A program made the translations under genes and the position numbers. DNA of 63,510 nt, filler included. It is 10 parts of 10 records of this genome, joined end to end, with 100 filler letters (N's around TTAATTAATTAA, not from the genome) between each part and the next. Parts side by side here need not be neighbours in the genome. Positions count along the whole stretch, not along the records: positions 43,960 to 47,646 come from SRR7504441_5506; 9 more parts are not named here. One strand, written 5' to 3'. Under the pieces are notes generated by a model that was not told the origin of the DNA, made no database searches, and worked only from the letters and a program-made list of their open reading frames with translations. This document shows positions 1-63,510 of this stretch, one piece after another. The number at the start of each line of letters is the position of its first letter. The stretch's first letter is position 1.

Positions 1-83
1 CCAAAGCGATCGCTGCAAACCTCAAGACATACTGCGATCCCAAGACACCCACCGGCAAAGCCCACCAGATCGAGTGCGAATGG
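1..83 (+). CDS. Partial exon of an unknown protein (…KAIAANLKTYCDPKTPTGKAHQIECEW) ending at a GTGAGT donor
   Basis: Open frame from the window edge to a consensus 5' splice site at 84; no downstream exon identified. Confidence 0.3.
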
Positions 84-535
84 GTGAGTGCACGCCCGGG
101 AGGGGAGAGCCGGAGAGGGCTTGAAAAATGTGCTTCTACGCACATTGTTCAGAAGGGGGGATGCAGGGATCCCCCACCTGGGATCGATGTGATGCTGATG
201 ACAATCGCCATGCTGCATTGCTCCCTGCCTAACCACTCCAGTTGAACCTCTAGGCTGGGTCTGTGGCCGCTACCGGGTTGTTGCCACAGACCCGGTAGCT
301 AGCCAACAAGTGAGATGTATAGAACTTTATAGCTATAAATGAAATAATGAAAATAAGAGAGTATCCGGGCGACTCCATGCCTCACGAGTGCGGCTGTTTG
401 CACGCCTCTAGTATAAGTAACGTCACGGTGTTGGCCTAGTGTTGGCCATACGGAAATCGCAGTATGAAGACTGGAGCCTAGCCGCGGAACCGGCCCAATC
501 ATCCGAAGGCACTCGTCTAAGCTCTTGAGACCGGT

Positions 536-2249
536 TCAAATATTGGCACACGAGAACTTCCGGAGCAAGATGGCCGCCTCCTCCTCTCCTGCGCCGGGCT
601 CAGCCCCCGCCGGCCGGTCCGGCACCGGGCTCGCGCTTGCTCCCGCCGCGCGATTCGGCGTGCGGCCGAATCTGCAGCCAGTGAGCCTGCGGGGCAGCTG
701 GTGGAGCACCTTCTTGGCGACATGCTGCCGCGAGACGGCGGCCGCCCGCTTGAGCTGGGTGCGCGGGCAGCCGCACGAGTTGGTGGTGGAGGTCCGGATC
801 GGGAACACAGTCTCGCCCTCTAGACCTGCCCCCCGTCTCAAGCTCCGTACCTGGAGGCTCTCTCCGCACCGGCAGGCGGCGGCTTGATCGGGACACAGAG
901 CATGCACACGCTCTTCGGGTGGGTCGGGTGGCCTGTCCGGCCGGCTGGCAGGCGGCTTGGGCCCGGTCGGCACTCAGAGAGCAGTATCCGGTCCGCTGAT
1001 CGTACCAGACCGTGCTCTGCTCTTCCTTGTCGGTTGCTGCCCGCAAGATAACCGGCAGACAACAGCCGGCGCACCGGTGAGCGTGGCCCTCGAGTAGTGC
1101 GGCGAAGCGTTGGGCTTCTTGAGCAGCAGCCTGGTCCGGGTTAGCACTGGCTGAGCCAACTGGTCTACCTGATCTTCTGGTCGTCTTGGCTACCGGACTG
1201 GTTGTGCAGCTTGAGGCAGTTGCAGCAAAGGCAGACGAACGCGTGCACGTGGAGCGGATCGGCTAGGAACGCGCGCAGGTCGGGCTTGCACGCCACGAGG
1301 TACAGCGAGTGAGCTTTCGGGATGACGTGTCGACGGCTTGTGCTCCCCTTGCTGTCAGATAGCGCCATCAACGAGCCTAGAGTGTGTCTAGTCGGCGTGT
1401 CTGCCGAGCGGTCAGCGACGCCAAGCCATTCGGATCCACCTGAGTCTTCGGTCGGAGAGTAGACAGCGAACTCTCCAAAGCTCCACGCTGCCATCGCTCG
1501 TCAGACCGGCCTCGCAGCCACTCACTGTAATACTCGTCCAGCGGCCGGAGACTGCCGTCGAAGTCGGCCCGTGCATAGTAGTCCTGCCCCGGCTCAGCCG
1601 GCCGGCCAGCCCGAAAGTGCCTTGGTTGCAAGCAGTTTGTCGTCAGAGGTTCGGTGCGCCAAGCATTGGCCGTCGTCAGAACCGGACCGGTTGGCGTTGG
1701 TGACAGGCTCGCAAATGGGCGGGCGGTCGTGCGGCGTGGTCGACAGGCTAGCCCACGGCCCTGGCCCTACAGGTGAGCTCATTCCCCAGTTGGGGCACCG
1801 CGGTTGGTCGCGGACGCGGAGGGCGATGGCGATAGCTCCAAGCCTAGGGTGCTTGCTTGGGGGACCGAGGGCGAGTCCCGGTTGGGGTTGTCCGCCATGT
1901 CGGTTCTGCCCCACCAAGCTCAGCCGGCTCGGCCCTGCTCGGCCGGAGCGCGCAGCTCGGCGAGGGGGGGGGGCACGCACCTGATCTCGGGAGGCGAAGG
2001 CGAGGTGGTGTCCCATTGGCCGGCGGCAACCTGCGGTCCGAGGTTGGGACTAGCCATCAAAACTACTCGGCGCGTCGGCAAGGCTAGTCGCGCCGGGCTG
2101 GGGGGTGGTGGGGGGCGCACCTGGGGTGTCTCTGAGGACCTGGCCGGCTGGGCGTCGTCGGCGGATTTGCTGGACAAGAAGAGCAAGCTCTCGAGCACAT
2201 GATCCGCGTCCTCGGGCTCGCGACGCGAATCGGCCGCCTTTTCCGCCAT
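536..2249 (-). CDS. Multi-exon hypothetical protein
   Basis: ATG 2249 (MAEKAADS…). ORF fragments 1920-2249, 1594-2016, 1377-1631, 1165-1494, 600-1046 and 536-973 can be joined via ~40-nt GT/GC-AG introns. No recognisable domain. Confidence 0.55.
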
Positions 2250-2637
2250 CCCGCGGTTAGCCTCGCATGATCAGCGGCGGGCTGCTCCCATGCGTGGATC
2301 GGGCCAGCGGCGTGTCCGTTACCAACAGATGTATTTTCACCCGTCCGTTAGTTTTGATCCGTTGAGCCTCACTGAGGTGTTCGGGTGTGCACCGAATCGA
2401 CGGGGTGGCCGCCGCCGCCCTGCATGGACCCTCCGAGAGGTCGCTCAATTGGATGCTGTGCTCGACCCTCTTATCATATGCTCTCGATCGTAGAACTTTG
2501 TACGTGTCATGGTACGTGTACGTGTAGTACACCGGCCTTGTCAGTCAGTTCTAACGGACAACAGTGAACTCCCGGGCTTTTTTCTTTGTCTCAACCACTG
2601 TGCAAGCCCGACACGGCGGGAAGCACACAAGCAAAGG

Positions 2638-4092
2638 ATGGAGTCGAGTGGGGATCGGTACGAGGACCGGCGGCCGACCCGTTGGGGATACAACTCACAC
2701 CTGGTCTCGCTTTCCAGCCGCAACCTGCGCGCCTCGTACGTCGGGCTGCAAGGCATCTCCGAGCGCCAGCCGGCCGCGGTCCGGTCCAACTGCGAGATCC
2801 CGCCGGTGTGCGGCGTGTTTTATTTTGAGGTCACCGTCCTGAGCGGGCCGGCCGCGGACGGATGCCTGAGCATCGGGCTGTGCACCACCCGCACCCCGCT
2901 CAACAGACTGCCGGGCCAGAGCTCCGGCTCGTTCGGATACCACTCCGAAGGGTGACCGCCCGCCCGCCCAGGCGCTCATCGGCCGCAGGCAGCACTTCTG
3001 CGGGACGGGGGGCGGCGTGCCGTTCGGACCTGGCTACGCGGCGGGCGACGTGGTCGGGTGGGCGGGGTGGGGCGGAGGGGTGCCGAGCGTGGGCAGGTGT
3101 ATCGTGAATCTGGTGGACCGGACGGTTTCGTACACCAAGAATGGGATTCTGATAGGGACCGCGCACGCCGGTCTGCCGATCGACGAGCCGCTCTACGCCA
3201 CGGCCGGGATGCGCAGCCCCGGCGAGTCCATAGAGGTCAGTCAATAGAGCTGCGTGGAGCTGAGCCGGGTGGCAGGTTAACTTTGAAGGCGGGTTCCTGT
3301 TCGAAATAGACACGTTAGTCCAAGAGGCCCGGGGCACCCTGGACCGGCAGATCCGGCTGGTGAGCTGCGAGGGCAAGACGGCCGCCCGGCTGGTTCTGGA
3401 ACACTTGCAGCACCATGGGCACCTGGCCGCTGCGGAGGCGTTCGCCAAGGCGGCCGGGCTGGCCGATCTTCCCGGTGCCAGCCGGGTCGGGCGGGGGCTG
3501 AGCGTTGGGACAGAGGAGCAAGTGCAGCTGGTGCTGACCCGGGAGAGGCTGGTGCAGCTGGTGCTCAAGGGCGAGCTGGAGCTGGCGGCCGAGCAGACCG
3601 AGCAGCTGTTCCCCACGCTGCTAGAGGCCAGTCCAGGGCTAGAGTTCGAGATAAAGTGCCAGCAGTTCATAGAGATGGTGCCCCGGGCAAGCGCCGGGCC
3701 CGACCCGGGGTGCAGATTCGGGCCAAAGCAAGCACGCTGGAGCTCACGATGTTTGCTCGAGAGCAAATCAATCAGGAGAACGCCGACCAAGCCCAGCTGC
3801 AGCAGGCCAGTGGGCGATAGCCCGCCCGGTGAGGCTGGGGCAGGTACTCTCGCTGCTGGCGTACGAGAACCCGGCCGAGAGTCCGGTAGCCCACTTGATG
3901 AGCGAGCAACAACGGAGCAAGCTGGCAGCCAGGCTAGACGGGGCGATCCTCAGGCTGCTCAACAAGCCGAGCGAATCCAAGCTGGCCACAGTCTGCCGAC
4001 ACGCAGTGGTGGTGCACCAAGAATTATTGCAATGCGAAGTGCCCGGCGCTAGTCTGCTAGAACTAGGGATCGAGGTCAACGATAGTAAATGA
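2638..4092 (+). CDS. RanBPM/RanBP10 (GID1)-like CTLH-complex subunit (SPRY-LisH-CTLH-CRA), 7 exons
   Basis: SPRY motifs FYFEV, LNRLPG, GYHSEG, GDVVGC, YTKNG; LisH LVLEHLQHHGHLAAAEAF; CTLH FEIKCQQFIEM; CRA SLLAYENP. Introns include 2952-2988 (GT-AG) and 3806-3843 (GC-AG). Confidence 0.9.
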
Positions 4093-4617
4093 GCGAGCAC
4101 TGAATTTACGAGTCAGTCATGACGAGTAAGTAATTATAAGTACGTATACTGCGGACGGTATACTGACTGAGCTACTAAGGGCTCCCGCCTAGCCGGCCGG
4201 GCTAGACTGATCTTGACAGCCGGTTAGTACGAGACGTCAGCTGGGCTGAGCTCTCCTGAGAGCCGAGAGCCGATCTTTACCGATCTTGCTGATCGGACCC
4301 TCACAGCTGCCGCCAACCAAAACGCTCGTCCGGACATTACATGTATCATCGATGGAATTATTTCATCGCGCGTTGCCGTTTATTAAATTAAATGTTGGTG
4401 TTCACGACATAACCCCACTCTCAGTGCATGTGCCGCCTGAGTGCTCATGTTTAGCGGCGCATTCAATTCGACGCTCGCAGTCTGGCCGCCGACATTGTTG
4501 AACATCGACGTAATTCTTTGTACGAGTGCATGATTGTATGTATGATTGACCAGTGCTTAAATCAAGCTTCAAGTAACTTGAGGTTGTGCGGCTGCTTCAA
4601 TATTGTAGATAATAACA

Positions 4618-7315
4618 TCAACGCTTGATTTTGGGGAGGCGCCACAGGCCAACTGACATGTCGCCCTCGGCGGCAGCAGCTAGCACATACTTGCCATCGG
4701 CTACCGGCCTCCAGGCTATGCCGTGTGGCTTGTCACTCAATCCGAGCAGCACAGCCTTCTGTACTGAGAGCTCCATCTCTCGCATCTGCTGCTGCCACGA
4801 GGCTCGCTCCTCTGTCGTGCTCTCGTGCTGTACAACCTCCCACTGCTTCTGGATCGAGTCTATCACCTGGTCGAGCTCGACTGCCTCGCTTGGACTCCAA
4901 ATCCGCACCGTGTTGTCCAGCCCCGCCGAGGCCAGGAACCGGTCGTCCCCGCTGAACCTTAGCTGGGTCACAGCCGCTCCGTGCCCCCCGACCAGCTTCC
5001 GGATCAGCTCGAATGATTTGTCGTACAGCAGCACGCTGTCGTCCCGGCCGCCCACCGCGAGCATGGAACCGTCCGAGTTGAAAGCCACCGCGTACGCGCT
5101 TGGGAGCAGCCCCGGCCTGGGCGGGCTGAGCTGCCACTGGGCCAGCTCCGTCACTTGGCCGCCGCTCTCGAGCGCCGCGCCAAAGTCGACCACCCACAGC
5201 TGGCCGTCCAAGCAGCTGGCCGCGAGCACCGGCTGGTCCGCCCGCCAGGCCAGATTCGAGAGCGAGGCCCGCCCGAGCTGGTGGCTCACTATCGGCTCGA
5301 GTGCACCGTCCTCCAGTCTACAGAGCACGATTGTCCTGTCCCTCGAGCAGCTGGCGAGCAGCTTGCCATCCGCGCTCCATTCTATTTGGTTTATAGAGTC
5401 GGTGTGCGGCGTGGCCTTGGCTGCGTCGGCCAGCGCAGCCTGATGCAGCTCGCTCACTGAGCGTTTGAGCAACGTTTGCTGGTCGATCCGCTCGCTCTGA
5501 AGCTGTTCGAACACTGTGTTCAGCTCCATCTTCCTCTCGGGCACCGCTGTGTCGTATTCAGCCTGTGCCCCCCGTCAGAGCCCTCCAGCCACCCGGCCGC
5601 TGCCTGCATCGGGAAGAAAGCCTGTGCGAACTGGGTCTCCATCTTCTCGAGCTGCCCGAGCACCTCCGCCACCCTCCGGCCGGTCTCATCCAGTCTGCCT
5701 CCGTCCAGCACCAGCACGCTCCCGTCACAGCACCCGACTGCCACCTGTCCTGTGCCTGACCAGCTCACCTGCCTCCGCTGGCCGCCAGCCGCCCCGGCCC
5801 GGGCGCCTTATTCGGCTTTGCGAGCGCGAGCGAGAGCAGATTGGCCGGCTGTTCGGTGCTAAAGTCCCACAGCTGGAGCGAGTTGTCCTTGGGTGAGACA
5901 GAGACCAGCCGCGAGCTGTCGGAGTTGAAGCTAAGGTCAGTAGCTCCAGCCCCGTGCTCGTGCCCCTCCGGCCGCGGCTGCACCTCGACCGCCTGCTCCG
6001 GGTGGTCCGACACGTAGTGCGGCTGGTCCGGTCGGTGCTTTAGTGTGTTGCCCACCACCCGGCTCATCGGCACCTGCTTCAGCTGGCCTTGGCTCCGCTG
6101 CGCCGCCGCCTGCCGACCGCTCGCCCGGGCGGAGGGCAGGCCGGGCACCGCACTGGCCGCCGAGAAGACATGAAGACACATGCTCAGGTCCGGCTCAATG
6201 CAGACGATCGCCGCGTAGTTGGCTAACCGGCCGCAGTAGTTGGGCGCAGAGAACACAGTGAGCACCTTCCGCAGGCTCGCGCCCGACCGGCGGGGGGTTG
6301 TACCCTGCCGTTGTGCTGCATCCGGTAGCCGTCTTGGCAGAGCTGGTGCGCCCTGATGATCATTGAGAGCTGGTTCCTGTCAAGGAAGTCGTCTGTTATG
6401 TCCGGCCCCCAGGTGATCCCAGCCCCCCGCTCCGAGACCACCATCCCCTCCGGCTCCTGCACAATCGCTCGCCTAGCTCCGGCCCAAATCCTGGATATAC
6501 TATACTATACTATGCTATGCTATGCTATACTGGTATACTATGCTAACTACACTACCTGCGGGTCGCTCCAGAGCAAATCCTGAAAGCAGCTGTCTTGGAC
6601 CGGCTCGAGCATCTTGCTCAGCTGGCGGAGCGCCGGCACGGTCAGCCGGCCCGCGTCCTTGGGCAGCCCGCCATGCACAACGAAGATCTTTTTGTGCACG
6701 ATCGCCCATACAGGCAGCAGCGAGAAGCAAGTGTTGAACCGGAGCCGCAGGTTTGGCTCGGACGGGTACTTTATGCGGAGCTCCTCGTCAAACCCGTAGT
6801 ACTCGTTGATCGTGCACACCTCGTGATTCCCCCGCAGCAGGTGCACCCACTCCGGGTAGAGCGCCTGGCCCCACCGCTTACCCCCGAGCTGACCGGCCGG
6901 CCGCCTTCCATGCGCAGAGCAGCAAAAAGACCTCGGCGCCGTACTTGCCCCGGTCAACAAAGTCCCCGTCGAACAAGTAACGGTTGCTCTCCGAAGGCTC
7001 CCCGTTGAAGCTGAAAATCCGGAGCAAATCGTACAGCTGCCCGTGGATGTCCCCCACCACGGTCAGCCGGGTGCCCGGCGGGATGTCGAGCTCGATCCCG
7101 ACCGGCAGGCCGCTCAGCTGTTGGCGCATCATCCCGAGCAGCCGGTCGACCTCCTTGGGAGCCAGCACCGAGCCCTGCGCCCGCTGAAACTGAGCCGTCA
7201 GGTCCCGGACCCGCCCGAGCGTGAGCGGGCCGGGCCCGACGGCCCACTCGCCGTACCGGGCGAGCGGCGAGTGCTCCCCAAAGTAGCCCGGCGGGTGCCC
7301 CGGCTGGTTCCCCAT
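4618..7315 (-). CDS. PPP-family Ser/Thr phosphatase (PP5/PPEF-like catalytic domain) fused to C-terminal WD40 repeats
   Basis: GDIHGQ, GDFVDRG, LRGNHE, VHGG, DLLWSDP, IRAHQ, TVFSAPNYC. ORF 5765-6265 runs without a stop from SAPNYC into the first WD40 repeat (GHEHGA…LQLWD). More WD40 repeats in 4618-5768. Confidence 0.85.
6457..6555 (-). repeat. 99-nt intron with an AT-rich (TATAG/CATAG)n microsatellite in its 5' part
   Basis: Joins DLLWSDPQ|EPEGM; GTAGTG donor, TGCAG acceptor; pentamer repeats at ~6495-6550. Confidence 0.75.
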
Positions 7316-7652
7316 CCCGCGCCGCGCCCGCTGCGCTTCCCACGGGCTCGGTCCTGCCCGAGTCGCGCAATGATTTTGAGGGGTGCTCGCAGCTGCAATT
7401 CTGCGACATGCACGGATGGCTATGCGCGTCTCCTCGGTGTGCGGGACTGCGGGTGCTGTAGAGACGGGCCACCAGCAGACAGGTGCACACGATTATACTG
7501 GCCCACGAGCTGCCCGGCCGCCCTTCCCCAGTCAACCCACAACCCCGCGCTATCCCTGCCGAGGCCCCAAAGTGCTGCATCGGCAACAGCTCCCCTCACA
7601 GTGGCCTGACTCAGGCTGTCTGCGTGAGTTCATAAATCTTGAGCCTATCTCA

Positions 7653-8423
7653 ATGGCGCACCGGCTGCTCTTTGCGCTGCTGGCGCTTGCGGCGGTCGGG
7701 CTGGGGGCGAACGTGCAGATGCTGGAGGCCGAGGGCACGCCGGCACCGGCTCCCGCGGCGGCCGGGACCCCTGTCTCGGCGCCTGGCCAGGTGACGCTTC
7801 CGGCGCTGGACGAGGAAATAAAGCGGGCCAAGGCCAGCGAGAAGGAGATCGGCGGCAAGGTCGAGACGGAGGCCACAGCCCGGAGCGGCGAGGACCAGGC
7901 GCTCACCAAGGCGATCGAGGACACCAAAAAGATGCTCGCCAACGAAGTGACCGCCCGGGACAAGCTCGCCAACGACACGTCGCAGCAGAGCAAATCGCTG
8001 TTAGAATCGATGCAGAAGTCGGCGACCGACAGCGAGAACGCGGACACGGCGATGAAGGCCAAGCTGGAGGACATGAAGAAGCAAATCGCGGCCGAGGCCA
8101 CAGCACGGGAGGACGCGGACGCCAAGCTGAAGCAGGGGGTGAAGGGCGATGTGGCAAAGAGCACAGTCAGCCTTCAGAACCTGGAGACTCAGATCAACGA
8201 ACATCGGACCGGCGAGACTAAAAAGCTGGAGAAGCGGGACCAAGGGATGGTGGCCTCGGTGACTGCGATCAAGGACGGGCTGCAGCGTGAGCAGAACGAT
8301 AGGGTTGCTGTATTCAAGGAGCAAGCCGAGATGATTACTGCGCTCAAAACCAAAGTGCAGGACTTAGCGGGCAAGCTCAATCGGATGGCAGTGGCGAGCA
8401 ACGCCGGCAGCCCCAAGCCGTGA
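7653..8423 (+). CDS. Secreted coiled-coil protein, intronless
   Basis: Signal peptide MAHRLLFALLALAAVGLG; heptad-rich K/E/A body with repeated ExTAR motifs. Confidence 0.8.
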   Translation: MAHRLLFALLALAAVGLGANVQMLEAEGTPAPAPAAAGTPVSAPGQVTLPALDEEIKRAKASEKEIGGKVETEATARSGEDQALTKAIEDTKKMLANEVTARDKLANDTSQQSKSLLESMQKSATDSENADTAMKAKLEDMKKQIAAEATAREDADAKLKQGVKGDVAKSTVSLQNLETQINEHRTGETKKLEKRDQGMVASVTAIKDGLQREQNDRVAVFKEQAEMITALKTKVQDLAGKLNRMAVASNAGSPKP

Positions 8424-8726
8424 AGCTACTAACACGCCAACATTCATAACCAATCATGATGAGTGTGCGTTCGAATATTTATTTATGATTGCACCTAGAA
8501 TTTACTAAACTGGGATTCATTCCATATTTTCTCCAGCCTATCTAACGCGCCATCTCTATTGTCTACGCAGCCACATACATCGTATAGTGCACACGGCGCG
8601 GTCTGATGCCGATTGATGAGCTGCTCAAATCGACAACAACGGATTGATCTCTCATGACGGTAGGGCCGAGCCAAGCGTGGGCAACCGGGCGGGCAGACTG
8701 CAACCGGAGATGATCTCGGGCGGAAA

Positions 8727-9413
8727 ATGGGCTGCTGCGAGAAGATGGCCGCCATGCAGCTCTGGATCAGCTGCTTGTTGCTGTTCCTGGCCGGCGGCGT
8801 CATGATGGTGCGCTCGCGGCGGGCCGGGCGAGCCGGGGCAGGTCTATGGGATCATCATCATGGTCAAGGTGGTCTCCTGGTTCTCGGTCATGATCTTCTC
8901 GTGCGGGGCCTACATGGCTCTACTCGCCCTCTTCGGCATGTGCTGCGGCACCAAGGCAAAACAGCCTGGCGGGGGCGGGGCAGAGGGCGGGGCAGAGGGA
9001 TGCCAACAGCCGGCTCTCGTGCTTCATGGTGCTGCTGGCGCTGGCGGTGATCGCGCAGGTGGTGCTGGCCGTCTGGTACGCGGCCGACCCCGACGTCCTG
9101 GCGGGGGAGGCTGACCAGTCAGCCAAAGACTATGTGAACGACCACAGGACGGGAGTGACGATCGTGCTGTGGGTCATCCTGGGGATGGAAGTACTGGCCT
9201 TCTTCTCGGCCTGCTGCAAGCAGAGCCGGGCCATGTCGCGCTCGCTCGAGGAGCCGTTGCTGTCCGAGGTGGAGGAGGTGCCCCTCTCTCAAGCCAAGCT
9301 GCAGGAGAGGTATGGAGGCAACATCCAGGTGACACTCGCCTGAAGGCCCGGGTGCTGATATGCCGTCGGTGCAGAAATACAGCGCGGACGGCGGCCGTGT
9401 GGGGAACGTATGA
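8727..9413 (+). CDS. Four-TM tetraspanin/TOM2A-like membrane protein, 4 exons
   Basis: Four hydrophobic segments and Cys pairs near the TMs; GC-AG intron 8956-8995; last exon KYSADGGRVGNV* ends at 9413. Confidence 0.7.
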
Positions 9414-9659
9414 CGCCGCGCTAGTTGATTCAAGCCACCTAGTTGGCTATGCTGCGCGAGTATCAATTGACGAATTGAACTACGAGTACGTACCGGTACA
9501 ATCATGACGATTGTATTGTATTGAACAAGTTCACACATCGGGACCGCAAGACGACCTTGTTTATAGACTCGAATCTCATTATATTATTATCCGATATTTA
9601 ACATGTTACAAAAAGAAATCTCTACACCCATAGATCTAATTCTTGCATTTTAGCGTTAG

Positions 9660-9808
9660 CTACTGGCCGATGGGTCTGTTGCTAAACCAATTGTAGTTGT
9701 CTAGTCTGGTCACCTTGGCATCGTTGTACCCGCACAGGAACACGCCAAGCCCCGGATGAACCGCCACTCCGTACGAATAATCCTTCAGCCCAAATTGCCA
9801 GCCAGCCT
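9660..9808 (-). CDS. 3' end of a gene truncated by the contig edge (…YSYGVAVHPGLGVFLCGYNDAKVTRLDNYNWFSNRPIGQ*), beta-propeller-blade-like
   Basis: Open frame from the contig end to TAG at 9660-9662. Confidence 0.45.
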
Positions 9809-9908
9809 NNNNNNNNNNNNNNNNNNNNNNNNNNNNNNNNNNNNNNNNNNNNTTAATTAATTAANNNNNNNNNNNNNNNNNNNNNNNNNNNNNNNNNNNN
9901 NNNNNNNN
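9809..9908. other. Artificial contig linker N44-TTAATTAATTAA-N44
   Basis: Identical 100-nt spacer with stops in all six frames, present 9 times in the window. Confidence 0.98.
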
Positions 9909-10507
9909 GGCCTAACCTTGAGATTCTCGTGGTGCTCCTTTATGCGCCCACTGTCGCTCCGCTGCCATTTAACCCCGTCGCTCCGCCACTTCTTGGTCAC
10001 CGCCTGCAGCCGCTCGCCTGACCCTGCCGCAGCTGCACCTTGTTGAAGAGGTAAAGCTGGCCGCTCTGCGGCTGCTGGGTCGGCACCGTCGAGATGACCA
10101 CCTGTGGGCGCTCGGCAACGGCAATCGGGTGGGGGAAGTCACCCCGGGCTGCTGCGAGTGGCGCAGGAGCTGCTCGATGCCCTCATTCGACAGCCAGGCC
10201 TGCTCGGCGTCCCAAATCAGCGCGGAGAGACCAGGGAAATTGGCAAACATCTGGCCACTCAGCGGGCAGCACAGTTCCTCTGCTGGAGAAGGCTCGAGCT
10301 GGGCCTGCCGCGTCGGCTGAATGCACCCCCGCCGGCCGGGCCCGCCTGGGGTGGCAGCGGTGGCCTGGCGTTGAGCGGCGGGTGGAACAGCGAAGCGTCC
10401 AGGGGGTGTGCGCTGAAGGCGGGTGGCCGGTCCATGGGGGAGAGCTCGGCCAGCTCGTCGAAGACATGGTTGTCCAGTGCAAATTCCACCTCCGGGAGCT
10501 CGGCCAT
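9909..10507 (-). CDS. CG-1 DNA-binding domain protein (CAMTA-like), 5' part, truncated at the contig end
   Basis: Spliced product AEQAWLSNEGIEQLL…PQSGQLYLFNK…KKWRSDGVKWQRSDSGRIKEHHENLKV matches the CG-1 pattern WL..EI…SGSL.LF…F/WRKDG..W….E.H..LKV. Confidence 0.8.
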
Positions 10508-10595
10508 CCCGGCTGGTCGAGAGGTCAATGCACGCCCTGGACCCGGAACCTGAGCGCGACCTCACCTTTGCTGATCAGATCGCCGTTGGAGGCCG

Positions 10596-11792
10596 TTGCC
10601 GCGTGGAGCTCGGAATCCGCGAGTGAGGAGCGAACAGGGCGCGAGACTGGGGGCCTGCTGCTGCGCGGCCAAGCACGGCCAGGGGCCGGGCGAGCTCCGG
10701 CGGCCGATCCATCGCGAGAGCGAGAGGCACGCCCGTTGGTTCCAGGGGCAGGGCCCGACCGAAGCTCGCCCGGCGGGGACTACTCAGTTTGTAGTGACCG
10801 GCGACGGGGGCAGCCCTTCCAGCGAGCCGTCCGGCCCGCCGGAGTCATGCGTGGCCTCCGTGGCGTTGCAAGTGGTGCTCGAGATCTGCAACGCCAAGCG
10901 GCTCTTCTTCAGCAGCGTGGCCTTCGTCATGCGTGACCGGGACGGCCTGTTGTTCCAGAGGCTGCGGGAGGACCAGACCAACGAGCCTTACCTCCGGATG
11001 TCTTCACACCTCAAGTCGAGCCGGTTCAAACAGCAGCCGGCGCAGTACGGCACGGACATACCCCCGCTAACGGTCACTGTAGAGTCGGCGCGGACCAGCG
11101 CGGCAGCACACCCGGAGCCTCTTGCGGAGAGTGTTTTCCAGCACGTTTTATTCAGCCAATTCGAGATGCTCGGGGAGCCGATGCTCTTCCTTAAGCCGGA
11201 GCGGCACGGGCTGCGCGGGGCCTATTCGTTCCTCATGCATGCCGTGGACTATGTAAGCACTCGTAGGTTTGGCATGTCGGAGTCCGCAGTCCGCGACACA
11301 ACGCTCCACCGAAAGGAGCACGTGCCTGACGAATTTCGAGATAAATTCCGCGGGGTCTGTGAGCAGTACGGGCTCGAGCCGAACCGAACACTGCACGATC
11401 AGGGCGTGTCTGCAATGGCGGAGTTCCTTGAAGCAGAGGCGGGGCTCGATGCTCGGGAGAGCTTTTGTGGGTTTGTGGGGACCGAGCTGGGCGTGGAGCC
11501 GAGTGACGAGGACGGGTTCCGTTACCGGCTCGGGGAGGAGGTTTACATGACGCAGCACGAGACGGATATGGTGCTGGCCGCGATCGATTGCTCTCAACGG
11601 GGCTTTGAGCGACTGAGTGGCACGGCACGTGCACGCTGGATGATTGCGTTAGCGGCGGATAGTAGGTGCCATATATCGCTGGGAGATTCGACGAGGTCGA
11701 GCAGCTCGCGACGCCGAACCCGGGGTCGATTAACTGAATTAAGAGGTAAGCCGCTGGAGGTGCAGCACCTTGTGGCTTACGATGATCTTTGA
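10596..11792 (+). CDS. Hypothetical protein, intronless core; start uncertain (first in-frame ATG 10929)
   Basis: 398-codon ORF with globular-protein composition, followed by an AT-rich 3' tract. Confidence 0.7.
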   Translation: MPRGARNPRVRSEQGARLGACCCAAKHGQGPGELRRPIHRESERHARWFQGQGPTEARPAGTTQFVVTGDGGSPSSEPSGPPESCVASVALQVVLEICNAKRLFFSSVAFVMRDRDGLLFQRLREDQTNEPYLRMSSHLKSSRFKQQPAQYGTDIPPLTVTVESARTSAAAHPEPLAESVFQHVLFSQFEMLGEPMLFLKPERHGLRGAYSFLMHAVDYVSTRRFGMSESAVRDTTLHRKEHVPDEFRDKFRGVCEQYGLEPNRTLHDQGVSAMAEFLEAEAGLDARESFCGFVGTELGVEPSDEDGFRYRLGEEVYMTQHETDMVLAAIDCSQRGFERLSGTARARWMIALAADSRCHISLGDSTRSSSSRRRTRGRLTELRGKPLEVQHLVAYDDL

Positions 11793-12021
11793 CGCTCTCT
11801 ATCCTGAGTTCTACGTACATGTATAAATGAATTATGCTGGTATCATGTTAACTAGATCGATCACAATGTCATAACTGGTCCGTCGCTATAAGATGTACTT
11901 GGCTACTTGTATGAATGAACGAACTATCTGCACTACTATCTCAATCTGCATTGCTACCTGCACTATCTAAACTCTAGCTACAATATAAAGGTACTCAGTT
12001 GTCGTGCACATGGTTGCACTG

Positions 12022-13706
12022 CTATAGGACCACACAGGTTTGGCAGACGTGTGAGGCCTCAGCCTCCCCTTTCTGTGGTAGCGCGCCTTGGGCACGCTGC
12101 TCGCACGCAGCAGACACCAGTGTCCCGGTCTCCTGCCTGGCCTCGTTGCTCCATGTGGTCAACTCCTTAAGGATCGCCGCCATCGTCACCTCCGGGCAGC
12201 CCTGCAGAAACGGAACAGTTTCCACCATCTCGTCCGCTATACTCTGCGGAAGGTCGGTCCATATGTGCATAACAAACGAGATGGTCCGCTTGCCTTGCTC
12301 CCACGGCAGGAAGAACGTGAGCACTACTCGCAACGTACTCGCGTCACAAAGCTCGCACCAAGACTCTTGCAGCACCACCCCACCCTTCACATCGGGAGTC
12401 GACGCCACCGAGACGGCCAGATCCGAGTCGGCACCAAGAGAGACACTCGAAGACTTGATCCGGGCTAATGCCACTGGCGCTTTATCGAGCTTCGGCGAGC
12501 GCGGGGTCCGTGGCCGGCCCTTGCAGTGGCTCAGTCTAGCGCTCCCTCGACTGGGTATGAGGATAGGCTGGGTCCTGCTAACAGATCGCTCTTCGCGCGC
12601 CTGGACCGCAAGTCAACCACGCGATCGGCAGGCCAGGCGGACCGTTGTGCGTGTGAGGTCGACCGCACTGCGTGGAATCAGCGATGGCGAGTCTGGCGGC
12701 CGGCAGCCCATCTTTGGTGTGCATGGTGCGCTGGGCGTTTTGGTCAAACAGTCTGCTTCGAACAGGTCAGCAAACGATAAGTGTCTGCTCAAAGTGCTGT
12801 CAGCAAATATAAACTGCCAGCGGCCCGGTCAGCCCGGCCCTCCGTCCAGCAGTGCCTCGGCATCGTCGGCCTTGAGCGGACTCAGGTACTCCGCGGCAGA
12901 CTCTACTACGTCGTCACCGAGCACATCTGCGATCAGCAGGCTGAGAGTCGAGAAGCTCTCCGGACCGAGCGAAGACTTGGGGTCCTCGCCGGAGGTAGCC
13001 TGCCCGCGGTGGAGGAACTCTATGTAGCACTGGAGGCAACTGATATTCCCTGACTGAAGCGACACCTGAGCGGCCAGTGAGTCGACCAGGGAGCGGGTAG
13101 TGCTCACAGGGTTGATAGGAGTGTAGCGGCAGTAGTGGCAAACCTCCTCGAACTGAGCTCTCATGGTGCTGTGCAGCCGCCACTTCTTGTGGCTCTTCAC
13201 GGCTGCCGTTATGGACTGGACCTGAGACAGTGTGATGAACGGCATCTTCACGATCTGCGGAAGCTTCCTGCGCTTGAGCGGCGGCGAGTGGTTCTTATCG
13301 TGCTTTTTCAGTATCTTCAGCACGGCCAGCCAGTTGCAGACCGAGGCCATCTGGAGCCCGCGCAGTGCCACGGACAGCTCCACCGGCGACCCGGCGACCC
13401 CGGTACCGTCGGCCATGATTGAGGTGGACAGCTGGCACAGCGCCTCCTCGGCGGCCAAGCAGGCCTGATTCAGCTGCAGCCCGTCCCTGTCAACCCGGCC
13501 AATCCAGCTGAATGGCACCTTCAGCAGCTCCTGGTCGAACGCTCCTTCGAACCCGGCTGCGGCGGGGGCCTTGAGATGCTGCTTGAGACGCTTGTAGTCG
13601 ACCACTTGGTCCTGTGGAATCTGGTGTTCCTCCATGTAAGCCCGCAGCCTGCCCCGCCGCTCGGCCGGCCGCCGGGCCACTCGGGGCACTTTTTGCCGAA
13701 CTTCAT
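12022..13706 (-). CDS. SPX-domain protein with a degenerate RING and a C-terminal WNK-CCT-like segment
   Basis: SPX motifs MKFGK, VDYKRLK, KILKKHDK; RING-like CHYC…P…SGNISCLQC; ISFVMHIWTDLPQSIADEMVE; several ~40-nt introns. Confidence 0.8.
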
Positions 13707-13874
13707 CGCGCACAGGGCTAGCCGCGCTTCGCCTCCCGGGTGGGGTGTCCCCCCGTGCTCCCTCGGGATTTGTACGTGGCGCGTCCGCTCGACTGAGCTG
13801 GACTGGACTCGAGGAAAAAAAAATTGTCGTAAATCTGGCGCGGGGACCCAGAGACACAACAAGCACATCGCCAA

Positions 13875-14515
13875 ATGCCGCACCCGGCCCGTGCAGCGCG
13901 CGAGGCCCTAGCGGCGCCGTTGCTCCGACCGAGCGGGCCCCTGGCCCAGCGGCACCCGTACCTCAAGCGGGCCGCCTTCATCCCGGACTCCTTCCCCTAC
14001 GGGCCGGCACTCCGGCCCACCACAGTCGACCTCACCCGCATCTGCGGGCTCTGCGGCCAGGCCGGCCGACCCGACTGCGGGCCACGGCAGCTGAGCGCCT
14101 CCTCGGCCCCGGCGGCCGGAAGTTCCGGGTTTGGTAAGTTCAGCGACTCGTGCGGCACCGCCGGGTGGGCGCGTCGGGACGCCATTCAACGCCAGCACAT
14201 GCGAAGCACAAAGAAGTGCCACGTCCAGTACCCGAGCTGTGCCTGCGCGGTCTGCCTGCCGGCTGTGATGTCGCCAGTGCCTCCCGCGGCGGATCGCCGC
14301 CCAGCTCGCCGATTCCGGCTGCCGCCGCGCACCGTGAAGCGAGCTGCAGGGGACGGACAAAACCAGGCGCGTTGCCCGCCTGGCTGCAGCTGAGCGTGCG
14401 GCAGACGCTCAGACTTGCCAAGCTGGCCTGGGACATGGTGAGCGAGCGGCAGGCCGAGGGCCCGGAACGATGGGACGCTGACAGGATGGCACGCTGGACC
14501 GGGTGGCACCGATAG
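13875..14515 (+). CDS. Small multi-exon hypothetical protein, Cys/His-containing
   Basis: ATG 13875 divergent from the SPX gene; ORFs 13875-14393 and 14150-14515 joinable via short introns; stop followed by an AT-rich tract. Confidence 0.5.
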
Positions 14516-14791
14516 ATGCTACCACCATGCGTCTTTGTAATCACAGAGGCTCGACGCGCCAATTCTAGCATTATATGTAAGTATGTACAGTAGAGATAGC
14601 ATTTGCCATAGTTAAAGTAATTCGGTCATTGTAATTTAATAGTAATTTAAAGTTGGTGTATTTGAACTGATGTATCCAAAACTCTTTTTGATACTCTTCA
14701 TACAGTACTCGTACATGTACTCTACATGCACATGTTTGCCTCGCCATAAACAGCCATAAACACTTCTATACAGTTATCAACACGCTCAGCT

Positions 14792-17210
14792 TTACAGCAC
14801 AGTCTCAACGGTGCCCAGCCGGTTGATGTAGTAGGCCCCGGGCTTGTCGAGCGAGAAACTGAGTTGCTCATGCTTAGCAATCCTGAACCCGCGAATCCTG
14901 GCCTCCTCGGGGGCAGTTGCCATCTCTTCAGGAGTCAATGCGACCACCTGGCCCTCGAATCAGCCAACCGGAGCCATCTAGGGCCACCTCCCAGCCCTTG
15001 TTGGTCACCACCAAATCCTGCAAAAGCACAGTTGCGCCCGGCACAGCATGCACCACCAGGCAGCTGCCAGACACTAGCTCAGCGCCATCGATCACACAGG
15101 CACCTTCCAGGCTCCACGAACACGTTCCGAAGCTCTATGTCTCCGCCCTCAATCACCAACGCAGACCCAGGACCGAGCCCGCCGCCGGAGACCTTGTTCT
15201 CGATTTGGGTTACGAAGTCCGGAGACAGCACAGCCAGTGGAGGCAACTCGAGTTGAATATCATCCACAGTCAGAGCCAGCTTTTCGCCAATCTCCATACC
15301 TTGCCCGCCGGCATTGAGGCAGTCACAGTTGAACGCGTACACGTCAAACTCTCCGGCCGACGCGCACGCCGGGTCCAGGCCGCTCTGCTGCTTCTTTGCG
15401 GCGTCGCTGGTCTTGTTCTTGACAGGAGAGTATTGCCGGACATACTGTCGGTTGAGAGAGGTGAATCCGACCTTCTCGTCGTCTGTGAAGAGCCTCGGGA
15501 AGTCCTGGGCGCGAGGTGAGTGGCTCACGGGGGGCGGGGGTGTGCCTGCATCATGCACTCTAGCCGGGTCGGGGACTTGAAGACAGTCTTGGCAGTGTCG
15601 GCGTACTTCGGGTTCACAAACTCGGGCACTGCAGCACGCCACTCTCAGCCTGAGCGCGTAGCCATTCTAGCAGCCACCTCCACCGCCCGACCGATCCAAG
15701 ACCTTCTGGTACGCGTCGAGCTTGAAGATCAGTTCGTTGATACTCCCAGGCCAGGGCGAGAGCCCGGTGGCTGGATCGGCGACGTCACCCTCCTTGAACT
15801 CCTCGGTGGCCCTGAGCATGGCATCAATCTGGTTGTACTCGACATTGATGGTGAGGTCAGGCTTTCCAGGTCCAGTGAGCTTGGCAATCCCGCCGATCGC
15901 TTCCTTGGGCCGACGCGGCACGCAGCATGAGTTCATCGCAAAGTCGCTGCTGACACTCACGCCTAGCCCGACCAGCCCCGTGCTGCCAAACGCTCAGACC
16001 CTACCGACGGGAACGAGGTACGCACCGGAGGCAGAAGAAATTAGTGTCCTGCAAGCAACTGTCAGCAGCAGCGAGCGGGTGTGCGGCACACCTGGAACAG
16101 AAACAGGTACTCGATCCCGCGAGCTCGCCACTGTGGGATGAGCCCACTGGCGTGCAGCACTTGGTGGACATCCCCGTGCCCGTGCGGCTTAGTCTGGATC
16201 GAGTACCCGTCCTCAGCGAGAGCGATCCGGCCTTGGTTGTCAGCGATGCTCGGGACCTTATCTTGCTTCAGCAGCACAATCTGCCCCCATAATCAGCCCG
16301 CTTCGCAACCTCCACCCGCCTGTCCCTCCGCCATCCCAAAATTCCGATTAGCCTCCAACAGCTCTCGCGTGCGTTTGTGAGTATCGTCACTTGTCATCAG
16401 CATCAATGGCAGCTTCAGCTCGGGATCGCCAAGCAGCTGACAGCCTACAGCCTGGAAGGACAGGATTGTCCTCACGTAATACTCTATGAAGCTCCGCTCC
16501 GTACAGCTCTCGGCCGGCAGCGCCAGCTTGATGCCGTTGTATCCGAGCCGCTCCCCCAGCCCGCCGGCCACAATCCCAAACGCGCACCGGCCAATGTTCT
16601 GCAGCCCAATCTCCTCCGCTTCGGCCCACTCCGGGCTGTGCGCCGTCAGCACCGTCCCGGCTGGCACTGACGGTGAGTACCCGCCGAGAGGATTGTCGCC
16701 CGCAGCACTCTGCGGCCACACCAGTGATTACTCAACCCGGGCCGGCCGGACCTGGCGGAGCAAATCGCGGGCGTTCGCCACGTACTGGATCAGCCCACCG
16801 GGATACGCCACCTCGCACTTCATCAGCTGGGACACGGCGTGTTTCTTCAGCCCATCCTCTTGGCCCGGAGCGGCCCACCCTGCGAACAGCTGAGCCTGCC
16901 CGTCGTCCCGCAGCCGACGGCAGAGCGCCAGCTCGGCGGCAGTCAGCAGCGCATGGTTGGCTTCTAACGGATCCTGCTCGGCTGGCTCGGCGGTCTGCTC
17001 GGCCGGACGGGAGAGTTCGAGCTTGTCCAGGCGGGCGTGGATGTCGTCAATCGCACCATCTTCGGAGAGCGCGGGCGGGGGGTGCTCGGTGAGCCAGGCC
17101 CGGACCGCGGATTGGTTGGAGTCCTCGAACGCCCGGCTCCGCTGATACCTGTCCTGGAAGATCGACTGGCCGTCCAGTGGGCCGTAGCTGGGGTGCGGAG
17201 TGCGGTACAT
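14792..17210 (-). CDS. USP: UDP-sugar pyrophosphorylase (USP)
   Basis: [75 protein letters not shown]. Confidence 0.93.
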
Positions 17211-17299
17211 CGTGCCAGTCGCAGTCCGGAGCCGGAGTCAGAGTCAGTTAGAGTAACGGAATTATAAGGCCGCACCCGACGTGTCTTAGGCAGGCAGGC

Positions 17300-18415
17300 A
17301 TGCGCGTCCCAATACAGCTGGGGCTCATCTTCGCGCTGGCCGCCGGAACCTCCATCCCGAGCCGATCGTTGCCTCCCAACGGGGTCCGGCTGCCGGGGCT
17401 CTACATCGGGATGGGCAATTTCACGGCCTGGCTCCTGACCGCCCGGCCGCACGCAGACTCGCCGGTGGGGGTTAAGACGGCTTACATGTACCACAACCAG
17501 CAGACCATCATGCCACAGGTGCGGGCGGCCGGGCTGACCCGGGGAGACGTCTTCCTCGAGACGATGATCCCCTGCGGAGGCATCGACGGCAGCCCTAGTC
17601 CTATGAACCGATCGGCCGCCGGCCAGTATATCGATACCGACTTGTCGCTGCTGGGCACGAGCTACGTGGACCTGCTGCTGGTCCACCATCGGTGCGACAC
17701 CCCCGACCAGACGGCCCAAGTCTGGACCGCAATGGAAAGCGCGCTCCGTGCCGGCAAGGCCCGCGCGATCGGGGTCTCCAACTTCGGGGCCGAAGACCTG
17801 AAGCAGTTACTCGCGGTGGCCCGGGAGCCGATTGCGGTGAACGAGGCCCATTTCGGGGTTGGGGTGATGGACTGGGAGACCATCGAGCTCTGCAGGCAGC
17901 ACAACATCAGCTTAGTCTCGTTCAGCTCACTCTCAGCCGGAGTTCCGATCGACCACCCAACCATCAGTGCAGTAGCCGCCCGGCACAACGCCACAAACGG
18001 ACAAGTGATGCTCCGTTACGTCTCTCAGCACGGGATTTCGGTGCTCTCTTCCTTTACAAACCCCGAGTATCTGGGTGAGGACATAGCTATGTTCGGGCTC
18101 GTACTCTCTCCCCAAGACCTGGCACAACTGGACGCACTGCAGAAAGGCAAGCGCACCTGCCCGGATTGCTACACGCACCAGTGTCAGGGTTGCGCCCAGC
18201 AGCTCGCCAAGCGAGGCTGTCCGGTTGGGAACCTTCCGGCGGCCGGCCGTGGCAACCCCGACAGTGCGCAGTGTGTGGCTTGTGCTGCGGGCCAGAATGC
18301 GACGGTGGCTGCGGCTTGCGGCCCGTGGTTCATGGTCGAGAAAGCCTGCGGCACGGCCGGCGGGTTCCCGAAGGCGCAGCCGGCCGCCGCCCCAAGATCG
18401 CCGTCGGATCTCTAG
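17300..18415 (+). CDS. Aldo/keto reductase-family protein with a signal peptide and a Cys-rich C-terminal tail, intronless
   Basis: YVDLLLVH, GKARAIGVSNF, IAVNEAHF, LSPQDLAQLDAL; hydrophobic N-terminus; C-terminal Cys cluster. Confidence 0.88.
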   Translation: MRVPIQLGLIFALAAGTSIPSRSLPPNGVRLPGLYIGMGNFTAWLLTARPHADSPVGVKTAYMYHNQQTIMPQVRAAGLTRGDVFLETMIPCGGIDGSPSPMNRSAAGQYIDTDLSLLGTSYVDLLLVHHRCDTPDQTAQVWTAMESALRAGKARAIGVSNFGAEDLKQLLAVAREPIAVNEAHFGVGVMDWETIELCRQHNISLVSFSSLSAGVPIDHPTISAVAARHNATNGQVMLRYVSQHGISVLSSFTNPEYLGEDIAMFGLVLSPQDLAQLDALQKGKRTCPDCYTHQCQGCAQQLAKRGCPVGNLPAAGRGNPDSAQCVACAAGQNATVAAACGPWFMVEKACGTAGGFPKAQPAAAPRSPSDL

Positions 18416-18882
18416 TGTTAATGTTAATGGGAAGTGCCACCGTTCGAAGCTTGGCAAACATACCCGTGGAATGATGTGTTTTAAAATCGGATGATTATCC
18501 GATTGCTGCGCGTGCGCCCTTCCAATATTTTGCACGTATACATGTATAAATATTTTCATCTAGTTACCTGTTTTCATCAATTTGTCTATGAAATCAGTTG
18601 ATTATCCCGGACTTACCGAGTACTATCAATTATTCTATTCTACAATAATTCTACAATGCCGATTTCAACAGAAGACAGATCTCTCACAACAAGTTGTGGA
18701 GCACTCAAAGAGTTTGCTTCTAACAACACGAGTAATCTCGAGATCTTCATCATTGCTCCATCATGCTCTACCCCGTTCCAAGCTCACGCGCGTTGACCCC
18801 AGTTCTTCGGATCAAAAAGATTAGCAAACTTTGTCAACCCAGTTGGCTGCTTGCTCGTTCCATTGAGCGGTGCGCCCTCTCG

Positions 18883-19660
18883 CTAATCCGCTCGATCCGA
18901 AGAAGTGGGCTCATCTTTGCGTTTGGCTGCGGCGCTCAGGGCCCCCGAGATCCCGTAAGCTAGCAGCTCATTATCAACACTGGCCAGCAGTTCAAACTTA
19001 AGGTGCTGCCGGCGCCAGCTCGCCAGCTCCGCCTCCAACTGGGTGATCCGCGTTTGTTGCCGCTCTTGCAGGTCTGTCCGAACCGATTTGGAGCGAAGTA
19101 GCTGCTGCACTCCCGACAGCTCGACGCACAACCGATCCAGATAGTCCACCAACCTGCCGGATTGCTGCTGTTCGGTCAACCCCCGTGCCTCTGCGTTCCA
19201 GACGCTGCTGTCAGTTAGAAGTCCGCTCAACAAGCGCAACTGCGCGCTCAGCTGCTCGAAATCCGTTGGTTGTATGGATCCAAGCACGGCAGGCTGGGCG
19301 CTGCTGCTGCCTGTGCGCCGCAAATCGGCTACAGCCCGGGGCGAAGAATAGTGGTCCTTGCTGCCGTGTGGGCTGGTCGCCTCACTAGTTCCGGAATCCG
19401 AGAGCGAAGAGGCCGGCAGCGCTTGTAGCCCAAGTTTGAGTGCCTGGCTCCAGGCCTGCTCGAGCGCCAGTTCTTGCTGAAGCTCTGCCACGTCTGAAGG
19501 CCCAGTTAGGCCCAAGCTCTCCCAGCCGCCCAACCGCTCCTCCACACGAACCAGCTCGGCCTCCAACCGCTTCTGATCGGCCTCAAGCTCGGCCTTGGTG
19601 CGCTCCCGCTGCTCGTTTGCCTGCTGATCGGCCTTCAGCTCAGCGTTGGCTTGCTCCAGC
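18883..19660 (-). CDS. Coiled-coil protein, 3' part (5' truncated; last exons uncertain)
   Basis: Open frame from the contig edge; E/L/Q/R heptads. Confidence 0.55.
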
Positions 19661-19760
19661 NNNNNNNNNNNNNNNNNNNNNNNNNNNNNNNNNNNNNNNN
19701 NNNNTTAATTAATTAANNNNNNNNNNNNNNNNNNNNNNNNNNNNNNNNNNNNNNNNNNNN
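19661..19760. other. Artificial contig linker
   Basis: N44-TTAATTAATTAA-N44. Confidence 0.98.
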
Positions 19761-19869
19761 ATGGTCCAAATCTAGTAGAGGTATAGTAGAGGTACGCCAA
19801 AGGTGGAGAGGTACGCCAAAGGTCTTGTCGCGTGTTCTCTGTGAACGCTCCTACGAGCCTAATTAGAGC

Positions 19870-22032
19870 CTAGTGCCGTGCATCATAATGCATCAGCTCG
19901 CCAGCGGGCTCGCTAAAGTAGCCTTGCTTCCAGCTGGCCGTCCACTTTGGCACCAGCTCGTAATTCATGCTCGGATATTCCGGCTCAGGCTCGGGCTTTG
20001 TGGCCTTGACTCCGGCCAGCACGACCTCGGCCTTCCACCCTTTTTGCACGAACAGCAGACTCGACTCTATCATCAGCACCAGCGCCTTTATCTTCTCCAG
20101 CCCGCTCTGCTGCGCGGTCTTCTTGCTGCTCGCAGCGTGCAGCACCTGCCCCGCACTACAGCCGCGCAGACCAGCCGTTCGAATACCGCCAGGTGGCACA
20201 GCGAGTTGACGAACCCCTCAAAGTCGAGCCGAGTTGGGTCCGGTGATTCCTGGCTCAACTGCAAGCCCGAGCTCAGAGCCAGTCGACGGCCGGGCCGGAC
20301 CTGAGCCTCGAAGATCTGCCGGAGCTGCCTCTGCGAGCTGATCTCGAGCAAACCAAACTTGTGAATGCACTGAATCCATTTGGCCTGACTCATGCCAGGC
20401 ACTGGGCTTGAATCAGGATTTCCAAACAGCAGGTACACCTAGACCTCGGGCTCGGCCGCGCACGATCAGGCCGCACCCGCAGGAGCTCGGCGGCCACAAG
20501 ATCGAGGAACTCAACCACTTCCTGGTTGAAGAACCCGGCCAGCGGGTCGGCCGCGGCTTGTGGGCTCGAAAAGTACGGAAACACCTGCTTACTAGCTCAC
20601 AAAGCACCCACACCGGGCAGATACGTGACCCTCAACCAGAAAGCTGAGTGCAGTCTCCTCGTCCAGTGCGTCCGAGAACTTGACACAGGCGATGTGCAGC
20701 AGCACTCGCACAAACTGATCGAGCGAGGCGATCGGAGCCCCGCCGCCTCTCGCCAACTCTATCCCATAAGCCTCGTCGAGCTGGTCGTGCCCGAGCGCCT
20801 GGCCGCAGGCGGAGGCCTCGAGCAGCTTGGCCTTCTGGGCCAGCCGCTTGAACCCCGTGAGCCGGACCTGAGGCCCCGGGTGCCGGCTGGGCAGAGTGAG
20901 ACCCACCTTGCCGTCCATGTCGCGACATTGGTTCATCACTCGAGTGAGTGCCTCCCTCTGGTCTTGCCCAAGCAGCGCCGCCGCCTCGCCGCCCACTGGC
21001 GGGAGACTGTGCAGGCCGGTCAGCTGAGCCTGCGGGCGGGTGCTTGCCTCGGGTTCTGGGGTCTGCAGTGCTGCTTCCACATGGCCTCCACCACCTTCCC
21101 AGTTGAAGTGCCTCTGTGCTCCCTGCCGCAGTTCAGACCCGCGAGCACCGGCCGGCCGCCTGCACAGCAGCTCGAATGCGTGAGCCGCGGCTAGGTGTCT
21201 GAGTATCGCGGCTGGCTGCTCAGCTTGCTCACCGCATACAGGGCCGGCCAAGTGAGCAAGGCAGCGCAGGAACCTGCCCGCCCGCTAAACCGGGGCCAGC
21301 CGGGCCGGGACCCCTGGAACGACATGCCGCCACTCGGTCTGTCCATGCACTGGCTGAATGCGTCGCCGATCACGACGTCACTCACTAGGGGGATTAATCC
21401 GTACTCCTGCCCGTGGCCTCAGACCCGGCGCCCGGCGCCCGGGGAGGACTTGCGCGAACTTTCCAAACTCCTCCCGGTCGAGCAGCATGTCCCGGGTGTG
21501 CCGCTGCACCGCGTGCCAATCATAAATCGCCCGGAGCGCCGCCGAGGCCGGGGCGAGCATAAGCAGAGCCTGCTCCTCGTCCAGGGCGCTGGTCTTGGGG
21601 CCATGCGGCCCGGCCAGGTTTCGGAGCTGGTGCGCCAGCGCCGCGAACGCCTCCTCCGGCTCGACCGCATCGTACAGCCACCCAGCCACGATCCGGACCG
21701 CCGCCACGAAATGGCTGAACCTGCCCCGGCCCTCGGACCGCCCGCCGGCCCGGCCGGCACTTGAGGCTCTTGGAGCCGGGTCCAGCGGCCCGAATCAGAG
21801 CCATCTCGCCGTCGGCGTAGCTGAGCCCGTGCTGGGACAGCCCATTCCGGGTGGCTGGCACCAGATCAGCCTGCTTGAGCATTTGCATCCACCTGCAGTC
21901 CAGCTGGGGCCGCGGGCGGGCCGCGGGACACCCGTTGAGCCCGAGGGAGTGGTGCCCGCCCATCCGCCGGCCGTGCTTGCTCGTGAGCTTCTCGAATAGC
22001 CGGCGGACCGTATCCAGCGCCGACTCCGCCAT
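19870..22032 (-). CDS. Multi-exon protein with repeated p25-alpha(TPPP)/EF-hand-like helical modules
   Basis: Repeated pattern F….M….W/F..M..+A.L……..F……L.F..F…L..IA (e.g. SLDQFVRVLLHIA, LDFEGFVNSLCHLA, FSHFVAAVRIVA). Confidence 0.55.
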
Positions 22033-22169
22033 CAGGCGCCCCACGTGCACTGCACAAGGCTTTGGCTTGCCGATACGAAACAAAATCGGGCCGTTGCAAC
22101 GGACGATTTCGGCCAGGAGCCAAGCTTACAGGCCGTGCTGTACTACCAGGGCCGAAGGAGGGGGGGGCG

Positions 22170-25100
22170 ATGCAGGCGGCCAAGCGGCACTACGGCGCCA
22201 AATGGGCCCGGCTCTCGGTGGCTGAGAAGCGCGAGGCCGTCCGGTGCCCCCCCGCCCGGCTCGGGCTTTGACCCTGATCCCAGGGCCTTCTCGCTGCAAC
22301 GGAACCGCAGCCCCCGCGCCCGCCGCCCGCGCAACCAGCCCCCGCTCCCGGCCGAGCCCAAGGCCCGGCTGCAGGAGGCCTCGAAGCGGGTGCTCCAGCC
22401 GCCGCCCCGCGGTGCGCTCGGCGGGGGCCGGCCGGTGAGCGGTTTGCCAGCCCGCCGGAGAGCGAGCCCAACCAAAAGGGAGGAGCGCAGCAACGGACAG
22501 CCCCAGCAGCCGGTCGCGCTGCAGCAGGCGGCCGGGATGAGCACCGACGAGCTGCGCCGGCACCTTTTGGCAGTGCCAGCTGTCCCGTCCGACCGCGTGG
22601 AGGCGGCCAATTCGAGAGAGCAACTACTCCAACTGCTCGCGGTCCACCTCAACACCGCTCCGGAGCCCGAGCCGGCGCCCGAGCATCTGGGGGCCGACAC
22701 GATGCTGCGCGAGTCGGAGGCCGAGCCTGCTCGCGCGCAGGAGCCGGAGGGGGCTGTGACGGCTGCAGTGCTCAAACTGCTCGATGAAAGCGGGGTGCGG
22801 CCGGCGGCGGCGGCACGAGAGAGGGAGCAGGTGACCGACACCGAGCTGGCGGCGCTCCAGAGCAAGCAGCAGCTGAAGGAGCGGTTGGAAGGCGGTGCTC
22901 CGATCATCGAGCACGCAGCAGAGATGCTCCGTGAGTCGGAGACCGAGCCGGAGCCCAAGGGGGGGCGCTGGCCATCGGCGAGCACCGCTGTGGTGCAGCT
23001 GCTGCGACAGCAGGTCAAGGCGCTGCAAGGCGAGCTGGTGGATCGCGGGTTGGAGCTCCAGGCGGTCGAGGCCGAGCATCTGGATACAATGCGTGAGCTC
23101 GAGGCTGCAATGCAGGGCAAGGAGCGGGAGCTTGAGGGGCTGCAATCGCAGCTGGACCAGCAGCAGGCGCACCACCAGGCGATGGTGCCTGGCTCGGCCT
23201 GGGTTGGTGTGAGTGGGGCTAGATGCATAAACTAGAAAAAATGCAACATGAGCTCGAGGAAGAGGAAGGCACCGAGGCCGCGCTCAAAAGGCGGCCGGCC
23301 GGCCTGGCCGAGGCGAGCGGCGGACAGGCAACTGGCGGAGATCCAGTTTGCGTACACGTCGCTGCAGCGGGGGCACGCGTTTCAGGATCGCGAGGCTCTG
23401 CTGAGGGCTGAAGCGGAGGTGTGGACATAGAGTGAGCTTAGGGGTGAGGTGGGGAGCAGGTCAAGCAAGAGAGGGAGCGACGGGTGGCGCTCCAGAAGGA
23501 GGAGCTAGCGGTGGGCGCTGCAGGGGCGGGCTGCGGCCGAGGCTTGGAGGCAGGTTAAGCTCCGTATGAGTGCTCTTGAGGATCAGCTTGTGCTGCTCAA
23601 GAGCGGAGGTTTGCTGCATGAATTCACTGTGCGCTAGTGGCTCGACTGGGGCTCATAGCTGGGCCAGGCCGAGCTCACTGGGAGCCACCACAACAAGGGA
23701 TCCGAGACACTGTTGTATGTGATTCAGTGCTCCGGTGGAGGGCACCAGTGGGTGGTCAGCTACGATTGCCTCGGTCTGTGCTGATCTGGCAGCAGGTACA
23801 TCGGAGCTATGACCAGTTCTATGACATGCACGATGAGCTACAAACTGTCGAGGATGAGCGCCAGCTGTACGGCGGTGAGCCCTCGAGCGGATCCAGCTCA
23901 AGCCTTGTGTTAGGAGACCTTCCTGACATCCCAAGCCGCCGCCGGTTCTCATCCGATTACGACGCGGATGTGGTCGAAGAGAGGATTCGGCTGCTCCCTC
24001 CTGTGCTCGCCGCGGCCGTCAGGTGGCCATAGCTCTGGCGGTGGCGAGCGTAGGTAGGTATGTGGCTGAGTTGGGGGTCTACTCGTGCGCTGGGTTTCTG
24101 TTCAGCTTTTTCGACATGCAGGCAGCCCGGCGATGGGTGCAGCCGGCCTGACTGGGGCTTAGGCGGCTGACCAGCAGTTTCAAGATAAGCAGGAGACTGT
24201 AGAGGAGCCGGAGGACATCTTCCTAGAGGTGTGTTCCGCGTGATGAGCTGGCGATTGGGGTGGCAGGCGGATAGCCCTGAGGACTTGACACAGCGGCTGG
24301 CCGGCGCGAGGGACCAGATAGATCAGCTGATGGAGCTGGCAGAGCTCGGGGTGCTCAGAGTGCAAGAGGTTTGCGCTGGGTCTGGTGTTCTGTGCTCACG
24401 TTCAGCAGGTCGAGGCACAGATGGAGCAAATGCGAAAGGACGCCACCACCCCGCGGTCCACTGGAAAGAACATGCGCCGCAGTCAGTCCACTCCGCGCCG
24501 TTCGCAAACGCCTCGCTCTTCTGCACCCAAGGCCAGGAGTGGCGGGGCATCTTTGTCCACACCGAGGTGGCACGCTCCAGTCAGGCAAGCTAAAGCGGGG
24601 TGTGCAGGAGCTGCAGGTCTCGGGGCAGTGCTGTGGCGAGCCCAGAGCTCGGGAGTATCAAATCGACACTCAAAGAGAAGCTGTGGGGGCTGGATTACGA
24701 TAAGGATGGAGTGCCCGACTCGCTCCAGGCAATAGACGAGGGCGCAGTGGACATGGCCAAGAGTGACACTAACAAGGATGGCAAGCTTGACCTGCAGGAG
24801 TGGAAGAGGGCTGGCGGCACCGAGGAGGATTTCAAGGAGATTGATTTCGACGGTGATGGTATGGTTGACCAGGTGGAGAAGGAGGTGGGCGAGATGGCAT
24901 TTGTGAGCAGGCTCGAGCAGCAAGTCCAGCTCCAATACTCGCACAAGATTGAGCAGGCCTCCAGCATGGAGGAGGTGGTGCGACTATGCGCCGAGATGTA
25001 CCTGTGGATGCGCAACGAGGGCCAGGCGCTGCTAATGGAGGAGCAGGATCGGAGCTCCCAGGCGCAGGCGCGGCTCAAGGAGGCCAAACAGCGCGAGATG

Positions 25101-27288
25101 ATCCAGTATGAGCGTATCTACCAGCTCGAGTCAAAGCTAGCCTTCCTGACTAAGTTCGACCCACGAAACGAGGAAAGCCCATGCAGTTGTCGGGAGGATG
25201 TCACAGCCGAGCAAGTGTCGGGAGCATATGCACTCATCAAGCGCTTTGTGAGACGCTGGGTGCTCCGGCGGAGGCTTTTGGCGGCGCAGCGCAGCACAGA
25301 CGGTTTCGACAAGCTTAAAAAGGCGGTCACGTCGGCCGAGAACTTCATCAAGCACATTTCGAATGTGAATGTGCAATATACTGAGTACATGCTCCAGCTG
25401 GACACTCACTACATGGAGAGCCTGCTGCCGATGTTTGCTCAGTGGGCTGGGACGGAAGTGGATCCTCACGGATGGAAGAACGAGATGTTTGTCGAGCTGC
25501 ACGAGGCCACACACGACCTATACATCGCTCAAAAGAAAATGAAGGACGACATGATGGCCGGATTGCAGGGCTGCGCGAACAACAACCAGGTAGTGATTGA
25601 GGGGCTGCACCACTATTTCCTGTCGCGCGAGATCATCTCCCGGTTCATGAACCGCTACCCGCCCATCCTCGAGCACATACGCTTGCTCAAGCGCATCCAC
25701 CCGTCCTGTGCCGAGACATTGGAGCGACTCGAGAAAACATCCGAGAGACGGCGGACATTGGACATGCTCTGCTTCCAAACGCTCCAGCGGATTGCAATGA
25801 TGCCTGAGAACGTCAAGGAGCTGGTCAAGAAGCTGGCTCCCACAGACTACTACGCCAAGAAACTGGCCCGCTGTCAGGAAGTCACGGTGGAGACCGGCCG
25901 ATGGCTCGACGAGCGCAATTCTTGGTACAATCGGCTGATCACGATGCAAGCGTCGATTGTGTCAGACTTTAATTATGTGTTTGAGGGCCGGCGGCTGCTC
26001 AAGGACGGGCCGCTCAGCATGGTCCACGCAGGCCGATCTGGCAAGCCGCTTTTATCCAAGTGTCAGCTGTTTCTGCTCACGGACTGCCTGCTCGTCTGTG
26101 AAGCGCACACGCACATGACTCCAGAGGTCAAGATTCTCCGACACTGCTTCCTCGAGCAGGCCGGCTGCGAGCCCGAGGAGATGACAACATTGCCAGAAGA
26201 AGCCGCCGAGCATGCAGACGAGGCCTGCGTCAGCGCAGATGAGCTGGCACTGGTGCTACGAAAGTTCTATGCCAGAAAGCAAAAGTCGCGTAGTCTGGAG
26301 GTAACAGGCCAGGGTCTGGGGTAGGGTGAGTTCAATATGCTCAGGTGATTGAGCGTGAGATTGCTTCATGTGTCGAGGCTCGGTTAGCTGCAGGCCAGCC
26401 ACCGCTGTGGACCAAGAACGGGACGCTCTGCTTCCGGGACGCCGTGACGCTGCTCCAGGGGCTGCAGCACCTGCACTTGGTGCTGGCTGGTGCCGGGAGC
26501 TGCTTGAGGCCGTGTAGGTACCAGCCAAGGCCAAGCAGAGCGAGGAAGCTGTGTATTTTGTCAAGCTGGTCAGATTTATGTAGATGAGAGACTGAGCCAG
26601 GCATGCAGGTCATACCAGTCATGCAGCCGGGGGCTGGGTCCCACCTAAGGGCCAAGGGGACGGCCAAGGATCCGCTCACAGTGAGAGTGTCTGGATGCAA
26701 CCGCAAGGTCGTGCTACAGGCTCCAGATAGTGTGACAGCAGAGGAATGGATCAAGTACCGTGCTGGCTTGCAGGCTGGGTCTAAGTATGGGTAGGGCGGT
26801 CAACTCGGCTTCGATGGCGAATCAAGTAATGATGGAGCGTAGAGAGTTCGAGAAAAAAGTGATACAACAGCGGGAAGAGTGGCTGAGTGACACACACTCA
26901 CACCCTATGCTCCAGGTGAACCCTCAGTGCGCCGAGAGACTCAGCCAGGCTGGGCTAGGTGGGCAGCCACCTCAAAGTCAAAGGGACCAGCCAGCGCTGG
27001 GGCACAACTAATTATACAGTCACGGTCCTGGAGGTGCCTTGATGTCATGGGCTACTTTGTGAATGCCTCCCTCATTGACAGGTGGAGGATGATGGAGCGG
27101 TGCGGGTGCAGTATGAAGATGGTGGGGTCAAGCGATTCACACCATCGGAGCTCCACGACGTTCTCCAAGTGGGAGAAAGCGGTGGGATAGACGTTGATAC
27201 TCAACATCATGAGATTGAGCTAGAAGAGGGACAAGACAACCTCAATTTTGTGGGTCGACTAAGGGACAGCATTGCGGTTCACAACTGA
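22170..27288 (+). CDS. Large multidomain signalling protein: coiled coil-PX-EF-hands-IQ-like-DH(RhoGEF)-like-PH-PH
   Basis: Exons joinable in frame by ~40-nt introns. PX (YVIQC…VHRSYDQF..MH..L…LPDIP…VVEER); EF loops DTNKDGKLDLQE and DFDGDGMVDQVE; DH-like (TEYMLQL…LQRI); PH (RRLLKDGPL…LFLLTDCLLV; LQAPDSVTAEEWIK). Confidence 0.75.
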
Positions 27289-27450
27289 GGAATTCAATGT
27301 AATGGCCATGGTCATAAAAGTATCTAGAAGAGTTAGTATAGTTATATTTAATGTGCACTCGCAAAGAATTTAGATACTGCAAGTCGACTCGTCGTCGATT
27401 CGTCAAGCACCATTTGTCGATGAGCGTGCATGTGCATCGCCATACACAAG

Positions 27451-28120
27451 CTACCAAGAAGGTATCTCCGCTGCTAAAAGCCCGAGTGAGTGCGTAGCAC
27501 TCTCTATTTTTCGATCCTCATCCTTCCTAGCTTTTTTCTTCACAGCACCATCATCATCCCCCAGTTTGTGATACCTCTCCTTGGCAAGAGTGAGCCTGGC
27601 AAGAGATTCTTTGAATTCAGCATCCAGCGATTTGACAGAGTTCTTGCTCTTCCCCACTTTTTCTTTGTATGTGGCAACATGTTGGCGAATGCTAGACTTG
27701 TCATCCAGCTTAGCATTTTTCAGATTCTCCTCACCAGCAGCATAGTGGCCAGAGCTTTCAGCGAGTTTCTTCTTTGCTTCCACCTCTTTGAATTTGAGCA
27801 CCTCAAAACGAGTCTCCTCAGTTTTATACTTGCCCAGGGCAATGCGCTCTGCGTCTTTGGCCATCTTCTCCCTAGCCTGTGTGACGAAGTCTTTGTCCTT
27901 CTGTCGCTGATCCATGGTTTTCTTGTGTGTGGCCTTCATGTCGCTTTCGGCTGCAGACTCCTCGCCAATCAACTTGTTGATCTGCTTCTTCTTCTTCACC
28001 TCCTTTGTGTGCCTGAACTCTGCCTCCTTGACAACTTCCTGGAGCTTGGAATGAGTGGTCCTGATTGTCAGCTTTGCAGCGTCCTGAGCCTCTGCACTTG
28101 CTTTCTGTTTCTCGCTTTCC
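27451..28120 (-). CDS. K/E-rich coiled-coil protein, 3' part (5' truncated)
   Basis: Open frame from the contig edge to the stop at 27451. Confidence 0.65.
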
Positions 28121-28220
28121 NNNNNNNNNNNNNNNNNNNNNNNNNNNNNNNNNNNNNNNNNNNNTTAATTAATTAANNNNNNNNNNNNNNNNNNNNNNNN
28201 NNNNNNNNNNNNNNNNNNNN
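28121..28220. other. Artificial contig linker
   Basis: N44-TTAATTAATTAA-N44. Confidence 0.98.
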
Positions 28221-28272
28221 AGGTATATAATAAACAATATTTCTACGGCTCGGCTCAGCTGGAGTGCTGGAC

Positions 28273-29472
28273 ATGGCAGCCCAGACTGTTCCGAAGTTCT
28301 GGAGCAAGTTGGGCGCGGCGCAGGCGCACAAGGTGGTGCCCCGTGTGGTCAGCTCGGGCCAGGGCTCGCACCTCAAGATTGACGGCAAGCCGTACCTCAA
28401 CTTTTGCTCCAGCCACTACCTCGGATTCGCCGAAGAGCCCCGGCTCAAGAGAGCGGCCCAGGAGGCGATCGAGAAGTACGGGATGGGGACCGGCTACCGG
28501 ACGCTCACCGGCACACACGCGCTGCACGTGGAGCTCGAGGACGCGATCGCCAAGTTCAAGGGCACTGAGGCGGCCGTGTGCTTCTCCAGCGCATACGCCG
28601 CCAACGCGTCGGCCGTGCAGACCATCCTGGGCAAAGACGACATCGTGGTGAGCGACCAGCTGAACCACGCGTCAATCATCGACGCGGTGCGGGTGGCCGG
28701 CGTGAAGAACAAGTTTGCGTACGCCCATTCGGATATGGGAGACCTGGAGTCAAAGCTGCAGGCGGCGTCCGAGCTGCAGAAGACACCAAAGCCGAACGGA
28801 GAGCACCCGCTCATCCTCATCATTACTGACGGCGTGTTCTCGATGGATGGGGATCTAGCTCCGCTGCCTGATATCGTGAATCTAGCAAAAAAGTATGACG
28901 CGCTCACAATGGTGGACGACGCACACGGCGAAGGCGTGCTGGGCAAGGGCGGCCGGGGGCTCGTAAACCATTTTGGGCTGGAGGGCGAAGTAGACATTGA
29001 GATCGGCAGCCTGTCCAAGGCCTTCTCTGTGATGGGCGGGTTCATCGCTGCTAAGCAACCGCTTGTGGACTGCTACCTGATGCAGGCGCGGCAGCGGCTC
29101 TTCTCGATTGCGCTGACCATCCCAGACACGGCAGCGCTGCTCGAGGCGGTGACTATGCTGGGCGAGTCGGAGCATCTGGTCCAGAGGCTCTGGGGGAACG
29201 TGGACTATCTGCGCAAGGGATTCACGGATCTTGGGTTTGATATTGGCCATTCCGAGACTCCGATCATTCCCATCATGCTCGGGGACGAAGAGAAGGCCAG
29301 GGCATTCAGCGCCAGGCTGTTCGAGGAGGGCGTGTTTGCCTCGGCCATCTGCTTCCCGATGGTTCCCAAGGGCACCGCTAGGGTACGTGTGATTGTTTCG
29401 GCTAGCTTTAGCCAAGATGATTGCGATGCCGGCTTAGCAGCATTCCGAAAGGTCGCAGCGGAGCTCGCCTAA
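28273..29472 (+). CDS. Alpha-oxoamine synthase (glycine C-acetyltransferase Kbl / BioF-like), intronless
   Basis: NFCSSHYLG, SDQLNHASIIDA, ITDGVFSMDGD, VDDAHGEG, PLP lysine in SLSKAF, FPMVPKGTARVR. Confidence 0.93.
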   Translation: MAAQTVPKFWSKLGAAQAHKVVPRVVSSGQGSHLKIDGKPYLNFCSSHYLGFAEEPRLKRAAQEAIEKYGMGTGYRTLTGTHALHVELEDAIAKFKGTEAAVCFSSAYAANASAVQTILGKDDIVVSDQLNHASIIDAVRVAGVKNKFAYAHSDMGDLESKLQAASELQKTPKPNGEHPLILIITDGVFSMDGDLAPLPDIVNLAKKYDALTMVDDAHGEGVLGKGGRGLVNHFGLEGEVDIEIGSLSKAFSVMGGFIAAKQPLVDCYLMQARQRLFSIALTIPDTAALLEAVTMLGESEHLVQRLWGNVDYLRKGFTDLGFDIGHSETPIIPIMLGDEEKARAFSARLFEEGVFASAICFPMVPKGTARVRVIVSASFSQDDCDAGLAAFRKVAAELA

Positions 29473-29651
29473 ACCTGGACATCAATCACTCGCCTCGATC
29501 TCGACCTCGGTTGCAACTTTATATCACAGTCGTGTTATGTTTATGAGAATTATATCATTCTAAATCAGTCAGTACTAAATCAGTAATTTATGAATCAGAT
29601 TTCAAAAGCTGCCGTAATGTTCCAAGGATAATACGCAGATATAGCGTAGAC

Positions 29652-31559
29652 TCATTTGACAGCCCGCTTATCTAGCAACGACCTTGGTGCTTGATGGTGT
29701 TCTGTCCGATTGTCTCGATTAAATGTTGGAAGAGGTGTCTCAGTCGGCCAAAAGTCTCGCTCTTTATGCTCAAGCCCGAGACAGCAAGCTACTCGCAACC
29801 CCAAAGCGCAACCGCCCCACAGAACTGAGAGCACCTGTGCAGCCTCTAATGAGGGCAACGAAACGCAATGAACACACCGCTATGCAGCTTCGGAGCTGTT
29901 GTTTGGCCCCGGCATCCACAGCCGCGATCGATGCAAGAAGTGCTCCTAAGAGCTGACCCATGCAGCACACCCCAATCACTAGGCCAATAATCGTCCCAGG
30001 CCTGCCCCAAGCCTAGTCAGACAATCCGATTCTCCAGCTCACATCATGTGCCGCTCCAGCGAGGCAAACGTAGACGCGATGCTAAACGTGAGCGCCAACC
30101 CCGAAGCCAAGCCAGCCACTGGCATGAACCCGAGCAGCAGTGGGAGCGGCGCGGAGACCAGCCAGAGTGTGCCACCCGCTGCGCTGGCCAGCCCGAAGCT
30201 CATGGCGAGCAGCACCGGCAGAGAAAGCAACCCCCGGGTCCTGCCAGCATGCTGGTGAGCACTGCAACACAAATGGCGCACCACTGTGACACCAGCCAAG
30301 CTGCGCTGGCCGCCGCCGCCAGTGCAGTCGAGCTGGCGACCGCTAAGAACGGCAGCCCGGCCTGCACGACTATAGCACACATGGCTGAACCTGCAGCACT
30401 CGCAACAGCCATTGCGACTGGAGCTCGGTGAGGCTTGGCCCACAGCAGGTTGCTCACCGCAATCCAGGAGGACCGTGGGCCGGCGGAGCAAGCTCGACAC
30501 CCCTGCGCAGCTGCCGATCGACTCAGGTTGCGGGAGGGGGAGTGGCAACCAAGGAGCAATCTCGGAGGGCGTGCGTTGGATCTGGTAAAGGCCCAGTATC
30601 CAGCTCATGAGCCCTGCCAACACGAGGCAGCCACAGCCTTGCAGCAGCTGCAGTGCCCGACTTGGGAGCTGGCCCCAGGCTCGGCGCCTGGTGTGGCAGT
30701 GCACGGCACCAGCTCACTAATCAACAGCCCGAGCGGCAGGCCGGCATACGCGCAGCTGCAGAGTACTCCAAACACCCGGCTGGCGTGCACAGGGTGCGCT
30801 ACCGTGGCGGCAGCCACCAGCGCCCCCAGTACCGCCATCACGCTCCCCGCCCCCTGCCTCCGCTAGCCGCACGGCCACCGGCTGCTGGACCGAGAGTAAT
30901 TCCGGGGAGAGCTCCGCTGGCTGCAGGGCGCAGCTCATCTTGCCGGCCCCGGCGAGCAGGAGCCCTGCCCCGGCGGCTGCGGCGCCAACTGATGGGCTTG
31001 CGCACCGGCTACAGCCATCCGACCGCAGCCGCCCGAGTCCGCTGCCCAGCAGGCCCCGGGGAGTACTAACACTGCCCCAGCCTCAGCCCGCCCCCCGCCA
31101 CCGGCAGGCCACCGCCCCCCGCTGCTCTGCAGGCGGTTCGAGCCATCTGGGGCGCCGCCGGCGTGGCGTACCTGCCGCCCGGTCTGCCCGCGCGGGCGTG
31201 GGTGGCACCCGGTGCCGACTAGCAGGACACATCCGGCCAGCACCACCATCCAGCCAGTCCAGAGCCCGGCGCGCGGGGAGGTGGACTGGAGCACCTCCAC
31301 CGTGCTCCAGCGGGGCGAGTCCCGCTCGGCAGGGGCACCCACCGGGAAGGCGGCCTCGACCACCTGCGCCGGGCTGAGAGGGCAGAGCCGGCGCCGACCC
31401 GGGTGCCTGGAGCGCTTGGGCGTATTGCCGCGAGCTGACCGGCGGCTGGCTGGGCACCTCGCCGCTGTTGAGCAGTCCGTATGAGCCCATCGAGCGCGGC
31501 CGGGTTCGGGTGGGTCGAACCATCCGCGGCTCCCCGGCGTCCTCCAGGCTACCGTACAT
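29652..31559 (-). CDS. Multi-exon polytopic membrane protein (transporter-like)
   Basis: ATG 31559; a hydrophilic N-terminus followed by many hydrophobic segments in ORFs 30935-31363, 30605-30841, 30039-30704, 30200-30559, 29770-29979 and 29652-29858. Confidence 0.55.
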
Positions 31560-31858
31560 CACACCGCTGACCGCACCGACCCTCGTGTGACCAACAAACG
31601 GATCTCGAACTTCGCAAAAAACGTTTGTTAGCAAGAACTCCAAGAAGCGCAAGGCTACTGAGGAGCTGGTGCCAGAGTAGCGAGGGTTTGCGTACATTCA
31701 CACGCGCTGTGCTACCCCCGTTGCACCCGTTGCGCTGAGCCGTATATAACAGTCTGTATAATTGAGTAATTAATTCATTCGTTAAAGGGATAATAGCGTG
31801 TTTCCCTGAGAGGGTTTACAAAGCCATTTCAACGCACGGCGAAAAAATTGTCAAAATC

Positions 31859-31958
31859 NNNNNNNNNNNNNNNNNNNNNNNNNNNNNNNNNNNNNNNNNN
31901 NNTTAATTAATTAANNNNNNNNNNNNNNNNNNNNNNNNNNNNNNNNNNNNNNNNNNNN
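31859..31958. other. Artificial contig linker
   Basis: N44-TTAATTAATTAA-N44. Confidence 0.98.
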
Positions 31959-33090
31959 CCTCTCCCTTGGTGGTGGTAGTGCTGCTCTGGCTCGGCTACA
32001 CGTGGAGCGCGCTGCTCCTAGCGCTGCTGATCTCGGCTGAGCAGCTCACAAAGGCCCGGCACAGCCCGCTGCTCTGCCGATTCTATCTGCAAATCGCCGG
32101 CTGCTTCCGCAAGGGCGTGACGCTGCACGTGGACGAAGCTGCGGTCGAAGCCATGCAGCAGAACGACGGTGCACTGCGCCCGGGCTCGCCCCTCACCCGC
32201 TGCCAGGTGCCATGTGGTGCATGCATCCGCACGGGACGTTCTTCGGATTCGGCTTCTCATTGAACGGCGCCATGCGGTGGAAGGCCATGCGCCCGGTGAG
32301 TGCACCCGGTCCGGAGCTAGTGCCGTCAGGCCGGGCAGGAGCACTATGAGAATCCGGATTGGTCTAAGCTGATGGATCCGAGCAGGCTGGAGCGGATGAG
32401 CGGGGTGATGGCCCCCCTCTTGTTCAAGGCGCTTCCGACCCGAATGCTGCGAGCTGACACAGGGCATTGGCAGATCCCGCTGGTCCGCTCATTCCTGTTC
32501 GGAGCAGGCTGCAGCACGCCAGCGACCAAGGCCGGGATGCACGGGCTAATGCGGCAGCGGGCCGATTTTGGGATTATAACAGGCGGCATGGAGGAAGTGG
32601 CGCTGTACAAGTATCGACATGAACGAGTCTTCATCCGGAAACGGGCTGGCTTTATAAAGTACGCATTGCAACATGGATACAAGCTGGTCTTATCGTATAC
32701 GTTTGGCGAGGCTGACACATATAAATCACTGCAGCTGGGAGGCCTTGCTATGTGAGCCCAGCCCGAGAGCCCCACCGGTGTGACTCTCTGCAGGTGGATC
32801 CAGAAGACCTTTGGGTTCATCGCCCCAGTAGGCCCGACCCCGCACCGGTGTGCTGATATAGATGCCTACAGGTGTTCTGGGGCCCGAATTGGATGCTGCC
32901 GTTTCTGCCTGATGATCGGGCCGAGATCCATACTGTGGTGGCTCACCCAATCCAGCTTCCGCGGATAGAGTCACCTTCGGAAGACGACGTGGCTAAGTGG
33001 CACCTCAAGTACATCGATGAGCTTCAGGCGTTGTACGATGAGTACAAGGGCAGATTCGGGCATGCAGATAGACCCCTGGAAGTGTTGTAG
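31959..33090 (+). CDS. DGAT2/MOGAT-family acyltransferase (5' truncated)
   Basis: HPHG motif (WCMHPHG), LFK|IPLVR, GGMEE, RKRAGFIKYALQHG, YTFGE, HLKYIDELQALYD. Confidence 0.9.
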
Positions 33091-33214
33091 CTATATCCTT
33101 TACTTTTTAATAACGTCTATAAATTCCACAGCTCGATCCGGATCGCGGAACAAGGGCAAGGTACATTGCATCGTCACCTACCGGTGAGGAATGAGCTCGA
33201 GAATGCACTCGAGA

Positions 33215-34581
33215 CTACACGTTCTTCTTGATTTGCACGTACAAGAAGTAGCACAGCAGCAGTACGCACACCACCACAACGGCGCACAGGAATATGATCA
33301 CACAGTGCACCTTGCCTTTGTTCCGGATTATCTCTAGATTCTTCATAACGTCCACCTTGAGCGTCTCAGTGCTTTTGACGATACTCGCGTTATTCGCGTC
33401 AATCCGGTCGTTCAGGTCATCCAAGTCCTGCAGATGCTCAGTCCAGCCCACCACCCGGCCACGCACGTTATTGATTGCTTCCTGCGAAGTCAGCTGCTCC
33501 TCTATCTGCGAGGTCTGTGAAGACTCCTCACTGTCCACCAGTCAGCCTTGGCTGAGCGTGCGGCATGCCTGTGGATCGCTTTGAGCTTGAGCAGCACCCG
33601 GCGGACCAGCTCGTCGGTCTTGTCCTCCACCAGCTCCAGCTGCCGCAGGATCGCAAGCAGCTCATTCCTCTCGCCTTCTCTCTGCATTGCATGTGAGCGA
33701 GTGCCAGCCGCTCCCGCCACACCTCTTCTTCAGGCAGCGCGTCGAGTGCCGGCGAGGTGTAGATGGCCTTGACTATCGTCTTGTACATCTGGGACCTCAC
33801 CACGTCTTGCCCTGCACCAAGGCTCACCCGGCCCCACGGCCAGCGCACGACCTTGGTTCTCGCGTCTCGCAGTCGCTTTCTCTATGATAGCAAGCACCCG
33901 GCCTGCGCCAGCATGAGCAGCCCGTGGCCCCCCAACGGCGCACCCTGGTCGTTCAGAAACACCCCAAAGTTCCGGTTGAGCGACTGGAGCGCCTCGCTGG
34001 CCCTCCCGAGCGTGTCCTTGTCTACTTTGATATCTTTCTTCAACGCTTCTAGCAGCTCCATATCCCGCTTCTTCTTCTCCTTGGTGGCCTCACTCTCGCT
34101 ATTCTGCCACCCCGCCGATCAGGCCATCCGGCCCGGCGCGCCAGGTACCCCTCCGAAGAAGCTGAACGCGTCTGCCACTTTGCTCGCCCCCCCGAGCACC
34201 GACTTGCGCTTGTCCATCCACGGCTCCTCGTCCCGCTTATCCACGTACTTGTAGCTACCCGGCAGCTCGGCAGGGCAAGCGGCGGGGGGCTCACAATTTG
34301 TCGTACGTGCGGAGCAGCCCGGTGAGCGCGTTGTCGTGGTCGGTCCGCTTCTTTGCCATCTCGGCCTTCATCTTCTTGCGTGAGTCGATGAGCTTCTTCT
34401 GGATGTCCAGGTATTCCTTGACCGACAGCTCGTTGTCCTCCACGTACTTGAGGTTGTGGTCAATCTTCTCGTTGGACCCGAACCAGTTGGAGAAGAAGCC
34501 AGACTCCGGCTCGTCCACCTCGATGCTATCCATGGGCACATTGGTGTGGCTGCTGCTCACCGCCTCATAGTCTGACGACAT
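33215..34581 (-). CDS. Tail-anchored coiled-coil protein, SNARE-like
   Basis: Helical N-terminal region, juxtamembrane heptads (LDDLNDRIDANNASI) and a single C-terminal TM. Confidence 0.6.
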
Positions 34582-34819
34582 CCGGCCGGCACACCAACCG
34601 ACCCGCCGCCGCTACCCCCGCTCGCCCCTCCCCCGACACAAGACCGTCGACTCGGCGGACTGCGGCGCGCCCTGCAGCTGGCCAGCGCCCAAAGGCAATG
34701 TGACGCTATGAGAGATTTCCGTTGTTGACGACCGGCCGCCCGGAGGCCTGCACCGCCAGCCCAGCGCTGGCAAGCAGGCTCGGCAGGGAGGCCGTCTCGG
34801 CCCTGTGTGTGGCGTGGTA

Positions 34820-35518
34820 ATGCTGGCGCCGAGAGGCTCGAAGAAACTGGCGATTCCCCTGCTCGTGGCCGCACTGTTCGCGGTGTCGGCGCTGTCGCTC
34901 GTGCTGTTCTACCACGTCAGCAAACCGATCGATGAGAGGCTCAACGTAGTCTCCACACACTCGAAGCCGCCCAAGTCACTGACACGAGATCCGAGAGTCA
35001 AGGTCACAGCTGACACGAGGGGCAACCTCGGCCCGGCCTCGGTGGTGGTTCAGGACCCGCCAGGCACGGATTGGATCAAAGACCGTTGGCAAGCGGCGAG
35101 CGACATGGGTGGAACGGCCATCCCTGGGTCTCACTGGCTGCTCATCGACCTGGGTAGACCAGTGAGGGCCACGAGGGCCATTCTCGATTGGGAAGCAGCC
35201 CATGCGGATGACTACCGCCTAGAGGTTCGCTCCGAGCCGTCTGCGCCGTGGAGGGTCCTATTTGACGGCTCAATGGATAAGGCGGCGGGGCAACATAAAC
35301 GGACAGCGAGGAGGCAGGGGAAGAGTCCCGCCGTAGCCTACGCCAAAATCGACCCGGACACCCCGCTGCACGTGATTCACTCCATCGAGCTCACCGAGTC
35401 CGCGTCCTTTCGTGAGATGAGGGTGGCCATAGACAAGCCTGCAGTGGGCTGGGGCGTCTCGTTATGGCAGGTCGATCTATACGCCAGCTGCCCGGGGGCG
35501 AGCTACGGGTGCAGCTGA
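34820..35518 (+). CDS. F5/8 type C (discoidin/CBM32-like) domain protein with an N-terminal signal anchor, intronless
   Basis: WLLIDLG, LDWEAAHADDY, WGVSLWQV; N-terminal TM. Confidence 0.8.
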   Translation: MLAPRGSKKLAIPLLVAALFAVSALSLVLFYHVSKPIDERLNVVSTHSKPPKSLTRDPRVKVTADTRGNLGPASVVVQDPPGTDWIKDRWQAASDMGGTAIPGSHWLLIDLGRPVRATRAILDWEAAHADDYRLEVRSEPSAPWRVLFDGSMDKAAGQHKRTARRQGKSPAVAYAKIDPDTPLHVIHSIELTESASFREMRVAIDKPAVGWGVSLWQVDLYASCPGASYGCS

Positions 35519-35537
35519 CGCAGGCCGGGGCGGGATC

Positions 35538-35637
35538 NNNNNNNNNNNNNNNNNNNNNNNNNNNNNNNNNNNNNNNNNNNNTTAATTAATTAANNNNNNN
35601 NNNNNNNNNNNNNNNNNNNNNNNNNNNNNNNNNNNNN
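35538..35637. other. Artificial contig linker
   Basis: N44-TTAATTAATTAA-N44. Confidence 0.98.
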
Positions 35638-36774
35638 GCGGAGGTGATCAAGGTGGAGAGCCCTCAGGGTTAGGGTTAGGGTTAGGGTTAGGTGGAGAGC
35701 CCTCAGGGGGACATGTGGCGCCAGGAGGCGATGCGGCTCACCCCGAACGAGCCGCACGGGCCGATGTTTGACAACGCCAACAGGGGCAAGAAGTCGGTGG
35801 TGCTCGACCTGAAGCGGCCAGACCAGCGGGAGCTGTTCGGACGGCTGCTCGACACGGCCGACGTGTTTGTGACCAACATCACCCGGCCGGCGCTCCGGCG
35901 ACTCGGACTGGACTACGAACAGCTGGCCCCGGCGCACCCGCGGCTGGTCTACGCCCACCTGACCGCCTGGGGCCGGACCGGACCGCAGGCGGCCGCCCCG
36001 GGGTACGACGTGGGCGCCTGGTGGGCCGCCTCCGGGATCATGGACTTTGTGCGCTCGGACGAGACGGCGGGTCCCCCGCGGTACATGGCCGGGATGGGTG
36101 ACCTGACCACCGCATCCCAGCTGGTGGCCGGGATCGCGCTCGGGCTGCTGCACCAGCACCGGACCGGCCGGGGCCAGCTGGTGGACGCCTGCTTGCTTCG
36201 GTCGGCCATGTACGTCCAGGGATGCGCGCTCACGATGGCAAGTGTGGCCCAAACCAAGTCCGGACTGCACGGGTTCGACCCGAACCGGCCCAGCCCGATC
36301 CGGGCCGACCGCAGCGGGGTGTACAACCCGGGGATGAACAGCTACCGGACCAAGGACGGCCGGTGGCTGATGCTGGTCGGAGTCCAGATGAACAGGCACT
36401 TGCCCAACACGCTAAAGGCGATTGGGCTGCCCGAGCTGATCCCCGAGCTAAAGCAGTACCCCAAGAACCGCCGGGAACTGATCGCCAAGATGGACCAGGC
36501 GTTCGCTCGTAAGACCGAGCCCGAGTGGCGCCGGGTGCTGGACGCGGCCGGAGTGTGGTACACCCCAGTGACTAAGATGGAGGACATGCTGGCTGATCCG
36601 CAGGCCGAGGCCTGTCGCGCGTTCGTCAAGGTGCCCGGTGTGGGCTCCAAGCTGGTCTCGTCGCCAGTGCTGTTCAGTGGTAGCCGGGACGCCCCGGTCA
36701 ACCGGGCGCCAACGCTGGGGGCGGACACCGAGGAGGTGCTGGCCCCGCTCCGAGGCCCACGCTCCAAGCTCTAG
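35638..36774 (+). CDS. CoA-transferase family III (CaiB/BaiF), 5' truncated; C-terminal PTS1 (SKL)
   Basis: AEVIKVESPQGD (after removing intron 35653-35691), NRGKKSVVLDLK, ADVFVTN, PGYD, GDL, RTGRGQLVD, APTLGADT; ends -RSKL. Confidence 0.92.
35653..35691 (+). repeat. 39-nt GT-AG intron containing (TTAGGG)n telomeric repeats, flanked by a 19-bp direct repeat
   Basis: AGGTGGAGAGCCCTCAGGG at 35651-35669 and 35690-35708, with TTAGGGTTAGGGTTAGGGTT between; in-frame TAG if unspliced. Confidence 0.85.
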
Positions 36775-36957
36775 GCTATCAACTGGTCCTCACATTCAGC
36801 TCACATGAGTAGACTTATATACTCTAGACAGCGATGATATATTAAAGACGAGCCACGAACTCGTCTCTCTCTCTTTCCCTCCCCAGCCACCTCATGAACC
36901 TCAGCTCAATAACATTGGGTGTCCGGCACCACGCCGCCGCACTGCAGCGCTTCATCG

Positions 36958-38394
36958 ATGAAGGGCGTCTCTGGACTGGGGAGCGTTCTGAGGGCGGCAG
37001 GCGCGGTGGCAGCACCACCTGCCCAGCTGGCTAGGCCAGCGCGCCGGTTCGCCAGCCGCCGTCCGGCGACCGAGGCGATCCACGCAGGGGAGGACCACCG
37101 GGCGGGCCACAAGGCCAGTGCGCCGGACATCTGCGTCTCCACCACCTTCTCCGTCGACCGGCTTGTCTCCTTCGACGCGGCCGCCCAGCCCGACGAGGCG
37201 GCGTACGTGTACACTCGCTGGGGCAACCCGACGATCGCGGCGCTGGAGGCCAAGCTCTGCGCGCTGGAGGGGGCCGAGGCCGGGCTGGCATTCGCGAGTG
37301 GGATGGCCGCGAGCACCGCAGTGCTGCTCGGGGGGCTATCGGCGGGGGACCACTGCGTGGCCTCCGAGATCGCCTACCCGGGCACCGCCGAGCTGCTCCG
37401 GAACACGCTCCCTCGGCTGGGCATAGCGGTCAGCCTGGTGGACAGCTCGCGGCTGGACGAGGTGCAGGCAGCGCTCCGCCCGGAGACTAAGATGATCTGG
37501 GTCGAGACGCCGGCGAACCCGATCCTCCGGTTGACCGACATCGCCGGAGTGGCCCGGCTGGCCCCCCCGGGCTGTGCGGTTGCGGTGGACTCGACCTTTG
37601 GCACGCCGGTCGCGACTCGGCCGCTTGAGCTCGGGGCCGACCTCGTGGTGCACAGCCTGACCAAGTACATTGGCGGGCACGGGGACGCGCTCGGGGGCGC
37701 CGTGCTCGGGCGGAGCGGCGAGATGGTCCGGCGGCTGAGCGACGAGGCCTCGATCCATTTTGGGGCGACAATCTCAGTGAGTGTGCCAGGGGCGGGGGAG
37801 GGGCGAACCGGGGCAGCCAATCAACGCGTGGCTGATCGGGCGCGGGCTGGCTACTCTGCCGGTCCGGATGCGGTGAACCATGCGGCTGGCGGGCAGCAGG
37901 CGCGGCAGGGCACATGAGGAGAACGCGAAGAGGCTAAGTGGGTTCCTGGAGAGCCACCCGGCCGTGGAGAGGGTGCTGTACCCAGGGCTGGCCAGCCACC
38001 CGCAGCACCAGCTGGCCGCCAACCAGATGGACAATTATGGCGGAATGATTGCGTTCCAGGCAGCCGTGCCCGGGCTGAATATAGGACCGAGCGGGTGCAG
38101 GTGCGAGGGGACGCAGTCAAGCTGGCCGAGGCGATGATGGGTCCGGACGGGCTGCAGCTGATCCACTACGCGGTCTCGCTCGGGCACCACCGATCGCTGA
38201 TCTTCTTGATCGAGACCGCCGAGGTCATGCGCACCTCGTTCCGGTTAGAGGGCCAGGCCGAGATGAAGCGGTGCGAGGAGAGGTACAGGGCGGTCGCTGG
38301 CGATGGGGTGTTTCGGTTCTCGGTCGGGCTCGAGGACGCTGACGATTTGATCGAGGATTTGGGCTCGGTGCTCGACAAGCACACCGTTTCGTAG
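36958..38394 (+). CDS. Cys/Met metabolism PLP enzyme (methionine gamma-lyase / cystathionine gamma-synthase-like) with a mitochondrial-type presequence
   Basis: YTRWGNPT, FASGMAA, ETPANP, VDSTF, HSLTKYIGGHGD, YPGLASHP, VSLG, RFSVGLED; 3 short introns. Confidence 0.9.
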
Positions 38395-38588
38395 GATCTA
38401 CTCGTATTAATTAATTAAAATGGTGGACCCGCGAATGCTTCATGCACGTACGTATGTTAACAAGTCAATACTCTCCGCATCCGTGTTTTAATGGCGTTAC
38501 ATGTACGCAGTATGACATTGTACTGCGTAGCCGGGTTTACATGGCTTCGAACAAGTGCGGACAGTGTGGAGCTCGAGCCCTTCCTTCA

Positions 38589-39242
38589 TCACCTTGGCCG
38601 CAAATCCCTCACGGTGGGAGGCGGACCACCCGCATAGTGAGCCATCCAGCCATCCCGAGGCGGCCAATCCAAATGATCCTCCTTAGAACACGGGCGGTGG
38701 TGCAGCACGGCCGTGTCGTCAACTAAGATCCAGCCCTCCTCCCAGCCCTCCGCTTGGTCGTGGCGCGAACGGCACAGGAAGTACCCTCCGTGGTCCAGCG
38801 ACACAAACAACGGACTTCCTGCGCTGAGTGCGCTGACTGGGCATACACAATCGCACTCTTCCAACTGTTGGGTGTCCATGAGCGGCTCAAAGAAGCTGCC
38901 TGAGGTGCCTACGCGCAGCACGGCTCGTCTCAGACGCACTCGTAGCTGATGGTACGCTGGAAGTCGTTGCTTTTCCTCCTCGGAGTCCTCGTCGTCGTCG
39001 CCCCAAGAGTTATGTGGAAAGTAGTGCTTCAAGAGCTGCGTCCACTTTGCTGTGTCATCCGCAGTCTGCGTTGTCACGGCGTTTCGCAGCCCGGAACACG
39101 ACAGTGCAACAGTACGCAGCTCTCTCAGGGCGGTTGTGGGACTGTCGCAGATTGTTTCGCACAGATGGGCAACCACGATGTCTCGCACACCAGCTGGCAG
39201 TCCCAACAGTGACTTCTCAGACGAGTGAGGCGGCCCTGCCAT
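38589..39242 (-). CDS. Hypothetical protein with an F-box-like N-terminus
   Basis: LLGLPAGVRDIVVAHL…LRTVALSCSGLR; intronless ORF of 217 aa. Confidence 0.55.
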   Translation of the reverse strand: MAGPPHSSEKSLLGLPAGVRDIVVAHLCETICDSPTTALRELRTVALSCSGLRNAVTTQTADDTAKWTQLLKHYFPHNSWGDDDEDSEEEKQRLPAYHQLRVRLRRAVLRVGTSGSFFEPLMDTQQLEECDCVCPVSALSAGSPLFVSLDHGGYFLCRSRHDQAEGWEEGWILVDDTAVLHHRPCSKEDHLDWPPRDGWMAHYAGGPPPTVRDLRPR

Positions 39243-39386
39243 ACCCAGCTGGTTAACGGCAAAAGCAGCTGAGCTCGCAGCTGCGCGCTGGGCTCTGCAC
39301 CTCTGTAGCCGCAGTAGTCACGCGCACCGGGCAGTGCCGCGCTCGCCAACTCCCTCAGGCCCTCTGCCCGGGGAGGCGACCGCAGC

Positions 39387-42300
39387 ATGACCCGCGTCGA
39401 GCTGGGCGACTCGTCTGACGAGGACGAGTTCGACCGGGGCGACAGCGCCTCCGTGGCCACCGGAGTGCACGACGAGGACGACGAGTCGCAGTTCGGGGGC
39501 CCGGTCTATTTGACGCAACCGGCGCCCCCGAGGGCCGAGCCGGCCGCATGGTACAGCCAGCCCGAGCTCGAGCCGGTGCCGGAGGACGAGCTGCCGGACG
39601 CGCCGCTGCAGGCCAGCCCGCCAAAGCCGAATCGCGGACTGGTCTGGGAGAAGAAAGCCCGGCCCCCGCCCCGGCAGCGATGGGCGGCCAGCCCAGTGCA
39701 GCACTCCCCGGGCGTGTCGATGGCGCCGGCGGGCGAGCGGCGGGAGGTGGGCACCCAGTTCCCGGACGACAGGCCGGTCGAGGACGAGTTCGACGAGGAG
39801 GAGTTCCAGCCGGAGCCCGGTGCCCCCCGCCGGCTGCCCGCAGCTGACCCGGCGTGCAGTGATGGAGCGCCGCCCGCGCGCGGCCCGGCTGACTGTGCCG
39901 ACGGGGTCTGAGATGGACGGCGACCAGATCGACGAGCACAAGTTCTGGGGGTTTGATCTGATGTTCCAGTTCTCCTGGGAGCGGATGGAGGAGCTCTCCA
40001 ACGTGCGGCCGCCCCGCCGGGCCGGTGGCGACTGGGGCTGGTCGCAGGAGCGCGAGAACCGGGGCCGGTTGTATGAGAAGGGGCTGCTGGCGTGTGAGGA
40101 CGAGCTGGCTGACGAGCGGAAGCTGGCTGACATGAGCCCGCGATCCCGGCTGATTTGGGGCGATCTAGGCCCGGCCATGTTCGCGGCCCGGTGCGAGGCG
40201 GCCGGGCTGTTCACATCGGTCTCCTCCGACTGGACCTCGGTCTATGTGCGTGTTGGTGCCTGCCACGCCTGGCAACCCGAGCTGACCGGGCCCCAGGCGC
40301 GACCTGGGAGCGGTACGAGGAGGAGGCCGAGCGGATTGGGCTGCGCAAGCGGATCAAGCAAGAGTGCGCCCGGCCGGCGTGCGCCCGGGCGAGCCAGTGG
40401 ATTCAGGTGGATGAACCCCAAGATTGAAAGGCCGGAGCAGTTCAGAGAAGATGGGCTGGCCGACGAGGTGCGCGCCTGGCCGGCCTGCACGGACCAGGCC
40501 GGCAGGACCCGCTGCGGCCGCCGATGAGCGAGCGGGAGATGGCGATATACCTGCCGTTTGAGCGGGAGATCCGACAGTGCTTCGCGTACTCGCTGCTCTC
40601 TCCGAATTCTCTGTTCAGCTCGGCTGAGCGCCAGATCCTGAGCACCAGTATCCTGGAGGCCGGGATCGAAAAGGGCGGGGCCCAGATCAGCATCGAGAGC
40701 GACGTGACCAAGTGGGGCTACAACGACGGGGCCCCAATCTGCCTGCCGGATTACGAGGAACGCGACCGGCTCGAGCGGACCTGGTGCTCGGCCTTCCCGT
40801 TTGGGTCATACAGCGGGGTGTTCTGGCGGAAGCAGCCGTTACACGAGATCCGGGAGTACTTTGGGGAGGAGATCGCGCTGTACTATGCCTGGATGGACCA
40901 CTACATCATCTGGCTGGTCCCGCTCTCGATTGTCGGGGCGGTCTGCTGGATGGTGTACATGCTAGACCCTATCAACAAGCACCTGGAGAACGCGCTGGTG
41001 TTCTACGGCACGTTCGTCATCTTCTGGGGGGTGCTATTTCTCGAGTTCTGGAACCGGAAGGAAGCCGACCTAGTGTTTATGTGGGACTGCCTCGATCGTG
41101 AGCAGGGCTACAGGGAGCACTGGGACTTCCCGAACCGATCGTATCTGAAGAAGAATCCGATCACTCAGGAGTTTGAAAACTACTTTGACCCGCTCGAGCG
41201 GAACACCCGGATCAACTGGTCGATGGCAGTGATGTTCTTTGTGATGCTGATTGGGTTCGGGCTTAGCGTTGGCACGATCATCCTGGGCGGGTACCTGCAG
41301 GACAAGATCACGATCCACAAGGCGGTTGGCCCAGGGATCGCGGCCTTCTGCCTGGTGGTGATGCAGCAGACCACCACGCTTGCCTGGGAGAAGGTGTCCA
41401 CCTGGCTGACCGACTGGGAGACCCATCGGTACACAGTCGAGTACAACCAAGCGCTCGGGTTCAAGATGTTTGGGTACGAGATGGTCAATAAGTTCGGGGC
41501 CATCTTCTTCATCGCCTTCTTCAAAGGCCCGCTCGACGGCTGGATCGGGATCAAGGGCTGCCGGGACGTGAATGGCGAGCCGACCGGGAACAACTTTTGC
41601 GACTACGAGCTCATGATGCAGCTGCTGGTCGTGTTCATTGTGGACATTAGCGTCGGACAGGTTGGGGAGGTGCTCTACCCGTTGGTCAAGCTCAAGTGCA
41701 AGCACATGGAGATGGAACCAGGAGACAGCTCATTCGAGGAGAACTTCCTCAATCCGGTGGCCAGCGACGTAAAAGACGCCGAGATAGGGGTCAACATGAT
41801 CGAAATGAAGGACGTCCAGAACGTCAAGACCAAGGAGAGCCATCTGGAGGGGCTGGATGAGTTCGAGCTACAGGAGCGAGCCGAGCGAATGGTCGAATTT
41901 TACGCGCATCGGGCCATGCGCGGCGACCCGGGGGCGACCGAGCGGAACTGGATCATGGAGGACCAGGAGAACGAGGCAGAAAAGGACAACTTTTGGATGG
42001 ATGGCGGCCCGAACTTGGACTACATGGAAATGATCATCCAGTTCGGGTGACTCCTTCGAACGGACTTGTTTGATTGGCTCGGCAGGTTTGTGAGCCTGTT
42101 CTCGATGGGCTGCCCGCTCATTGTGTTCTTAGCGCTGGTCAACAACCTTATCGAGATCCGTACCGATTCTTTCACCATGAACAAAGCCATGCAGGTGCCC
42201 TCGTGTCCCCTGCCCTCTGATGCCATCGCCAACGCAGCGACCTCAGTTCCGCCGAGCAAAGAGCATCGGTACCTGGAAGGCGGCTCTCAACTTCATGGTG

Positions 42301-43015
42301 CCAGCCGGATGCGCAGGCGCAGGCTCACCCAAAGATTAGGTGTGGTCTGCCATCATCTTCAATGTGGTGCTCATCTTTTACTTCAACCAGTACAAGTCTG
42401 GCGACCCATGGTTCGACCGCACCGACAACCTGGCGCTGGTCGCGATCGTCGTGGCCGTGGAGCACCTGATCATTCTGTTGAAGGTGCGGCGTGCGCTCGG
42501 CGTGCGCATTGACACTCTGTGTGTGCCTGGCAGTTGGTGGCAGAGCACATGATCCCAGATCAGACGGAATGGCTGCAGCAGGCTGTCGAAGGGTCACCAT
42601 GCATTATTATTATCTTGCATTGGGCCCAGAGAAGACCCGGCTCCCCCGCTGCATCATATATACACAGCTGCGCTGGCGGCCGTCTGACCTGGGTCTGTGT
42701 TGCAGGAGACAGGCCGTGGAAAAGCATGTACACAAGAAGGCAATGAAGATTGCAGGTTGTCAGGCTGGGAAGACTCCAGAGTACCTAATGTGGGAGGCGG
42801 ATAGAAAGGACAAGATCCACAATAGCAACGCTGCCAAGAAGGGGAAAATCGAGACAGAATTCAAAAAGTACCCAGAGTTGCAGAAGATGAGGCTCGCTGT
42901 CAGATCCAAATACCAGCAGCAGCTGAAGGAGACCGAAGAGGCTGCTGTGGAGGAGATGGCGGAGGCAGAACGAGAGCGGCAACTCGAACAGGAGAGAGAC
43001 GATGCTGCGGACTAG
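39387..43015 (+). CDS. Anoctamin/TMEM16-family channel or scramblase
   Basis: QPLHEIREYFGEEIALYYAW, FLEFWNRK, LTDWETHR, DYMEMIIQFG, NNLIEIRTD, SIGTW, IPD. Confidence 0.93.
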
Positions 43016-43439
43016 TTGATCATTCGTTCCCTCTTTGTCCTTTCTAAACGCTTACGACGTTTGGCACTCAGGAATCGACCTAGCACGACAACTTTATTTA
43101 TAAATAGAAATACAACGACGAGCTCCCTACTGCGTGGAGATTTCTCTGCCTCGCTCGTGTCTCGACCGTGTTCTCATCACCACACGAGATCCGCAGAGGC
43201 TGATTTCCAGCCACTATTCGGGCCCGGAATTTCTCTCCGCGCGCAGCGTTTCCTCTGTTCGCTCAGGGACGTTCGGAAGTTCCGCGTTCGTGTAGGTTTG
43301 TGGCTTGAGAGAGATCGAGAAAATCACGCACGCGCAGCTCCAGCCGCCCGATCTAGGGGAGGAGGCCCAATGCGAACCTTCAGAATGATGGGCCGCGCAT
43401 TGCCTACACACTGACCAGGACGACGGCTGGTGGATCAAG

Positions 43440-43859
43440 ATGCCGCCAATAGGCTTCAGCGGCTCAGATGATGCACCGAGCACAGATGAGCTCCGGCCGC
43501 TGCTCGTGGTGCCTGCTGAGCCGGAGCCAACCCAGCCCGCCCAAGGCACGGTGATGCAAATGCTCCAGCACTGGTGCCGGTTGCAGCCCGATAAGACGCT
43601 GTACACCTGGCTGGACGACCAGGGCCGCGAGCACACCAGTTGGAGCTATCGGGAGCTCGAGCAGCGGGCCTACGCAGTATGTCACGCGCTCCTCGATGAC
43701 TGGGGCTGCAGACTAGGCGACCGCGTCATTCTGATGTATCTGCCGGGTCTAGACTTCGCCGCCGCATTCTGGGGCTGCCTCTTCGCCGGCGTGGTAGCAG
43801 TGCCGGTGTATCCAGTTGACCTCCGCAACTTCGAGGTGGGTGTGGAGCGGTTCGGCCGG
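43440..43859 (+). CDS. Fatty acyl-AMP ligase-like adenylation enzyme, 5' part (truncated)
   Basis: QPDKTLYTWL, SYRELEQRA, GDRVILMYLPGLDFAAAFWGCLFAGVVAVPVYP. Confidence 0.85.
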
Positions 43860-43959
43860 NNNNNNNNNNNNNNNNNNNNNNNNNNNNNNNNNNNNNNNNN
43901 NNNTTAATTAATTAANNNNNNNNNNNNNNNNNNNNNNNNNNNNNNNNNNNNNNNNNNNN
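43860..43959. other. Artificial contig linker
   Basis: N44-TTAATTAATTAA-N44. Confidence 0.98.
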
Positions 43960-43989
43960 TTCACGCTTTTCTTTTTTTTTCTGCTCAGC
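43960..43989 (+). repeat. Left copy of a 30-nt inverted terminal repeat, TTCACGCTTTTCTTTTTTTTTCTGCTCAGC
   Basis: Exact reverse complement of 47617-47646. Confidence 0.95.
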
Positions 43990-44013
43990 ACAAAAGTGCC
44001 CGGTGGGGTGGGT

Positions 44014-44982
44014 ATGGCCCCCGTTTCCGTGCTGCTGTCGCTGCTCAGCGCAGCCTGCGCTGTCGGTAGCCCGCAAGCGCCGTGCGAGCCCAAGTTCAAC
44101 ACCACCTGCGCCAGCACGGCCAGCTGCGCCAAGTCGGCGTACTCTGGCACTGGCATGGCCTGCTGTCCGCTGCCCAACGCTGTCGACTGCGAGACTCCGC
44201 TGGGCAGCTGCTGCCCCAAGGGTCACACCTGTGAAAAGACCGGCTCTGGCTGGGAGGTTGTGGTCAGCTGCAAGCCAGAGGGCGGCGGGGCTGCCGTCCC
44301 AGGCACGCCCGCCTGTAAGCCGGGAGCTACCAACCGGATGAGCAAGACCCGGAAGAACTGCCTTATCATCGGCGATTCTGTCTCGCTGGGCTACACTCCG
44401 TTCCTCGCCGCCGCGCTGGCTGCGGACTGTGTGGTGCAGCACGCGCCTAGCGGGGGGGATGGCGGTGCTGAGGAGACCGCCTACGGACTCGAGTGTCTGG
44501 GCTCGTTTCTCTCCAACCCGGACGGACAGGCCGTCCATCCGGAGCTGATCATGTTCAACTTTGGCCTGCACGATGGCCCATGCAACGGAGTCAACACAAC
44601 CATCCCCGGCGGTGCAGGCCCTAGCGCGGTCTACCAACCGGAGCTGACTCAGATCGCAGCGAAGCTGAAAGCCCATACAGCCGCCACTAAGGCCAAGCTC
44701 CTCTTCGCCTTGACCACTCCCTGGCTCTGCTCGGCCTCTACAGATGCACTGATCCAAAAGCTCAACGGCGAGGCCGCCGAGGTGATGAAGGCCGCCAACA
44801 TCCCCACGGTCGATTTGCACGCCGCCGTTGTAGGGAAATGTGGCACGGCCCCCGTGGCGGAGTGCTTCGCTGCAAAGTCGTGCTTTTGTCCGCACTGCCC
44901 GGGCGGCGGGAATGCAGGGGGCTACTCGTGGCTCGTGAACAATAGCTTAGCCCCAGCCATCCGCGGTCTGTTACGTACATAA
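44014..44982 (+). CDS. Secreted SGNH/GDSL hydrolase with an N-terminal granulin-like Cys domain
   Basis: Signal peptide; CCPLPNAVDC…CCPKGHTC; IIGDSVSLGY; FNFGLHD; CPHC in the block V position. Confidence 0.85.
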   Translation: MAPVSVLLSLLSAACAVGSPQAPCEPKFNTTCASTASCAKSAYSGTGMACCPLPNAVDCETPLGSCCPKGHTCEKTGSGWEVVVSCKPEGGGAAVPGTPACKPGATNRMSKTRKNCLIIGDSVSLGYTPFLAAALAADCVVQHAPSGGDGGAEETAYGLECLGSFLSNPDGQAVHPELIMFNFGLHDGPCNGVNTTIPGGAGPSAVYQPELTQIAAKLKAHTAATKAKLLFALTTPWLCSASTDALIQKLNGEAAEVMKAANIPTVDLHAAVVGKCGTAPVAECFAAKSCFCPHCPGGGNAGGYSWLVNNSLAPAIRGLLRT

Positions 44983-45180
44983 TATTCGTTTGATTCATTA
45001 AAAACTTCGACTCACTCCGTACTCGAACGTACTTCAGATTTCAGTTTAAGTACGAGTACGTATCGAGTGCGAATTCTCTTGCTTACTCGCATTACTCGTA
45101 CTTACTGTCAGTACTCGTACTTTAGTTACTGCTTGAGTACATTTAATTCGGCGTTTCAAGACCAAATGCGTTCTAAACAA

Positions 45181-47617
45181 TTAACTACAAGAGCAATGGC
45201 CGTCCAAGTCACAGGAGAGCATTGCAGCTCCGGCAATATCGATTACGCACTCGATCGGCGTGACGCTCAAGCAGCCATCGCTTGAAATGCCGACTTGAAC
45301 TCGCTCTCCTCGACTACCGAGCACTGCCACGCTTTTGAAGCGCGACGAGCCGCTGTGGCTCGACCAGTTGGCAAAGCGCTGGGGTGAGATCGCGATGATC
45401 TTATTGAGCTCTCCAACGAAGATCGGCCCCACTGCAACAGGCACCAGGGTCCACAGGTCGAACCCAATACAGTAGTCCTGGCCATAGCCCGACTTGCAGC
45501 TGGTTGGCCTTGCATTCACTGCGAATTCAAACGGGTGGTCGTTATTCACCGGCTTCATTTGACCGCTGTAGTACTCACGAGCGCAGAACTGCTCGGGCAA
45601 CGATTGCGCCTTCTGCAGCACTCTAAGGTCTGACATCGGAAGGGTGCGTGGCTTCGAGACGTTGGCGCCAAACAGCACAAAGCTGCCTGCCAGGCTGAGA
45701 GGCGCCGCCCACAGGTGCGCTGCCCCGAGGTCGTTATCAGCCAAGCCAGCCACGGCAGCAACAAAGCTTGAGTCGGTGTTGCGCGCTGGGCGAGTCGGTT
45801 TGAGTAGAGTACCGTCGGCCCGACACACCTGCATCAGCCGCGTCCTGTTCGCAAGCCCAATCCGATCTGCAAACCCGACAGGCCCCGCGAGCAGTGCTGA
45901 AACCACCGTCTGCAGCTCCGGGTCGGCTTCGGTCGCCGGACTCCAGTCGCTGCCCGGCTCATTAGTGACAGACCAGAACGAGTCCTTGAACGGCACCAGA
46001 CCGACTGACCAGTAGAGCAAGCTGGTCATCCCGGTGGAGCTCCACTGCTCGGAGTCGTCTGAGCGGCTTTGGCCATAGTCGTGACTGGCCCGGGCATGCG
46101 TCACACGCGGGAATGCAGCCGAATGGAGAATGTGCCTGGGCAGGGCCATGCAGTACTGAATCGTCACGTTCTCGGTCTCAGCGGCCTCGGCCATGGCTGC
46201 TAGCCAGGCCGCAGCCAGCCCAGGCTCTTGCTGCAGCGGGGTGCACGCCTCATACTGCCTTGCCAGGAAGTCTTGCTCATAGGTACCCATCCCGAGTCCG
46301 GCTTTGGCACGCGAGAAAATATGCTCAAAAAGCCTCCTATCCAAGCTCACAGCCACTCCGGAGCCTACTGTCCAGTTCAGCCCGGTTAGGTTGGACATGC
46401 CGGGCGCCCTGCCGGTGATGTAGTCGTTATCAGACTCAAACCATCGAGAGTGGGTGATCGTGGGCAGCCCCGACAGCCGGAGCCACGAGTCCGGCGGCCC
46501 GTTCACTTCCGGGCCCCCGAGAGTCGAAGGCAGCGGCTCCCATAGCTTGATCCCCTCCTGGGCTCCCTTATAGTACCACCACGAATCAAACTGCACCGCT
46601 CCCACCGGAATCCGACGCTCGGTGAACTCAGTTTGAAGCATCCTAAGTGTAGCACGGTAGCCGGTACCATTGAATGGCAGCGGCGGGATCACTTTCGGGC
46701 ACTCAGCTCTGCTGCAGCAGGTGCGGTTGCTCGGGCAGCTTCCGTTGGCAGTCCGGTAGTAGTAAAATCCACCGTTGTCCATATAGTACGACAACTGGCG
46801 GAGCCCAGGATCCCTCACTGCTCGATCCATCGAAGGACGGCTTTTGTGACCACCTGCAGCTCGCATTACAAAGTCGCCCCACAGCTCCATCGCGGCTGTC
46901 AGGCTGTCCCCCGCCACCACCAGCGTCTCGTGCACGTGCCCGGCCGGCACTGCCCTGAGCGTGCCCTGCAGCCCACAGCTAAAGTTCCCTCGCATCACCT
47001 GACTGGCCGTCTGACAGGCCGTGAAGAAATCTCGAAGCGGCGAGATCACCAGTGCCTTCCCGTCGTCTGCCACCAGCACCAGCGGCATCCCTGACCCGTC
47101 CGTATCCCCCCGCTTTCCCCGGGACGTGCCCCGCCGGTTCGCATCGTCGAGCCCGAAGGCGGTGCCGGCTCGCCACCGGAAAACCCTCGAGTTTTGGAGC
47201 TGGATCCCTTGGTACATGAGCACCGCCACGTCCCTGGCCAGCCGGCTGAATGACGGGAACCCACTTACCACTTCGTCAGTGCTGCCGTTCCGGTTGCGGG
47301 GCTCTAGCCCGGAGGGGAATCGCTGGATCAGCAGCTTGACCTCGGCATGCGCCGTGTACGACCGGACGGCGGTCTGCCAGCGCAACTGCCCGCCGGTCCA
47401 CTCCAGCCCACGCTCGGCGTACTGGCCACCCAGGCGGTCGTTCCCGGTCCGGACTGGCAGCTTTGTCGGGGAGAGCGCGGTGCAGCCGGTGGCGGCCAGG
47501 GCGGCGCAGTCGGAGGAGAACCAGCGGGCCTGGTGCCGGGCGGCGACGGTGTCGGCCCCGAGCCAAGGTTGGCCGTCCATGCTGAGCCAGAGCAGCTGAG
47601 AGGCAGTCCACACAGCG
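45181..47617 (-). CDS. Large putative glycoside hydrolase (GH27/GH36 clan-D-like TIM barrel); 5' exon missing
   Basis: 810-codon ORF; DNGGFYYY, QFDSWWY, YEQDFL, QYCM, RASHDY, PFKD, GPVGFAD, DGTLLKP. Confidence 0.65.
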
Positions 47618-47646
47618 CTGAGCAGAAAAAAAAAGAAAAGCGTGAA
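47617..47646 (-). repeat. Right copy of the 30-nt inverted terminal repeat
   Basis: GCTGAGCAGAAAAAAAAAGAAAAGCGTGAA. Confidence 0.95.
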
Positions 47647-47746
47647 NNNNNNNNNNNNNNNNNNNNNNNNNNNNNNNNNNNNNNNNNNNNTTAATTAATT
47701 AANNNNNNNNNNNNNNNNNNNNNNNNNNNNNNNNNNNNNNNNNNNN
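47647..47746. other. Artificial contig linker
   Basis: N44-TTAATTAATTAA-N44. Confidence 0.98.
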
Positions 47747-47865
47747 GGTGCAATACAGACTATTGATTGATTGATACACGTATAACTTATTTGAACATGA
47801 AGAATCACTTATCTATCAATTATCTACTTAGAAGCATATGATCATCATCTGATCCGTAATCTAGA

Positions 47866-49932
47866 TCAAGCAGCAGTTTCCTTTGCCTCGCCCGGAGCTC
47901 CCTCCAGCTGCTTCTCCACCGGATCAGGGGCGGGCTCTCCAGCCGGCTGTGGAGTGAGCGAGCTAGCGGCTGCGTCGGCCCGAAGCCTGTTGAACATGAC
48001 CTGGGTGTCAGGGATCGCATCCATGCTAAACGTGCTCTTGGCAACGGGCTTGCGCCGGGTGAAGAAACTGGTCAGCCGCGAGCCCATAGACTGGCAGTCG
48101 TTCTCCACCTGCCCTTCCACTCAGCCCGGCCACACGAACCAAGCACCTCCGTGGCCGCCACCGCCTCGGCCAGCTGCTGCTGCACAGCGGCCAGTTGGCT
48201 GACGATCTGTTCGATCGTGTCTATGGCCGCAAACGTGCTCTGGAGCTTGGTCGCGTTCTCATACAGACGAGGCATGTGCTGCCAGGTCCGGCCGGAGTCA
48301 AACTTGAGTGTGTCACAAACCGCCCCAAACTGGTCCAGCCGCGAAAGCATGCCCTGCGCCACCTCGTCGATCGCCTTGAGCCTCTGCTCCTCAATCTGCC
48401 CGCCCGTCATTCGCTGGCCTCAACCGGTGTCTTCACCAGCGGAAACCGGAGGAAGTTAGCGTAGTCTGCGCCGGTCTGCGCCATCACCGCTGCCAGGCCC
48501 GGCCCGGACGCTTCCAGCCCGGACTCTGCTGGACTGGGTTGCTCGAGTAGCTCAGGCGCCGGCTCGGGGATTGATTGGTCGCATATCAACCCGGCGTGAC
48601 CCCAACCAAGCGAAAGACTCCGGGCCGAGACCCCACTCATCGTTGGGTTCAGCACTGGGCTCAGTGCGTCGACCAGGCCCCCAGCAGCACCGCCGATCTG
48701 GCCTTCGGTGCCCCGCCCCCACAGCCAGAGTTGTCCATCCTGTGCTAGCAGCGCCGAGCTGTAGTCGCCGCAAGCCAATTGGGCCTGCACACACGAGCTC
48801 AGCTGTCGTCACGCACCCGCCCGCACCACATCAATCTTCTCAAGGGCCTGGACTCTCGTCGGCACCACCTTTGCAACCAGTGAGCCGCCAGCCGCCAGTC
48901 AGTCACCGTGCTACTGGTGTCGCCATGCCCCAGCTGACCCCTCTCCCCGCGCCCCCAGCTGTACACCCCCTCGGTGGTGGCCGCCAGAGTGTGGTAGTAT
49001 CCGCAGCCCAGGTGGCTCACTGCCGGTAGATCGGCCATTTTGAGTGGCAGCTCTTGTCGTTGCGTGTTGCCATGCCCCAGCTGGCCCTTGCCCCCAAACC
49101 CCCAGGTGTACATGGCGCCGTCCTTGCACGCCGCGGCAGAGTGTCCCCACCCGCAGCCTAGCGCCACCACGTTCTTGCCTGCCAGCGCCAGCACCGTCTG
49201 CGGCTTCCTCTCTGAGTCCCGACGCCCTAGGCCGAGTTGCCCATACTCGCCTCGCCCCCAGGCCAGCACCGACTGCGTGTCGTCCAGGGCCAGACAGTGG
49301 TACCGGCTGCAACTGAGCTGCTTGATCGGGGCCGTGATCTCCACCATCTGCGGTGTGGTTGCGATGCTGGTTTCGCCCAGGCCCAGCTGGCCGTGCTCTC
49401 CCCGGCCCCAGCTGTACAGCGCCCCTTGTTCGTCGACCGCCATTGTGTGGCTCCAGCCGCAAGCCACCTGGGTGACCACAGCCCCGGAAAGCTCCGTCAC
49501 TGGGGCCGGCCAGCAGCACTGATCCGACTCAGCTGCCGGGTCCGGCTGCCGGCCGAGCTGAGATTGTTCGGAGATGCCCCAACTGAAGACTTGGCCTTGC
49601 CCAGTGGCCACCACGGTGTGCCCCCACCCGCAGGCCACCGCCACGGCCTCCTGCAGGTCCAGGTGGGCTCGGACCGGGTGCTGGTAAGACTCGGTGTTGC
49701 CCTGGCCTAGCCGCCCGTCCCAGCCGCACCCCCAGCAATACACCAGCCCCTTCCCGAGCTGGGGCCCGGCCTCGGCGGCCGCCCCGATCAGCCCCAGGAG
49801 CCGGGTGAGCTCAGCCGCCTCCGGGTCGGCCGCCGCGGCGTGGGTGAGCCAACGGAGCGCAGTCTGAAGCTGGGCGCCGGGCACGCTCTCTCCAGCCTCC
49901 AGGCGGCTCGCCACGGACTGCGCACACAGCAT
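47866..49932 (-). CDS. RCC1-repeat protein fused to a C-terminal BLOC1S4/cappuccino-like domain
   Basis: About 7 RCC1 repeats (VACGWGHT…VFSWG..GQLG); intron 48396-48436 joins FLRFPL|IEEQRL in frame; LSRLDQFGAVCDTLKFDS…LQSTFAAIDTIE resembles BLOC1S4. Confidence 0.75.
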
Positions 49933-50208
49933 GAGGGCCGCATGGGGGGGCTTTCGGTACCTGGACCTCGCTCGGAACGCAGTCCATTGATCCTTGTACC
50001 TTCACCTCTCTGCTTGAAGCGCGGATGCCTGCCGACCGGTGATGTCAACGGAAAGTGTTCGACAGCGGCGCGGACAGGCCATTGCTGTAGCGTACACGGT
50101 ACATGCCGATCCGGCCGCTCACTGCCATATCACTGCCACCGCGATCGCACTTGAGCACCATTATTAGTGTTTAGAGCACCATTAATGTTTATTCTATACC
50201 CTGCGGCA

Positions 50209-52365
50209 CTAAATCTTGCATGTTACCTTGCACTCGGTCCCATCTAACGCCCTGCTACTTCGAGTTGCATCGAGCTTGCACGGTTTGATACTGACTCGTG
50301 GCTCGTCAGTTAGCTGCGCCTGACCGTCCTCGAGCTCGTTGGCACTACTCATAGCCTCGAGCGCCTCCTTGCACGTGTCGAGCAGCACGGGCAGCTCACC
50401 CAGGCCTCGCAACCGGATACACATCAAATCAAACGCGACGCACGCCCGGCGGCCAGCGCCCACGTTCCGATCGAAATCCGGGGTCCGCGGGTACCTTTGT
50501 GAGAAGTGGGTCAGCACCACCCTGTGCGCGCCCATCCGGTCCGCCACCTGGAGCGCCTCGGGGATGGTGCAGTGCCGCTTGCTCAGGGCATGCGAACTAA
50601 GATTGGCCTCAAAGGTGGCTTCATGCACCAAGAGCGTGGCCCCAGCCCCCGCAGCCACCAGCCTGTCGCATGGTCGGGTGTCGCCCGAGTACACAAACTT
50701 CCAGCCGGCCCTGTGCTCCAGCACAGCCCCATATGCGTCTGAGCAGTGGTGCACCGGCACACTACTAAACCTAGTCAGCCCGGCCGCTTGTAGCTCCCAG
50801 CTGTTGGCTGCACTGAGCTGGCCGTCTCATTCAGCCAGCCGCTCAGAGCCGCGGCCACACCTGTCGGAAGTGCAGCCAGCGGTACCCTTGCAGCTGCAAC
50901 GTGCTTAGCCATTGCCCAACGCAGTGCGGCCCCACCACAAGCAAATGTCGTCCGTCCCTGCCCACCACTCAGATGCCCACCAGCCGGCAGGCCACTCCGT
51001 GGCCGCTCTGTGGGCTTCTATCAGGGAGGGCAGTCCGAGCACGTGATCTCCATGTCGGTGAGAAATCCACACAACCAGCAGCCCAGCCACCACTCGCCAA
51101 GCCTCCGGCCCGTATCGCCGGCCGATCTGGCCGAGCGTGCCCTCTCCCGCGTCGAGCAGCACGGTTCTATTTATCAGTATCCCGCTTGGCGCCCTGTGCT
51201 TGGACGGCTCAGCGCATCCCGTCCCGAGGAACAAGACCTCGCTATCGCACCGGTCCAGCCAAGGCGGCCCTGGCCCCGGCTGCGGCCGGCAGCCGACCCG
51301 GGCGCGCAACTCCGCGGCCCGGATCAGGTTTGCCCTGTCTTCTGGGGCCAGGTGGGGGGTCGGCTGCTGCACGCTTGATGAAGTCTCAGGCCACTCTGGG
51401 CACGCCTCAGAGTGTGCAGCAATCCCGGCCGGTTGGAGCGACCACCGCTGGAGCAGCGGGACAGCATCCGGCGAGGAAGCCAGCGGCTGCATGGGCGCGA
51501 AGTTATCCGGCGCGGCCTGGGCTAGCGCGGCAGCGTATCTGGCTGCGGAGGGGTGGGAGGGCCCGGCACTGTGGGCGAGCAAGACGTGGTGTGGCTCGGG
51601 CGACCGGGCGAGCCACTGCTGGTAGGCAGGGCGGGCGAGCATATGTGCGGGCGATAGGTGGAGCACGAGGTGGGCAGTTGTGAGCAGCTGGGTCAGCCGG
51701 GTGTCCTCTATCACAGCCTGGAGCTGCCCGTCAGAGTGGCAGCTGAGCACCACCAGCGGATGCTTCAGCCCCGCCACCCAGCACACCCACCCAGCCAGCA
51801 CCCCGCCGGGCTCCACCCGTCCCAGCCGGGGCCGCTTGGCTCGCGGTGAGTCGCTGTCGCTGGCCGGCGAAAGCTCGTCGCAAGTGTCCGACGAGGACGA
51901 TGACGGCGCGGCCTGCGGGTCGCGCGGGGGCGGGATCGGGACAGGCCAGACCTCCAGCCGGCCCTGGCACCAGCCGGTCTCGGCGGGGGCCGCGCCCTCG
52001 ATGCACCGGACGGTCGGATGGTTCCAGCCCACCAGCTGCCGGGTGGCAGCCTCCAGCCTCCCGGGCACTCCGCGGGGGCCCCACAAGGCCAGCGCGGCGT
52101 GCCCGTCCGCGGCCAGCCGGAGCAGCAGCCCGGGGAACCCGTGGGCTGGCTGGTCGAGCAGCACGGCCTGCAGGCAGTTGGAGAGCCGGAGCTTGTGTTC
52201 AAGCACCAGCCGCGACAGCCCCTCGGGGCATCCAAACAGCACCGCCGGCCCGGGCCGCTCGCGTCGGATCGAGCTGGACGGCAGCCGGAGCAGCGCCGCT
52301 GGGCCCACCCGGTCGCCCGACAGCGCCACCACGCAGGGCTCCCGCGGGCTGTTGAGTTCCTCCAT
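50209..52365 (-). CDS. Long-form tRNase Z (ELAC2-like)
   Basis: FGCPEG, FLGTGCAEPSKHR, LLDAGEGT, HxHxDH (SHRHGDH), YSGDTRPC, HEATF, LTHFSQRY, AFD. Confidence 0.9.
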
Positions 52366-52419
52366 CGACCTCCACCAGCTGCCCGATGGGTGCTGCCGTT
52401 ACGGCGGTTGTGAGCAGAG

Positions 52420-52841
52420 ATGGAACAACCAGCTCTGCCACTGGAGCAGGCCTGGCAGCTCAGAAGCATGGCGGAGGCGGAGGCGGTGGCCCTGCGCGGG
52501 GCCCCTCCGGCGCCAGGGAGCGCACCCGACCGGGCGGCGCACCTGACTGCCAGCCTGACCGACAAACGGCGGTTCAATTTCAACCGGAGGCGGGACGAGA
52601 CCCGAGAGTTACTCAAATGGCAGCAGAGCAAGCCCAACTACAACGGAGAGCTGCCCAGCCCGTTCGAGGACATCAGCGTGTACAAGTACCCGCCGGGGCC
52701 GGTTAAGGTGCCCCACTGGCCGGGCTCAACGGCTCAACACGGCGGTGGCAGGATGAGTGGCTGAGGCGAATGCTCCACCCCGAGGAATCTAGACGGCTCG
52801 GGCTGTTGTATCAGCCGGAGATGCCAAACTACCAAAAGTAG
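52420..52841 (+). CDS. Small two-exon hypothetical protein (start 52420 or 52468)
   Basis: …KYPPGPVK|DEWLRRML…NYQK* via a short GT-AG intron. Confidence 0.55.
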
Positions 52842-53005
52842 ACAACCGCTCGGGCGTGAGGCTCAGCTGGCCGGGTGAAAAGAACAGCGCTCGTCACTGG
52901 CTGCGTATGGTTGATCCAACCACTGCACCACACTATAGATTAACGCCACATAAATCCACATCAGACGATAGACACATCACGTTACTTTATGAGCCCACCC
53001 GACGG

Positions 53006-54049
53006 CTAGTTGAACATCGGCAGAGATTCATTGTACCGAAAGCCCACACCGTAATGATCAGAGCTCTGCCACACACCGCCATCCCTCAACGGGGGTTCAC
53101 CCCAGATATACGAAAAGGCCGGGAGCGCAGACTGGAACGGCGGGTCGAGTGGCCTTCCGGCCAGAGTGGTGCGCAGCATCACCCTGAGTCCGTTGGTGGG
53201 GTCGTGTGCGGCTGGGCTCGCTTTGTGAGCCACAGCGAGATTATCAATCAGAAGCAGGTCCGTCTCATTATACTCGTGCATCAGGCTGTGCGCATCCAGC
53301 AGCCGGTCCAGCTCGGACAGCAGCTCGGTCAGCTCGGCGGGACCGAGCAGCGTGTGCCCGGCACCAGCCTGTGGCCCAGCCCCATGTTCCATAGCCTCCA
53401 GCACAGGGACCACCACACGCCCGCTCGTCAGGCGCTCGGGCCAGCGTATCACTGCGCCGGTCTGCGCCAGGTGGGCGAAGAGCACCATCTGGCCGGATAC
53501 CGGGTGCCTGTGGACTAGCGGATGGGTGGCCCCAGAGTAGGCGTTAACCGATGCTAGCCGGGCCCATTCCCGCCGGCGCTCGGCGGAGAGCGCCTGGTAG
53601 GCCAGCCCGAGGTGCGCCAGGCGGGTGCCGGCCGGGCGGGGCGGCAGGGCGCGCGGCTGGAGCAGCAGGTGGCTAAACACTCGCCGTTCGAATGCGCCGT
53701 CCTGGTGCCACTGGGCCCCCACGCGCGGCACCCCCTGCTCGGGCCGGTTGGACAGCCGGAGCACCTCCGGGTACTCGGCCATCATCGGGTGCACTGTGTG
53801 CGCGGCCACCACCCGTCCAAGCCGGCGCGATCGCTCGAGCAGCGCGCCGGGGCTGTCGACCCCGGGGAGCCGCAGGAAGCCCCGGCGCGCAGCCTGCTCG
53901 GTGAGCTCGCCGGCGGGCAGCCAGGCGTCCGATCGACCCCCGAACGGCGCCAGCGGCTGGACTCGCAGCCCGCCGGTGCAACCGCCGAAGATGGCAGTCA
54001 AAGCCACCGACCAGCACCGCATCACAACCATTGGCAGCACTAACGGCAT
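53006..54049 (-). CDS. TauD/TfdA-family Fe(II)/2-oxoglutarate dioxygenase, intronless, with a hydrophobic N-terminus
   Basis: WHQDG (HxD), HPLVHRHPVSG, DLLLIDNLAVAH, RVMLRTT. Confidence 0.88.
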   Translation of the reverse strand: MPLVLPMVVMRCWSVALTAIFGGCTGGLRVQPLAPFGGRSDAWLPAGELTEQAARRGFLRLPGVDSPGALLERSRRLGRVVAAHTVHPMMAEYPEVLRLSNRPEQGVPRVGAQWHQDGAFERRVFSHLLLQPRALPPRPAGTRLAHLGLAYQALSAERRREWARLASVNAYSGATHPLVHRHPVSGQMVLFAHLAQTGAVIRWPERLTSGRVVVPVLEAMEHGAGPQAGAGHTLLGPAELTELLSELDRLLDAHSLMHEYNETDLLLIDNLAVAHKASPAAHDPTNGLRVMLRTTLAGRPLDPPFQSALPAFSYIWGEPPLRDGGVWQSSDHYGVGFRYNESLPMFN

Positions 54050-54381
54050 CTGATGGTGACGGCCGGCGCGTGCATTGGTAATGCATTGGGGTGTACTGCA
54101 GTGCACTCGTTTGTGTCGGTGGAGCAGTATTCAAGTGGTGGAGCAGGGGTTTACACTGTTATGAAGAGGTCAACGATAACTATAGTTCTCCATTCATTTT
54201 ATGTATGTGGCTAGGGCATTTTTCAACGTTCGTAATACGAGTATCACCACAATGTCATCTTCACGCACTTACGTCTTTGCTCTAGATAACAATTGTAGCC
54301 GCTGTGCGGATCTCTGTAACAGGCTCTTGGTCATTGCCAAGGGCGTTAGACAGTTGATTATCATTGGCGATTTACCTGCAA

Positions 54382-54790
54382 CTAATCGGATAAACTATCG
54401 TCCTCGAGTTCCATGTAACAGGGATTGATGTAGTATCCTTGCTTCGTTATCGCCTGCACCGAAGGAGGTATGAAGCTCCCTGTTGCAAGGTAGGCGTCAG
54501 AGTCCATCAGAGCTGCGTTTCCAGACAGATAGTTCCCTGCACAGCAGCAAGCCTTACTGAAGGCAGCTGATAGCAACGAAAGGTTGCCAGGCACCTGATA
54601 GTAACAGCGTCTTGCACCTTAGAAAGGTTGAGCTTTCCAGCACAGATGTCTTTCCTTGCAGATAGCATCGCGCCAGCGACAGGGTCGTCGGGTAAGAAGG
54701 AGGGTTCTCACTGGCCCAAGAAGCAGGGAGACTTCCACTGATTCGCATACCCGATGATGTTCAGATGCACCTTTGGTCCATTTTAAGCTC
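54382..54790 (-). pseudogene. Degenerate leucine-rich-repeat gene fragment
   Basis: RISGSLP, LSLARCYLQG, LLLS|GNYLSG LRR patterns; frame break upstream, early stop, lower GC. Confidence 0.4.
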
Positions 54791-55393
54791 CCGTGTCGTA
54801 AACTGTGAAGCACCTTTAGATGCTAAACTGCTAAACATGTATAATAAACAAAATATTATATTATATTATATATTGCGGCATCGCTTATGATGGTTGTAAT
54901 TCGTACAGAGTCGATTTAATTTTGAACTTTTGAAACATTAGTCGGTCGTATCGCCCATCTCCGTTCAAGAATCTCATCCAGATTCTCGCAATGCGGGCCG
55001 CGGGCGGGACGCTGCCCTGAGAGGGGGTGAACCGGATGTGGGGTTTGCGGCTGGCGGTCCGGAGTTAGCGGCAGTGCGGTTGCGGATGCTGCTGCTGCTG
55101 GGGCCAAGGCTTGGCAAGCACCTTAAGGAAGAGCGGGCGCGCCAGGTGGCCGAGCGGGAGATGGCAGTGCAGGCTCGGGCTAGATTATAGACAATCCATG
55201 AGACAATCTTTGCTTTGAAATGCTCGGTAACTAACTACATGTAACTAACTAAGCCAGTCAAGTGCACTTCCAGTTCAAGCGGAGGACGGACCGGGGGTAG
55301 CAAGCACAAGTCGTAACCCATTGCGTGGCTTAGTACGTACTCGTACCCCCCATGACAAATCCTCTCCGGGATGCCCTCTCTCGGCTTAATAAT

Positions 55394-55713
55394 TCAGTTG
55401 ACGAATATGGCACCGCGTCTGGCAAGTTCAGGGCAATCTCGGTATCGCTCTCGTTTGCGCAGTAGTGACGCGACCTCGCACTTGTTGAATTCATAATCAT
55501 AGATATGACACCTGCATGCGGCCCGGGGGGTTAGGACGTCGGCCGGCCGCTGACTCACTGATTGCCGCATTTGCAATCCTTGTCGGCATGGCATTCATGA
55601 GACGATGTGCCCTTCATCGCCTTGGCCAGCGTGGACCATTTGCCCTTCATCGCCTGGACCAGCGTGGTCTCCGGGCCTTGGGTAGCTCCAGCGCGGCGCT
55701 TCATCAGCTCGGC
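55394..55713 (-). CDS. 3' end of an unknown gene (…CHADKDCKCGNQ|CHIYDYEFNKCE…AIFVN*)
   Basis: Open frame from the contig edge, one GTGAGT-CAG intron, 33-nt-period internal duplication. Confidence 0.5.
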
Positions 55714-55813
55714 NNNNNNNNNNNNNNNNNNNNNNNNNNNNNNNNNNNNNNNNNNNNTTAATTAATTAANNNNNNNNNNNNNNNNNNNNNNNNNNNNNNN
55801 NNNNNNNNNNNNN
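55714..55813. other. Artificial contig linker
   Basis: N44-TTAATTAATTAA-N44. Confidence 0.98.
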
Positions 55814-55829
55814 AGAGCCGCACGAAGCG

Positions 55830-56738
55830 ATGGCGGGGCTGGCCAGCCGGGCGCTGCAGTTCGCGTACTTGAACCTGCGCGGGCACCCGCGGGGCGAGCA
55901 CATGCTGGCCAGCCTGCTGGCCCGCGGGCTGGTGCCCCGGATGGTGGTGGAGGAGGACTCGAGCCTGGCGGCCAAAGCCGGCCCGAAGTTGCGGGCCCGG
56001 CTGCGTCAGGCGGGGCCCGGCTACCCGCTGCCGGTGTCGACGGCCAGCATGGCTGCGGCGCACGGGCTGGCGGTGCACAGGGTGCCGAACCACAATTCGC
56101 TGGAGTGCGAACAGCTGTTGCGGGAGAGTGGTTGCGAGCTCGTGGTGCTGGGGGACTGCCGGATCATCCAGCCGCAGATCATGGCGGTGCCCCGGCTAGG
56201 GGTGGTCAACGTGCACCCGGGGTATCTACCGGCAGTCAAGGGCAACAACCCGTACGTCTGGAGCATTCTGAACGACTTGCCGCAGGGCTGCTCGGTGCAC
56301 TTTATCGACGAGCAGATCGACCAGGGTCCGATCATACTCAAAGCCGAGCTCGACTGCCCGTGGGGGGTGCCAGGTTTCGGCTACCCGCAGCTGCTGGCGC
56401 ATGTCAACTTGCTCTGTGGCTCGCTGCTGGCTGAGAGCATGGAGCGTATCACGGACGGCACATTCAAGCTTGAAGAGCAGCCGCCGTGCGACCCTAATCA
56501 CACGTTCAAAAGCTGCCCCGAGCCGCTGCTGAACGAGGCAATAGCTAAGCTGGAGCGAGGGTGGGTGCCCCCGTCTGCCCGTGCTTTCGAGAGCGCACGC
56601 AGTACGTCCACTGTGAGTGTGCCTCTTATGATCACCAAGAAGATGAGGCACCAGCTCGCGACAGAGGGCGGCCTCTCCGCGAGCCAGATCCATAAGCTCA
56701 CCCCTGCCGAGGCCCACGCCATCCTCGCCAAAACATGA
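55830..56738 (+). CDS. N10-formyl-THF-dependent formyltransferase (Fmt/PurN-like fold), intronless
   Basis: NVHPGYLP, GCSVHFIDEQIDQGPII. Confidence 0.85.
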   Translation: MAGLASRALQFAYLNLRGHPRGEHMLASLLARGLVPRMVVEEDSSLAAKAGPKLRARLRQAGPGYPLPVSTASMAAAHGLAVHRVPNHNSLECEQLLRESGCELVVLGDCRIIQPQIMAVPRLGVVNVHPGYLPAVKGNNPYVWSILNDLPQGCSVHFIDEQIDQGPIILKAELDCPWGVPGFGYPQLLAHVNLLCGSLLAESMERITDGTFKLEEQPPCDPNHTFKSCPEPLLNEAIAKLERGWVPPSARAFESARSTSTVSVPLMITKKMRHQLATEGGLSASQIHKLTPAEAHAILAKT

Positions 56739-56879
56739 GTTGAATCGCGCTAACCAAATAACGAAATGCTTAGCGGGGGGAATGCATTATAATTGATATC
56801 TGTTAGTGCATGTGTATGCGACGCTGTTCTACCTATAGTTGTATTCGCCCACAGTAGCGGCTGAATCACGCTGCGATGC

Positions 56880-57845
56880 TCATTTATCGACTCCGAGCAT
56901 TGCCTTGAACTGATCATATGCCACAAACTGTATCCCGGCCTCTGGGATGCACTTGATTGAGTTGAGCACAATCCCTGGGTAAAAGGCCCGCACCCCGCCC
57001 TGCCGGTAGATCTTCTGGACACAGTCCACTAGACCGGTGTACTTTTTCTTGCCGTCGATTCCGTTGCTCTGCATTTGCTTCTTTATAGTGTCGCCCCAGT
57101 ATGCGGAGGTCTGCGCAATGAGCCCCGCGCAGGCCCCAGCCAGAAACGAGCCGGTGATAGTCGGCTTACCAGTGGCCGGGTCGACCGGCGCCTTGGCTTT
57201 GAAAACGTCATACAGCGCCATTTGTAATCCGACGTACCTGCACCAGCACGTCAGCCGCAGCAAGGCGAGTGGCTGCACGTACAGCGGCGTGCTGCAAAAC
57301 GTGACCGAGAAGCCCTGGTAGAGTGCCGGGACCCCTTCTGTCCGGACAGTCTTGACCGCGCAGTCCCATATCCCCCGGTAGTTGCCCCCCATCGCCTTGT
57401 CCAGCGTGAGCCGCGTGCGGACGAACTCTAACGGATAAGTGATCGAGGCCTGCGAGAACCCGGCGAGCATCCCGGCACCGAGCAGCTGCCCGAACCCCAT
57501 CTGCTGCACGGTCTGTCCCGGCCGGAGGAAGGCCTTCTTGTAGCTATCGTTGAACATGAACTTGAGACTGTACGCCGGCAGAATCCGGACGATGTTGGCC
57601 CCGTTCCCCTTGTACAGCCCACGGAGCCCGTCCTCCTGCACAATCGTCCGCAGCGAGCCGCCGACCGACTGGTACTTGCTGGTCCCAAACATGCCTTGCA
57701 CCTGATAGAGCAGCTTGACCCGCTCCAGAGGCGCCACCGCCGTCTTGGTCACCACGCCACTGCCGGCGCCTGCCCCCGGCCTGACGCCTGCCGCCCGGGC
57801 GGCGGCACCGCAGCAAAAGAAGAGCACCGACTCTGGGATCGGCAT
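56880..57845 (-). CDS. Mitochondrial carrier (SLC25; CoA/adenine-nucleotide-type)
   Basis: PLERVK, PLEFVRTRL, GDTIKKQMQ signature repeats; YKGNGAN. Confidence 0.92.
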   Translation of the reverse strand: MPIPESVLFFCCGAAARAAGVRPGAGAGSGVVTKTAVAPLERVKLLYQVQGMFGTSKYQSVGGSLRTIVQEDGLRGLYKGNGANIVRILPAYSLKFMFNDSYKKAFLRPGQTVQQMGFGQLLGAGMLAGFSQASITYPLEFVRTRLTLDKAMGGNYRGIWDCAVKTVRTEGVPALYQGFSVTFCSTPLYVQPLALLRLTCWCRYVGLQMALYDVFKAKAPVDPATGKPTITGSFLAGACAGLIAQTSAYWGDTIKKQMQSNGIDGKKKYTGLVDCVQKIYRQGGVRAFYPGIVLNSIKCIPEAGIQFVAYDQFKAMLGVDK

Positions 57846-57969
57846 GGCAGCAGGGCGTCGCGGCGCAAGTCGTGACAGCGCAGCGGGGCTTACGCCGGCT
57901 TGAATGAAAATTCCGTTGCAGTTAGCCCGCGGCCGCCGGAGCAACGCTTGAGTCGATTCATCGAGTCGA

Positions 57970-59183
57970 ATGAGCCGGGGCGGGGACCGTAGCCAGCCGC
58001 TCGAGCAGGAGGTGCTCTGCGTCGGGCAGCAGGTGCTCAAGATCAGCACCTGGACGCCTCCCGAGGAGGTGCTCTGCGTCGGGCTGGCCTGCGTCGACTT
58101 CGTTAACCTGGTCGAGAGCTATCCAGCCGAGGACTCTCTGGCCCGAGCCACCGAGCAGACGGTGCCCCCAGCCCCCAGGCCGACGCCCAGGCCCGCGGGC
58201 AGGTCCGGCGCGGTGGCAACGCCAGCAACACGGCCTGCGTTCTCGGCGGCCAGGGTGTCCAAGCCAGGCGCGGCGGAGGCCGGGCCGGGCTGACAGGGTG
58301 GCAGCTGGTGCGGCAGCCTCGGGAGCGGGCCGATGGCTGACCTGGTCCTGGCCGACCTCAAGCAGTTCGGAGTGCTGCCTGTCACTCCTGGCGGCCCGCA
58401 GCCGGTCGGGCAGCCCACGGCTCACATCGTGGCTAGCGCGGTAACCAGCCGAGCCGTTGGGGCCGCCGACTGAGCCGCGGCCAGAGCACCAAATCGCGCA
58501 CGGTGGTGCTGCACAACAGCCTGCCGGAGCTGCCGCCCCCGGTGATGGATTGGCTCGAGCTGGCCGGGCTTGCCTGGCTCCACATCGAGTGCCGGCCAAA
58601 CCTGCAGGCACTCGAGTCACTCATGCGCCGCGCAGCAGAGCACGGCGTGCCGGTGCCTGATCTCCGGCGGCGCGGGCCAACCGTCGGGCAGGTCTCGCTG
58701 GAGCTCGAGAAGCCACGGCCGGCCGATATCCGGCTGGCGAAGCACGCGGCGCTTGTGATGTTCTCTCAAGAGTTTTGCAAGGCGAGAGGATTCGAAGAGC
58801 CCGAAGCTTGCATCGCTGAGGCGTTCAAGAGCGGGGATCTGGCGCCCGGGACGATTGCGGTCTGCTCCCTGGGAGAGAAGGGCGCGATGGCCATGCGGGG
58901 AGAGGAAAAGTTTGAGAGCGGAGCGTTTGCTCCGGAGGCCGGGGTGGTGGACACTGTGGGTGCGGGCGATACTTTCAATGCCGGCCTGGTTCGACTGCTG
59001 GTGGAGGCCCGTCGCCTGGGCGTGAGGCTGGATAGCCATCCGATGGTGGTGGATGTTGCGCTCGGGTTTGCCTGCGAGCTTGCTGGACTGAAGGTTGGAA
59101 TGAACGGATTTGGTGGCTTGAAGGAGGCGAGTCTGCGGCTTGGGCTGCTCGACAAGGCCGTCTCCAAGCTGTCGAGGCCCTAA
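57970..59183 (+). CDS. Ketohexokinase-like PfkB sugar kinase
   Basis: VLCVGLACVD…YPAEDS, RRGGNASNTACVL, SRTVVLHN.LPEL, WLHIECR, SLELEKPR, VVDTVGAGDTFNAG. Confidence 0.88.
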
Positions 59184-59379
59184 TTATCTACGAATAAATG
59201 CTAAACATATCGTGAACGGTGTAGTACGATTGTTAGCCTTTACATGTAATGAGTTTTAATTATGGCTAGCCCCTGCTCTACGGTACCGGTAGTGCTATTC
59301 TTGGAACACAGAAATCTTAGATTTCACTATGAAGCAGGCTCCTCGGGCCCCCTGGCGCTTCGGGCTGCAGTAGGCTGCA

Positions 59380-59847
59380 ATGTCCAGCGGCCCGCTCAAC
59401 ATCTCGTCGCGACCCCGGCGGCGGCCGGCCCGCAAGCCCAGGCAGCCTGTCTCTGGACCGGGAACGCCCGAACGATTCCGCAGCGAGGACGAATCGGAGG
59501 GCTCGATTGAAGACCTGGACGTTCCTCAGCTGTCGCAGTCAGTCCAGGCGTCCAACCTCGGGTCAGCCCCGCCAGCAGCTCGACCCCTGGATGAATCGGA
59601 GGATGAAGAAGACGAGGAGGACGGAATTCAAAACAGCTTACACCGTCGAAGAATGGTTTCGTGGTTGTTGAGGCTGCCGTGGTATCAGAGGAGGAACGTA
59701 ACGCCAGGCTGCAACGAACTGTGGCAGCAATCAAGGCGAAGCGAGTGGTGCTTGCACAGGAACAGACAATCCCAGTCAAGCTGACTGTGATGATCTTGCA
59801 GTGCGACGGTCTCCAGGTTTAAGATTCGAATTGCCCCTTTTCTGATG
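59380..59847 (+). CDS. Hypothetical protein, 5' part (low-complexity acidic region), truncated
   Basis: ATG 59380; acidic S/E/D-rich ORF with probable short introns. Confidence 0.45.
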
Positions 59848-59947
59848 NNNNNNNNNNNNNNNNNNNNNNNNNNNNNNNNNNNNNNNNNNNNTTAATTAAT
59901 TAANNNNNNNNNNNNNNNNNNNNNNNNNNNNNNNNNNNNNNNNNNNN
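59848..59947. other. Artificial contig linker
   Basis: N44-TTAATTAATTAA-N44. Confidence 0.98.
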
Positions 59948-60023
59948 AGACAGTTTTGGCTCAAAGGGCTCGGGTGGGTGGTTCGCGCCGTCCGACGTGA
60001 AACGCTTGTTGGCTGCAAGGACA

Positions 60024-61491
60024 ATGCCGCTCAAGCGGATCTCGCTGACACGTAAGCTATGCCACACCATGCAGCAGCCGGCCGTGCGGGAGCTCTTCTC
60101 TATCCAGCCACTACTCACGCCTCAGCCCCGGCCGGCCCACGCTCCGCAGCCGTGCCCCATGGACGCGCTAGCTGCCCGGGCCCGGGTCAGCATAGAGCCG
60201 AGGGCCCAGGCGGGCATGACCATAGACGCACTAGCTGCCCAAAAGCCCACCCCCGTATCGCTCAACGAGCTCTACCTATTCGCGGCCGACCGGGAGCACC
60301 GGCGCGAGCACGCGGCCTTCTTGCACCACGAGCTGCCGATCCGCATGGCCAGGCTGGTGGCGGAGCTTGAGCGGTTGCCTTATGGGCTAGCCGAGAAGCC
60401 GCCCGTCCGCCAGGTGGCCGCGCTGTACGAGGATTATGTGCACAAGCTGCTCGAATTCGGGCCACCTGGAGGCCGGCAGGAGGAGTTTGCCCAAATGCTC
60501 CAGAGCCAATTCCTGGAGCAATCCCGGGTAATCGAGCGGATGGCTCAGGCAGTTCTAATGCTCAAAGAGGACGTGCGCCGGCACCCAACTGTCAGCTGGG
60601 CGGGCCAAGTGGAGCAGGACGTGATGGAGCTGTTCGATCGATTCTTCAGCGCCAGGATCGGACTCCGGTTGCTGATGGAGCAGCACTTCACCCCCCCGCG
60701 GTCCGAGGAGGGCTTTGCCGGGGTGCGCCGCGCAGTCGGGCGGCTGGCTGATGGGCTGGGCAGGTGATAGATCTCAAGTGCTCTCCCGAGCAAGTGGCGC
60801 AGCAGGCAATTGTGGACGCTAGGTTTCTGTGCGCCCAACACTGCGGGGCCGCTCCGGAAGTGACGCTGTACAGTGATCATCCCGGGCGGTGCCTGACCTA
60901 CATCCCAGCGCACATGCGGTACATGCTCTTGGAGTTGCTGAAGAATGCGCTCCGAGCAACCACCGAGAATCACCCGAATGGCGGGCTGCCCAGCGTTCAG
61001 GTGATGATCGTGCACGGGGACGAGGACGTCTGCATCAAGGTGTGCGACGAGGGTGGAGGCATTCCCAGGTCCGAGATAGGCGCGGTGACTCTCTGCTAAC
61101 TGCAGCGTGCACTGAGACTGGCGCAGGTCTGGACCTATTTGCATTCTTCAGCCAAGCGACCGCCGCTCGGGGCTGACCTGCGGACCGAGAACAGGCACCA
61201 GAAGCCCAAGCCGGCGCTCGCGGGTTACGGGATGGGATTGCCTCTCAGTAGTGCGCCGACCAGAGCCGCAGCTGTGTGATGTTTGGTGTAGGACTTTATG
61301 CGCAGTACTTTGGGGGCAACCTGGACATCAAGTCGATGGAGGGATTCGGGACCGACGCGTACCTGCACCTGTGCCGGCTCGGAGTGAACGAGGAGAACCT
61401 GCCGAGCGCTGATCACGAGCCAAACACGACTGAGACGTCTCTGGACTCATACAGTCAAGCGCTCGCTAAGAGCCTGAGCAGCCCGCAGTGA
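60024..61491 (+). CDS. Mitochondrial pyruvate / branched-chain ketoacid dehydrogenase kinase
   Basis: PTPVSL, ELPIRMA, DRFFSARIGLRLL, ELLKNALRAT, DEGGGIP, LAGYGMGLPLS|RLYAQYFGG, SMEGFGTD. Confidence 0.93.
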
Positions 61492-61766
61492 TGTACATGA
61501 CATTGCTTGCATACATAGACATATATACATAGAAAGGTTTTCCGTGAGAAGCTCCGGTCACTTACAAGTACGAGTAACTATAGATTTTATGATTGTACAG
61601 TCATACTTGTACTCATAATTATACCGTTACGCATTCGACTGGATCATACACGTACACTGACGTACAGTAGTCGGTCTGGTCTCTGGTCTGGTAACGGACG
61701 CTCGCGCTTTGTTTTTGCGTTTGTGGCTGAGAAGAGCTTGGCATTGCCCGAAGACCAGGTCAAGCA

Positions 61767-63510
61767 ATGTCGCCAGCTGCAGAGATGCTCGCGCTGGTGC
61801 TTTTGGTCGTGCTGCCGGCGTGGGGCGAGGAATGGACCAATGTGGGCAGCACGCCCGGGTCGAACACCACCCACCATTGCTCCAACAACACGGCCTGGGG
61901 GCTAGACAAGCGGTGCTGGATCACCTACCGGCCGCCGAATATCATAGAGCCGGCTAAGCTAGTGATCTTCCTGCACGGTTATCAGCCAACAGAAGACGTC
62001 GGGCTTCTCAAGTACGACGACCTGCGCTACGCCGGCTGGCGGCAGATCGCCGACGAGGAAGGATTTGTGCTCGTCCAGCCCGGGGGGCGGCGGCTGACCG
62101 AGGACAACATGCTACGCGACGAGGACTTCGCGTATACGAAGGCAAACAACCCGGACGACCAGGCGCTGGAAGGGAGCGTAACGGAGATCACGAATGCGAG
62201 TCTCGACAGGGCGTATAACGGTTGGGACGCCGGCATGTGCTGCATGAGGTGCGAGAATACAGAAATCTACAATAACACCATGGGGGGGGACGGGGGAGGC
62301 GGTGAGGAGGGCAAAGACAACTGCGACGTCCAATTCGTGGCGCATGTGGCCGAACAGGTGGCTGCCGAGTTGTCCATCAAGGAGCTGTCTCGACACGTCT
62401 ACTGGGCCGGCCATTCGACAGGCTGCATGCTGGCACAGCGGGTGGCAGTCGTGCGGCCAGATATAGTGGCGGCTGTTGGCTGCCACAGCGGCCTCTTGGC
62501 ACTGTCACCGTGCGAACTTGCGTCTTTGGAGCAAGCCGTAAAAGCTGAGCGCAAATACAAGCCCAAGCCCGTGATCCTGGTGCATGGTAATGCTGACACC
62601 ATAGTGCCTTTCGGCACGCAGGACCCGGACGACAGATTCTGGGAAGTGACCTTGGATCTTCAAAAGCCTCCGATTCGGCTGATCCCGAGAAACAATACAT
62701 GTACGGACATCAGCTTGGAGAACAAAATCAAGTACGGCGCATTCGAGAACTTGCTCCGATGGAAAGAGCAGAACAAGTGTACGGGTCCGAGGGTGACCCA
62801 CGCCTGCGGGTCGATGGAAAGAGAAGAACAACTTTACAGCATTCACAGCTTCTATGGGTGCGGTTACGATAGCAGTGACGCATCCGATCAGGTCGCTGTT
62901 CGGCTGGTGGAAGTGAAGGGTGCTGGGCATGTCCCGTTCTCACGCAAATATTTACCTCTTCCCTATAATCTCATTCCGACCCCCTGGCTCGAGGGCTACA
63001 CAGGCTTGGATCTGTTCGTGGATCTGGATACCACCGACATGGTCTGGCAGTTCATGAAGACATGGTCCGGCAACGACACAGAGGCCAAAGCCAAAGACGC
63101 GTTCGAGAGCGCCACCTGTCCGACGCCGCCAACGTCGCGGCTGCCTGGATCGTCTCTCGAGCGGCGCTGGGATGCGGACTGGATAGCGATATTGGACGTG
63201 CTGCTGGGCGCCGTCCTGATCGTGAGCCTCGTCTGGATCACGCTGGATGCGGCTACTCCTGCCCCCACCAGAGGGTTTGAGGACGCGCCACAGGACACGC
63301 TACAGGACAGCGTCGACCATGTGTTCACCAAGCTGCTCGGGATAGGCAAGGTGAAGGTGTTCAAGCGGCGGAGTGATAGCGAGGTCATGACGATCCAGAC
63401 GCTGGCACGCAGCACCGCTGAGGCGTATCACATGCTCCAAGTGCTCCACGCCACCAATGGTAGCACTGTGACACACATGCTGGTCCAGCAGCTCCAGGCC
63501 ACCAACTACA
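61767..63510 (+). CDS. PHB-depolymerase/LpqC-like esterase with signal peptide, TM helix and cytoplasmic tail; runs off the window (absent from the ORF track)
   Basis: My translation: MSPAAEMLALVLLVVLPAWG…LVIFLHG…IADEEGFVLVQP…WDAGMCC…AGHSTGCMLA…HGNADTIVP…GAGH…WQFM…TM (IAILDVLLGAVLIVSLVWI); no stop to the window end. Confidence 0.85.
   Translation, partial: MSPAAEMLALVLLVVLPAWGEEWTNVGSTPGSNTTHHCSNNTAWGLDKRCWITYRPPNIIEPAKLVIFLHGYQPTEDVGLLKYDDLRYAGWRQIADEEGFVLVQPGGRRLTEDNMLRDEDFAYTKANNPDDQALEGSVTEITNASLDRAYNGWDAGMCCMRCENTEIYNNTMGGDGGGGEEGKDNCDVQFVAHVAEQVAAELSIKELSRHVYWAGHSTGCMLAQRVAVVRPDIVAAVGCHSGLLALSPCELASLEQAVKAERKYKPKPVILVHGNADTIVPFGTQDPDDRFWEVTLDLQKPPIRLIPRNNTCTDISLENKIKYGAFENLLRWKEQNKCTGPRVTHACGSMEREEQLYSIHSFYGCGYDSSDASDQVAVRLVEVKGAGHVPFSRKYLPLPYNLIPTPWLEGYTGLDLFVDLDTTDMVWQFMKTWSGNDTEAKAKDAFESATCPTPPTSRLPGSSLERRWDADWIAILDVLLGAVLIVSLVWITLDAATPAPTRGFEDAPQDTLQDSVDHVFTKLLGIGKVKVFKRRSDSEVMTIQTLARSTAEAYHMLQVLHATNGSTVTHMLVQQLQATNY

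Follow-up and report, generated by a model that had tools for sequence, protein, structure and literature searches.

Telomeric insertions and intron gain in other systems

In primates and rodents, short interstitial telomeric sequences have been described as insertions at repaired double-strand breaks (Nergadze et al. 2007, PMC2246262). According to the available part of that study, the break end was in register with the repeat at 67-80 % of the mammalian telomerase-type interstitial loci, versus less than 25 % expected, and loci carrying a target-site duplication formed a class of 6/130 in rodents and 4/25 in primates (PMC2246262).

Where spliceosomal introns come from is a long-standing question; few cases have been caught in the act, most of them transposon-like introners or break repair of the Daphnia type. 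Introner elements of marine protists, about 200 nt long and with a target-site duplication supplying one splice site, were reportedly described by Huff, Zilberman and Roy in 2016. In Daphnia, short direct repeats flank 43 % of the gained introns, which the accessible text of two papers ascribes to the repair of staggered double-strand breaks (PMC3443670, PMC3020277). In a further model, outlined in the accessible part of the first of these, an intron is created when an exonic segment with AGGT is duplicated in tandem (PMC3443670). Both halves of the route considered here are known, at least from the accessible portions of these sources: telomerase-made interstitial insertions, and intron gain via AGGT duplications or filler capture (PMC2246262, PMC3443670, PMC3020277). 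A full-text search, with most subscription journals outside its coverage, returned no literature linking the two, and the available portion of a 2012 review of intron-gain mechanisms has 0 occurrences of 'telomer' (PMC3443670).

A telomeric insert between two copies of a direct repeat

The window, i.e., the whole stretch of DNA analysed (63.5 kb), stems from an uncultured protist, marine as judged by matches to marine meta-omic runs, and is GC-rich (0.60-0.63). It consists of ten contigs of 3.6-9.8 kb tied by nine identical 100-nt joiners, each made up of 44 N, TTAATTAATTAA and another 44 N. The insert is located at the start of one of these contigs, in a CoA-transferase gene, where the following features are found:

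35538..35637, no strand: artificial joiner, one of nine identical joiners
35638..35650, + strand: contig opening, 13 nt of authentic upstream CoA-transferase coding sequence (translation; matches to P0001 and other homologues)
35651..35669, + strand: direct repeat copy 1, 19 nt, holding AG/GT and ending with AGGG in the telomeric register (sequence)
35653..35691, + strand: candidate 39-nt phase-0 intron (GTGGAG...GTTAG), the sole GT..AG register to excise precisely one repeat unit
35666..35692, + strand: perfect telomere-phase tract, 27 nt, with four GGG runs (Tandem Repeats Finder: 6-nt unit, 4.5 copies, 100 % matches)
35670..35689, + strand: inserted filler TTAGGGTTAGGGTTAGGGTT, 20 nt of TTAGGG repeats (3.3 units; sequence)
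35690..35708, + strand: direct repeat copy 2, opening with AGG in the register of the tract and running into the open reading frame (sequence)
35692..36774, + strand: rest of the family III CoA-transferase gene, 360 open codons, GC3 0.89, with SKL end and TAG stop (translation, Pfam, homologues)

The preliminary description of this DNA had reported that AGGTGGAGAGCCCTCAGGG occurs twice in the gene, at 35651-35669 and 35690-35708, with TTAGGG repeats in between. This was found to be correct, the two copies being 100 % identical. The end of copy 1 is in telomeric phase over 4 nt (AGGG), as had also been noted, and the same holds for the first 3 nt of copy 2 (AGG); the tract of 27 nt is composed of these 4 nt, the 20-nt filler and these 3 nt. 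It is not terminal: unique gene sequence lies on either side, and upstream this amounts to just 32 nt, up to the end of the contig. These 32 nt at the head of the contig are genuine, in-frame upstream gene sequence. The layout is that of the locus, 20 nt of telomeric repeat, and then the same locus resumed 19 nt back, which a simple chimera with one junction does not give. Chance is excluded as the source of repeat and tract. The number of occurrences of TTAGGGTTAGGG expected from 100 shuffles was 0.00, and exact direct repeats of at least 15 nt at a spacing of 25-80 nt numbered three in the window and 0 in each of 20 mononucleotide shuffles. The similar tracts elsewhere to which the preliminary description had looked did not turn up in the 63.5-kb window, which holds no second telomeric tract.

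Independent sequences from the environment were also searched. Three marine meta-omic runs contain 5-7 % of the sampled words of the window, and run X1 has an identical 233-nt piece at 35993-36225. Among the pieces listed for these runs, 35638-35992 is uncovered, and 35638-35700 was skipped as a repeat, by which the runs neither support nor oppose the insert. The metagenome scan for orthologous DNA gave one contig of 1304 nt at 68 % identity and one distant match, and no orthologous genomic DNA; exact-pattern scans of genome contigs and viral contigs gave 0 matches.

The interrupted gene and its homologues

The assignment of the gene to the CoA-transferases was upheld: it belongs to family III (PF02515, E 1.4e-72, with the match running from position 33 to the end of the 366-position profile). 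Its 5' part, the first 20 or so codons, is missing at the contig start, and tblastn across the window for this piece gave chance matches only, in a phosphatase gene. The 13 nt ahead of copy 1 encode the codons A, E, V and I plus the first base of K. Read without splicing, the frame does run into TAG as had been stated, giving AEVIKVESPQG, four TAG stops and then VESPQGDMW, with the 39-nt insert in frame (13 codons). Removal of the 39 nt restores the conserved reading exactly as in the homologues. All nine of the nine aligned homologues (42-76 % identical; best, P0001) pass through the site without an insert, and P0009, with 85 % identity across 199 residues, likewise has none. The homologues compared are proteins, mostly from transcript assemblies, so the comparison covers the mature message of the relatives, which is without the 13 codons, and does not extend to their DNA.

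Use of TAG as a sense codon was considered and rejected, since TAG (36772-74) terminates this very gene after a conserved SKL; with TAG being a true stop, read-through is no option. The SKL C-terminus (36763-36774) is shared with 5/9 aligned homologues. SKL is a type 1 peroxisomal targeting signal, on which basis the CoA-transferase is probably peroxisomal. The product of P0009, the closest relative with an N-terminus, finishes past GFDPNK in a tail without homology, at a point from which the window gene reads on. The tail may be unspliced sequence and could represent an intron that the window gene does not have, which hints that the P0009 record is genomic or unspliced.

The candidate intron and the local intron class

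GT35653..AG35691 is indeed the sole GT..AG register among the equivalent 39-nt deletions. That about 39 nt is a typical intron size in this DNA was borne out by 15 curated local GT-AG introns, whose length is 34-43 nt with a median of 40. An ORF-joining scan contributed eight of them, and seven were set by homology (anoctamin and Cys/Met-lyase genes; contig of the insert). The scan produced 28 rows, and 8 of the 11 rows of at most 43 nt were kept; the three others (26, 29 and 32 nt), which have 3-22 alternative registers each, were dropped. The 17 rows of 80-198 nt were left out; at least two of these consist of a pair of small introns with a mini-exon, and genuine longer introns may be among the rows, so that the class of 34-43 nt is real but not the whole distribution. 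Example introns are located at:

37777-37816
37873-37908
40256-40296
40468-40505
42047-42085
42195-42237
42298-42339
42491-42533

These local introns are extremely short and GC-rich, and many have a CTGAC/CTCAC-like motif 9-12 nt ahead of the CAG end.

The 5' splice site of the local introns is weak (GTG in 11/15, GTC in 3/15 and GTA in 1/15), and their 3' end is mostly CAG. In the candidate, the in-register repeat at the junctions measures 19 nt versus 0-5 nt in the 12 ordinary introns checked. Using a splice-site model that rests on just 15 introns, the candidate obtained a score of 0.2 bits, which was equalled or beaten by 175 of 367 exonic decoys, these being GT..AG units of 34-43 nt within 11.2 kb of long exons. 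A score below that of the candidate was seen for 1/15 real introns, and 4/15 did not exceed 2.3 bits (both leave-one-out). The candidate has a G at intron position +4, which none of the 15 real introns has. The splice-site motifs do not bear out the intron claim of the preliminary description: they are unlike those of the local introns, and the score is about the median of the decoys. As 367 GT..AG units go unspliced in exons, size and terminal dinucleotides alone make no intron here. The low score counts against efficient splicing, with the provisos that the model is small and that a new-born intron need not score well. An RNA G-quadruplex is predicted for the tract, and the candidate intron alone has a predicted minimum free energy of -14.4 kcal/mol. 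The homology-supported intron 37777-37816 has a stronger, four-layer predicted G-quadruplex (-32.0), and a G-quadruplex would therefore be no bar to splicing.

Likeness to known systems and proposed origin

The locus resembles the mammalian interstitial telomeric insertions, as far as the available text on these goes, in having a few exact TTAGGG units internally, in its register and in its target duplication; an empty site in relatives, a further trait of these insertions, is suggested here by proteins. It is unlike them in being situated in a coding exon of a protist, in comprising just 20 nt, and in having a long duplication of 19 nt. Since this duplication carries AG/GT, the scar has intron termini, which sets it further apart from the mammalian insertions. 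With the break-repair introns of Daphnia, in the form in which the accessible text presents them, it shares direct repeats over both splice sites, filler in between, probable recency and lineage specificity; the filler is, however, telomeric here instead of mitochondrial or random DNA, and the intron is a candidate only. As in the model of AGGT tandem duplication, again going by the available text, the duplicated AGGT provides the donor as well as the acceptor, and the coding sequence is exactly restored once the unit is taken out; the duplication is not purely tandem, since foreign telomeric repeats make up 20 of the 39 nt. The likeness to introners consists of an insertion plus target duplication that give a potentially spliceable unit in a marine protist. 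Unlike introners, the insert has neither a transposon body nor terminal inverted repeats nor a copy family in the 63.5-kb window, and it measures 39 nt.

The most likely reading of the locus, in which we place moderate confidence, is that the family III CoA-transferase gene bears, in a coding exon, the scar of a real and very recent insertion of 39 bp. It could have arisen as follows. After a staggered break, both ends would have carried the same 16-19 nt. The 3' end of the top strand, ...CTCAGGG, would then have paired with a telomeric template, and a reverse transcriptase, most simply telomerase, would have added about 20-23 nt of TTAGGG repeats. The new end would have re-annealed to the other end via AGG, and fill-in synthesis would have yielded the target-site duplication. 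Because the duplicated segment holds AG/GTG, the resulting scar is a 39-nt phase-0 GT..AG unit, in the length class of the local introns. The 4-nt and 3-nt junctions in telomere register are, in the available part of the mammalian study, the signature of telomerase-made interstitial telomeric insertions (PMC2246262). The sequence itself, the in-phase junctions, the local intron size class and the lack of the insert in homologues are observed; that a break occurred, that telomerase took part and that the insertion is recent we infer.

That the insertion is a real DNA event is likely. If it is, a reverse transcriptase with a telomeric template very probably made it, and the chances that the candidate intron is spliced at least partly are about even. 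The complete account of the preliminary description, in which the insertion is real, of the telomerase type and spliced, is accordingly doubtful as a whole: the insert, the restoration of the frame, the size class, the register and the in-phase junctions of this telomerase-assisted intron gain all stood, and the decoy-like splice-site motifs speak against it. We offer it as a tentative proposal that telomerase-primed repair has just made a new spliceosomal intron here, the filler coming from the enzyme and both splice sites from the duplication, and that, as the second structure described below suggests, small break-repair insertions might recurrently supply intron-sized units in this genome. 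Should the junctions be real and the unit spliced, two known processes would be joined in a new way, a reverse transcriptase that every eukaryote already has would be added to the list of intron sources, and the case would show how readily a scar becomes an intron in a genome with introns of about 40 nt. Should the junctions not be borne out, it would usefully caution that striking biology can be simulated by draft-contig ends. The case concerns a single locus, situated at the edge of a contig.

A second repeat-filler-repeat structure

A structure of comparable make-up was found by a repeat search in the interior of contig 9, about 2.2 kb from its start:

58007..58084, + strand: perfect 21-nt direct repeat (58007-27 and 58064-84) with a 36-nt filler, in exon 1 of a ketohexokinase-like gene

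From copy 2 onward, this region matches human ketohexokinase chains over their residues 4-33, at E values of about 5e-4 to 9e-4. The 21-nt repeat contains AG/GT, and the unit GT58012..AG58068 is 57 nt long, in frame and free of stops. It has a splice-site score of 9.1 bits, with 11/367 decoys scoring as high, and exceeds the local 34-43 nt class in length; its translation would merely lengthen the N-terminus. The filler, which is unique in the window, has a hairpin stem of 7 nt with arms that copy the flank in both orientations, a composition that we take to resemble templated end-joining insertions. The structure may be an N-terminal extension, a nascent intron or another young scar left by break repair. 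As it lies in the interior of a contig, it indicates that mutations of the repeat-filler-repeat type occur in this genome away from contig edges, which raises the odds that the telomeric insert is real. The repeat families at 62757, 55601 and 3513 were also considered as scars and were rejected, being diverged in-frame coding repeats, as were the 9-nt repeats at 54578 and 24966, which are non-coding or in-frame.

The contig edge and alternative explanations

The contig starts at 35638, 13 nt before copy 1. The preliminary description had allowed for a chimeric or misassembled contig edge, and this applies in part, as the feature does lie 13 nt from the contig start. Only about 1-2 % of the window is as near a contig end as the insert, so insert and edge are linked and their co-location is no accident. 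Possibly the structure itself broke the assembly, for instance as an insertion polymorphism or a variable repeat in a mixed population; possibly, also, the contig end admitted an aberrant read. Three of the six families of short-range direct repeats in the window are located within 112 nt of a contig end (35651, 55601 and the start of contig 3). The other two of these, one a diverged coding repeat (88 % identity) and one in non-coding tandem-repeat DNA, look natural and are compatible with breaks at variable repeats as much as with artefacts. The clustering of repeats at contig ends fits both kinds of link.

Were the second link to hold, the terminal 52 nt of the contig would derive from one or a few aberrant reads, used where coverage ended, and the gene would be uninterrupted in the population; the source could be a chimera, a template switch during amplification, or somatic repair in a few cells. 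We consider this possible but rather unlikely. It would account for the position of the insert, for contigs so short that coverage was probably low, and for the direct repeats near contig ends, and the perfect 30-nt terminal inverted repeat of contig 7, which has no transposase match, likewise hints at graph-related end effects. Nor did the junctions have an independent match in the metagenome, genome-contig and viral-contig scans or among the pieces listed for the marine runs. For a chimera made in vitro, however, two switches at a distance of 20 nt would be required, each of them in telomere register, plus a return to the same locus exactly 19 nt upstream, and a ligation chimera gives one junction where the insert has two. 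We know of no library process that adds telomeric TTAGGG hexamers. The natural look of the other two end-proximal repeats and the interior position of the structure at 58007-58084 weigh against an artefact as well.

An insertion that is real at the DNA level may, on the other hand, go unspliced, in which case the locus, cut by the four in-frame TAG codons, would be a young pseudogene or else an allele that is null or polymorphic. This alternative, to which we give only limited credence, is nested within the reading as a real insertion and differs from it in consequence only. It gains from TAG being the gene's own stop after the conserved SKL, from the decoy-like score, from the many GT..AG units of intron size left in long exons, and from the perfect repeats, which leave too little time for selection to show. 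Yet the rest of the gene is intact over its 360 open codons, with the GC3 of 0.89 and 76-85 % identity to relatives, and 4/15 real introns score as low as 2.3 bits or less. That the assembled path carries the insert would be odd for a deleterious allele, a weak argument. The filler could also be the product of a tail-only retrotransposition, in which a target-primed reverse transcriptase inserted a repeat tail and made the target-site duplication of 16-19 nt, the tail coming from the RNA of a non-LTR or Penelope-like element that ends in telomere-like repeats, or from a copied telomeric-repeat RNA. A duplication of this size is long for end joining and lies within the range of LINE-type insertions, and the filler adjoins the downstream copy as a 3' tail would. 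The tract is not accompanied by retroelement sequence, though, a second such insertion was not seen in the window, and the 4-nt register on the upstream side is what priming by telomerase predicts; we deem this origin improbable.

Host lineage and telomere repeat

Direct signs of the host's telomere or lineage in the window are scant: none of its contig ends has telomeric repeats, and relics of the dinoflagellate spliced leader amounted to one match with 3 mismatches versus 0.56 expected, which is uninformative. The organism is without a near relative among those sequenced. The best named relatives of the CoA-transferase are from dinoflagellates (Gymnodinium smaydae, 67 %; Prorocentrum cordatum, 62 %), and those of KBL (glycine C-acetyltransferase), which is encoded on another contig, are from haptophytes (Haptolina brevifila, 90 %; Coccolithus braarudii, 86 %). 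The telomere repeat is given, in the accessible part of the source, as TTAGGG for haptophytes and TTTAGGG for dinoflagellates (PMC3622300). The lineage evidence from these proteins is ambiguous, dividing between the two groups, and this counts against the telomerase reading, whose key premise is a host repeat of TTAGGG.

Other contig ends in the window

At the start of contig 3 (19773-19823), two perfect tandem duplications lie next to each other in non-coding DNA: an 11-nt unit present twice and a 17-nt repeat with 19-nt spacing. Contig 7 (43960-47646, 3687 nt) carries at its two termini 30-nt stretches that are perfectly reverse-complementary, and ORFs run off both ends. It has a GDSL-lipase-like ORF and an ORF of 821 residues that is without a Pfam match; no transposase was found on this contig. 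Its ends could be either a common 5' motif or repeat where the assembly broke, or an end artefact. An assembler k of 33, by which the contig of the insert would start exactly at the branch between insert and no insert, was considered and rejected: the start of contig 3 does not fit it, and the 30-nt end repeat of contig 7 implies a different k. The sequence TTAATTAATTAA of the joiners also occurs once naturally, at 38407-38418, 13 nt past the stop of the Cys/Met-lyase gene, and a copy of this linker motif is thus not always a contig joint.

Follow-up and report, generated by a model that had tools for sequence, protein, structure and literature searches.

The identical 30 nt at the two ends of contig SRR7504441_5506 (positions 43960-47646) are a real coincidence in the assembly, but they do not make up the biological element that had been proposed. 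We consider it probable, with some reserve, that a local inverted copy of the region upstream of an SGNH hydrolase gene was joined at an 8-9-nt microhomology to the 5′ end of a facing glycosidase gene, either in the cell or during amplification. Read in this manner the observation matters little, the 30-nt "element" being what the assembler made of a single local join, and it warns against counting double-ended 30-nt contigs of the present genome as introners.

The window analysed is a stretch of 63.5 kb in which ten contig pieces are chained through artificial 100-nt N-linkers, and the copy counts given below for the window cover this length. Positions 43960-47646 are a single contig, bordered by the linkers at 43860-43959 on the left and 47647-47746 on the right. 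Reading inward from the two ends, the sequence is the same for exactly 30 nt and diverges at base 31; the left copy lies at 43960-43989 (+) and its exact inverted copy at 47617-47646 (-). A sequence-only reading of this DNA had described a perfect inverted repeat whose identity stops one base after CAG, each copy adjoining one of two convergent genes, and all of this was borne out, as the C following the AG is shared, the SGNH start codon lies 24 nt past the left copy and the right copy is in frame with the glycosidase. No third copy within 8 mismatches was found elsewhere in the window, none of its 16 other true contig ends carries the 30-mer, and for the remaining 18 segment ends (those 16 and two window cuts) the longest match elsewhere in the window was at most 11 nt. 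When two of 18 ends are marked at random they fall on the same contig in 5% of cases, a figure of little weight since the finding was chosen for this property.

The contig comes from a eukaryote of high GC content (about 61%) whose introns are short, probably a marine protist; a telonemid-like affinity would agree with Telonema subtile being the best-scoring named relative of the glycosidase. Contamination of the bin was rejected on composition, the tetranucleotide profile of the contig (0.93) falling inside the range of its neighbours (0.90-0.97). An Rfam scan of the sequence gave three chance-level matches, none of them at the contig ends, a scan for bacterial promoters stayed at chance level, and blastn against plasmids returned no match and hence no sign of a plasmid vector; the 30-mer is not known to match a sequencing adapter or primer. 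A search of sequencing runs returned eight matching runs with a best share of 0.14, and among 14 pieces from four of these DNA and RNA runs that were aligned (the shortest 35 nt) none lay over either end or came within 160 nt of the left end or 117 nt of the right one, which is no sign that such sequence is absent.

The exact length of the repeat appears to be set by the assembler. In a node-centric toy de Bruijn graph with k = 31 and two inverted copies, the contig was returned base for base whether the repeat was 30, 31, 42, or 230 nt long, while graphs with k = 25, 29, 33, 41, or 55 did not reproduce it, and we infer that the assembly was made with k = 31. The 30 shared nucleotides are then likely the k-1 stub of such an assembly: the shared length is k-1, it is flush with both ends, and no k-mer is repeated inside, all for the k so deduced. 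No 31-mer is repeated anywhere in the window, although this is a weak test in 63 kb; contigs of the Logan type have all 31-mers distinct (PMC12424806). The k-1 overlap stubs of node-centric Logan/Minia3 assemblies (PMC12424806) resemble the present case in exactly this respect, 30 shared bases flush with both ends, with the difference that for this window k itself is deduced. The suggestion that the assembler broke at shared sequence is thus supported by the toy graph, while the idea of 30 nt as a biological unit is not, because the length follows from k; the true repeat must be at least 30 nt long, and only its inner edge is biological. A fold-back alone also reproduced the contig. When the unrearranged molecule was added to the graph, the right end stopped at the microhomology instead.

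The same property of the graph limits the number of copies, because a third copy, if followed by the base that follows the 30-mer at one of the ends, would shift that end inward. For a family ending at the shared C, simulations with 2, 10, and 50 further copies gave back the contig in 13/60, 0/60, and 0/60 runs, respectively, and for a family ending at the AG in 44/60, 11/60, and 0/60; under the most lenient copy model the chance was 0.32 with 20 extra copies and 0.003 with 100. This bound presumes k = 31 and complete coverage of the copies by the reads, and on those terms a high-copy family is unlikely. In any assembly with k = 31, a pair of contig ends beginning at the same base with exactly 30 nt in common can be used again in this way to bound the number of further copies. 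Pattern scans for the 30-mer that allowed a variable T run gave no hit in metagenome, viral, and prokaryote collections, from which the organism itself seems absent, and a shorter pattern gave none in viral contigs. The two independent insertions of a high-copy introner that had been suggested therefore found no backing: no further copy appeared in the window or the three collections, and under k = 31 extra copies would shift the ends. That suggestion had come with a proposal to search for the 30-mer and had named a find of only two copies as counting against it, and it is this case that the window fits best.

Whether the 30-mer can be a splice acceptor was judged against 18 hand-picked, frame-checked host introns of 37-50 nt. 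The 30-mer has the textbook layout of an acceptor, with an A at -26, a tract of 95% pyrimidine, and CAG, and only two of the 4024 YAG sites in the window have a comparable T-tract, both of them the 30-mer copies. Its T-rich tract had been called unlike the other introns, and rightly, as the T fraction near the 3′ end is 0.75 compared to 0-0.40 in the 18 introns. An A at -10 to -17 is present in 17/18 host introns and missing from the 30-mer, and the base after the AG, which is C in both copies, is G in 14/18 host introns and C in 2/18. The splice-site reading is weak, since the host branch-like A is missing and since the last nine bases encode Leu-Leu-Ser in register with the N-terminus of the glycosidase family. 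An acceptor of the host type (A at -12), 21 nt farther downstream than the right stub, was considered and set aside because its use would cut homologous codons. In the curated intron set, two of the 18 are GC-AG introns, at 6865-6904 (-) and 38060-38100 (+). Elsewhere in the window, at 35651-35706, a 22-nt tract of telomere-type repeats stands between two exact 17-nt coding copies ending in CAG within a gene of CoA-transferase family III. The tract has the look of an insertion left by break repair, and splicing could remove it as a GT-AG intron of 39 nt.

The left stub consists of a T-rich tract and a 9-nt tail and belongs to the upstream or 5′ region of the SGNH gene. The tail (43981-43989) recurs 60 nt downstream, at 44041-44049, inside the leader codons of that gene, and occurs five times in the whole window, while three occurrences of its six-base core lie within 70 nt of the right contig end. 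In the window the six-letter motif was seen six times where two were expected (p about 0.016, post hoc). T-tracts lie 60-120 nt upstream of 3/24 other start codons (26 hand-picked, two dropped for having no ATG) against a background of 2.2% (p about 0.016, likewise post hoc). Given T-tracts at other starts and the excess of the tail motif, the left copy can equally be read as ordinary 5′ flank.

The gene that follows it (44014-44982, +) is intronless and encodes a 322-residue granulin and SGNH/GDSL hydrolase protein, matched by Pfam families PF13472 (E 7.5e-6, under its cut-off) and PF00396 (E 2.6e-4), with an N-terminus that by eye is hydrophobic and signal-like. Its relatives at 82-86% identity cluster with Picozoa members known from SAGs, and further relatives are found in diplonemids and one choanoflagellate. 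These relatives are far closer than those of the glycosidase (45-50%), and a recent transfer of the granulin-SGNH gene between protists is possible, judging by the sequences. Both families are spread across unrelated marine protists. An AT-rich spacer of 198 nt (44983-45180) separates the two convergent genes, stop codon to stop codon.

The glycosidase gene (45181-47625, -) is also intronless and was assigned from its relatives and a predicted model. An open frame of 821 codons, ending at 45181 and intact throughout, runs in frame with the right 30-nt copy. Its relatives include Telonema subtile (47%, the best-scoring named one), Picozoa (50%), and Stephanoeca (45%), and neither Pfam nor the PDB sequences gave a hit. 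The predicted model has a pLDDT of 76 and matched chains of GH36-type galactosaminidases and alpha-galactosidases in Foldseek (E 4e-15), so that the modelled fold resembles GH36/GH97; a search of the Atlas returned only unnamed or mutarotase-fold clusters. At 45213-45255, a contig of run X3 matches the last glycosidase codons exactly over 43 nt and then continues with at least 255 unrelated AT-rich letters, a divergence that may be an insertion allele, a paralogue, or a misjoin.

No ATG stands at the family start position of the glycosidase, the first one being at 47580 (residue 23). To place that start, the first 200 residues were searched against 1.8 billion representatives, giving 40 hits, in 7 of which the stretch matched by HMMER starts at query residue 8-10. 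Of 39 new hits, 25 were aligned by anchoring on residues 24-120 only, so that the N-terminus was not used, and 23 of these were retained, one being too short and one lacking the anchor aromatic. The last nine nucleotides of the right stub (47617-47625, -), the putative microhomology and native start region, encode Leu-Leu-Ser as residues 8-10 of the frame. In the anchored homologues Leu occupies column 9 in 14/23, and a Met falls in columns 6-9 in 15/23 (3, 5, 5, and 2, respectively); the five at column 8 correspond to a CTG codon in the query. Columns 1-4 are empty in 15/23. The profile score of residues 8-10 was matched by 0.16% of random window peptides (p 0.0016), while that of residues 1-7 was matched by 32% (p 0.32); the score of residues 9-22 was reached by 0.2%, and residues 11-18 alone scored weakly (p 0.11-0.20). 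These tests were post hoc, the homologues are related to one another, and the search query contained residues 1-10. Five homologues collected earlier show the same N-terminal trend as the 23, and residues 9-13 fall in the first strand of the model, which was itself steered by an alignment.

Because residues 8-10 match the family N-terminus and residues 1-7 do not, the gene would be missing only about its start codon, which in the family pattern would have stood at or immediately before residue 8. Native glycosidase coding sequence likely continues across the supposed AG and into the repeat, to judge from the protein alignment. The glycosidase had been described as lacking its 5′ end, and in any large sense this does not hold: in its relatives the start is no more than a few codons from the junction, and the 30-mer itself contains the first residues of the family. 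This coding homology across the AG also speaks against a high-copy introner, as do the missing host branch-A spacing and the C after the AG in both copies. A search of shorter proteins for an N-terminal fragment from the same species returned none. Two other readings of this region were weighed. Initiation at the first ATG (47580, residue 23) is possible and its context is good, yet homology reaches upstream of it (residues 11-22, p 0.017-0.023); an HMM built from 12 homologues gained only 2.4 bits, with its alignment beginning at residue 19. A signal-peptide exon shared by the two genes, which both open in the same frame through the repeat, was rejected, as no frame through the repeat has a stop, the chance of a shared frame is 1 in 3, residues 1-7 are unlike the homologues, and the SGNH protein has its own leader.

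The simplest account of these observations is that the glycosidase start and the SGNH upstream region had 8-9 bases in common, at which synthesis passed from one to the other. A strand extending out of the 5′ end of the glycosidase would pair through these bases with the opposite strand at a distance of 3.6 kb and would then copy the SGNH upstream sequence, and the assembler, meeting one 30-mer with two continuations, would cut both contig ends. We infer that the SGNH side was the donor and that the microhomology measured 8-9 nt; the left stub is then the likely donor copy and the right stub the likely recipient site. Microhomology-primed template switches and templated insertions at DNA breaks are a known mechanism. 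In multiple displacement amplification (MDA), the commonest chimera is an inverted join less than 10 kb apart with 2-21 nt of complementarity (PMC1855051), and the present join has the same form, inverted and over less than 10 kb, with a short putative microhomology of 8-9 nt. It differs in that neither the native allele nor the outer end of the copy was seen. Orientation and distance are seen directly; the homology at the junction is deduced from the protein relatives only.

Two settings can be considered for this inverted join. An event in the cell, by template switching or by templated insertion at a break, is tentatively favoured, although we would put it no higher than possible, and a chimera made during amplification is the more doubtful of the two. 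What tips the odds is that, with an unrearranged molecule present, the right end stops at the microhomology, so that an origin in the laboratory would require the native path to have been absent or pruned. The intact 821-codon frame is a point against the join, being unlike a long-dead gene. It means that an event in the cell would have been recent, or that a short insertion is spliced out, or that the ATG at 47580 is used; a short templated insertion could have left the native start upstream and itself be removed by splicing. If the join was made in the cell, it would be a further case of local templated copying in the present genome.

A low-copy introner is an unlikely explanation. It would require two independent insertions of an element whose 3′ splice site is rich in pyrimidines, one into the SGNH 5′ UTR and the other just past the glycosidase start codon. 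The boundary does lie within one base of CAG, after the only strong acceptor-like T-tract site in the window, and, as with introners (10.1101/2022.06.06.494994, PMC12130899), two unrelated genes share an identical sequence whose end is near an AG. Introners are defined by four or more similar sequences whose host genes belong to different paralogy groups (PMC12130899), while here there are two copies in the 63.5-kb window, both on one 3.7-kb contig, and none in the three collections. No donor, target-site duplication, terminal inverted repeat, or splicing was seen with these two copies. High copy number is disfavoured, since 50 or more copies are incompatible with unshifted ends under k = 31. 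In addition, 0/16 other true contig ends carry the 30-mer, the A at -10 to -17 found in 17/18 host introns is missing, and the C after the AG occurs in only 2/18; the metagenome, viral, and prokaryote collections hold no copy, with the reservation that the organism seems absent there. Similarity is also not confined to an intron, as the base after the AG is identical and the nine bases around it match the coding N-terminus. Target duplication could rescue the introner here, as it could put coding bases at an introner end (10.1101/2022.06.06.494994), and so explain Leu-Leu-Ser inside the repeat; the telomere-repeat insert of this window may be compared. No paper was found on Telonemia together with introners, and none among the matches listed, by title and opening of the abstract, on nuclear intron families of Telonema.

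Quite unlikely, too, is a non-autonomous, Pack-MULE-like transposon that carries both carbohydrate-active genes, driven by promoters in its terminal inverted repeats (TIRs), the inner ends of which would be the 30 nt. For such an element two copies suffice, as the toy graph shows, and each of the gene families occurs in marine protists that are not related to one another. In MuDR, too, convergent genes start at the inverted repeats, with promoters in the TIRs (PMC3310237); the TIRs named there are 100-500 bp long with target-site duplications of 9-11 bp, whereas this contig has only the inner 30 nt. However, no transposase, outer TIR end, target-site duplication, or second copy of the unit was seen, and the SGNH-glycosidase unit did not appear as a cassette in viral contigs. 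At 15 loci of SGNH relatives (all from other organisms, at no more than 67% identity) the glycosidase is found in 0/15, and they hold nothing closer than 11 mismatches to the 30-mer. The nearest relatives of the two genes are very unlike in distance (82-86% for SGNH, 45-50% for the glycosidase), and the contig composition (0.93) lies inside that of its neighbours (0.90-0.97). Were it true, such an element would package intronless carbohydrate-active genes in a telonemid-like protist, a possible vehicle for their patchy spread among marine flagellates and a way for genes to move between marine protists. All remaining causes taken together, gene conversion between 5′ flanks among them, we hold to be rather improbable.

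It is very improbable that two cDNAs, retroposed or fused tail to tail, have kept a spliced-leader exon whose 3′ end would be the 30 nt, or that these are a trans-splice acceptor common to the two genes. Neither gene has introns, each begins shortly after the repeat, and known leaders contain UUU and end in G (PMC6053224), but long intronless frames are common in the window, no other window gene carries the 30-mer, there is neither an Rfam match nor a polyA remnant, and the repeat contains glycosidase codons. Spliced-leader trans-splicing is recognised by the same leader on many mRNA 5′ ends and by SL genes with a donor behind the leader (PMC5619915). No paper on trans-splicing in telonemids appeared among the matches listed. 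At 59953-59964, the start of another contig and about 65 nt upstream of what we take by eye to be a pyruvate-dehydrogenase-kinase-like gene, a short T-run motif is similar to the dinoflagellate spliced leader at its 3′ end and may be chance.
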